Below are positions 1-64,000 of a stretch of DNA of 64,000 nucleotides, piece after piece. Source of the stretch: the human T2T-CHM13v2.0 reference genome, Homo sapiens. Made by a program: the position numbers and the translations under genes. The notes beneath the pieces were generated by a model, which made no database searches, was not told where the DNA came from, and worked only from the letters and a program-made list of their open reading frames with translations. Where the stretch lies: NCBI RefSeq assembly GCF_009914755.1, contig NC_060925.1; one strand, given 5' to 3'. How positions within the stretch are numbered: the first letter of the stretch is position 1; each line of letters begins with the position of its first letter.

Positions 1-1500
<1,500 letters not shown>

Positions 1501-1509
1501 AATATGTGT

Positions 1510-2182
1510 TCATTTTTATAAGAAATAGACAAACTGTTTTCCTGAGCGATCATATATTGTACCTTCACATACTCAGTGTATGTGAGTTCCAGTTGTTTCG
1601 CAACCTTGCCAGCCTTTGAGATAATGTGTTTTTTTTCCATTAAATTATCCATTCTAATATGTGTGTGATGGTATTGCATTCCCTAGTGACTAATGCTGCT
1701 TAGCATCTTCTTTGTACTTATTTACCATCTATGTACCTCCTTTGGTGAACACTGTCTAAATTTTGCCCACTTTCCATTGAGTTGTTTCTTCCATTACGGA
1801 ATTTTGAGACTACATGATATATTGTGGCTACAAGCCCTTCACTGAGTAAATATTTTGCAAATATTTTTCTTGCATCTGTAGCTTTACTTTTCTCTCTAAT
1901 AGTCTCTTTTCATGAGCAAAAGTATGTAATTTTGATGTTATCACATTTTTCATTTATAGATTACGCTCTTTGTGTCATCTAAAATTTCCTTGCCTAAACC
2001 AAGGCCATATACAGTTCTAGAAGTTAACATTTTACACTTAGTTATATGAGTTAATTTTTGTATGAGGTATGAGGAATATGTAGAGGGTTATTATTTTGCA
2101 TTTGGATGCGTTACTGTTCCAGTATCACTTGTTTAAAAGACTATGTTTTCTTTATTGAATTGCCTTTGCTCCTTTTTTAAAT
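1510..2182 (-). mobile_element. Ancient L1M fragment, split by the ERV insertion (continues after 12783)
   Basis: Degenerate antisense L1 ORF2 sequence (gttccagtatcacttgtttaaaagact...attgaattgcctttgctcc) that resumes colinearly after the 3' LTR. Confidence 0.7.
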
Positions 2183-2755
2183 TGAAAACATCCTCAAAAA
2201 ATTTTTAAAAACAGTTAAGGAGGAAAAAGTAAAATTCAACTAGGCTTGTAGGACAATCAATGGTAATCATTAGGCTAGCTTTCCATTGACCCACTTCCTT
2301 ATAGCTGGTCACTGATTACTAGTCCAGGATAACATAATCTTTGTCACTAGAATCTTTGTTCTTTTTCTGTTCTTTAGTTAAAATTTAAGACAATATGAGA
2401 TGACAAACTTTCCATTTGAGTTTCTCCTTTAGGTTCTGCATACTAACAAAACTACTGATGCCAGCCATTCTGAAAGGCTTGACAAGAAACTCAACTTAGG
2501 GAAGAATGTACTTTCCATATCCTGATGATTTCAGCCCCCTTACCCGAATCAATTGATGACCTCAATTTTCCAGCCACTCCCCCTTCAAAGATTCTTGCCC
2601 AGAAAGCTTCAGTGAAATGGGTTTGAGTCTTGAGAATTCTTCTCATGTCCTTGTTTGGTGACCTTGCAATTGGTAAACTCTCTGTTGCAAACTCCACTGT
2701 CTTGGTATATTCTGTTGCTGCACAGCAGGCATACAAACCTTACAATCTTATAAAA
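2183..2755 (+). repeat. ERV 5' LTR
   Basis: Aligns by eye with 11934-12779 (aaaattcaacta, agctttccatt, agctggtca.tgattacta, gagtttctcctttaggttctgcata); followed by the PBS remnant. Confidence 0.88.
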
Positions 2756-2768
2756 ATTCATGGCAAGC

Positions 2769-3112
<344 letters not shown>

Positions 3113-3294
3113 TTACCTACAGTCCAGTGCCCCCATGCCACTGGGGCTGACCCAGAGAGAAGCTCAAGAAGCTGCTTAGTTATGATGAACTAAGGGCCTT
3201 AGCTGGGGCCTTCTGTGTTGGCAGGGCAGTGCTGACTTTCAGCACACAACCTTGTCTGCAGCAGAGAAACCATTTCTGGTCTCAGAAGAAGTCT

Positions 3295-3303
3295 CAGGTG
3301 AGT
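3295..3303 (+). promoter_or_regulatory. Consensus 5' splice site CAG|GTGAGT, probably the proviral major splice donor
   Basis: Near-perfect U1 match located between the PBS and gag. Confidence 0.55.
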
Positions 3304-3716
3304 TTTCTCAGAGCAGCTGGCACCCCATTTCCTTCTGTGTGTGTGTGCCTGTTTTCGTCTTAGAGGTCTTGTGGCCTCTTTGAGGTCTTGTTGACACTCC
3401 CTAAGTCTAGGTAGGAACTTATTTGAGGAGATCTCCCTTCAGATGGAAAAAGACTAGAGGGCATTGCTTGGGAGAAATGGTCTTGGATTTTGGAATCTGA
3501 AACTTTATATGGAAAGGTCTTTTGTTTGTCTTTGTCTTGTTATATGTATTTATGTTTGTGGAGGGGATCCCTGAAGAAATTACTAGTGGAAGAAATTACT
3601 AACTCAGGGAACTCTTCTTGTTTGGTCAGTCACATTCAGTTAGTCCTGAAGGAGTTGCTAGTGGAATCTCAGCAAGCCTAACTCAGGGTAATCATCTGCT
3701 CTTCAATCTTTCCCAG

Positions 3717-3730
3717 GCTTTACCCTCTGA
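3717..3730 (+). CDS. CFH: FHL-1-specific terminal exon, coding part: (A)GC TTT ACC CTC TGA = Ser-Phe-Thr-Leu-stop
   Basis: Acceptor ctgctcttcaatctttcccag|G; phase 1 like all CFH SCR exons; gives the known FHL-1 C-terminus SFTL; lies in the intron before the SCR8 exon. Confidence 0.93.
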
Positions 3731-3970
3731 ACTTCTGATCGAAGGTCATCCCTCTCCAGCTTGAGTGGATCAAAGATGACAAGGGCCAATGGAACCAAGT
3801 TTGAGTCTTGCCAGGTCAATACTTGGGTCCTGAGTATGGTGACTAGTATCTGTTTTGTTATGTGTGTATTATTCCAGCCAGAATGGGAAATGCTAATTCA
3901 GCTCCTCCAGGCAGCCCAATGGGGCTGGTGGCTTTGAGATTATTAAACTCTTTCTCTGCTGCAAACCCCA
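3731..3970 (+). other. CFH: FHL-1 3' UTR (end approximate)
   Basis: Runs from the TGA to shortly after ATTAAA at 3942-3947; GT-rich element downstream (gtgtattgttctgttgctgtg). Confidence 0.75.
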
Positions 3971-5838
3971 CTGTCTCAGTGTATTGTTCTGTTGCTGTGC
4001 AGCAGGCATACAAATCTGACAATCTTGTAACTATTTGTGGCAAGCCAGGTCGAGGTCACTCTCTTTGAGGGCATTTACTCACTGCCTAGTGCCCCCTTTC
4101 CACTGGGGCAGACCCAGAGACAAACCCTAGCAGCTTACTTAGCTCTCATGAACTAAGGGCTGTCCCTTAGTTCTCCCAAAGTAACCCACAATGCAACCCT
4201 GATGGGCTGCATCTTCCAAAATTGAAAGGCCTTTGTCTATCATTCCATGAAACAAAAAAAGATTATCTTACTTTTTAACATGGCTTAACCTTAATACCCA
4301 CTGGATTTCGGAGAACAGTGGCCACTGCATGGTTCTCATGCTTACAGTACGATCCTGTAGCTAGATTTGTTTTGTAAGAAGGAAGAAGAATGAGATGAAA
4401 TACCCTATGTATAATGTTTTATGTTGCTTTGGAAAAGTACAACAATGTAGAAAAAGGTAAAATCATGATAAAGTAAGAAATTAAAAACTGTTTGGACTGA
4501 TTTACAAGAAAAAGATGATGCTATGATGGTTCAGTTAAAGGAACCTATGACTCACCCCCCTCCACTTTATGGGGGAGCTGCAGCAGCACTACTGGCGCCT
4601 CTCCAGAGTCCCCACCACCAAAAAGTCACAAATCCGGGGCAACAGGTATGATCTCTACTTCTTATAACCCAACAGGGGACTCCATTTAGGCAGGGTGTCA
4701 CTTCTTATACCCAACAGGGAACTCCATTTAGCCGGGGAGTCACTCTGGTTCTGAGAGGCAGTTTCCCCATAACAACTGCTTACAGGAGGTGTTGCTGCCA
4801 CAGGCCAGCCTATAGGATTTATCTTGGTTTATTCTCTGTTCTCCACTTCCAACCTACTTAATTAGAAAAATAATATGCCTATTTATTGAGAAGATCTAAA
4901 GTTTATGGAAGGAACAGGATTGAAAAAAAAAAAAATCCAAAGCATATGAAGAATCTATTCTCCTCTGTATTTGCCACACAGAACCCTACCTGAGCAGGCA
5001 CCCCCAATTTGCTCAATATTTTGTTGACTTCAGAGAAACAAAGAATGGTTTTAGAAAAAGCTAAGGAAAAGGCTGATCTTATTCACACTGACTCTCCCAG
5101 TAATCCAGTAAGGGCAGCTGCTCAGATTGCAGTTCCCACCTCTGACCTGGGATGGAATATAAACACTGGAGATAGATCTAACCTTGAACACTATCAAAAC
5201 TGCATTTTGATCAGCCTCTGCAAGGGAGTGCCCAAGCAAAGGAGCCTCAATAAGGTCCAGGATGGTCAAGCAGAAGCCTAATGAGGGTTGCTTTGGAATT
5301 CTTAGAACAAGTCTTTGAAGCTTTCAGAGAATAAATGGATATTGACCCAGAAGCCCCAGAAAATTTGATGATAGCTAACATGATGTTTATCCAACAAAGT
5401 GCCCCAGATATTCAGAGAAAGTTACAAAACGTAGCTGAGGCATTGGACATGTTTTTGTCTCAATTAGTGAAGATTGTTTTTAATGTATTTACTGATCACA
5501 AGTTTAAAGAGTGGAAAATAAAACACAAGGAATAATGAAAATGGCAAGCTGACTTGTTATCTGTGGCTCTGACCCTAGTAGTCCCTGGACCACAACAAGG
5601 GCCGTCATCAGACACTCCATCTATGGTAGAACCACCTGGGCCCCCAAAAGCCAATAAAAACGGACATCCCATTGCAGGTCCCAACCAGTGTGCTTACTGC
5701 AACAGGGGGGACACTGAATGGAAAATTTCTCATGCCTTACAAAGCCTGATGTTAAACAGTCAGCCTTCTGCCCACCAAATGCCTGGGATAGCTGGGGAGC
5801 TTGAGAGAGATACTAAAGAAAAAGACCAGAAATGGTAG
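3883..5838 (+). pseudogene. ERV gag remnant (MA, CA, NC), with many stops and frameshifts
   Basis: MGNANSAPPGSPMG start; LMGCIFQN..YPLDFGEQWPLHGS (about 4200-4335); QSAPDIQRKLQ; zinc-knuckle remnant NQCAYC. Confidence 0.85.
3942..3947 (+). terminator. Poly(A) signal ATTAAA of FHL-1, within an ectopic LTR R/U5 copy
   Basis: First canonical-type hexamer after the stop; homologous to ATTAAA in the 3' LTR (12689-12694). Confidence 0.75.
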
Positions 5839-6097
5839 CACCCAGGGGCTTCTCCTGACCCAGACAACACCCTCCATATTTCCCACATGGGGCTTGAGAT
5901 CCTGATGATGGTGAGAAATCAGCTTCTGGACTTTCTAGTAGACATGGTGCCATCTATTTGGTGTTAAATATCTGGTGGTCTAAACTTTCCTCAGAAATAA
6001 TGAAGGTGACTGAAATCTCAGAAAAAATGCTGATGAGATCATTCCTCCAAATTTTGGATTGTCAGCTAGAGTAAGATCATTTAAAGCACAGTTTTTT

Positions 6098-6400
6098 GCT
6101 GGGCGCGGTGGCTCACTCCTGTAATGCCAGCACCTTGGGAGGCTGAGATGGGCAGATCACAAGGTCAGGAGATCGAGACCATCCTGGCTAACACAGTGAA
6201 ACCCCGTCTCTGCTAAAAATACAAAAAATTAGTCGGGCATGGTGGTGGGCACCTGTAGTCCCAGCTACTCGGGAGGCTGAGGCAGAAGAACGGCGTGAAT
6301 CGGGGAGGCAGAGCTTGCAAGTGAGCCAAGATCATGCCACTGCACTCCAGCCTGGGGGACAGAGCAAGACTCTGTCAAAAAAAAAAAAAAAAAAAAAAAA
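6098..6400 (+). mobile_element. Alu (AluSc/Y-like)
   Basis: Full dimer with long poly(A) tail. Confidence 0.95.
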
Positions 6401-6461
6401 AGACAGAGTTTTTCTATACATCCTTGAATGTCCTATCCCTTTGTTGGGGAAAGTCTTCCTT

Positions 6462-6797
6462 TTTTGTTGTTGTTTTGTTTTGTTTTGTTTTGAGACAGAG
6501 TCTTGCCCTATCGCCCAGGCTGGACTGTGGTGGCACGATTGTGGCTCACTGCAACCTCTGGCTCACTGAAACCTCCACCTCACGAGCTAAAGCAATTTTC
6601 CTGTCTCAGCCTCCCGAGTAGCTGGGATTACAGGCGTGTGCCACCACAGCCAGCTAATTTTTATATTTTTAGTAGAGACAGGGTTTCACCATGTTGGCCT
6701 GGCTCGTCTTAAACTCCTGACATGAGGTAATCTGCCCTCCTTGGCCTCCCAAAGTGCTGGGAGCTGGGATTACAGGTGTGAGCCACTGCTCCCGTCC
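6462..6797 (-). mobile_element. Alu, antisense
   Basis: (TTTTG)n tail then tgagacagagtcttgc...gggattacaggtgtgagccactg. Confidence 0.95.
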
Positions 6798-9700
6798 TGT
6801 TAGGGCAGTACTCTTAACCAAACTAAATGCTAAGATTACTTTTTCTCTGAGATGATTGGACATCCAGGTGCCTTCAGACCAAGCATGTGCTCTGCAGGCC
6901 ATATTATTACAACTGGAGATCCTTGAAAGTGCCTGCACCCCTGAAGAGATACTCCAAAAGGTTAGTCCGGAAACATGGGCAGATGGGAGGCCAGGGAAAA
7001 CAAAAACTGCATCTCCAGTACAAGTCAAGTTTTGTGCAGGAGTGGCGCTGCCAAATCTAAAGCAGCGTCCTTTGAGAGAAAAGGCACAGCAATGCATTTA
7101 GCCTCTGCTAATGGCCTTCCTGCAATACAGGAAGAATTCCTTGTTTCTCATGTAACATACCTGTCTTGCCAGGACAAAAACATGGAACTGAGGATTATTG
7201 GTTTGTACAGGATTTGAGGGCTACTAGGCAAATTTTCAAAGCCATTTATCTGGTGATACCTGATGCTTATACATTATTCATGACTTTAACCAGTGAGTTG
7301 TACTGGTGTTCAGTCTTGAATCTGAAGGATGCCTTCATCTGTATTCCCCTGAGTCCAGAGTCCCATGAAGTGTTTGCCTTTGAATAGGAAGACTCTGACA
7401 CTAAAGCTAAATGATAGTATTGCTGGATGATGCTCCATCAAGGCTTCAAAAACTCACTAACCGTCCGGGGGAAATACATGCTAAGGAGTTTTGGGACCTC
7501 CAATTGAAAAATGAGACTTTGCTTATATATGTTGATGGCATATTAGAAGCCAGCACAACTATGGCAAATTGACCAGAATATTATACTGGCTTTACATTTT
7601 TTTTTTTGTCTGGATGGGGATCCAAAGTATCCAAGAAAAAAATCACAAATATTGAAAAACTCAATTATATATTTTAGGTTTGAATTTTCTCAGGAGCAGA
7701 GTAATCTGCTTTCGGACTGGAGAGAAGCTCTTGTCAGGGTGGCCAGACTCAGGACATGGCAGCAGCTGTGAGGGGTTTTTAGGTATGGCTGAATGTTGCC
7801 ATATTTCATTTTCTTATTTTGGGCTTATAGCAAAATGTCTCTATGAAGCCCTAAGACCAGACACTTGACTTCTAGAATGGACAAGGAATGTCAAAAGGCC
7901 TTTCTAACCATTAAGTAAAAATTACTAATGGATCTGGCTACTGAGACCCCCTGAACTAAGAAAGCCATTTGATTTGTTCAAACATGAGAGAGAAGGGATG
8001 GGTTTAGGAGTAGTAACCCAAGACTTGGGGAATATCATGAGGCCTGTAGCCTACTTTTCAAAACAGCTGGACATTGTTATGATGGGTTGGACTTCTTATC
8101 TCTGAGCCACTGGCACCACTTGTGATCTTCTCCAGGAGGCAGAAGAGTTCACTTTGGGTTAACCTAGCACTGTACACACCCCACACTGTGTATGCTATTT
8201 GTTGGAACAGAAGTGGAGCTACTGACTTACCTCTAGAAGACTGAATAGGTATCAGGTCATCCTCCTGGATAATCCTAGTGTTACTTTGAGAGCTGTTTCT
8301 GCTTTAAATCCTGCTAAATAAACCTATACATGATTGCATATAAATTACTGAGCAAGTGTGTTCTATTCAACCAGACATGACCAAAATTCCCTTTAAAAAC
8401 CTGGACTTAAAAATATTCACTGAGGAAAGCAGCTTTATGCACCACCGACAACAGAAGGCTGAGTATGCTATTGTAACCCTGTGACAGATCCTAGATGCAG
8501 AGACACTCCCTCTGGGTTCATCGGCACAGAAGGCAGAACTTAGAGTCCTAATCAGGGCATCCCAACTAGGTAAAGACTCCTGAGTCACCGATTACTCTGA
8601 TTCCAGGTATGTTTTTATTGTTATCCATGCTCATGGGGCCGTTTGGAAAGAAAGCGGGCTCTTAACCTTTGATGATTAAAAAAGAAAAACAATTAAGCAT
8701 GCTAAAGAAATCTTAGCCTGACTAAAGGCAGTCTTGGTACCCAAGAAAGTAGCTATAATACACTACCATGGACATCAGTGGATGGACAATTTGGTAGCAA
8801 GAAAAAAAAAATCACTAGGCAGAGCAGGCCACTAAAGGGGTGAACAGAGAAAAAAATGCCCAAAGCCTTCCTAATGCCATTAATCCCTGAAATAAACTTC
8901 AGCCTAAAATCCCTACCTAATGGAAGAAGATGTAAAGAGAGAATTCAATTGAGACTTTGACTCCAATCAAAGAACTCAAAATGAGTGGATATGTGACACG
9001 GAAGAAAAGGTTCTGGTGCCCAAGTATCTTGTGACAGATATCATCAAACACATACATGATACCACACAGTATGGCAGGCATGCCACCCTTCAATTGATCC
9101 AGGACTATGTCTTTGGGACACACTTAAAGAAGACTATCCAAAAAATAATTTAAAAATACCTACTTGGTGCCCAGAACAATCTTAAGACTGGTCCTCCACC
9201 CCCAGTACCAAGGATTCAAGCAAGAGGTGCAGGGCTATTAGAGGACTGGCAAATTGATTTTACCGTGATGCCAAGGGTAGCAGGAAATTTTAAATACTTG
9301 CTTGTATTTTTAGATACATTTTCAAGATAAACAAAATCATTCCGCTGCAAGACCAAGAGAATGTCTGAGGTTATGAGAGCCTTGGTAGAGAAGATTACCC
9401 TCAGGTTTAGGTGGCCTGTCTCCATCCAGTGTGACCATAGTGCAATTTCTGTAGCCTAGGACACCATATATTCCAGGCCCTCAGCATAATCTGGAATCTT
9501 CATACAGCCTGCAGACTGAAGTCTACTGAAAAAACTCAAAAGATAAATCATACTATATAAAACAAAACAAATTTTAGCTAAGATTTGCCAAGAAACTAAC
9601 AACCTGGAATAACATTCTGTCCATTGCCCTGCTCAGAGTAAGGGTGGTCCCTAAAAGTGGGCTTAAATTAAGCCCTTTAAAAATTTTACATGGGAGATCA

Positions 9701-10449
9701 TTCTTCCGTTACCTTCTCAGACTAAGGAATGCCAATAACATACACATAAATAAATTAGATATTATCAAATATACACAATCTTTAGGTTGTACTTTAACTA
9801 CTATTCACGAGTTTGTGGTTCCAGCAGATTGTGGTATCCAACTGACATTCTCTTTCATCCCATCCAACCCAGAGACTGGGTTCTGCTCAAGACCAGGAAA
9901 AGTCGACATCCTGGGGACCACTTAAAACACAGTGAAAGAGGCCATGCAAAGCATGACTGGTGACCCATTCCTCTGTTCATCTTGAAGGACTTAGACCCTG
10001 GATTCACCACAGCCATATAAAACCCGCCCCGCCAGATTCTTGTCCTATCAAGAAATGTAGAGAGGCCACTTCAACTTCAGAGACTGTCTCAACCCTATCT
10101 GAATGGATAAGTAAATCTTTGATGGGCCTCAAATATCTTTTGAGGAAAAATATCAGATAAGTAACTTTAATGAAATTAGACAAAACATATGTCTTCTTGA
10201 CTACTACAATAGTTACTTTGAGCATAACAGGAATGTTTGTTATTATAATTATTTTATATAAAAAGGTGAGATACCTTCCTGTCTATTCCCTGCCTTACTG
10301 AATGCTTAAGCCATATATTTACTTGGTCATTATAATTGCCTAGATAATTACAATTGCTACCCTTATAGACATTACTTCATAATTGCCTTGGTCAATACAA
10401 TTGTTAGACTTATAGATTTTCTAGACATTATATGCCATGCTAACATAGT

Positions 10450-11760
10450 CTCATGCCACTCATTATGTGGACATTCTAAAATTTAGAAATGGTCACTCTT
10501 GTTTTAAAACTTCTAATTATACCTCTCCTGTTACTACAGTGCCTAGACAGGCATAGCAACACTGTAGTTCAACTGTTTCAAGGTATTGCCACTGGAAGAA
10601 ACTTACCAGAATGATGGATCTGTCAGTAACTCCCCCAAACTATTCAAAATAAGCATTTTCTGTTAGTCATACTTGTCACTGACTTTCTGGATGTTCCAAA
10701 TATGACTACCTATCTGCACCAGCTTCTTTCCATGGCTACTTTCCAGGTCCAAGTAATAGTACACCAAGAAATCACCACCCCATGTGTCAATCTCTCTCTG
10801 CCTATCATAAATGGAAAGTCATTCCATTACATAGGCCCTCCATGGCCCATGGCATACTGGGCAGACAAACGCAGCTAGGAGAAGGGAAATAAAACTAAAA
10901 GTTTCTCCTTACTATGCCAAAAATATTTACAGTGGGGAATATCACACAAATTCTGGGGAGCCTGTAAAAAAAGATCCCTAGTTCAATTCCATTTGTCTAT
11001 ATTCCCCATGAAAAAAATCCATCAATAAATGCACCCTTGAGGGCTTTACCTGTGTGCCCCCTTGGTACATGTTTATTTGTGGCATAGGATCAGACCCTCC
11101 TCTGTTAGGACAAGCCCACTGGTGTCTCAATAACCTGTATATTAAGGGCTCTCACTTACTGAGATACTTCTCAGTCCATCCTAATGACAAAATATTCTGC
11201 CCATTTTCCCACAGACTCCAAAAGGGACTGCCAGGCATATATCAATATATCTGGTGGCAGAGCCTTCTAGGCATCACGAGTCCTAGCTATGGAGTATACA
11301 CTCACTGGGACATGATCAGAAACTTATTGGCAACCACAGAAATAATTGCAAAAGAGGCTGCTAAGAACATTGAGGCTGAGAAAACTCTTCAAATTTACTT
11401 GCCCAGATAGTTCTTGACAACGGAACTACACTTGATTTTCTCTTGGCTTTACAGAGAGGAGTCTGTACAGTGATCAATACCACCTGTTGTACTTATATCA
11501 ATGCTTCTGGTAAAATAAAAACCAAACTAAAGAAAATATTTCAGCAGTCTCGCTGGAGACCATATGTCTCTACCACAGACCCTATGTCTGAATAGTTTTT
11601 TGAGCTTTCCGCCTGCATACTCCATGTTTTCCAGTCCATTTTTCAAGGACTCTTGAAGTTCAAGCTCACAATTCTGTTTATAGGGATTATAATTTACATC
11701 ATTCAATTAAATATTACAATAAAACCATAGACTGAAGTACTAACATGTTCATCCAGCACC
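10450..11760 (+). pseudogene. ERV env remnant (gamma-type); boundaries approximate
   Basis: Decayed CWIC motif (tgatggatctgt near 10612); TM immunosuppressive-like domain and CX6CC: AQIVLDNGTTLDFLLALQRGVCTVINTTCCTYINASG from 11401. Confidence 0.85.
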
Positions 11761-11933
11761 CTAAGCTGGGTATAACAGCTTGCAGGTTGTTACAAGACGG
11801 TTTCATTCCTCTAATCCTGACTCTCTCTCTGTGCCCCGTGTCAGCAAAAAGAAGCTAGAATGGCCATTGCCCAATTCATACCATATTAGCTTTTACACCT
11901 CAGAATTGAGAAGGGATCAAGCCCGGAAGGAAC

Positions 11934-12779
11934 TGAAACTGTCCCTAGGAAAGTTATATAAAATTGATTAAGGGGGAAAAATTCAACTATGATTTCAGGA
12001 AAATCAGCAGTAATCACTAAATCAGCTTTCCATTTGTCCAACTTCTCTGTAGCTGGTCATTGATTACTACCCTAGGATAAAGAAGCCCTTGTCACAAGAC
12101 ATTTTGGTCCTTTTCCTTTCTATAGATAAAATCTAAGACATTGTGAGATGATAATCTTTCTGCATGAGTTTCTCCTTTAGGTTCTGCATATGAAAAAAAA
12201 ACCTAGCAACATACTGGTCAACAAGGCAAAACCTCATTTTCACAAAAAATTAAAAAATTAGCCGGGCATTATGGCACAGGTCTGTAGTACCAGCTGCTCA
12301 GGAGATCTGAGGTGGGAGGACCACTTGAGCCTGGGAGGCAGAAGTTGCAGTGAGCTGTGATCACGCTACTGAAATCCAGATGGGCAACAGAGCAAGATCA
12401 TCTTGCTCAAAAACAAAACACACACACACACACAAACATACACACACAGACACACAAAGACACAAACATCAGCTGGTCTAAAGAGCCCAGCAAAAAGCTG
12501 ACTCAGGAAATAATGCAGGTTCCACATCCTGGTGACTTCATCCCCCTTACCCTGACCAATTGACAACCCAAATTTTCTAGCCCGTCACCCTCCATGATCC
12601 CCTTAAGGTCTCTTGCACATAGCCCCTTCTCAGAACAGATCTGGGGCTTGAGAATCCTCCCAATTCCTTGTTTGGTGCCCTTGTGTTGATTAAAGCCTTT
12701 CTTTGCTGCAAACCCTACTGTCTCCGCGTATTGGTCTATTGCTAAACAGTGGGCATGTGAACCTGATAGTCTTATAACA
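11934..12779 (+). repeat. ERV 3' LTR containing a truncated Alu and (CA)n
   Basis: Starts TGAAAC after a purine-rich tract, ends ...ttataaCA; ATTAAA at 12689-12694. Confidence 0.88.
12205..12465 (+). mobile_element. 5'-truncated old Alu (AluJ/FRAM-like) with CA-repeat tail
   Basis: aaaaattagccgggcatt...gaggtgggaggaccacttgagcctgggagg...; absent from the 5' LTR. Confidence 0.85.
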
Positions 12780-12783
12780 AAAT

Positions 12784-14950
12784 AGAATAGAAGCTATTTA
12801 TAGGATCGATCCATGCATGTGAGTCTATTTCTGGACACCGTTTTCTCTTCTATTCTTCCACGTGTTTGTCCTTTAACCAGTATCATGAGATCCTTTACTC
12901 ACTGTAGCTTTTTTTAAGTCTTAAAATTTGGTAATGTGAGTTTTTCAACTTTTCTTATCTTTTGAAGAATTGTTTAGCTGTTTTAGCCCCTTTACCTTTC
13001 CATATGACTTTAGAATCAGCATGTTCGTATGTGCAAAACATTGTGCTTGGTTATTCACTAGAACTGGGACACATTCACAGATGAATCTGGGGAGAACTGA
13101 TATGTAATAGTATTAAATTTTTCAATCCATGAATATTATATATCCTTTGATTTAGTAAGATCATACAGTCTTACCCTAGTTTTTTTTTATTTTAAGCATA
13201 CAGATCCTGTATTTTACTAGATTTATAACTAAATATTTTGTATTTCATCCATCAACGAAAAATTCAATTTGTTTAATAGACAGAATTTATTAATGCTACC
13301 TAATCCTTCTTGAGAGAGCCATGATAGTTTGTGGCTTCAGTAATTTTTTAATTCATTCAAGTTCTTGAATTTATTGACATGGCATTATTCAGAATATTTT
13401 TTATTTTTCTTTTAATATATGTAAAAACCATAATGATGTCATTTCTGTCATTGCTGTTATAAGCAATTTGTGTTATTTTTTCTGATTTAGTCTGTCTAAA
13501 GGTTTCTCAATTATAGAGATCTAAAATAACAAGCTTTTGGTTTCCTTGTTTATATACATATTTACTTCTTTATTATTTCATCTCTGATCTTTATTGTAGT
13601 ATTTCTTCTGCTTACTTTGAGATTAATTTTTTCTACTTTTACTAATATCTAATGGTAGAGGCTAAGGTTATTGAAGTGGAACACCGTCATTTTCTATCCC
13701 AGGTATTTAGTGACACCAATTTATTTCATACTGCTCTAGTGCCATTCCACAACTTTTGATATATAGTATATCAATCAGTGTTTGGCTGGAGTAGGGTGAG
13801 TATTCCATAAAAGATTTACTGTGATTTTTGGAGGGAGGTGTGAAGAGGGTATTATTACCAAAATGTGGATTTTTTTTTAACTCCATTCTGTATTTTGGCT
13901 AAGAGAAGCAGCTTTGGAACTTCTCAAGTCTGTACATCTGTGAGACCCCAAGGATTACTTGTTTTAATTTTTTTTTAAGTTTAGGTTTGTTTTGGGTCAA
14001 CTTAGTTCTTTCAAGGCTTATTTTTAAGCTTTTAAAAAGCTTAAAAAACCCCAGAGATAGTTTGTTCAGAATATTAAGCTGCTTCTGATGTCTCTACTAC
14101 GTGACCTAGATGTTCAAACGAGTCTTTCTACTCTGATTGATTCCATTTAAATGTCTCCCTGTGTTGTGTGTGTGCTCTGGGAATCCTTTACCTTTTTGTT
14201 CTCTGGTAGTGTTCTTCATCTGATAGGTATCCTTTGTCCATTCTTGGGGAGTTTTGCTCTACTCTCCAGAGGGTCAATATTCAGCCAAATAATCTAGGGA
14301 GTTGCTGTGGAAATTTGTAGAGCCCTTTCACTCCATAGTTTCTTCTTTTCTCACTCTGTTTCCTGCAGATTCTAGTGAACTCATCTTCTTTGGGAACACT
14401 GAGTTTTGTTTCTTCTACTCAGCAAGTGTGGCACTTTCTGCTGAATTCTCCTTCTCCATGCTGCTGTTTGGAAAATTTCTCCCAGCATAAAGTCACTTTG
14501 ATGATGGAACTCATCTCATTGTCACTTTTTCTCTGGAATTAGGTGCTTCCTGCTTTCCAATGTCTGAAAATGTTATTTTCATCTATTTTGTTCCATTTCC
14601 TTATTTGTGGCAAGAACTCTGTTTTACTTGATTATTCTTGCCTGGCCTTTTACCTTTTTAAATTGTCTGTACTGATTGTTTTCTATTTGGTTTCTTCTCA
14701 TATTTGGATTTGTTTCAAAATTTATACTCATGCTGGATTTTGTCTGGTTTCTTTGTTATAATTTATTATAAATAATAATTTATTTTCAGTTTTTATTCTT
14801 TTCTTTTATAGCTATATAATGATAAATTTCCCTCTGAGGATTGTTCGAGTGTCATCTCACCAAGTTTAATTTAATATGTTTTTATTATCATTCAATTCAA
14901 AATATTTAATGTTTCCTCTTCTGATTTTCTCCTTATCCATGAGTTATTTA
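12784..14950 (-). mobile_element. Ancient L1M fragments
   Basis: Degenerate antisense L1 ORF2 motifs; boundaries uncertain. Confidence 0.6.
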
Positions 14951-15000
14951 AAAATGAAGCTGAGTTCTGGGAAGCAACCTAGTAAACGACAGTAATTTCT

Positions 15001-15490
15001 TTTTTTGGGTTATTATTATTATTATTATTATTATACTTTAAGTTTTAGGGTACATGTGCACAATGTGCAGGTTAGTTACATATGTATACATGTGCCATGC
15101 TGGTGTGCTGCACCCATTAACTCGTCATTTAGCATTACGTATATCTCCTAATGCTATCCCTCCCCCCTCCCCCCACCCCACAGCAGTCCCCACAGTGTGA
15201 TGTTCCCCTTCCTGTGTCCACGTGTTCTCATTGTTCAGTTCCCATCTATGAGTGAGAACATGTGGTGTTTGGTTTTTTGTCCTTGCGATAGTTTACTGAG
15301 AATGATGATTTCCAATTTCATCCATGTCCCTACAAAGGACATGAACTCCTCATTTTTTATGGCTGCATAGTATTCCATGGTGTATATGTGCCACATTTTC
15401 TTAATCCAGTCTATCATTGTTGAACATTTGGGTTGGTTCCAAGTCTTTGCTATTGTGAATAATGCCGCAATAAACATACATGTGCATGTA
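15001..15490 (-). mobile_element. 5'-truncated young L1PA (3' end)
   Basis: Antisense L1PA 3' UTR; ORF2 C-terminus MFIAALFTIAKTWNQPKC; TSD cgacagtaatttct at 14987-15000 and 15493-15506. Confidence 0.95.
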
Positions 15491-16086
15491 ACCGACAGTA
15501 ATTTCTATCATCAGTTAACAGAAACAGTAACTTCCACTCTTTCAAGTTAAGTTCTACATAATTTGAGGAATCATCATTTTGGCCTTTCAAGATAAATAAA
15601 TCTGTTACTGTTCCTCATCTTCTTTGAACTCCACATGTCCATTTACTTTGAAGCACACAATAAGAATGACATTTCAAATTCTTGGAGCCAAAGGCTATGA
15701 AAATTATTTTGGCAGATTTTCTAAGATCATCACAGGATCTCAGATACTCCAATTGGCTAAATGAGATTTGGAATTGCCAGAAGATCTAAAATAGGCAAGA
15801 TTAAAAAGTCCTAAGAAATAATACTCATTGTCTATTGAGTTCTGACATGCTGTAGAATTCCAAATCCATTAGACAAACAGATTTCCAATAATTTCTTAGA
15901 AATAATTGTAAGTGTCTTAAATAGAGCCTTGTTTTAAAAAGTGATGAAGAGTCTTGATGTAATGTCTTTGGCAACTCTGAGCTTATTTTCCTTGACTTAA
16001 GTATTTGAATGCTTATGGTTATCCAGGTTTTCAGTTACAAATGACTCATTATTTTTTATATTTACATATTACTTAAATTCTTATAA

Positions 16087-16323
<237 letters not shown>

Positions 16324-16871
16324 TAATTTATTATGTTTGTATTGATTATCCAGATGATACACAAAAGTTTACTAACTTTAGTCTTTTTGTGGGGGCTGAT
16401 ATAATTTCATTTGAAAAGATAAGAAAAAAAAACCTGCAGGAACAAAGCAGACATCAATTTTTTTTCCTTTTCACATTAATTACTCAGATATTAGTCTGTC
16501 TTTCCATTCAGGCTTTTCCTACTCTAAAGCATTCTGTGTTACAGAAACAAGTTAGGGAGCTTTATGTGTATTCTGGTTTAAACTGATTTTGCTTTAGCTG
16601 AGACCTTTATGACTGTTAATATATATCTGTTTTATATGATTAGACTTTTACATCAAATTCTTTACTCCTAGATACAAAAGCAATGTTTTTATTGAAGATA
16701 TGGATGCCTAGTGCATAACATCAAAATAATTTAAACTCTATAATTTGTAGATTTGACACTGTAGGATATGTCTAATACTGAATATCTTCCCTCTTAGAAA
16801 TTTTTCATAAATATTTAGGTAGTAGAGAGACAAAATATTCCTAGATGGTACCAATTTCTGCTCTGTTGTAT

Positions 16872-16939
16872 GATTTCCCTACCACACTATCTAGATATTT
16901 ATGAAGATTTCCCTACCACACTATCTAGATATTTATGAA
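16872..16939. repeat. Perfect 34-bp tandem duplication
   Basis: gatttccctaccacactatctagatatttatgaa x2. Confidence 0.95.
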
Positions 16940-16997
16940 AATTTTCTGGGAACAATTGGTTCAATTTGTCTTATTTTTTGCAAAACCACTCAGTAAT

Positions 16998-17370
<373 letters not shown>

Positions 17371-17995
17371 CTCAGTAATATATTTGAAGTAATATTTAAT
17401 ATACTCATGTTAAGTGAAGTGAATAAGGTATTCATGTATACTGTTTTCATTTTTTAATGTCTGTGCTTAATATGAGGTCTAGTTTACAAAAAATGTTAGT
17501 CCTCATAAAAAAGCTAATTTTATACTAAATTTTTATTAATTATTCTTTTAAGATTTTCTTATTATTAAAGAGAAAATGTCTTGTATAACATAGGAATTTA
17601 TCTTTTCAGTCTTTTTCTCCTTTTTACATATGTCTCAACTACGAATTAGTTTGGACTCTTAATTTACAAAATTCTGTTATTATTTTCTTTAAAAAATAAT
17701 GTATACCTGTAATGGCCTGTTTTATTACTAGCATTGTCATAAATGCTTTAGTATAAATGAATTAAGAAAAATGTTTTTAAAATATATTTTGGGGCTTAAG
17801 CAATGAAAAAAAATGTTGTGTAGAAAGATATACTTTCACTTTTGACAACTATTTTACGACAATGAATTCTCACCAGTCATAGATTATTTTTGTACGGTAC
17901 CTATTTATTAGTATATCTAATCAATAAAGCTTTTTCTTCTTAGAATGGGAAATACTCAGATTGTTTATTAGATGACATTAGAAATGACATTCTAA

Positions 17996-18223
<228 letters not shown>

Positions 18224-18679
18224 TGAAAATAAATCTGTTTTCCAATTTTAAAAATTTGAATTATATAGAGGAATTGTTAAGGAATGTTGATTAAAATCAA
18301 GATATCTCCTGATTTGACATAAACTGGGAAAAGAAGGGAGTTTTGAAAATATCTCTAAAGTAGTGCATTAAATTAATACTTCCTATGGGCCACCTACCTT
18401 CCAGATTTGTGATTATAATATAATTGCTTTTGTTACCCTAAATAAAAGCTTTCAAATTATTTAGAACCTAGCACTTATTACCAAAATTATAGTTGGTTAC
18501 AACTTCCTCAGCTAATTTGTTTTTTTAATTTCTACTTTACATCTTCTATCTTGTGTGTTAATTTCTGTACTTTCTGAGTGTAGTTCTTTATTTTCTAAAT
18601 TTGAAAAGTTCTGAAGACCATTACATGAATCTCATTTACGTTTCTCAATCAGCCATCTATTTTTCAGGGTTAGAAGAAG

Positions 18680-20950
18680 GATTGGCTCTGTGGGAAAACA
18701 AGTATATGCAGAGTGTTCCAAGGCAAAGAAAAATATGTGCAAAGCTGTAAAAACAAAACAATATATTTCAAGGTGGTAAAGCAGAGTCTATCCTGCTGAG
18801 GCTAGATGGGAGGCAAGGAAACAATTATCCAGATCAGCTCAAGGCATCATATCATTTGGATTCATTTTATGACTAATGAAAACCCATAAAAGAGTTTTAA
18901 GAAAAGGAATGGTATAATTTGATTTCTAGTTTTGTTGGATTGTTTTCCTGGATGCTGTACTTTTTGTAGGCAAGAGGCGACACCATGAGTCCAGGTAGGG
19001 TGAGAAAGTGTGGGGACTGAGAGAGAGTGATGATAGGGGAGGTGCAGAGCAGAAGGCTGATTTGGAAAACATTTAGGTGATGAAAAGTACAGGTGATGTT
19101 ACTAAATGTTGGGTGTGAAAAAGAGTGAGATTAAGGGACTCACATGTTTGTTTTCAATTGTTTTCTCACAAGTATGTAGGTAAATGGCAATAACCATTTT
19201 GTAAAATGGTACTGACTGGATAGAATGCATTTTGAGAGGGCTTTGCAACTTTTGACTTGGACACATTATGATTGAGTCGCCAATGGAAAATCAAAACTGG
19301 ATATGTGAAGTGTGGAGTTGGATATGCATCTAGAGAGGAGATATGCATTTCGGAATATCATCATATAAATGATGACGCTAAATTGGATAAGAATACAGAA
19401 TGAAAAGAGCAAAGAGCTCAAGATGAAGCCCTGAAACATTACCACATTTATATATAAGACAGAAGAGCAATAGATAGTAAAGAAAATGGGGAAAAAAGGA
19501 GGACCCAGAGAAACAGGAGAAAAAATCTAGAATGTTGCCATAGACATAAAAATAAGGAAATTATTAATGAAAAGGTAGTGTAACAGATTGCTTAATAAGT
19601 CATCCTGTCTGAATTCTAATTCCACTGCTTGCTGGGCATGTATCTTTGGCCAACACAGCAAGTCTATTTGAAGCTTTGTTGACTCTTTCTTGTTGGTAAA
19701 ATGTCACATATTTACAAACAGTTCTAATATTTCAAAGGATTGTGTTAGTTAGCAGACTAAAATATTTATAAATATTTATTGCCATAGTGCCTTATATAAT
19801 AAAGTCAAAGAAGTTGTAATTTAATTACCTTAATATCATTATCAAAGTGATAAATATTTCTAATTTAGTTATTATATTCTGTTCAGAAATTGTGATGGAT
19901 TAGGTAAGGTACAGGCCAATGACAAGTGTAACAAAAATGGTTTTTAATAGAGTAGAAGAGACAGACCCTACATAGAATCTGCCAATAAAAATAATGAGCT
20001 AGACATTCAATACAGACTGTAGACATAACTCTTTCAAGATTCTGGCTTTGAATCTAATAGGAAGATCAGAATATTGCTTGAGGAAAGTTGTGCACTGAAG
20101 GGATAATTAAAAGAAAAAAGATGGAAGACACCAGAGCAGATACAGCAAAAGGGGAGCTGCAAAGGCTGAACACATGACTTACATAGTTGCCCTGAGAAAA
20201 TGCGAGAGGAAAGGACTCACAGCTACTGTGGAGGTATTGTGCTTTGGTGGCAACAGGACTGCTTACAACCTTGTGACAGGTGGCAACAGGACTGCTTACA
20301 ACTTTGTGACAGGAGATGGGAAGGAAAATGAGCAGTAACGTTGGAAAATGGTAGAAGCTGATGGATTCTGTTTTGAAGTATGAGACATGGTCATCTGAGA
20401 TTGAATAGTGTGTGGGCGAAGGAGGAGGAAGAGTACTAGGTAGAATAGAAAAGTTTTGAAATAGTCACAGCTGAGAAAGAGAATGAGTACATTGTAGATG
20501 AAAGGCAGTGTCAAAGGTCCAGTTAAATTTGACTCATTCCTGCTGTTGTAAACACCTATCATAGGACAGGAGAAAATGGTGAAAACACAAGCACAGGTCT
20601 ACTTATCCAGAGATTTTTTTCTAATATAAGACAGTGGAAAACTAAAAAGAGATAAGCCAAATATCCAAGTAATAAAAATATTTAAAATATATTTTATGTA
20701 TCACTGTGTACAGAGAAATAGAAAATCCAATAATTGAGATAGAAAATAGGAGGGAAGGAACTGGAGATCTGTTTTACATAGGAAGTCATCGATGCAAAGA
20801 ATGGTTGAAAGCCATTTGTTATAGTGAGAAGGGTATGTGCAACAGCTGAGGCAGCGAAGAACTTGACCTTTTTAATAAAATTCAAAGATCATAAAATCTG
20901 AATCCTGGATTTAGTGGAGGAGAGAGACATTTGATAACATTGGAAGAGTA
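18680..20950. mobile_element. Highly degenerate L2 fragments with a MIR (about 19575-19790)
   Basis: Purine-rich L2-like phrases and a MIR-like core; recognised by eye only. Confidence 0.45.
20246..20311. repeat. 33-bp tandem duplication, 1 mismatch
   Basis: ggtggcaacaggactgcttacaac(c/t)ttgtgaca x2. Confidence 0.93.
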
Positions 20951-22689
20951 GGCATGGATCATAAAGAGGTTGAGTTTTGCTCTAATTGAGAGGGGGAGGC
21001 TTAATTTAAGAGACTCATGAATTTCTTTTCTGTGATGATAGGTAAATTTAGGTTTTATGAAGCCAGAAGCTTTTACAATTTTGAGGGGTCTTCTTCAAAA
21101 AAGAACACAAAATTGTGAATATATTGCTTCAGTAGTCTTTCCAATCACCAGACATGAAATGAAAACCTAAAGGAGAGAAAGTTGGAGTGGCGGACATAGC
21201 AGTAGAAGCTGATGTAGAAAATGTCTTTCTATTGCAAATTGTACAAAGACTTAGGATCATTTGAACACATAACTAGGAATTTGCTAGTATAGTACAGGCC
21301 TCCAAACATTAAACGAAGAAATACCAGCTTAGTATTCTTTTCAAATATTCTTCTCTCAGCCATGTAACAGAAAACTGCATGTGGATTGACAGACATCTGA
21401 GTATATTTCAAGTGTCCTAGGAGGTCTCTTCTTTGTGGAAAGGTTTCCACAGAATTGTTATTATGGAGCACTTAAGCTAAATAAGGAGTATGTATCTCAG
21501 AGTTAAAAATTCATATTAACATTTCACATATCTAGTACTAGGACTTAGGGTTTTGAGTTTTAGATGAAGAAAAATATTTCTAATTCATGGAGTGTCCATT
21601 CACATTCTTCTCTAAATCACGTTTTGTAAGTTATTACCTCTATATAAATACAGCATTTGAATAATACCCAATAATCAAGATCTTAACTTTCCTTTTTAAG
21701 ATAATGCTTTTCACAATATTACAACAGACAGAATTTATATAAAATTAGCACAAAATACGTGAACAAACACACATACAAAAAAAAGAATTGCTATGTAGAA
21801 GATTGGTATAGACTTTTAGGAGAGAAATCCCAGTGATTCTCATTCAAGTGTGATTTTCTCAAATAATCTGCAAAACTCATTAAAACAAACACAAAAGCAA
21901 ATTTTTGTAGTTATTATTTTGTGACATTACTTTTAAGAATAGTTTTAAATCTAATTTTGTAATTGTATTTTAATAATTGAGGTTATGATGTAATTAATTT
22001 TCTTTTTAGTATGATTCTAATTTATGAATTCTAGCTTGTACTTTTCTAAGTTAGCAAGAAAGGAGGATTCTGAATAAGAAAAATAATATTTTGGATAATA
22101 TTTAGTAATGTTGCTGATTTTTAAAAATTATAAACATGTAAGAGATAATTTTACACATTTCTTATCTGAATCAGAATAATTATCAAATTTATTAAACATT
22201 GATATAAATAGTACATATAACAAAAATTGTTATATGTTAACATAAATATTCAGGATACCTAGAATTTGCCTTTCCATGTGAACTTGAAAATTTATCTTGG
22301 TTTGTTTTCTTTATTTGTAATATATTAATTATGTGTTTTTTATATTTTTTCTAACTTAAAATATATTAGAAATGCTATTTTGGGTTCTTTTTCCTTGATT
22401 ACATTAAACAAAAATACCAATTTTAATTAATTTCTTAGTGCATATATCTTCACTAATAAATCTTTGATGAGAATTTACCTTTTTGTGATGTATATGTCAG
22501 TCATCAAGAATTATAAACATGATGAGACCAGAAATCATTTGAGGTTGTTTAGTTTCAGTTAAATAAAGTTATCATTGACTCTGCAATGACAGATATTATA
22601 CCATCATTATTCTCGGGATCCTCCCCAGTTCTATTATAAATTTAACTTCTTAAGATATTTCCATGGTGTTTTATGATGTGTTCTTTTAT

Positions 22690-25600
22690 TTTTAAAATTT
22701 TAATTTCTATGTTTTATATGTTTAGATGGTCCAAATGCAGTTTTGTTGCATGGATATATTGCATAGTGGTGAAGTCTGTACTTTTAGTGTATTCATCACC
22801 CAAATACTGAACATTGCACCCATTAGGTAATTTCTTATTCCTCACCCTCCTGCTATCCTGCCACATTTCTGAGTCTCCAATGTCTGTTACTCAGCACTCT
22901 CTGTCCATATGTACGCATTATTTAGCTCTCACTTATAAGTGACAATATGTGGGATTTTACTTTCTGAATCTGAATTATTTTACCTAAAATAATGGCCTTT
23001 AGTTTTATACATGTTGCTTCTGAAGGCATGATTTTATTCTTTTTTTTTCTTTTTATTTTTTGTTTTGGCTGAGTAGTATTCTATGGCATATATCTATACC
23101 ACATATTCTTTATCCAATCATCTGTTGGTGGACAATTAGTTTGATTCCATATTATTGCTACTGTGAGTAGTGAGGCTATAAACATATGAGTCTGGGTATC
23201 ATTTTGATATGATAATTGATTTCCTTTGGGTAGATACACAGTAGTGGGATTGCTGGGTGAAATGGTAGTTCTGTTTTTAGTTCTTTGGGAAATGTCCATT
23301 CTGTTTTCCATAGAGGTTGTACTAATTTACATTCCCACCAACAGCGTATAAGCATTCTTCTTTCTCCTCACTGTCACCAACATTTATTATTTTTTGACTA
23401 TTTGACAGTGGCCACTGTGTCTAATGTAAGATGATAACTCATTTTTTTAATTCGCATTTCTCTGATGATTACTGATATTGAGTTTTTATTTCATATTTCT
23501 TGGTCATTTTCATGTCTTCTTTTGCAAAATATCTCTTCCTATCCTTTGTCCACTTTTTCATGGGATTATTATTTTTTTTTCTTGTTGTGTTGTTTCAGTT
23601 CTTTGCAGATTCTGGATATTAGCCCTTTTTCAGATTCATAGTTTGCAAATATTTTCTTCCATTCTGAGGTTGTCTGTTTACTCTGTTTATTATTTCCTTT
23701 GCTGTGAAGAAAATTTTTAGTTTAATTCACAATCACCCAGAAGCAGGTCATTTAATTTTCATGTATATGGATAGTTTTGAAAATTCTTTATGATATTGAT
23801 TTATAGTTATATTTCACCAAGTTCTGATAAGATACTTGATATTATTTCTAACCTTTAAAATTTTGGGAACTTGCTTTGTAGCTGTAGCCTAGCATATGGT
23901 CTATTTTGGAGAATGTTCCATGCACAGGTGAGAAAAACATATATTCTGAGGTTGTTGGGTGGAATGTCGTTAAAATGTCTGTTAGGTCCATTTGTTCTAC
24001 AGTCCAATTTAAGTATGAGGTTTCTTTGTTTATTTTTTTGTCCCTGCAATCTGTCTAGTATAGTCATTGGGGGTGTGGAGGTTGCTTGCCCTCATTATAT
24101 TGCTGTTTATCTTTCTACTTAGCTCTAGTAGCATTTCATTTATGAATCTGAGTGCTGAGGTTTTGAGTGCATATATATTTAGAATTGTTATATCTTCTTG
24201 CTTCCTTTATCATTGTGTAATGAACTTCTTGTCTTTTTTTTTTCTTGTTGATTTGAAATCTTTTTTTATATATAAATATAACTATACCAAATGCTTTTTG
24301 TTTCTGTTGTTCAAAATATCTGTCTCCATACCTTTACCATGAGTTTGTATAGGTTTCTCTAAGTTAGGTGGGTTTCTTTTGAGCAGCATGTGGTTGGTTT
24401 CTGTTTTCCAAATTTGGTCCACAAATCTATATCTTTTAAGTGGAACATTTAATCTATTTATGTTAAAAGTTAATATTGTCATGTGAGGTTTTGTTCTTGT
24501 CATTATGTTAGTTGTTACCTAGCTGGTTTGTAGTCCCAACTGTGTAATTTTTTAATAAGACCTGTGAGTTTTGTACTTTTGCATGTCTTTATGATAGTGA
24601 GTATTGACCATCTATTTCCATGTTCAGGACTCCCTGGATCATTTCTTGTGGGGTGAATTCCTAAAGTGGATTTCTAGTGGTGATGAACTTCCTTAGTATT
24701 AGCTTGTTTGGGAAAGACTTTATATATTCTTCATTTATGAAGTTTAGTTTAGCAGAATACAAAATATATCTCTAATATATGTTTTTTCAATAAATATGAA
24801 CTAATCTTTCTTTAAGAACCCTGAAAATAGGACACCAATATCTTCTGGCTTGTACAGTTTCTGCTGAGAAGTCCACTGTTAGTCTTACGAGATTTCCGTT
24901 ATAGTTGATTAGATGCTTTTCTCTTGCTGATTTTATAATTTTTCCCGTTCACATTGACTTTAGATAGCCTGATGACTATATGTTTGTAGAAGTTCATCTC
25001 GCAATGCATCTTCCTGGTGTTATCTGAGCCTCTTGTATAAGGATTTCTATGTCTCTAGCAAGAGGGCAAGAGGAGATAAATTTTCCTCAAAAAGGTTTTT
25101 TTAGCTTTTTCTTCTCCCTCAAGAATATCTATAACTCTTAAGTTTTCTCATTTTTTAGAACGTCATTTTTCTCAAAACCTTTGCTCATTAAAAAATGTTA
25201 TTTGCTCTTTATTTTTGTCTGACAGGGTTAATTGGAAAGACCTGTCTTCAAGCTCTGAGAGCAAGTTTTTCTGCTTGATGTAATCTGTAATTAAATCTTT
25301 CAACTATATTTTGTAATTCTTCAATGAATTTTTAATTTCCATAAGTTCTATTTGTTTTTTAAAAAATATTTTTAGTACATTTTTCATTCATATCCTGAGT
25401 TTTTTTTCTAATTTCTTTGTGTTGCTTTTCAACTTTCTCTTGGACTCCATTTAGCTACTTTAAAATAAATATTTTAAATTCTTTGGTATTTCAAAGATTT
25501 TATTTTGGTTAGGACTTATTGCTGAAGAGTTAGTGTGATCCTTTGCGAGTGTTGTAATACGCTGTTTTAAATCATACTTCCAGAAATGTTTCAGTGGTTT

Positions 25601-27170
25601 CTTCTCATCCAGATGAACTATCCCTTCTTATTTTTAAGTCCAGTTTCCAACAGACAGGATTTTTTTTTCCCCTTTGAGAATATGACTACGATGTATGTTG
25701 TATAGGGCTATTTGGTTTAGGTTCTGGGTTCTTTCAGTGGTAAAGACTCTGTTTGAGTACATTGGTTAGAGATAACTTTTGTATGATGGCTTTCTTAATT
25801 GCTGGTTGTAGTAGTTATGTACTGGGTGTATGACGAGGCTTACTGCCTCCTGAAGGGCTGGTATGGAGGACTACGCAGAAAACTAACCTTGTTCTGCATC
25901 ATGCCCTAGTGTCAGCATTTTGCACTGGGCTGTGCAGTTCAACATTCAGGACAGTAGGTGGCGCGGACAGGTAAGAGCCAGCTGCAGCAGAGGCAGATGA
26001 GCCTATGCTTGTCACTGTTTATGGGAGACTCTCTGTTGCCCCAAGGAATGGACTGATCTGTGAAAGGTACAGTGGTCTGAGGAGCTGGGGACAAAGCGGG
26101 ATAGATCTGTACCACTAAGCTCACCCTTGGATGCTCCAAGGATGAGCACAAGCACCAGCCCTGACAGGGGTGTCAGGGGAAGACCCTGGGGAGATACCCG
26201 TAGCTTGTCTTTCTTGCAAGCCTGGCTTCATTGGGCACATGACCAGTGGAGTTGTAGCCACCCCCTAATACCCCTACAATGTCCGTCCTCTGGTGTGTCT
26301 ACACCAGTCTCCTTTGCGAGTGACCACAGCTATGAACACAGAATTGGATCCACGGGACATGTTCCCCTCTCTACATCCGTGCCCAAGCGCTGGGACCATT
26401 GGGCTCCTGGGATGGATCTATACTCCTCCCTTGCAGAGCCAAACACCGCGTCTGCGTGTCTGCTGGAAGTGGCGTAGTCATTTTCAGCCCACAAGCAGGT
26501 TGCTCTTGCACACAGGAAAGTGAATGCTACAGTCTTCTTTGCCACAAGGGGTGTTCCTTTGTTGCACTTTCCATTAGGAATAGCCTCCCTGGTGGTTAAA
26601 CTATTGGGAATGCTGTAACTCCTTTGGGTCCAGCCAGCTATGGGTGACTGCCACATCCAAGCAGGTGACAGGGAATATTTGTGCGGCTCTGGTGTTATGG
26701 GGACAGAGGGCTGAGGTTCCTGGGTAGGAAACAGTCCCCACGTGAGTGCACTGCAGGCATGAAACCTACCACTGCAGCTCAGGCCCAAGGGGAAGGCAGA
26801 TGACCCTATTCAACTAGTAGTTTGGTGTAATGCCCTCAAGAAGTTCCCAAATCTCCACTCACACCAGTGTGTGTGTTCACGAAGACAGAAGAGCTCTCTG
26901 ATGGCTTGGATCCACACGGTGAGCTGCAGGGAGCCCAGAAGACTCCTACCTACACTTTCTATGAGGTCCCACAGGGTCCTAGTCAACCTTTGTCAGGCTC
27001 TTGCTTCTGTCTTTTTCCATGCTTTGGCTTCTCTCCATGGTTTCTCTATGACGCTCCTGCACCCTCTCTTAAATATTTTTCAAGTTATGATCATTTACCT
27101 GTAACTTTGGTTCTTCTTTCTGAGGAGAACTTGTGTCCAAACTCCTTAGTCAGTCATCTTGTTTTCAAAA
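22690..27170 (-). mobile_element. L1 (L1PB-like 3' end) with a large internal ORF2 gap, then EN/ORF1/5' UTR
   Basis: 3' UTR and ORF2 end to about 23730; endonuclease remnant PHMTILTFNINRLNVPLKRYR near 24400-24500; GC-richer 5' UTR-like region about 25900-27170. Confidence 0.8.
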
Positions 27171-27504
27171 AGCCCCAATTCTGGTCTATATGCACTTTTC
27201 TTTTTTAATATGAGAGAGTAATTTCATGTTTTGAGTAAAAAAAGTAATATTAAATTTCATTAATGTCAGTGATTAAAACTAGATTCATTGTAAATAAGTT
27301 GAATTTACAAATTAATTTTTAGAACAGATATATTTCAATACCATAACATTTATAATAAAGTTCCATTTCAATTTAGACAGCATATAAAACATAATATGTA
27401 GCATTCTTTACAGGGAAAAGGATTTATCTGATGCCCCTCTGTATGACCCAATATCAACCTCACTTTATTGTGGCATATGTAAAATTAACTTTGGCAATGA
27501 TTAA

Positions 27505-27741
<237 letters not shown>

Positions 27742-27949
27742 TGAAATAAGAATTAGAACTTTGAATACCAACTTTTTTCTTATTAATTTTGTTTGGGCTC
27801 CCATTGCCTGTAATCTAATGAATTAAGTCAAATATTTGCCTGTGAAGGACATGTATTGAGTACTGAATACCTGAGATTCAGTCACTTAAGTTAATCTCCA
27901 CTGTTTCTTGAACGATGTGCTGGAAGTATTCCCAGACACACAGGTGTTG

Positions 27950-28362
27950 TCGGTCTTAGTCTACTTTAGGTTTATGTTTCTATAAAGGAATAACTGAGTC
28001 TGGATGATTTGTAAAAATGTTTTATTTGGCTCACTATACTCATGACTATAAAATTCAAGATCGGGCATCTGCATTCAGTGAGAGCCACAGAATGCTGGTA
28101 GAAAGGGAAGAGGAGCCACTGTGTCCAGAGAACACATGATGAGAGAGGAAGCAAGAGAGAGAGCAGGGCAGTGACAGGCTCTTTTTAAGAACCAGCTCTT
28201 CCAGGAGCTAATAGAGTGAGAACTCACCCTGAGAGGGGGCATTCATCTGTTCATGAGAGATCCATACCCATGATCCAAACATCTCCCATTAGACCCCACC
28301 TGAAACACTGGGGATGAAGTTTCAACATGGGGTTGGAGGTGACAAACATTTAAACCATACTA
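27950..28362 (-). mobile_element. MaLR solo LTR (MST-like)
   Basis: MST-type phrases (ctataaaggaataactgag, ttcatctgttcatgagagatcc, cccattagaccccacc, aaacatttaaaccata). Confidence 0.8.
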
Positions 28363-28847
28363 GTGGCTGACAATGGAGGGATTTCTTTGTTAATTTTCAT
28401 TTTGCTTGAAATGTCAACATCCATTCTGGACATTTTATATAGTGTGGGCTGTAACTTAAGTTTCACCGGGTGTGTCTAAACAATATTTAAGCAGCTTATA
28501 TTCAATTCAGTTGCTTGTATTGATTAGTCAAACTTTATGTTGATCAAATGCTTGCCTCAGTTATGATATTTTTCCAAAATGTTATGATAAAATGTTTCCA
28601 TGAAATGTAAAAATTAACATGATTTTCATAACCACATTTGCTAATTGGTTTTCTTGCATCTTTAAGATATCTAGAAGTCTGAGCATATTTTAACATTTTA
28701 ATATACCTTCAATATGACAATTTAGTATAAGTAATACAATATGAACACCATTCTTGATTGTTTAGGATGCTATAATAAGTTACATAATGAAGAATACATG
28801 AATAAAAGAAGAAAATCTTTCCATTTTACTGAATTTTTATATTGTAA

Positions 28848-29081
<234 letters not shown>

Positions 29082-29099
29082 TAAAATATTAATATTTAA

Positions 29100-29399
<300 letters not shown>

Positions 29400-29641
29400 T
29401 AATATTTTTATTGTAACAACAATAATTGCAACTATATTTTTGAAATTTACAGATATGCCTCAACATTTCCAGTCTTCAATATGAGACCAATCTTTTGCAT
29501 ATTGCTTATAATTCAATATGTGTCTAGAAAGAAAAAATAAAGCTAGTAATATAATTTTATGAATCTTTCTGCGTCTGATAACAGTATTGTTTATATTTAA
29601 AAGTGTGAAGCAACATTTTACTTACAAAAATTGTCATGTGA

Positions 29642-29935
29642 GGCCAGGGTGGTTGCTCACGCCTATAACCTCAACACTTCAGGAGGCCAAGGCAAGAAGA
29701 TTGCTTGAGGCCAGGAGGTAGACACTAGTGTGGGCAATATAGCAAAAGCCCATCTCTATAAAAAAAATTTTGTAATTAGTTAAGGTGTGGTGGTGCATGC
29801 CTGTAATCCAGCTACTTGGGAGGCTGAGGAGGAATGATTGCTTAAGGCCAGGAATTCGAGATTGCAGTGAGCTCTATTGTGCATTCCAGCCTGGGCAACA
29901 GAGTAAGACTCTTTCTTTAAAAAACAAAAATATTA
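29642..29935 (+). mobile_element. AluJ-like
   Basis: Diverged Alu dimer. Confidence 0.9.
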
Positions 29936-30747
29936 AAAAATTATCATATGATTAAATATGAGTACTAATTACTGAGAAATTATAACAGTTTTATATAAAA
30001 TATAAATATTATTGTTATTGTATGGTACTCCTTTTTAGGCACTGAGAAGCAAAGAAACAAAGTTGACAAAATACCTACTTACTACTCTCCCATAGGATTC
30101 TTTTCTCTCTTAAAGCTTCCAAAAGTGATAATTTTTCAGTTTGTTCCATATCAGCCAAAATAAGTTAATGTGCTGCAGGGTTGGTGGGCCACAGGCCCTC
30201 TACATCAGTGGTATAGCTGAGTGACATGAGGTAGTCAGGGACTGAGTCAGGACGTAAATCTCATTGACGGACTTCACACTGTAAATCTCATGTCTTGATC
30301 AGCAAGAAGGCAAGGTGATTCACTTACAGTGTGACTTGAGATGTACAATCTTTAAAATCATTTTGCCTCTTTGATGACTAACCGGGAGGATCTTGGGGAC
30401 CCTCATTCACTTTTCTCTAAACTGAGATTTTTCCTAAAGTTTTCCTGGGTCCTGAATTCTAAGAGTCCTAATGTCCAATCATACTTATTTATCCAATGAA
30501 ATATCCAATGATATTTTGTATTTCCCAAAGAATAAAATGTCTTCTGATAGGTATCTCTAACATTTCAGCGACAGAATACAGGGCTTATATTTTGACATAA
30601 TAGCATTTTGATGCAATGTGATCAGGAATAACTTGGTTGGTGAAATTTATAATGATTAAGTCATAATTTTACCATGCTAATACTATTTACTTTATAACTA
30701 TTTTTATGTAATAGTTGGTTTGATTCCTATCATTTGAATTTTCATAA

Positions 30748-31050
<303 letters not shown>

Positions 31051-31136
31051 TGAATAAGGCAGGTAAACTAGAAACTAATGAAAACACTGTTCCTAATATT
31101 AACTGTGCCCTGTGAATTAGTTACCTTTAGTATAAA

Positions 31137-31149
31137 CACACACACACAC

Positions 31150-31180
<31 letters not shown>
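31137..31180. repeat. (CA)n microsatellite
   Basis: Directly visible. Confidence 0.95.
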
Positions 31181-31699
31181 TAAACCAGGCACTACATGTC
31201 ATCATTACTGTTGGAGGACCAGTGCTTCTCATTCCTTTTCTTGTCAACAAATGTTCCTGTGCCTATACCTCTGTCTATGCCAATAACTACTATGTATCTG
31301 TTTGTATATGTCTGTATGCATGTATGTATGTATCTATATCTATTTCTGTTGATTCATTTATTTAATCTATCTCTCTGTCTATTCATCTACCTGTTCATCT
31401 ACCTAATCATCTATTTATCTATTAATTTATTGTTCATCTATCTTGAAAAGTTAGTCATATTGACACATACAGTTTCACTTGAATAGTGTAGGTTTTATTC
31501 CAGTCTTCTCATATTTTATATCTGTATTTTGCTATCCAATTGTGGGTTTCCTTGCCTCACTAGCTTCAATATTTTTACCAATGTCTGCCAGTCTAGGATA
31601 TACAGAAAGCATTGACAACCAATACAAAAACTAATCTGCTATCAACATTTCAATATGTTTAGAGTCCTTAAAGAAGCAAATAATATATATATGCAGTGA

Positions 31700-34600
31700 A
31701 GTGTACATGTTCTACAGTTTTTTCTTGAAGTTTTATAGTTTTAGCCATTCTATGTAGATTTATTAAAATGATCGTATAGTTATCGTCCTTTCTGTTAATG
31801 GGATGCATCACCTTTACTAATTTGCCTATGTTAAACGACCTTTACATTTCTTGGATTAAACCCATTTGATCATAGTGAATGATCTTTTTAATGTGCTGTA
31901 GGATTTGTTTTCCTAGTATAGTGTTGAGGGGTTTTGTACCTATGTTCATCAGGGGATTTTGCCTGTAGTTTTCTTTTTGCGTTGTGTCCTTGTCTGGTTT
32001 TGGTTCCAGAGTAATGTTGGGCCACTAGAATGAGTTAGAAAAATGATCTCCTCATCAAATTTTTGGAGTCGTTTTAGAAGAATTGGTATTAGTCCTTTCT
32101 AAAATGTTGTTATAATTCAGCAATGAAGCCATCAGGTCTTGGATTTTCTTTGATGGGAAACATTTTATTACTGACTTAATCTGTTGCCTCATGATTACTC
32201 TGTTCAGATTTTCTATTTCCTCTGAATTAATCGTCTTAGGCTGTGTGTCTAGAAATTTATCCATTTCTTCTAGGTTATCCAATTTGTTGGCATATAATTG
32301 CTAATAACGGTCTCTCATTATACTTTGTATTTTTGTGATATCAGTTGTAATATCACCCTTTTCATCTCCGATCTTGTGTTTCTTTAAGCCGTATCTCTCT
32401 TTTTTAGTTATTCTGGTTAAAGCTTTGTCAATTTTTGATTATCTAAAAAAAAACTATTTTCATTGATATTTTGTACTGCTTTGGGGGCTCTATTTTACTT
32501 ACTTTTACTCTGATCTTTATGATTTCCATCCTTCTACTAATTTTGGAATTGACTAGTTTGTTCATGTTTTTCTGCTTCTTTGAGGTGTACTACTAGACTG
32601 TTTATTTGAGTTCTTTCCACTTTCTTGATATAGGCAATTATTCCTAAAAACATCCATCTTAGAACTACTTTTGCTGCATCCCATAAGTTTTGCTACGTTT
32701 TGTTTCCATTCTCCTTTACTGAAAATATTTTTAAATTTATTTAAAATGGTTTGACCCTATGATTGTTTCAGAGCATATTGTCTAATTTTCACCTAATTTA
32801 AAATTTTCCATAGTTCCTCCTATTATTGATTTCTCATTTCATACCTTTGTTGTCAGAAAAGTGACTTGATATGATTTCAGTCTTCTTGAATTTGATAAGA
32901 CTTGTTTTGTGGCCTAACATATAACATATTCTGGGGAATATTCTGTGCGCATTTGAGAAGAATATGTGTTTTTTTGTTATGTGGAATGTTCTTTATATGT
33001 CTGTCCAATCTATTTGGTATAAATTATTGTTTAAGTTTAATGTTTCCTTATTGATATTCTGTCTGGATGATCTGTCTCAACGTTGAAAGTAAAATATTGA
33101 TATCCCCTACTATTACTGTGTTGCAGTCCACATCTCCATTCAGATTCCTAAATGTTTCCTTTATATATTTAGTTGCTTTGATGTTGGGTGCATATATAGG
33201 TTTATAATAGTTGTATTATCTTGACAAATTGACCCCACTATCATTATATAATAACTTTCTTTGTACCTTTATACAATTTTTCCCTTGTCTATTTTGTCTG
33301 AAATGAGTATAACTACCCCTGTTCTCTTTTAGTTTTTATTTTTATAGGTTTTTTTCCATGCCTTCACTGCAATCTGTGAATTTACGTTACAGTGAAGTAA
33401 GTCAATTGTAAGCAGTTTATAATTGGATATTAATTTTTGATTTATTTAGTCATTCTATGCCTTTTGATTATAGAATATATTCCATTTCCATTTAAAGTAA
33501 TTTTAGATAGGTAAGGATTTATAGTGGTAATTTGTTAATTGTGTTCTGGTTGTTTTTAAAATTCTTTGTTTCTTTCTTGCTTGCTTTATTCATGGTTTGA
33601 TGACTTTCTGTAGCCATATGCTTAGGATTTTTTCTTTTAATCTTTTGTGTATCTATTAGATGTTTTGCTTTTGGCTATCCTTAGGCTTGCATAGCATACC
33701 TTATAAAAGGCTATTTGAAGTTGTAGTTATCCTTAGGCTTGCATAACATATCTTATAACAGGTATTTTAAGCTGATAGGAACTGAATTTTGATTACATAT
33801 AAAATATCTAAATTTTACTCTGCTCCTCCCATGTTTTCTATTTGATCACATGCTTTGCATCTTTCAATAATTCGTATCTCTTAACAAAGTTTGTAGCTTC
33901 AGCTGTTCTTACCACTTTTGCCTTTTAACCTTTATGCTAGCTGTATTTACCCATCACTATTACAGTATTAGAGTGTTTGAATTTCATATTGTGCTTACTT
34001 TTACTAGTAAGTTTTATACTTTAACATCTTCATGTTACTAATTAGCATCCTCTTCTTTCACCTTCAAGAACTCCCTTTAACATTTCTTGTAAGGCAGGAA
34101 AGTGTCCTTATGCTCTCTCAGCTTTTTTTCAATCTCAGAAAGCCTTTATCACTCCTTTGTTTTTAAGACAGAATAGTGGAATCTAGAATTATTCCTTGGC
34201 AGTTATTTTCTTTCAGAATTTTGAGTATATCATTCCACTTCCTTATGGCCTGCAAGGTTTCTGTTGAGTAATCCACTGATAGTCTTGTGGAAATTCCATT
34301 TTATGTAACCATTCACTTTTCATTGGCTTTTTTCAATACTTCGTCTATAACTTTTGATAATTTGATTGTGTTATGTCTTAAAGTGACTATCTTTCATTAA
34401 ACTTATTTGATTTCCTTTGAGATTTCTGGGTGTGGGTTTCTATTTCTTTCCCAGTTGTTGAAAGTTTTCTGTCATTATTTTTTTGAATATATTTTCTGTA
34501 TCGTTGTGTTTCTTTCTGTTTTTAACATGGTGATAATGCATACGTTATTCCACATGGTAGTATTCCATCTGGATTTTAAGCTATCTTCACTTTTATTTAT

Positions 34601-37600
34601 TTATGTGTTTATTTTGGTTCTCAGATTTGGTGATTTTCAGTAATTTGACTTCAAGTTCACTAATTCCTTCTTCTCCTTCATCTAGTCTGCTGATGAATAC
34701 CTCTTTAAAACTTTTCCGTTCAGTTATAGTATTCTCAAATTTGTGATTTTTGTTTGGTATTTTTAAAATACTTTCTACCTCTTTGTTGAAGTAGTTAATT
34801 TGTTTTTGCATTGCTCTCTTGGTCTCAGTGAGTATCTTTATGACCATTATTTTGAATTCCTTCTTGAGTAAAACACCTATATCCACTTCCCTCAGGTCAA
34901 TTTCTGGAGACTCATCTTGTTCTTTTGTTTGGAGTTATGATATCTTGTTTCTTTATTTTCTTTAACTCACAGTGTTTCTATGCAATAGATAAGACAATGG
35001 CCTTTCTCAGTCTTATCAGACTGGCTTCATATAGGAGAAAGACCTCACTAATTTTTCCAGCCAGAGATTTTCATGTGCCTCTCAAGTCTTTGTGCGGACT
35101 GCTGTCTCTTATTTTTTGTGGCCCCCTGGAGGTTAGAATGTGCCACATCTTTTCAGGACCTGGGACCAACAAGTTAGGAGCCAGGAGGTCTAGATGTAGC
35201 TGAAAATATTGAAGACTTGGCTGTGTATTTACTTACTTCTATTTTCATAGTGAAAGTGAATGTGCGTGTTTATCTCCCACTCTCTCTCTGTATTACACCA
35301 AGTAAAGAATCTGTGGCTAATACCTGTACTAATATTCAGGCTGCATGCTCTGATCCTGAAGAGGTATCTGCTTGAAATGAGTCCATTGTATTACCAGCTT
35401 TTTGTATTCTGTGATGTAGGGCCTTTCAGGAATGCAGATCTCTATCATCTCCCAGTGTGAGTTTGTTAAGGAGACGATCTCTTGAGTTGGAGCTATAGAA
35501 GTGATGACCTTTGAATGCATGGCTAAACTTGGTCCAGGAAGAATGGATAAATCTGAATTTATCATTGGGGCGAGACTCATGAAGTGCCAAACTTTGGCTT
35601 TGGCTGCGGGAAGATTATTTTTTGTTTGCGTCATTAGATACCCTGTGCAAGCTCGATAGAGGCCAGTTCATTAAGTAGCCAGTGGAAGTATGTGCCCTAA
35701 GCCCTTTCGACAGAGAAATGGAAATTGAACTTTCTCTTTCCTTTTCTGCACTGCTCCAATTTGGCATAGCGCCTGGAGTTTTTACATAGCATTTTAAGAC
35801 CATCTATTTGCTTTACGATCTATGGAGACTGGTATTTTTCTAATATCTGCTGTGACAGTTAAGAGTTTTAAGAGGAGTCCTTTTGGAGGTAACTGTAAAG
35901 GTTGTAGCACTTGATGGATGACACAAACCTTTTTGAGGATAAACAGGGGAGCTGCATTTTAAAAACCTTTTCTCTGCACTGCTCTTGGGCAATGAAGCTC
36001 CTGGAAGTGCTTACACACCCATATAAAACGCCATTTCTTTTTTCAGTGGTCTAGATAGACTCTGGATATATTTTGTGCCCTCTACTCCCAGAACTAAGAG
36101 TTTTAGAATACAGTCCCTGAATGAAAGTTGTAAAAGTTAGGGCACTCAAGTTTGTGTGGACAAACTTGTTCTAAGAGTGATTAATGTACCTGGATGTATC
36201 ACTGGGGTGAGCCACGGGAACCGGCTAGAGAAGTGCCTGATGCAAGTTCATTAGAATCCAGACTGCAAGTTTTTTAGAATTCAGACCTCTAAGTAGCCAC
36301 AGGAAGAATATATCATAAAACTTCTCGGGAGAAACAGGGGACTGTTTTTTCAGCCCCTTCTCTGAACTGCTATTAAGGAATGAAGTTTCTGGAAGCTCTT
36401 CAGCACTTGTATCATACCACCATTTTTCCTGTGATCTAGAGAGACTCTCATGTGTTTAATCTCCTCTGCTTCCAAAATTAGTGAATTAAAGGCCAAAACA
36501 CAGGATGCTTTATGTGAGATCCAAAAACTTCTCCACAAGGAGAAACTGGGTTTTTGAGATTCCTTTTCTAATTGTGTGGTGCAGTGAACAAGGCTGGGGT
36601 CCATGCTCCATTGTGTTGCAACTTTTCTTACTTGTTCAATGTGAATGTTGTCTTTGTTGCCTGTTAAGTAGGAGTCCCTTTACTGGTCTTTCATTTTCTT
36701 TCAGGAGGAGTTCATTTATGAATAGATGTTTTTTTAGGACATTCTTGGGTGGAAGAAGAGTCAGGAGCTTCCACTTCTGCCATTTTGCTGACATCACTCC
36801 CTGCCTAGCTCTTTATTTTACCCCCAGGAAACTAGAGTATTGCAGGTATCGTTAAGTGCTCCTACACAAGCAAGAGAGAAACCTGTACTTTAGGATGCTC
36901 CCCCAAAAGCTAGGATGATAGATGCTTAGTTCACTCTTATCTTTCCTCTCTGAGGGAGAAGCAGTCAAAATATATTGGTCTCTGTTTACTTTAGGGGATT
37001 GCAGGAGGCTTTGAACTGGTTTCTTGATTTCTCATAAAGGGAATTGTTTCCAGTATCGTCATTGAATCAGTGTGCCTGTGGGGGGAAGGGAGAGTGGTGG
37101 CTTCCTATACTGGCATCGTGCTGATGTCACTGCCCTCTTTCATCCTCAATATTGATCATTTTTTAAATCTTGATCATTGTTTTTACTTTGTCCTCAATTT
37201 TATTAATATTTTCAAAAACCAATTGTAATGCCTTTAAATTTTCTCCATTTGCTCTGTATTTTTTAGTTTTATTATGTTTTACTGATTTTAGCTTTGCTAA
37301 TTTTCTCCCTTCTCTGTGTTTCTTTGTCCATTTTCTCTTCTTCACTGATTTTACTGTTTTCTTCCTTCTGATGACTTCAGTTTTAATTTCACTTTTCTCA
37401 ATCTTAGGGTGAAAAATGAAAACATGGTCATAAACTATCATACTTTGAAAATATAAAACTTTAAAGCTCTATTCTTTTAAGCACTGCTTTAGCTATGTCC
37501 CAGAATGTTACACACGTGTGTGTGTGTATGTTCTATGTGTCGGGAGACAGAGAGAGAGAGTTCATTTTTATTTGATTTGAAATATTTTCTCATTTGTCTT

Positions 37601-37860
37601 GTGGTTTGTCTGTTGATGATTAATTATATGGAAGTTTATTGTTTAATTTCAAAATATTTGTTTTTTTCTAGATAAGTGATTTTTGCTGGTTTCTAATTTA
37701 ATTCTCTTGTGAAAGAATACTGGGAAAATTTCAGTATTTTGAAACACTCAGTTTTTTAATTGCTCAGCACATAGTCTACCTTGCTAACGGTTCTATTTAC
37801 AAATAAAAATATGCATACACACTAAATGTAGAATTAGGCTATACTGGGTTACAATGTTCT
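31700..37860 (-). mobile_element. Old L1M element(s): ORF2 5' half, ORF1 and 5' region
   Basis: Minus-strand remnants [12 protein letters not shown] (ORF2) and KEFKIMVIKIL...ISRLDEGEEGISELE (ORF1). Confidence 0.8.
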
Positions 37861-39234
37861 TCAAATTTATTTGCCATGTCACAAAATGTTAAATAATCTC
37901 TTTCTTAATTGTTTACTATCAGAAAATACTTTAAATTAAATAATAATGATTGTGGTACACATTAAAATCAATGGGATACAGCTGAAACAGAGATGTATTT
38001 AGCATTATAACATGCATCAGAAAAAACAAATAAAAAAATAAAAGCAACAGGTACTACAATCTAGAAGGTAGACAGGAATGTACACCCAACAAAAATAGAA
38101 GGAAAGAATCATTCAAGCATAAATAGTTGACCATTAATCTTAAGAAAAATAAATTGATGAGAATGTTAAAAACATGTCAAAATATTGAAAAACAGAAATA
38201 AGCAAAATACTTTTGATAAATATGAAATACTTTATCATAAGCGAAAAAAGAAAACTCGACATTATCAATAACCTTTAATGAAGTTTTGTTCATCCAAACG
38301 TCTCCATGAATTGATAACAAAATGTCAGACACTTAAAATCATTGCCATGATTTCCTATAGTACGATTACATAAAGCTTTAGGTGAAGTAGAGCATACACT
38401 ATGATAGGAGAAAGGAAAATCAAGGGATTATAGAATGCTCCCAGATGCTTCTAAACTCCCCCGTCAGTCAAACAGGACATGCTTCATTTTCATATTATGA
38501 AAAAATGAGATATTTCTGATGTATCGCAGTTTAACAGGAGCTTAGCTGTGAGTTTACAAAGGTGTCTTTATATGTGATTATACAACTAAAGCCAGGCTGT
38601 GCAATGCATTAAACTGGGTGCATAACATCCATTTAAATATCCCTAAACAGTACAGGTAAGCTAGTAAATAAAAGCTCTAGGGGAGTTTCAAGTTTTAAAT
38701 AGCACACTATAAATCACTAGTGATTATATTTAATGCTTATATTGGTCAAGTGTCAGTACCAAATTGATTATTAACTACATATAATTCTACTTCTGGCTAA
38801 TCAGATTCCATTGGCAGAAAATTTGTGAGTGTTTTAATCCAATCCTGATACATTTGATTATAGATATCAATTTTTATTTAATGCATGTAATTAAGAGTGT
38901 GTAATTCCATTAAAACATTCTAAAGGCTCAAAATAATTAAAATCAATATTACATAAATTATGCAAATTTATTAAACAAAGAATATATGAAAAAACTACAA
39001 GAAAGTCTATGAGAATACAAGCCAAAAGTTCTATTGTTTAATGTAACTGTTACACAGCTGAAAAGTATAATATTTGCATACAAAAACATCATAATTAATA
39101 TGTGATAATTTATGAAACAGTTATTGATCTTTCTATTTATTCTATTTTAATCATATAAATTATTTTTCATCAAAAATTCTAATTTTAATATTTTTATTTT
39201 TTATTTTTTATTATAAAATTAATTATATTTTTAA

Positions 39235-39432
<198 letters not shown>

Positions 39433-39825
39433 TAGTGTATAATTTGTTTTACATAATTCTTTCAAATGAGGTTAATATTCTCTTGTGCTTCGTGTAAACA
39501 AGAGAGAAGTTCTTTCTCTGTGTCTATTACTTTATCCTGACAAAATAAATTAGGACCTAGGCACATTAATCAATCACCACTCTTTCAGTTTTTTGAACAA
39601 AATACAGCCAAAATCTTTGGAATATTATGTAAATGTCAGATAACATTTCCATTCATGCATATTTTAATCCTTGTGATGAACAAGACATGAATGAAGATGA
39701 TTATTGAACAAGAGGATGGTAACATAGATATGGTGGAGGAATATATCTTTGCGAGTTTCTAATATGTTTTTGTTTTTAAATAATTTTATTTGTTCAAATT
39801 ATACTCACTTTAAAATCCGAAATAG

Positions 39826-40083
<258 letters not shown>

Positions 40084-40322
40084 TAGGCCAATATGAATAC
40101 TCAATTTCTGTTTATAGTAGAATTCATAAAAATAATCTCTTGTTATCAAAGTGAGGGGAATAATTGAGATTACTGCATATATAAAATAATTTATATATTA
40201 TACCATTAAAATACTTTTTGCATGATTGAATCTATTCTATTTATGTTAATTTTATTTGTTCATGATAGAGTCACTTTGTATTCTGGCATTAAAAAATAAT
40301 ATCTAGTGAAATTAAACCTATC

Positions 40323-42625
40323 TGTATTATTCTCATGCTGCCATAAAGAACTGCCCAATACTGGATAATTTATACATACAAAAAAAGGTTTAATTGGCTC
40401 ACTGTTCTGCATGGCTGAGGAGGTCTTAGGAAACTTACAATCATGGTGGAGGGAGAAGCAAACGCATGAAGACAGGAAGGAGAAGTTCTGACCAAAGGGA
40501 AAAGGCCCTTATAAAACCATTAGATCTCATGAAAACACACTCACTATCCTGAGAACAGAAGCATGGGGATAACTGCCCCCATTATTCAACTACTTCCTAC
40601 TGAGTCCCTCCCACAAAACATGGAGATTATGGGAAGTACAATTCAAATTGTTATTTGGTTGGAGATACAGTCAAATCCTATCATTCCACCATGGCCTATC
40701 CCAAGTCTATGTCCTCACAATTCAAAACACAATCATGCCTTCCCAACAGTCCTCCAAATCTTAACTTATTCCAGCATTAACTCAAAAGTTCATATCCAAA
40801 GTCTCATCTGAGACAAGGCAAGTCCTCTCTGCTTATGAGCCTGTAAAATCAAAAGCAAGTTGGTTATTTCCTAGACACAATGGGGGTACAGGGATTGGGT
40901 AAATGCTTCCATTCCAAAAGGGAGGAAATGGCTGAAACAAAGTGGCTATATGCTTGATGGAAGTCTGAAATTTAATAGGGCAGTCATTAAACCTTAAATT
41001 TCCAAGATTATCTCCTTTGACTCCATGTCTCACATTCAGGTCATGCTGATGCAAGAGATGGGCTCCCACAGCCTTGTGCAGATGTGGCTTTGTCCCCCTC
41101 CTGGTTGCTTTCATGGGCTGGCATTGAGTGTCTGTGGCTTTTCCAGGAACATAGTGCAAGCTATTGATGGATCTACCATTCTGGGGCTTCAATGATTGTG
41201 GTCCTGTTCTCACAGCTCCACAAGGCAGTGCCTCAGTGGGGACTCTATGTGAGGGCTCTGACCCCACATTTCCTTTCCTCAATGGCCTAGCAGAGGTTCT
41301 CCATGTGGGCTCCCCCCTGCAGCAAACTTCTGCCTGGACATCCAGGTATTTTCATATATCCTCTGCAACCTAGTTGTAGGTTCCCAAACCTCAATTCTTG
41401 ACTTGTGTGCACCCACAGGCCCAAGACTACATGTAATCCACCAAGGCTTGGGGTTTCACCCTTTGAGGCAATGGACCAAGCTGTTTGTTGGCCCCTTTTA
41501 GCCACAGCTGGAGCTGAAGCAGCTGGGATACAGTCCTGAGGCTGCATAGAGCAGCAGGGACCTGATCCAGGTCCATCAAACCATTTTTCCCTCCTGGGCT
41601 TCTGGGCCTGTGATGGGTGGGGGTGTCATGAAGGCCTCTGACATGCCCCGGAGATATATTCCCCATTGTCTTGGTGATTAACTTTGGCTCCTTATTATTT
41701 TTGCAAATTTCTGCAGCAGGCTTGAATTTCTCCCCAGAAAAATGAAGTTTTATTTTCTATTGCATTTACAAGCTGCACATTTTCCAAACTTTTATGCTCT
41801 GCTTCCTCTTGAGCTCTTTGCCACTTAGAAGTTTATTCTGCCAGATACCCTAAATCATCTCTCTCAAGTTCAAAGTTCCACAGATCTCTAAGGCAGGGCA
41901 ATATGCCACCAGTCTCTTTGCATAGCAGGAGTGACCTTTACTCCAGTTTCAAACAAGTTCCTCACCTCATCTTCATCTGTGACCACCCCATCCTGGACTT
42001 CATTGTCCATATCACTGTGAGTATTTTGGTCAAAGCCATTCAACAAGCCTCTAGGAAGTGCCAAACTTTCCCACATCTTGTCTTCTGAGCCGTCCAACTC
42101 CCTAGGAAGTTCCAAACATTTTAACATTCTCCTGTCTTCTTCTGACCCCTCCAAATGGTTCTAACCCCTGCCTGTTATCCAGTTCCAAAGCTGCTTCCAC
42201 ATTTTTGGTTATCTTTACAGCAGCACCCTACTCTCTGCAGTACCAATTTACTGTATTAGTCTGTTATCATGCTGCTATAAAGAACTACCCAAGACTGCAT
42301 AATTTATAAAGGAAAGAGGTGTAATTGACTCACAATTCCACATGGCTGGGAGGCCTCAGGAAACTTACAACCCTGGTGGAAGGGTAAGCAAACATGTCCT
42401 TCTTCACATGATGACAGGAAGGAGAAGTGCAAAGCAAAGACAGAAAAGCTCCTTATAAAACCATCAGATCTCAGGAGAACTCACGCAGTATCATGAGAAC
42501 AGCAGCAGAGGAATAATCGCCCTCATGATTCAATTTTCTCCCACCAGGTCCCATCCACAACACGTGAGGATTATGGCAATTGCAATTCACGATGAGATTT
42601 GGGTGGGGACACAGCTAAACCTGTT
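40323..42625 (-). mobile_element. Full THE1 (C/D-like) MaLR element: LTR - internal - LTR
   Basis: LTR copies at about 40323-40683 and 42252-42625 (catgctgc.ataaagaact.ccc) flanking about 1.6 kb of THE1 internal sequence. Confidence 0.92.
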
Positions 42626-42996
42626 CTGCAAGTTGTCATGTTTGCTTTGCCACTATGTTTTAAAACTTCTTTTACATTCTTCCCACAATGCCCCTTCTTA
42701 TTTCCTACAATATATTATGTTTTACCTGGAATCGTTAACTCTCAATGTGTATCTTATTATCACTAGTAAGTTTACAGAGGCATTGTTTACCAGGCATAGA
42801 TGATCTCTTTCTGAAATGTATTGCTATTTTTAGTTTCAAGTCCTTCTTCAGTTGGTGACAGTCCGATAGACAGACAGACACCAGAAGGCTAGTTTTAGGA
42901 AACATTTGTGTTACTTCTCTGTGATGTCATAGTAGCTCCTGTATTGTTTATTTTCAAATAAAACTACTTAATATTAAAACAGGCATATAAAATTAA

Positions 42997-43224
<228 letters not shown>

Positions 43225-43636
43225 TGAATTTTATTATATGTATGATAAATATTCTTCATTCAAAGTGTAAGTGGTACCAATAAGAAAGTAAACAGGGACT
43301 CTAGAAATTCATAAGGTTTTCTTGAATATTCTGGACTGCTGTGGGAAATTATAGCTGTAGTAATTAAAACATTTGACATTATAAGCCAAATTAGTTCATT
43401 TTCACATCATCTTGTGTGAACTTTAAGCATCCTCTGATGTATATTCTCAGACTTCTCATCTCTGTTCTTAGGGCACAGCTGCCTCTACTCATCAATCTCC
43501 ACATTATTCAATCTTCTGTCAGTTTATCAACAATCTGCCTATAAGTACATTTTCTGAAATATTTTAAAAAATCATTATAAGTATTTCACATTTGATAGAA
43601 GCAAAAAATTTGGAAATGCACACACAATATAGGTGG

Positions 43637-44002
43637 TGTATTATTCCGTTTTCACACTGCTGTAAAGACCTTCCTGAGACTGGGTAATTTATAAAAGAAA
43701 AAATTTTAATTGATCACAGTTCCTCATGACTGAGGAGGTGTCATGAAACTTACCATTACCGCTGAAGGGGAAGCAGGCACCTTCTTCACAAGGTGGCAGG
43801 AGAGAGAGGAGTGAGTGAAGGAGGAACTTCTAAACAGTTATTAAATCATCATATCTTGTGAGAACTCACTCACCATCGTGAGAACAGCATGTGGGAAACT
43901 GCCACCATGATCCAATCACTTCCCACCAGGTCTCTCTCTCAACACCTGGAGATTATTATTCAAGATGAGATTTGGGTGAGGACACAAAGCCTAACCATAT
44001 CA
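43637..44002 (-). mobile_element. MaLR solo LTR (THE1D/MSTA-like)
   Basis: TG...CA termini with 5-bp TSD GGTGG at 43632-43636 and 44003-44007. Confidence 0.92.
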
Positions 44003-44295
44003 GGTGGCAAGTATGGACAAAAATAATGTGAACAAAAAAATGTGTAATCTCAATTGCTACGGCTACCAATATTTCTTCAGTCTTCTAATATCATTTCTAT
44101 CTTGTATTTTTAATAGATTTAGAAGAATTTAATGTAATTAAGACAAAATGGCTAATATATTTTCTCAAGTTATAAGAAAAATGTTGTACAGTATTCATTG
44201 ATTCTACATATCGCTATTTTAGAATCCATTACATGTATTGTATGTAACCTATTTTTAAAGATTTGCGGAACAAATACATATTTTTCCTATTTCAG

Positions 44296-44472
44296 AAACA
44301 GATTGTCTCAGTTTACCTAGCTTTGAAAATGCCATACCCATGGGAGAGAAGAAGGATGTGTATAAGGCGGGTGAGCAAGTGACTTACACTTGTGCAACAT
44401 ATTACAAAATGGATGGAGCCAGTAATGTAACATGCATTAATAGCAGATGGACAGGAAGGCCAACATGCAGAG
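44296..44472 (+). CDS. CFH: Factor H SCR17 exon (177 nt)
   Basis: ttcag|AAACAGAT...TGCAGAG|gtact; [15 protein letters not shown]...WTGRPTCR. Confidence 0.98.
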
Positions 44473-44491
44473 GTACTTTGGTGAATTTTCA

Positions 44492-44840
<349 letters not shown>

Positions 44841-44989
44841 TTATTTATATAGAGTGTTTTGGGAATAAAATATAGAATTGTCTCTAACATCATTAAAATG
44901 GACATAAATTAAGTTTTTACGGCAGGACAAAGTAGTCGTATGCCTAAAAATAAAAAGATGGAACTGAGTATTTGATGATTAATCTTAGC

Positions 44990-45180
44990 TCAATAGTTCT
45001 CAAAGTGTGGTCGCTAAACCGGTAGCATCATCATCTTCTTGGAGATTGTTTGAAATGAAAATAAAATTCCGTAAGCTCATTCTAGACATCCAGAATCAAA
45101 AGTCTCAAAGTAAAACCCTGAAACTGTTTTACCAACACCTCCAGGGAATTCTATTTACACTTCCGAGTGAGAAGCATTGC
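44990..45180. mobile_element. MER5A-like hAT DNA transposon
   Basis: Ends caatagttctcaaagtgtggtc ... gtgagaagcattg (imperfect terminal inverted repeats). Confidence 0.7.
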
Positions 45181-45805
45181 TATAGTCTATTCACTACACA
45201 TGGATATGAAACTCTCTGATGAATTTTGCATTGTTCAGCATAATATCCTTAATCATTGGCAATTAAATTATCTGAGGTTATTTTTATTATTATAGGCTTT
45301 TTAAAAAAATTTTTCCACATCTCCAATTTGGATCCTTTGATTAACCATTCTTCCTCCTTTTAACTTGGGTAATTTTCAAAATGTGTTTTTAATTCTTTGC
45401 TTATTCGCTAAGAAAATGCCTATTTGAGTTTATTTTTAAGAGGCTAAAATGTATAAGCAGGATGATTGCAAACAAAAATCTGGTATCACATAATCTATTT
45501 ATGCTGACTTTTTGCATTTTATAAATTAATGTTAAATAAATAGAACTGGTAATATTTGTTTACTCAAACTCAAAGAGAGATATCCAGGAAAACTTTCGTT
45601 TACACTGGCTTCCAGAAGGGAAAAATAAAGGTCTATCAGTGTTCTAGCGAAGGATGAAGAAGAAATTTAAAACATCAACGCTTGTACCTTACAAAAAATA
45701 GTTTCATGTCTTTTCCTCAATATTACATTTAAATTTATTAAAATCAACAAAATATTTGATGAGATTGTCTACTTATTTTAAATTCGTCTTGAAATATATT
45801 TGTAA

Positions 45806-46069
<264 letters not shown>

Positions 46070-46589
46070 TAACATTTTGGGGGAGTATAGCAGGGTTAAA
46101 ATATGTTGATTTAAACAAAATGAAGTCATTTTTATTAATAGATTTTTCAAATGCAAATAAAATGACTGATGGTGCTTAAAATTCAATTCTTCCTGTGAAC
46201 AGAACACAAGTAATAGGGTATATTATTTTCCAGAAAGATTCGACCAAATTGAGAGTTGGAACCTGAAAAACAATACTTTTTAAGCATTACAACACTTAGT
46301 TCCTTCTCAGGAATACGTGTAATAAAAGATACATTATGTGCATTTGACAGCCATAAGTGATGTGCATTCTAAGATATGGAATAGGCAGTTGAAGAGAGAT
46401 CATAGACTGTGATATAAATGTGGGCATCTTCAGTATATGGATTATATTTAAAGGTGTGTGACTGACTGTATTTATAAAAAGAAGTCTGAGCACATAGTCC
46501 TGGGTCATTCTAATATAAAGAGATGAAATAAGGGAAACCAAAAAAGGAAATTGTATCTTACTCACCTTTATGTTTTAAAATTAATGTTT

Positions 46590-47930
46590 TTCTGTATTTT
46601 TTTTTTCACTATTTTACTTAGACTCTACCTATGTTTATTATTGAAGTGAGTTTTTGTAGACAGCATATAGTTGGGTCATGTTTACATATCCATTCATCCT
46701 TTCATGGCCTGTTAACTGGTGCACTTGGACCATTTACACTTAAAATAATTATTGATATATAGGACTTAAATCTCTGTCGTTTATTTGTTTCTGCCTGTTT
46801 CCTCTGGGTTTCAGTCCTATTTCCCTATTCCTCCATTCCCTGTAGGGAAATTATTAAGGAGATTAATTTCGATTCATATGTATTGTTTTCCATTCTATCT
46901 CTTTGTATAGCTTTTCTCCTCCTTTTAAAAAGTTGTTGCTCTAGCTAATACTATATATGTAATAATATATTACTGTCTACTGGCACTGACATTTAAATCT
47001 ACAACTGGAATATGGAAACCTTACTTTCATGTAGATCCATTTACACTCTCCACGTTGTAAGTATAAATGCCACTAGTATTTTCTCTGCATACATTGAGCT
47101 CCATATTAAACTCACTTGCTTCAAATATCGAACATAATTGAAAAAACTTATGAGGAAAAAGATATCCTGTTATATTGACTCCTCTGTTTATCCATTCTAT
47201 TTTTCTATTTTTTCAGGATCCTAAAGTCTCAAGCTCTTTCTTTTATCTGTTTTATTTTAATTTGAAGAATTCCTTTAGTTAATCTTTAGGCATAGGTCTA
47301 CTGGAGACAAATTCCCTTGGTATCCCTTTCTCTGAGAATGTCTGTATTGATCCCCTTACTTGTAAAAGATCGTGTCACTGGATATCAAATTTGGAGTTGA
47401 CAGTTCTTTGAACACTTGAAAACCGTGCCACATGGTTATAGATGAAAAACTCAGCATCATTTGAATTGTTGATCCCCTCGAGGAAAAGCATAGTTTTTGT
47501 CTAGTTGCTTTCAAGGTATTTTTTTCTTTTTTTAAAGTAGTTTTATTTTAATGTATATTGGTATAAATTCCAATGTTTTTATCCTCTTTGGAGTTCACTC
47601 AGCTTCTTAAATATAAGTTTATACCTTATGGTCAAAATGGGAAGTTTTCAGGCATCATTTTATTTATTCATTTTTCCAGCCCAATATCCTTTCTCTTCTT
47701 TTTCTGCATCGGCATTATTTGTTGTTGTATTTTTCTGAATGTCTCAGTTCAGTTTTTTGTTTTCAGTTTATTTTCAGAGTGGGTAATTTATATTGCTGTA
47801 TGTTCAAGTTCATGGATTTATTTGTCTGTCAGCTCCCCATGTATTATTAAGTATATTCAGTGTTTTTAAAAAATTTTTGTCATACTTTTCCATTTTATAA
47901 TTCCTATGGGATTTTTCGAATATGAAATAA
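46590..47930 (-). mobile_element. Ancient L1M fragment
   Basis: tttttgtagacagcatatagttgggtcatg...catttacacttaaaataattattgata motif. Confidence 0.65.
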
Positions 47931-48227
47931 GAAACTTCCTTTGTCATAGTTTTCTATGTTTAGCATGTATTCATTCGGAAAGACATTTCTTAATCCTGGT
48001 CTACCATAAGCAGCAATATTTGTTAATGTTTTATGTGTTCTTTCAGTACGGAGAAAAGAACTTAAATATATTACTTTCAGTTTAAAGGGTTAAAATTTCT
48101 TCCAGGACTCATTTCTTTCACCAGAAATCACAAAACTGTTGATATTATATACAGTGCTGTGTTTGCGTTTGCCTTATTTGAACTTGTATTTTGATTTGCT
48201 CTCACAACAAATCAAGTGATGAAATGA

Positions 48228-48485
<258 letters not shown>

Positions 48486-48584
48486 TAACAAAATACTCAC
48501 AGATTATTGAACAACCATTCTGCTGAATGCTTGCCTACCAAATATTTCTGTCAGAAAGTAAAGTTTAGAAATTTTTCTCTTTAG

Positions 48585-48903
<319 letters not shown>

Positions 48904-48919
48904 TTATATTTATATTTTA

Positions 48920-49235
48920 TTTTAAAGCATTTAGTTGACAAATAAAAATATATTTTGATGTTTGACAATATGTTGTTTTGATATATTTATGCTACAAAGA
49001 TTACCACAAATTAATTAGCACATTCTTCATCACCTATGCTTAGCATTGGGTGTAGGTGGGTGTGTGAGTATGTGTGTGTGTGTTTGTGGTGAGGACACTT
49101 AAAATCTGCTTTCTTACCAATTTTCAAATAAACAATACAATATTATTAGCTCTAAATATCACTAGATCTCTATGTTTGATTCCAAGTTCTTATTCATATT
49201 ATAGCTGAAAGTTTGTACTCTTTGACCAATATCTT
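48920..49235 (-). mobile_element. L1MA/MB-type 3' end fragment
   Basis: gtggtgaggacacttaaaatctgc...gctgaaagtttgtactctttgaccaa. Confidence 0.65.
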
Positions 49236-49482
49236 AATCAAAAGCAGCAATGATAAGTTCTAAAACGCAGGGATCCTAAAATGACAACTGATGTAATGAA
49301 TCATTGATAATACACCCCTAATTCTCATACATTAAACATCGAACCTCATTTTCACATCGATTACCATTCTAAGTTTATTCAAATCAATATGATGTTTCTA
49401 CATAGTTGGTTTGGATAGTGTTTTGAGAAATAATTCCTGAACCATCATATAACATTCTACTTGAAAACCTGAAAGTCTATGA

Positions 49483-49734
<252 letters not shown>

Positions 49735-49925
49735 AATCAATCATAAAGTGCACACCTTTATTCAGAACTTTAGTATTAAATCAGTTCTCAATTTCATTTT
49801 TTATGTATTGTTTTACTCCTTTTTATTCATACGTAAAATTTTGGATTAATTTGTGAAAATGTAATTATAAGCTGAGACCGGTGGCTCTCTTCTTAAAAGC
49901 ACCATATTAAATCCTGGAAAACTAA
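49735..49925 (+). other. CFH: CFH 3' UTR with ATTAAA at 49775-49780 and 49906-49911
   Basis: Follows the stop codon; two ATTAAA hexamers; end approximate. Confidence 0.8.
49783..49790 (+). promoter_or_regulatory. miR-146a/b 8mer seed site AGTTCTCA
   Basis: Exact complement of the miR-146 5' end UGAGAACU; CFH is a reported miR-146a target. Confidence 0.7.
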
Positions 49926-50168
49926 CGGTTGTGTCCAGTTCATAAAATGTTTGTGGCAAGAAATTAGACGCAATTTTTCAGACTTTATTTCTGTTCATCA
50001 CTCTTAAATCTCCCAAAGCTTTCTCCACAGCTTCTGAGGCTCACTGTTTTACAGAAAATGGAAAGCATATCATTGTCTCTGATTTCAAAATTATATCACT
50101 TTACAAAGATGTAAAAACCAAGTCAAGTCTTAACTCATGTTGGTAATGAGATATAAGTAATTACTATT

Positions 50169-50224
50169 TATCAATACATAAATGCACCAAAAGTGATATC
50201 AATACATAAATGCACCAAAACTGA
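50169..50224. repeat. 28-bp tandem duplication, 1 mismatch
   Basis: tatcaatacataaatgcaccaaaa(g/c)tga x2. Confidence 0.9.
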
Positions 50225-50474
50225 TGAAATGTAGATACTTCTACAAGATGTCAATCTAGCACACGTGATAATGCAAACTAATCATAAAGAGGAGTTAAAA
50301 CGTAATAGGGTATATAAATATTACAACATAAACATACAAAAAATAAAAACACAGTATCAGTTATAACATGCTCACTTGCATGCACTCACTTGCAAACATA
50401 GAAACATGATACTTTTGCCCTGATTTAATGTTTATAGAAAAAATATTGCCAGGAAATTCAAAACTATAGATAAA

Positions 50475-50545
50475 TGTGTGTGTGTGTGTGTGTGTGTGTG
50501 TATACATGTATATGTATGTGAGTGTGTGCGTGTGTGTGTGTGTGT
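50475..50545. repeat. Interrupted (TG)n microsatellite
   Basis: Directly visible. Confidence 0.93.
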
Positions 50546-51141
50546 ATTTAGAGATACTAGGGGTAAAAGTTAGGGTTTAATTCTTTTGTATATATCGGTA
50601 TCCTCTGATTTTTCTACCTTTAACATATATCACTTTGGAAACAAAAGCACAATTTATTTTAAAATAATGATGTCTAACAAGCAAGGCGGTGCATGTTGAG
50701 AATGATAAAGATTTCATCAGTAATGATCTTAACATCAAATAGCCTCTTAAGTATTTTTGGAGTAGAAGAGTTTTGGAAATTTCAATAGTAAGGTTCTGAA
50801 ATGTAATTTTTATATTCATTCTTTTTAATCAGCACTAGTTAGGTAAAATCATTTTTGATTAGGAACATTTTAAACTCATAAAGGAGGTGAAGCCATTATG
50901 TGAAAAATAAAGATATCAATAATACAACACAAATATTATTTAATGATACCTTATTACTTCTTACTGTATAAAATCAGGTGGCTTATATACTCAGGCTGTC
51001 TCCTTGTTAGTGATCCTGATTTAGATAAATTGCTTGAGTTGAGGAAAGCCAGATTTCAAAAATCTAAAGGACATTTGTTATAATTAGCAACTTATGTTGA
51101 TAGTAATGTTAACATTTGGGAATATACGTTTATTCCTAAAT

Positions 51142-51514
51142 TGTTTTAGTACATTTGAGCCACTATAAGAAATTACCATAAACTGGCTAGTTTATAAAAA
51201 ATAGAAATTTATTTCATACAGTTTTAGAGGCTGAGATTTTCCAGCTTAAGATACCAACTGATTTGATGTCTTGTAAGGGCTTGCTCCCTGTTTTGGTGCC
51301 TTCCCACTATGGTGCCTTCCTACTATGTCCTTACAATGTGGAAGGGGCAAGGGAGTTCCATGACTCTTCTTTGTAAAAAGACTAATCCAATGTATTAGGG
51401 TGGAATCCTCATGACCTAATCACCTAAAAAGTCCTTACTTCCTGATACTATCACCATAGTGATGAGGACGTAACACACATATTTTGAAAGGGTACTACTA
51501 TGCACACCATAGCA
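51142..51514 (-). mobile_element. MaLR solo LTR (MLT1A-like)
   Basis: agaaatttatttcatacagttttagaggctg...cctcatgacctaatcacc...accatagca. Confidence 0.75.
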
Positions 51515-51519
51515 CAGCA

Positions 51520-54015
51520 TAGGGATAAACAAATATGTTCCATGTAAATGGAAACCAAAAGAAAGCAGGGGGGCTATACTAACATTAACTAAAATTGAAT
51601 TTTAAGTCAAATCTGTAAAAAGAAACAAGGAAGGTCATTATACAAAGGAGTCAATTCACAAATAGATTATAACTATTGCAAATATGTATGCACTCAACAT
51701 GGGAGCAATGAAACTTATAAAGCAAGCATTAATACATCTAAAGGAAGAAATAGACAAAAATGCAGTAATAGTAGGGGACTTCAATAACCCACATTCAACA
51801 ATGGATAGACAGTCTATACAGAAATCAATAAAAACATTGGACTTGAACTCTATATTAGACCAAATGGACCTATCAGACCTATATAGAACATTCCATTTGA
51901 CAACAGTAGAATAAACATTCTTCTCAAGCACACAAGGTATAATCTCCAATATAGATCATATGTGGGGCCACAAAACAAGTCTTAAAAAATTTTAAAAAGA
52001 TTGAAATTACATAAATTTTTTTAACATTGTCATATGAAACTAGAAAACAATAGCAGAAGAAATGTTAGGAAATTCACAAATACATGGAAATTAAACAACA
52101 TGATCCGGAACAACCAATGGGGCAATGAAGAAATTCAAAGGGAAATTTAAAAATATCTTGAGAAAAACAAAAATGGAAAAGCAACATTCTAAAAAACATA
52201 TGGTATGCAACAAAAGCAGTATAAAGGGATGTTTAGAGATATGAATGACTCCATGAAGATCCTAATAAAGCAAGTAACTTTGTATCTCAGGAAACTAGAA
52301 AATGAAGAAAAAAATTAACCCAAAGCTACTGGAAAGAAAAAAATAGTAAGGTACAGAACAGAAATAAATAAAACAGACTGGAAAAATAATAGAGGATCCA
52401 CAAAACTAGAAGTTGGCTTTTGAAAATATAAACAAGATTGACAAACCTTTAGCTGAACTAAAAAAGAGAGAAGGAACAAATAAAATTAGAAATGAAACAG
52501 GAAACATTGTAACTGATAGCACAGAAATACAAAAAACCAGAAGAGACCGCTATGAACAGTTATATGCCAACATATAACTGTTGGATAACCTAATGGAAAC
52601 AAATATATTCATAGACATCTACAACCTACCACGATTACTGAAACATAATGAAATACAAAATTAATACAGAACAGTAATGAGTAAGAAAAATGAACAAGTA
52701 ATAAAAAGTCTCTCATCAAAAAAACAAAACAAAACAAAAAAAACTCATGGCTTCATGATGGATGGAATCCTACCAAACATTTAAAGAATCAACACTAATC
52801 CTTCTCAAATTCTGTCAAAAATTTAAGAGTGAACTCTCAGTTTTATTATATGAGGTCAAAAATCATACTGACACCAAAGCCACACATGGACACTACAAAA
52901 AACAATTATAGGTCAATATTCTTCATGAATATAGAGGCAAAAATGCTCAACAAAATACTTCCAAAGTGAAGACAACACATTAAAGGAATCATTCGCCATA
53001 ATGAAAAGTAATGTATATCTGGGATGTAAAGATAGTATATATACACCAATCAATTACTGTTCCACACCGAATTAAAAGAATGAAAAGCAAAAATTGTATA
53101 TTCATCTCAATAGATACAGAAAAAGCATTTAACAAAATCAACATCCTTTCATGATAAAAAGTCTCAACAAATTAGCCATAAAAGAAATTACCCCAAGACA
53201 ATAAAGGCTACATATCACAGGCTCACATTTAACATTACACTCAAGAGTGAAAAGTTGAAACATTTTTGTCTATGATCAGAAAAAAAAAAAAAAACAAGGA
53301 GGCTCGCTCTCACCACTTATGTTCAACATAGTGCTGGAAATCCTGGCTAGAGCTGTTAGGCATGGAAATTGGAAAAGAAAACAGTTGTCTCTGTTTGCAG
53401 ATGCCATGATCTCATTATATACATGGAAAACCCAAGGACTTCACCAAACTTTGCTAAAAGTAATAACCAATTCAGTAAAGTTGCAGGGTACAAGATCTAC
53501 AGACAGAGCCAGTTACATTTCTATACACTAACAGCAAGCTATTGAAATAAGAAATTGAAAACAAACATCTAATTTACAATAGCATCAAAAATAATAAAAT
53601 ACTTGAGACTAAATCAAAGCAAGGAGATGAGAGTTCTGTACTCTGAAAACTATGAAATATTGATGAAAGAAATTGAAGAAAACACAAATAAATGAAAAGA
53701 TGTCCTGTCTTCAAGGATCAAAAGAATCAATATTATAAAATTGTCTTCAATACCTAAAACTCCAGATTCCATGCAATATTGTCAATATTCTAAACACATC
53801 TTTCGCAGAAATGGAAAAAAAATTCTAAAATTAATATAGAACAAGAGACACCAAATAGCTAAAGCAGTCTTACAAGACAAAAAAGGAAGAGACAGCACAC
53901 TATCATGCTCTCTGGTTTCAAATTACACTACAAATCTATAATAATCAGAACAGTTTAGTCCTGATACAAAAAAGATACATAGAATTAAAAGCTCCGAAAT
54001 AAAATCATGCATATA
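51520..54015 (+). mobile_element. Old L1 ORF2 (degenerate)
   Basis: IVGDFNNPHSTMDR, LDQMDLSDLYRTFH, FNIVLEILARAVR, LSLFADAMI. Confidence 0.9.
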
Positions 54016-54016
54016 T

Positions 54017-55355
<1,339 letters not shown>

Positions 55356-55364
55356 GAAGCTCCA

Positions 55365-56165
55365 TGACAAGTGTTGGTTAGGATGTGGAAAAAAGGAAAC
55401 ACTTGTACATTATGGGTGGGAATGTAGATTGTTACAGCCATTGTAGAAAACTATATGGAGGTTCCTCAAAATATTAAACATAGAACTATCGCATGACTCA
55501 GCAATTCCACTTCTGGGTGTATAAACAAAGAAAACAAAATCAGTATGTCTAAGAAATATCTGCACTCTCATGTTTTTTGCAGGATTGTTCACAATAGCTA
55601 TGATATGGAAACAACTTATGTTTCTGTCAAAGATGATTGAATAAAGAAAATGTGGTGCATATATACAGTGGAATACATTAAATTCTGCCTTTAAAAAGAA
55701 GGCAAATCTGTCTTTTTTAACAACATTGATAAACATGGCAGATATTAAGTAAGTGAAGTAAACCAGACACAGAAAGACAAATGCTGCATGATGTCATTTA
55801 TATTTGGAATCTAAAAAACACCTGAGCTCATAGATATGGAGAGTAGAAGTATAGTTACCAGGGGTTGCACAGTGGGAGAAATAGAGAGATGTCAGTCAGA
55901 GGATACAAGTTTTAAGACAAATAATTTCTGGAGACCTAGTGTAAAGCATGATGACTATAGTTATTAATAATATATTATATATTTGAAATTACAAAGACAA
56001 TAGTTCTTAAGTGTTCTGATGTCATTCATACAAAAGGTAACAAGGTGAGATATTGGATATTTGATTAGCTTCATTATGATAATCATTATAAAATGTTATG
56101 TATATCAAAATAATATGTTGTATAACGTGAATATAAAAATTTGTATTTGCCAATGATACTTTTAT
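55365..56165 (+). mobile_element. L1M 3' end
   Basis: acaagtgttggttaggatgtggaaaaaagg...cagcaattccacttctgggt...3' UTR. Confidence 0.85.
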
Positions 56166-56709
56166 AGGGGTGAAAAAATTGATTACATTAATCAGTAAAA
56201 ATGGAAGTTAATGGACCAAAATATTACTTCTAGGTTTTGAAATATAAATATGTCTTTTTGTAAAAACAGAAAGGTTTTTTGTTTGTTGTAGTTGTTTGTA
56301 TCACCTTGGAGTCGTGTATTTTGATTTATTCAATCTGGATATCTCTGGAAACTGGCTCCTCATTGCTTCTCATGTGCCCTAATTTTATCTGAGTATTTCT
56401 CTCTTTTTTTTTCAGCATAACATGTTCTAAGTTCACTTTATATTTCCTCTGCCCAACATTCAAAATCATACACCTTTCCTAGAAAGTCTGATTATTTTTA
56501 AAGCAGAATAAAATTTAGAACTCAAGAACCATGAAGTATTGGTAATAGATGGGAATGTCCAATACTTTGGAAATATAATTATTTTCAGGGATTTTTGGTG
56601 GTAAAATCTTTGAAATATAAATAAAATATAAAAGTTTGTTGTTCTCACTGGATTTTACAATTCAAATTTAATAATACATCTGTGAAAACAACTTTAGTAT
56701 ATACATGTT

Positions 56710-56980
56710 TTCATTTTTGTGAGTATATGGTACGTCTATGTATGTATGAGGTACATAAAATATTTTGATACAGGCATACAAGGTGTAATAATCACATCAG
56801 GGTAAATGAGGTATTCATCATCTCTAGCATTTATACTTTCTTTGTGTTACAAACAATCCAATTATCCCTTTTATTTTAAAATGTGCAATAAATTACTTTT
56901 GACTATAGTCACCCTGTTGTGCTATCAAATACTAGATCTTATTTATTCTATCTAACTATATGTTTATGCTCATTAAATAT
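56710..56980 (-). mobile_element. L1MA 3' end fragment
   Basis: ttttgatacaggcataca..aatcacatcagggtaaatg; similar to 60540-60720. Confidence 0.75.
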
Positions 56981-57249
56981 ATTCTTCTCTCATTTGTCTT
57001 TACTGACTCATTCATGAAAATGTCAAAAGTGTAATGAAACGTTGCTATTAGTAGTTAAACTACTAAGTGAAAATTAAAATTTCTTTGTGTTTATTTTGCC
57101 CCTAGATAGCTGACTCTGAGTGCGAATCTTCTTTTCAAAAATGATTTAAATACTTCTTATCTCTGGTTCACCCTATTACCGAATCCATAGAGTTGTATAT
57201 TAATTTTCACTTGTTTTCTTCATTCTTAGATTTTGCTTTTTTCTTTCTT

Positions 57250-59330
57250 ATATACTAACAATAAACTGTCTGAAAAAGAAATTTAAAGATCTATTCCTTT
57301 TCTGATAACACCAAAAAATAAAATTAGGAGTAAATTTAACCAAGGATCTCAAAAATCTATATATTTTAAACAATACAATATTGATGAAACAAATTGAAGA
57401 AGACACACATAAACAGAAAAATAGCCCATGTTCAGGAACTGCAAGATTTAATATGGGTAAAATGTTCATATTACACAAAAAGATGTAAGGATTCAATGCA
57501 GTCCCCATCAAAATTCTAATGTCATTTTTCACAAAAAAATGAAAAACAGTTCAAAAATATGTATGAAATGACAAGAGATCCCGAAGGTCAAAGTAATTTT
57601 GATTAAAAAGAACAAAGCTGGAGGCATTACACTTCTAAATTTTGAATTATGATATAATGCTATTATAGGCAAGATAGCATGACATTGGCATAAAACAAGA
57701 CACCAATAAAACAGAATAGAATTCAATATATTTTCAATAAAGATGACAAGAACTCACATAGGGAAAATAATAGTCTCTTCAATACATCTTGCTGGGAACA
57801 TCGGATATTCACACATAGAAGAATGTAATTGATCCGCTGTTTCACACTACATAAAACTACTCAGAATATATGTAAGACTGACATGTAAAGCTTGAAACTA
57901 TAAAACTGCTAGAGGAAAATAAGAGAAAAAAATACATGACATTGGTCTGGGCTATGATTTCTTGGATTGGTTCCCCAAGCATAGGCAACAAAAGGAAAAA
58001 TACACACATTGTATTACATCAAACTAAAAAGCTTCTGCACAGCAAAGTAAACAATGCCCAGAGTGAAGAGACAACTCATGAGTTGGAAAAATATTTGCAA
58101 GCCATATATCTGATAAAGCGTTAATATTCAAAATATATAAGGAACTCAACTCAATGGCTAATAAAAAGGAATTAACCAATTTAAAAATAGGCAATGTACC
58201 TGAATGGACATTTCTCAAAAGAAGACGTACCAATGGCCAACAAGTATTATTATCAACAATACAAAAAAAATCAAGTGTTATCAAACATGTGGAGAAAAGG
58301 ACACACTTGCACATTGTTGATGGAAATGTATATTAGTATAGCCATTATGGAAGATACTATAGAGTTTGTCAAAAATGAAAAGCAGAACATATAATCAATC
58401 CAGTAATCCTACTACTGAATATATGTACAAAGAAAAAGGAATCAGTATGTCAAAGAGTTATCTGCATTCCCATCTTCATTACAGCATTATTTATAATAGC
58501 CAAAATATGGAATCAACTTAAGTATCCATTACAGATGAATAGATAAAGAAAATGTGGTCTATATACACAATGTAATACTATTCAGCTTTGAAAAAAGGAA
58601 ATCCTGCATTTTCAAGAACATAGAATAAACAGGGAGGACATTAAGTTAGGTGGAATAAGACAGACAAAACCACATGATTGCACTTATACATGCAATCCGT
58701 TGTAAAATATGGTGACTTTAGTTAACAATAATATGTTGTATTCTTGAAAACTACTTAGTGTAGATTTTAAGCAGTCTCACCACACACAAAAATGAGAAGT
58801 ATGTGAAGTAAAGCATATATTTATTAGCTTGATTTAGCCATTATCTAATGTATACATATTTCAACACAATATGTTTTACATAATAAATATATGCAATTTT
58901 ATTTGCCAATAAAAAATAAATGAAAATGTTTACAAAAAGAGAATATGTGGTATAGATACACAGTAGAATACTATACAAACTAAAAAGAAGACAATTTTGT
59001 CAATAGGGAAAACGTGGATGAATCTAGTGGACATTATGCTATCTAAAATAAAGTCAACACAAAGAAAAATCCTGCATGATCTTATTGATATGTGGAATCT
59101 AAAAAATTCAAATTTACAGAAGGTGAGAGTAGAGTGGTGGTTACCAGAAGCTGAAGGGATGGCGGTGTTTCTAGGAGGTGTTGGTCAAAGGGTATAAATT
59201 TTCAGTTAGACTAGAGGAATACGTTTTACTATCTATTTCACAGCATGGTGTTCACACTTAATAATAATAATAATAATAGTGATAATATTATATATTTCAA
59301 TATTGCTGAGTACATATATTCTATTTAATA
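57250..59330 (+). mobile_element. L1MA-type ORF2 3' portion and 3' UTR pieces
   Basis: aagaacaaagctggaggcattacacttc, aaactaaaaagcttctgcacagcaaa. Confidence 0.85.
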
Positions 59331-60399
59331 TATTTAAGCCTAGCCTTTCTAACTACTACAGAAAGAGAAGCTAAATGTCTGTTGTAAGTATGCTTATCTT
59401 ACAAAAAATAAGTTCATTTGACATTCATGTAATAAATCTAATCTTTGTTTTATTGATTTTCAGATTAACAAAGACCTTATCTGAATACTCTTTACAACTT
59501 TTATGTAAATCTAAAATTATTCCATAGGAGAAATTTTATGTAAAAAAAGATAAAAGTATGAAGCATGTTTCAGTTTGGGTATTTCACTTTGTATTCACTG
59601 AATATTGAAAAAATTAAAATACTATCAACTAATACATAAAGTCATATAAACTCCTAAATAACCGCTAAGGAACCTACTTACTTTTGTGTGTCATTTTGGA
59701 TAGTCAAGGTTTTTTGCTATGCTATACTTTAAAAAGTAATTAATGAAGGGGCTGACTCTTTTTTTGTTAATAGCACACTTAACAATATTAGTGGATTCCT
59801 GGTGTTCTTCACTAAGGTCCTTGGTCAGTAATTTCTGATTATATTTTATGCAAAGAACTTTGAAAACACCTTGTGCTGTATTTTAAAGTTTATTATTATC
59901 CATATTTCTGACCAATCACAGATGTTGCAAAAGGTTGGGACACTTGGAAAAATAAAATTATTTTCAAAAAGATTATTTTTTTATAGAATTTCAAAAACAA
60001 CCATCTTTAAAATACTAACAATAGTTTTAAAAATTACAATACTTTTATAAAGTTTTTACGAACACTACTTACAGATAGAGTAAAATTTCATTATAACTGA
60101 AAATGTTTTCAGTAACCTGTTATACTTGGCTAAGTGTCATTATTCAACTGAAATTCCACCTCTCTTCAACATTTACGTATATATTTTCCTGAAGATTTTT
60201 GTCTTATGTTTTGCAGTTATTTTAAAGTTATGGAGGAGGTTTTGCTTATTTTACTATATTTACTATATGGTTTGTCTTTAGCATTATTGATAGATCTTTT
60301 TCTTCTAAATATGGGCCGTATTTTCTGCTTCTTTACATATCTAGTAGTGTTTTATTCTACTCTGGTCAATGCCAATAACACATTGTGATGACAGCCATG

Positions 60400-63300
60400 G
60401 AATATAAAAGTTACCTATGGGTTTGTCATATATGCTATTTATGGTATTGGGGTACTTTTCCTCTATACATATGTTTTTAAATTTTCATGTGCACATCATA
60501 GGTGTACAGTAGGTGTATGTATTGATGGAGTACTTAGAATGTTTTGATACAGGCATACAATGTGAAATAAGCACATCATGGGGAATGGGGTATACATGCC
60601 CTCAAGTATCTTTCCTTTGAGTTCCAACCATCCAATAATACTGTATAAGTTATTTTAAAATGTACAAGTAAGTTATCATTGACTATAGCCAACCGATTGT
60701 GCTGTCAAATAGATGGACTTATTTATTTTTTCTATTTTTTTTCGTACACATTGACCATCCCCATCTCCCCTCTAGCCCTATACCACCCTTCACAGTCTCT
60801 AGTAACCATCCTTCAACTTTCTATGTCCAAGAGTTCAATTGTTTTGATTTTTAGATGCCACAGATAAGTGAGAACATGTGAGGTTTGTATTTCTGTGCCT
60901 GGCTAATTTCACTTAAAATAATGATCTCCAGTTCCATCCATGTTGTTGCAAATGATTGGATCTCATTCTTTATTATGGCAAAGTAGTACTCCATTGTGTA
61001 TGTGTGCCACATTTTATTTATTCATTCATCTGTTGATGGACACTTTGGTGGCTTCCAAATCGTAGCTATTGTATACAGTGAGGCAACAAACATAGGTGTG
61101 CAGATATCGCTTCCATACACTGATTTCCGTACACTGCTGGTGTATACACAGCATTAGGATGGCTGGATCATAAGGTAGCTCAATTTTTAGTTTTCTAAGA
61201 AACCTCCAAACTGTTCTCCATAGTGGTTGTATTAATTTACATTCCCACCAACAGTGTACAAGATTTCCCTATTCTCCACATCCTCATTAGCATCTGTTAT
61301 TTTCTCTCTTTTCCATATAAGCCATTTTCACTGGAGTGAGATGATATCTCACTGTAGTTCTGATTTGCATTTCTCTGATGATCAGTTATGTTGATCATCT
61401 TTTCACATGTCTGTTTTCCATTTGAATGTATCCTTTTAAGAAATCTATATTCAGATCTTTTGCCCTTTTTTGATCTGATTATTAGATGATTTCTGATAGA
61501 GTTGTTTGAGCTCTTTAATTATTCTGGTTATTAATCCCCTGTCAGATGGGTAGTTTGCAATATTTTGTCCCACTCAGTGTTATTTCTTCACTTTGTTCAT
61601 TGTGTCCTTTGCTGTGCAGAACATTTTTAACTTGATGTGATCTCATTTGTCCATTTCTGCTTTGCTTGCCTGTGCTTGTGAGTTATTGCTGAAGAAATTT
61701 TTGCCCAGAACAAAGTCCTTGAGATTTTCCCCAATGTTTTCTGGTAGAAGTTTCATAGTTTGAGGTCTTAGACTTAAGTCTTTATCCATTTGATTTGATT
61801 TTTGGATATGGTAAAACATAGAGGTCTAGTTTCATTCTTCTGCATATGAAAATCCAGTTTTCCTAGAACTGTTAATTGCAGAGACTCTTTTCCACAGCGT
61901 TCCTTTGTCAAAAATGCATTCACTGTAGATGTGTAAATTTGTTTCTGTGTTTTCTATTCTGTTCCATTAGACTGTATGTCTGTTTTTATGCCAGTACTAT
62001 GCTGTTTTAGTTACTACAACTCTGTAGTATAATTTGAAGTCAGGTAATGTTATTCCTTCAGTTTTGTTTTTATTGCTTAGGATAGCTTTAGCTATTTTGG
62101 GTACCTTTAGCTTTTGTGGTACCATAAAAATTTTAGGATTGTTTTTCTCTATTACTGTGAAGAATGTCCCTGGTATTTTCATAGTGATTTCTTGAATCTG
62201 TAGATTGCCTTGGGTAGTATGGACATTATAACAATATTGATCCTTCCAGTCCATGATCATGAAATATCTTTTTTTTTTTTGGTGTCCTCTTCAACTTCTA
62301 TTTTTAGTGTTTTACTCTTTTTCTTATAGAGATCTTTGACTTCTTTGGTTAATATCTAATTATTTATTTTTATCTGTGGTTACTGTAAATGGGATTACCT
62401 TTAGGATTTTTTTCAGATTGTTTGCTGTCAACATATACAAGTGCTACTGGTTTTTTATGTTGATATTATATCTTGCACCCTTACTGGACTTATCAGTTCT
62501 AATAGTTTTCTGGTGATTACCTTACGTTTATCGAAAAAAACTTATACCATCTGCAAACAAAGATAATTTGGCTTCTTTCGTTTCAATTTGGATACCTTTA
62601 TATCCCTCTCTTGTCTAACTGCTGTAGCCAGGACTTCCAGTATTATGTTGAATAACAGTGGTGAAGTGGGTATCCTTGTCATGTTCCAGTACTTTGAGGA
62701 AATTATTTCAGACTTTCTCCATTCAGTATGATAGTAGCTGTGTGTCTGTCAAATGCAGCTTTGATTATGTTTGGGTGTGTTCCTTCTATCTTCAGTTTTC
62801 TTTAGTGTTTTATCATGAAGGATTTTGAATTTTATCAAATGCCTTTTTGGAATCAATTGAAATAATCATGTGGTTTATATCCTTCATTGTGTTGGTATGA
62901 TGTATTACATTGATTGAGTTGTGTATGTTGAGCCATCTTTGCATCTCAAGGATAAATCCCATTTGGTCATGTTGAATGATCTTTCTAGTATGCTGTTAAA
63001 TTTGTTGCTATTCTTTTGTTGAGAATTTTTACAATTACATTTGTCAGAGATATTGACCTGTAGTATTCTTTTTTTAATGTGTCTTTGTCTGATTTTCTTT
63101 TCAGGGTAATATTAGCCTCACATTGGAAGTATTTGCTCCTCCTCCTCCTCTATTTTTCAAAATAGTTAGAGTAGAATTGGTACTAGTTCTTCTTTAAATG
63201 TTAGGGAGAATTCAACAGTGAAGCCAATATGTCCTGAGCTTTTCTTTACTATGAAACTTTTTATTCTGGCTTTGATCTCATTACTTGTATTAATAATTGA

Positions 63301-63900
63301 TCTGTTCAGGTTTTGGATTTCTTTCTGCTTCAATCTTAGTAGGTTTTATGTGTCTAGGAATTTGTCCATTTCTTCTAGACTTTCCAATTTATTGGAATAT
63401 CATTCCACATAGTGGCTAATAATGATTCTTTGAATTTCTCCAGGATCAGAAGTAATGTTTCCTTTTCATTTCTGATTTTATTTATTTGAATTCTCACTCT
63501 TTTTCTCTTAGTCTGGATAAAGGTTGATCAGCATGTTTAGTATTTTAAAATAACAACTTATGTTTCATTGATCTTTGTATTTTATTCATTTCAATTTCAA
63601 GTTTATCTGCTGTGATATTTATTATTTATTTTCTTCTAATAATTTTGGATTTGGATTGCCCTTCCTTTTCTAGTTCATTAACATAAATCACCAAATTGTT
63701 TATTTGAAGTTTTTCCTTTCTTTTTTATGTAGTCACTTATAGCTATAAATTTTTCTCTTGGTACTAAAACTGCTATATCCCATAGGTTTTGTGTTTCCAT
63801 TATCATTTGTTTCACAAAATATTTTAATTTCTTCATTGATCCACTGTGCATTCAGGGGCATATTCTTTAATTTCCAGATTCTTTAATTTTTTGTTTCAAC
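60400..63900 (-). mobile_element. L1MA-type element (3' UTR and ORF2)
   Basis: Minus-strand remnant [25 protein letters not shown]; L1MA 3' UTR near 60500-60900. Confidence 0.9.
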
Positions 63901-64000
63901 TTACCATATGGATTGCAAATACTATCTTAAAACCAGAAAACATAACACTGTTTGCATAAACAAACAAGCCAAAGAAAACTCATAAATACTTTCCACCTTA

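What the first reader, a model, noticed from the sequence alone, without database searches (positions are those of the whole stretch)
3925..4162. Ectopic third copy of LTR R/U5 + PBS + leader, inserted into the gag start, supplies the FHL-1 poly(A) signal
Seen: 3930-4160 (attaaactc..gcaaaccccactgtctcagtgtattgttctgttgctg..agcaggcatacaaa..tggcaagcca..cactggggcagacccagaga..tgaactaagggc) is a diverged copy of 2660-2768 joined to 3095-3197, without the Alu. It splits the gag matrix N-terminus: MGNANSAPPGSPMG ends near 3924 and ..LMGCIFQN resumes near 4200. This copy keeps ATTAAA (3942-3947), whereas the true 5' LTR has GGTAAA (2672-2677). Inference: a template switch during reverse transcription, or a later rearrangement, placed a retroviral polyadenylation cassette about 210 nt after a cryptic acceptor, giving a complete terminal exon.
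Basis: partly seen in the sequence, partly recalled or inferred. Interest (0 to 1): 0.82.

Follow-up and report, generated by a model that had tools for sequence, protein, structure and literature searches.

The report
ERV-derived terminal exon of FHL-1
The exon that turns complement factor H into its short form FHL-1 lies entirely inside an ancient retrovirus remnant, and its poly(A) site comes from an extra, misplaced copy of the virus's own terminator inside the gag gene.

Summary
A gamma-like ERV provirus (2183-12779, + strand, perfect 4-bp target duplication AAAT) sits in CFH intron 9. About 40 nt into gag it carries roughly 275 extra bases. They are a third copy of its own 5' end: the last 105 nt of the LTR (3928-4032), a 5-nt spacer, an intact 18-nt PBS (4038-4055) and about 120 nt of leader. 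Six other genomic copies of the family have gag uninterrupted at this point. Only the CFH locus and its segmental-duplication paralog carry the insert.

The ATTAAA at 3942-3947 is the family's native LTR poly(A) signal (14 of 18 family LTRs have A[AT]TAAA in that column). It is the first such hexamer in the provirus. The RefSeq FHL-1 exon (3717-3965) ends 18 nt after it.

The acceptor and the TGA stop are also ancestral ERV leader sequence. The exon 9 donor phase gives SFTL-stop.

The copy is about as diverged as the two LTRs are from each other, so it arose at or soon after integration. I could not separate a reverse-transcriptase template switch from early DNA repair.

Nine literature searches found no paper that links FHL-1 to an ERV.

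The parts
2183..12779 (+). Degraded gamma-like (class I) ERV provirus in CFH intron 9, same sense as CFH. Flanked by the 4-bp target duplication AAAT (2179-2182 and 12780-12783).
   Evidence: LTR ends were defined against 10 family LTRs and 18 LTR tails. The target duplication was read. Gag_p30 is at 5335-5535, integrase at 8953-9330 and TLV_coat at 11380-11595. The env TM piece is nearest to syncytin-2 and syncytin-1.
2183..2755 (+). 5' LTR. The poly(A) hexamer column reads GGTAAA (2672-2677). CCAAT-like box around 2550, TATA-like box around 2584.
2756..3716 (+). 5-nt spacer, PBS and leader of the provirus. The PBS is broken by an Alu (2769-3078) and lacks 11 nt compared with the third copy. 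A donor-like CAG|GTGAGT lies near 3294-3302.
3678..3716 (+). 3' splice site of the FHL-1 exon: CTAAC branch-point motif 3678-3682, pyrimidine tract, CAG 3714-3716. It is ERV leader sequence.
   Evidence: CAG is present in 10 of 11 aligned rows, which is 8 of 9 other family copies plus CFH and the paralog.
3717..3965 (+). FHL-1 terminal exon (RefSeq alternative exon). The coding part 3717-3730 reads GC TTT ACC CTC TGA. The rest is 3' UTR made of ERV leader, the first 14 gag codons (3883-3924) and the start of the ectopic LTR tail.
   Evidence: Hub annotation gives the exon. Exon 9 ends ..CGT GTC A|gtaagt at L033:2580, so A|GC TTT ACC CTC TGA reads SFTL-stop. The TG of the stop is invariant in 11 of 11 rows.
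3928..4032 (+). Ectopic LTR tail (3' part of R plus U5, no U3). ATTAAA 3942-3947, annotated cleavage at 3965, GU-rich stretch 3970-3999.
   Evidence: In the same column, 13 of 18 family LTRs have ATTAAA and 1 of 18 has AATAAA.
4033..4055 (+). Ectopic spacer (4033-4037) and intact 18-nt PBS (4038-4055).
4056..4177 (+). Ectopic copy of the first 120 nt or so of the leader. 4178-4192 is junction sequence that I could not assign.
4193..4222 (+). gag resumes. 4193-4209 repeats the gag segment 3911-3927 imperfectly, giving a flanking direct repeat.
11934..12779 (+). 3' LTR, with an Alu-like fragment and a CA-rich run inserted around 12200-12470. ATTAAA at 12689-12694.

Best explanation
What it is. 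An old gamma-like ERV integrated in sense orientation in CFH intron 9. About 40 nt into gag it carries an extra copy of its own 5' end: the 3' part of R, U5, a spacer, the PBS and about 120 nt of leader.

How it works. CFH pre-mRNA can splice from the exon 9 donor, 11.1 kb upstream, to a 3' splice site that belongs to the ERV leader (3716/3717). It then reads four codons and a stop (SFTL-TGA). The rest of the leader and the first 14 gag codons serve as 3' UTR. The transcript is cleaved at about 3965, 18 nt after the ATTAAA of the ectopic LTR tail, with the U5 GU-rich stretch just downstream. The fragment thus does what R/U5 does in a 3' LTR. Having no U3, it brings no promoter. The whole FHL-1-specific exon (acceptor, stop, UTR, poly(A) site) is ERV sequence.

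Shown: the homology, the private insertion, the native status of the hexamer, the reading frame, and the fit to the annotated exon end.

Inferred: the extra copy arose at or very soon after integration. I favour two non-homologous template switches of reverse transcriptase during minus-strand synthesis (gag to leader of the co-packaged RNA, then from within R back to gag), at about 50%. That leaves the short gag repeat on both sides.
For: Homology: (E 2e-21 and 3e-19 locally; 7e-17 and 1.1e-14 genome-wide).

Private insertion: only 2 of 47 matches span the whole 601-nt query (the locus itself and the paralog). Six other loci match both flanks abutting. In one search, 5 of 5 family copies lack the insert.

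Same viral lineage: of 9 positions where the third copy has a state rare in the family (at most 4 of 18), 4 are shared with both LTRs of this provirus. These include 4019 A (0 of 18 family copies) and 4025 T (2 of 18). The nearest leader matches in the genome are this provirus's own leader and the paralog's.

Native poly(A) signal: 14 of 18 family LTRs have A[AT]TAAA in that column. It is the first such hexamer from 2183 onward. The RefSeq exon ends 18 nt after it (hub annotation).

Frame: exon 9 ends in phase 1 with A, giving SFTL-stop. This matches the published tail (passages of PMC7593401).

Age: third copy against 5' copy is 78 of 96 (tail) plus 85 of 116 (leader). The LTR pair is 77% over 222 nt and 68% over 282 nt. 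The insert lacks the Alu and keeps the 11 PBS bases that the 5' copy has lost, in both CFH and the paralog.

Single provirus: perfect 4-bp target duplication.
Against: I saw no 3'-end sequencing data. The cleavage site rests on the RefSeq exon end supplied with the finding.

Necessity is not shown. Another ATTAAA lies at 4480.

There is no sign of constraint on the exon or the poly(A) region against the paralog. CFH-derived versus paralog-derived changes are 11 versus 12 in 3717-3927. The 95% identity of the ectopic LTR tail to the paralog's is reached by 11% of 105-nt windows across the provirus.

Against the reverse-transcriptase origin specifically:
- The copy starts about 40-50 nt after the inferred start of R, not at an RNA end (inference).
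- Two rare states (3987 T, 0 of 18 family copies; 3969 C at a CpG) are shared with the 5' LTR only and none with the 3' LTR only. This fits a DNA-level copy made shortly after integration.
Confidence: 0.88

Rival explanations
1. Same anatomy and same function, but the extra copy was made on host DNA, not during reverse transcription. This would be a templated insertion during break repair or replication template switching, copying about 250 nt from 1.2 kb upstream into gag early after integration.
For: Two rare states are shared by the third copy and the 5' LTR only (3987 T, 3969 C) and none with the 3' LTR only. The copy does not start at the inferred RNA 5' end. Imperfect microhomology and a short flanking repeat fit this as well as they fit a reverse-transcriptase switch.
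Against: The third copy is as diverged from the 5' copy (160 of 207, 77%) as the LTRs are from each other (363 of 504, 72%). That leaves only a narrow early time window. One of the two shared sites is a CpG.
Confidence: 0.4
2. A second provirus of the same family integrated into gag of the first and was then reduced by deletions to a piece of R-U5-PBS-leader.
For: The ectopic LTR tail is 85-89% identical to several other family LTRs. That is closer than its identity to its own 5' LTR (78-83%).
Against: It needs two independent deletions that leave gag intact on both sides with a 17-nt repeat instead of a 4-bp target duplication. The third copy carries the private states of this provirus's own LTRs. 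Its nearness to other copies is explained by the heavier decay of the 5' and 3' LTR tails: mean identity to 18 family tails is 78.5% for the third copy against 71.7% and 71.1% for the two LTRs.
Confidence: 0.03
3. The FHL-1 3' end is set by signals other than the ectopic ATTAAA, so the LTR fragment is a bystander.
For: I examined no direct 3'-end data here. No constraint signal was seen against the paralog.
Against: No other A[AT]TAAA exists between 2183 and 4479. The annotated end is 18 nt after the hexamer, at a CA followed by a GU-rich stretch. That is the homologous position of the family's own R/U5 border region.
Confidence: 0.05

Closest known systems
Transposon-derived alternative terminal exons that give truncated immune proteins, for example the Alu-derived last exon of IFNAR2-S (passages of the review PMC13709765)
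   Same: An intronic repeat supplies a 3' splice site, an early stop and a poly(A) site. The gene then makes a shorter protein with its own function, restricted to the lineage that has the repeat.
   Different: Here the donor is an ERV provirus, not an Alu. The acceptor and stop come from the viral leader. The poly(A) site comes from an LTR fragment in an abnormal place inside gag. Factor H and FHL-1 do not occur in the main text of that review (0 occurrences).
LTR-supplied terminal exon and poly(A) signal in a host gene, such as the short leptin receptor form with a HERV-K LTR
   Same: The native R/U5 poly(A) signal of an LTR ends a host transcript and creates a C-terminal variant.
   Different: In the usual cases a solo LTR or a regular 5' or 3' LTR is used. 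Here neither regular LTR is used. The 5' LTR column reads GGTAAA and the 3' LTR lies 9 kb downstream. A U3-less internal duplicate is used instead.
Normal 3' LTR polyadenylation of gamma-type retroviruses (established knowledge)
   Same: Hexamer in R, cleavage at a CA about 18 nt later, GU-rich U5 downstream. The hexamer column is conserved in 14 of 18 family LTRs.
   Different: The cassette sits inside gag, 225 nt after a leader acceptor, so it ends a host mRNA and not a viral one.
Duplications and insertions made by reverse-transcriptase template switching in retroviral vectors
   Same: An insert copied from elsewhere in the same genome, short imperfect homology at the junctions and a short flanking repeat.
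   Different: This cannot be shown for a fossil. The copy does not begin at the inferred RNA end, and a DNA-level origin fits nearly as well.

Membership tests
Class I (gamma-like) ERV provirus | Two LTRs in the same orientation, flanked by a short target duplication | tested here: met
   LTRs at 2183-2755 and 11934-12779. AAAT on both sides.
Class I (gamma-like) ERV provirus | PBS starting TGG a few bases after the 5' LTR | tested here: met
   TGG at 2761 after a 5-nt spacer, and an intact 18-nt version at 4038-4055. I did not determine which tRNA it fits.
Class I (gamma-like) ERV provirus | gag-pol-env order with gamma-type domains | tested here: met
   Gag_p30 (E 3.7e-6, 27.0 bits, just under the 27.4-bit cut-off), Integrase_H2C2 (4.4e-6), rve (1.3e-4, below cut-off) and TLV_coat (4.8e-7), in that order. 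The TM piece matches syncytin-2 at E 8.5e-9. Six of the 10 ORF pieces sent gave no Pfam match.
Class I (gamma-like) ERV provirus | Polypurine tract directly before the 3' LTR | tested here: inconclusive
   Only a short purine run (GGAAGGAA, 11925-11932) precedes 11934.
Transposon-derived alternative terminal exon | The exon lies within the repeat and has a branch point, pyrimidine tract and AG | tested here: met
   3717-3965 lies inside the provirus. CTAAC at 3678-3682, CAG at 3714-3716.
Transposon-derived alternative terminal exon | In-frame stop after splicing from the upstream exon | tested here: met
   The exon 9 donor is in phase 1 with A, so AGC TTT ACC CTC TGA.
Transposon-derived alternative terminal exon | Poly(A) hexamer 10-30 nt before the mRNA end, with a GU-rich element after it | tested here: met
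   ATTAAA at 3942-3947, annotated end at 3965, GU-rich 3970-3999 (hub annotation).
Transposon-derived alternative terminal exon | Transcript and 3'-end evidence | not testable with these tools
   I have only the RefSeq exon supplied with the finding, plus the published existence of FHL-1.
Product of reverse-transcriptase template switching | The insert is copied from the same genome and is absent from relatives | tested here: met
Product of reverse-transcriptase template switching | Same age as the integration | tested here: inconclusive
   77% (third against 5' copy) versus 72% (LTR against LTR). Two sites are shared with the 5' LTR only.
Product of reverse-transcriptase template switching | The copy ends at the 5' end of the RNA (start of R) | tested here: inconclusive
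   The copy starts about 40-50 nt after the start site inferred from the CCAAT and TATA-like boxes. The start site itself is not known.

The most novel reading that the evidence does not exclude
FHL-1, the main complement regulator of Bruch's membrane, exists only because a retrovirus with a replication-error duplicate of its own terminator landed in CFH intron 9. The acceptor, stop, UTR and poly(A) site are all viral. This would explain why rodents have no FHL-1. After the CFH/CFHR duplication the four tail codons were then reshaped by a burst of five substitutions (3717-3726), possibly under selection for the SFTL tail.
Probability: 0.3. Interest if true: 0.7.

Novelty: new member of a known kind. 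Interest (0 to 1): 0.55.

Why it matters
FHL-1 is a medically important isoform. Reviews call it the predominant regulator in Bruch's membrane, and the Y402H risk variant for macular degeneration lies in it (passages). The same reviews note that mice have no FHL-1 and give no reason.

An ERV origin for the whole FHL-1-specific exon gives a concrete, testable reason: no provirus, no isoform. It also defines the exact cis elements that set the FH:FHL-1 ratio, namely the leader acceptor, the ATTAAA and the U5 GU-rich stretch. That ratio is a quantity of therapeutic interest.

It also adds a clean case in which an internal, promoter-less LTR fragment, not a regular LTR, was co-opted as a host terminator.

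Tried and rejected
Constraint tests against the paralog, all negative or not unusual.
- Relative-rate counts were polarised by family copies. In 3400-3716, 7 changes were CFH-derived and 15 paralog-derived (3 ambiguous). In 3717-3927 the counts were 11 and 12 (8 ambiguous).
- In the ectopic LTR tail, 1 change was CFH-derived and 2 paralog-derived, plus the paralog's 2-nt gap in the hexamer.
- The high identity of that tail (95% with gaps counted) is reached by 11% of 12,329 sliding windows and by 11 of 117 non-overlapping windows.

The idea that the copy starts at the cap site of the viral RNA is not supported by the position of the promoter boxes.

A nested second provirus is rejected (see rivals).

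Naming the ERV family failed. No repeat library is on hand. Pfam and PDB only place it among gamma-type ERVs.

I did not determine which tRNA the PBS fits.

Literature. Nine searches combined FHL-1, CFH or factor H with retrovirus, LTR, HERV, transposable element, retroelement, retrotransposon, exonization or polyadenylation. One search was a background search on FHL-1, SFTL and primates. None returned a paper that links the FHL-1 exon to an ERV. I read passages only from PMC10894998, PMC2008291, PMC7593401, PMC5786067, PMC13709765 and PMC13509723. Subscription papers, such as the 2000 genomic description of the factor H gene (recalled, not seen), genome-wide supplementary tables of transposon-derived poly(A) sites, and RepeatMasker tracks were not visible. 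They may already list this overlap.

Full report
THE OBSERVATION

The repeat finder links 2679-2768, 3953-4045 and 12700-12792, and also 3095-3173 with 4057-4135. BLAST of 3600-4400 against the locus gives two matches:
- 3926-4045 to the 5' LTR tail, 77.5% over 120 nt, E 2e-21.
- 4057-4160 to the leader 3095-3197, 78.8% over 104 nt, E 3e-19.

In a search of the whole 3.1-Gb assembly with 3926-4200 the same two matches score E 7e-17 and 1.1e-14. Three-way and pairwise alignments show that the copy runs colinearly through LTR tail, spacer, PBS and leader. It lacks the Alu (2769-3078, 16-nt target duplication) that splits the 5' PBS. In addition there is ATTAAA at 12689-12694 in the 3' LTR.

THE HOST ELEMENT

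Aligning 10 family LTRs found elsewhere in the genome puts the LTR start at TGAAAC. Eighteen LTR tails put its end at ..TAACA. This gives a 5' LTR at 2183-2755 and a 3' LTR at 11934-12779. Both are flanked by a perfect 4-bp repeat AAAT (2179-2182 and 12780-12783), so this was one integration event.

Between the LTRs the frames are badly broken. Four of 10 ORF pieces still match Pfam, in the order gag, pol, env:
- Gag_p30, 5335-5535
- Integrase_H2C2 and rve, 8953-9330
- TLV_coat, 11380-11595

The env piece is nearest to syncytin-2 and syncytin-1 among solved structures. This is a gamma-like class I ERV in the same sense as CFH. I could not name the family because no repeat library was available.

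The two LTRs are 77% (222 nt) and 68% (282 nt) identical, so the element is very old.

THE INSERT IS PRIVATE TO THIS LOCUS

A genome search with 3700-4300 returned 47 matches from 40 scored candidates. Only the locus itself and one other place match the whole query. That place is C1:196129414-196130017, at 89% identity. Six other loci match the left flank (to about 3916-3927) and the right flank (from about 4191-4203) directly abutting.

In the alignment, 5 of 5 family copies lack the insert, while the 89% copy has it. That copy is the segmental-duplication paralog. The whole provirus is duplicated there at 89.5% identity over 12,747 aligned positions (window-equivalent 82,186-95,770, inside the pseudogene LOC100996886).

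The insert therefore predates the CFH/CFHR duplication. It also predates the Alu and the loss of 11 PBS bases in the 5' copy, both of which the paralog shares.

ANATOMY OF THE INSERT

- LTR tail: 3928-4032
- Spacer: 4033-4037
- Intact 18-nt PBS: 4038-4055
- Leader: 4056 to about 4177. The stretch after 4160 still resembles the leaders of two other family proviruses.

The junctions cannot be placed to the base, because donor and acceptor sequences are imperfectly similar there. The left junction lies within 3917-3928 and the right within 4178-4192. A 17-nt piece of gag appears on both sides (3911-3927 and 4193-4209).

The family LTR has a CCAAT box and a TATA-like A-rich box about 115 and 80 nt before the hexamer. 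By the usual spacing, R would start about 40-50 nt before the point where the third copy begins. The copy therefore probably holds only the 3' part of R. This is an inference; the start site is unknown.

SOURCE AND AGE OF THE COPY

The third copy has a state that is rare in the family (at most 4 of 18 LTRs) at 9 positions:
- 4 are shared with both LTRs of this provirus. These include 4019 A (0 of 18 family copies) and 4025 T (2 of 18).
- 2 are shared with the 5' LTR only: 3987 T (0 of 18) and 3969 C (a CpG).
- None is shared with the 3' LTR only.
- 3 are private to the third copy.

The copy therefore came from this provirus or from its own viral lineage.

Identities:
- Third copy against 5' tail: 78 of 96
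- Third copy against 3' tail: 79 of 105
- 5' tail against 3' tail: 68 of 96
- Third copy's leader against the 5' leader: 85 of 116

Pooled, the third copy is 77% identical to its source, against 72% for the LTR pair. The duplication is therefore about as old as the integration. A copy made halfway through the element's residence should be near 86% identical.

I cannot separate a double template switch of reverse transcriptase from an early templated repair event on host DNA. The age and the flanking repeat fit both. The two sites shared with the 5' LTR only, and the start inside R, lean slightly to the DNA event. The narrow time window leans to reverse transcription. I put them at about 50% and 40%.

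WHAT IT DOES

Exon 9 of CFH lies 7.4 kb before the window. It ends ..CGT GTC A followed by gtaagt (L033:2580). Joined to 3717 this reads AGC TTT ACC CTC TGA, which is SFTL-stop. That is the published FHL-1 tail (passages of PMC7593401).

The 3' splice site is ERV leader sequence: CTAAC 3678-3682, a pyrimidine tract, and CAG 3714-3716. CAG is present in 8 of 9 other family copies, and the TG of the stop is invariant in 11 of 11 rows.

The ATTAAA at 3942-3947 is the family's native poly(A) signal. In the same column, 13 of 18 family LTRs have ATTAAA and 1 has AATAAA. It is the first A[AT]TAAA in the provirus from 2183 on, and the next is at 4480.

The RefSeq alternative exon given with the finding ends at 3965. 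That is 18 nt after the hexamer, at a CA, and the U5 GU-rich stretch 3970-3999 follows.

So the acceptor, stop, 3' UTR and terminator of FHL-1 are all viral. The terminator comes from the misplaced copy, not from a regular LTR.

TESTS THAT DID NOT SUPPORT MORE

I found no sign that the exon or its poly(A) region evolves more slowly in CFH than in the paralog. The high identity of the ectopic LTR tail between the two is within the normal spread. Necessity of this hexamer is not shown.

A SIDE OBSERVATION

Five of the 18 CFH-lineage changes in 3400-3927 fall in 3717-3726. These are the first exon base and the four tail codons. Under uniform scatter, a cluster that dense in any 10-nt window has P = 0.002 (20,000 permutations). 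One paper reports that the SFTL tail matters for pentraxin-3 binding (passages of PMC5786067).

NOVELTY

Nine full-text searches found no paper that ties the FHL-1 exon to a retrovirus, LTR or transposon. A 2026 review of transposon-derived immune isoforms does not contain 'factor H'. Reviews state that mice lack FHL-1 without giving a cause.

The kind of event is well known: a repeat supplies an alternative last exon and a terminator. I therefore file this as a new member of a known kind, with an unusual source for the terminator. Repeat annotation tracks, supplementary tables of genome-wide surveys and subscription papers were not visible to me and may already show the overlap.

Noticed in passing
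window 3717-3734: A cluster of CFH-lineage substitutions at the very start of the FHL-1 exon. Five fall in 3717-3726 (the +1 base of the acceptor and the SFTL codons) and a sixth at 3734. The paralog keeps the state of the ERV family. Permutation gives P = 0.002.
   Followed up: partly
L031/L032 (C1:196126186-196139770, window-equivalent 82,186-95,770); third copy at L002:1732-2014: The whole provirus, with the Alu in the PBS and the ectopic copy, is duplicated in the CFHR region at 89.5% identity. There the hexamer column has a 2-nt gap (ATT--A).
   Followed up: partly
window 2753-3094: An Alu of the S type (judged by eye) is inserted into the PBS of the 5' copy, with a 16-nt target duplication. 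The 5' PBS also lacks 11 nt that the ectopic PBS keeps. Both features are shared with the paralog.
   Followed up: partly
window 3294-3302 and 3714-3716: A consensus-like donor CAG|GTGAGT in the leader and the family-conserved acceptor 420 nt later could mark a leader intron of the virus itself. I did not test this.
   Followed up: no
window 12200-12470: The 3' LTR is interrupted by an Alu-like fragment followed by a CA-rich run.
   Followed up: no
window 4667-4744: A tandem pair of 36-nt units, 42 nt apart and 89% identical, in the gag region after the insert (family D15).
   Followed up: no
window 6093-6294 and 6460-6796: Two Alu-like elements in opposite orientation inside the provirus form long inverted repeats (I3, I4, I7, I8).
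   Followed up: no
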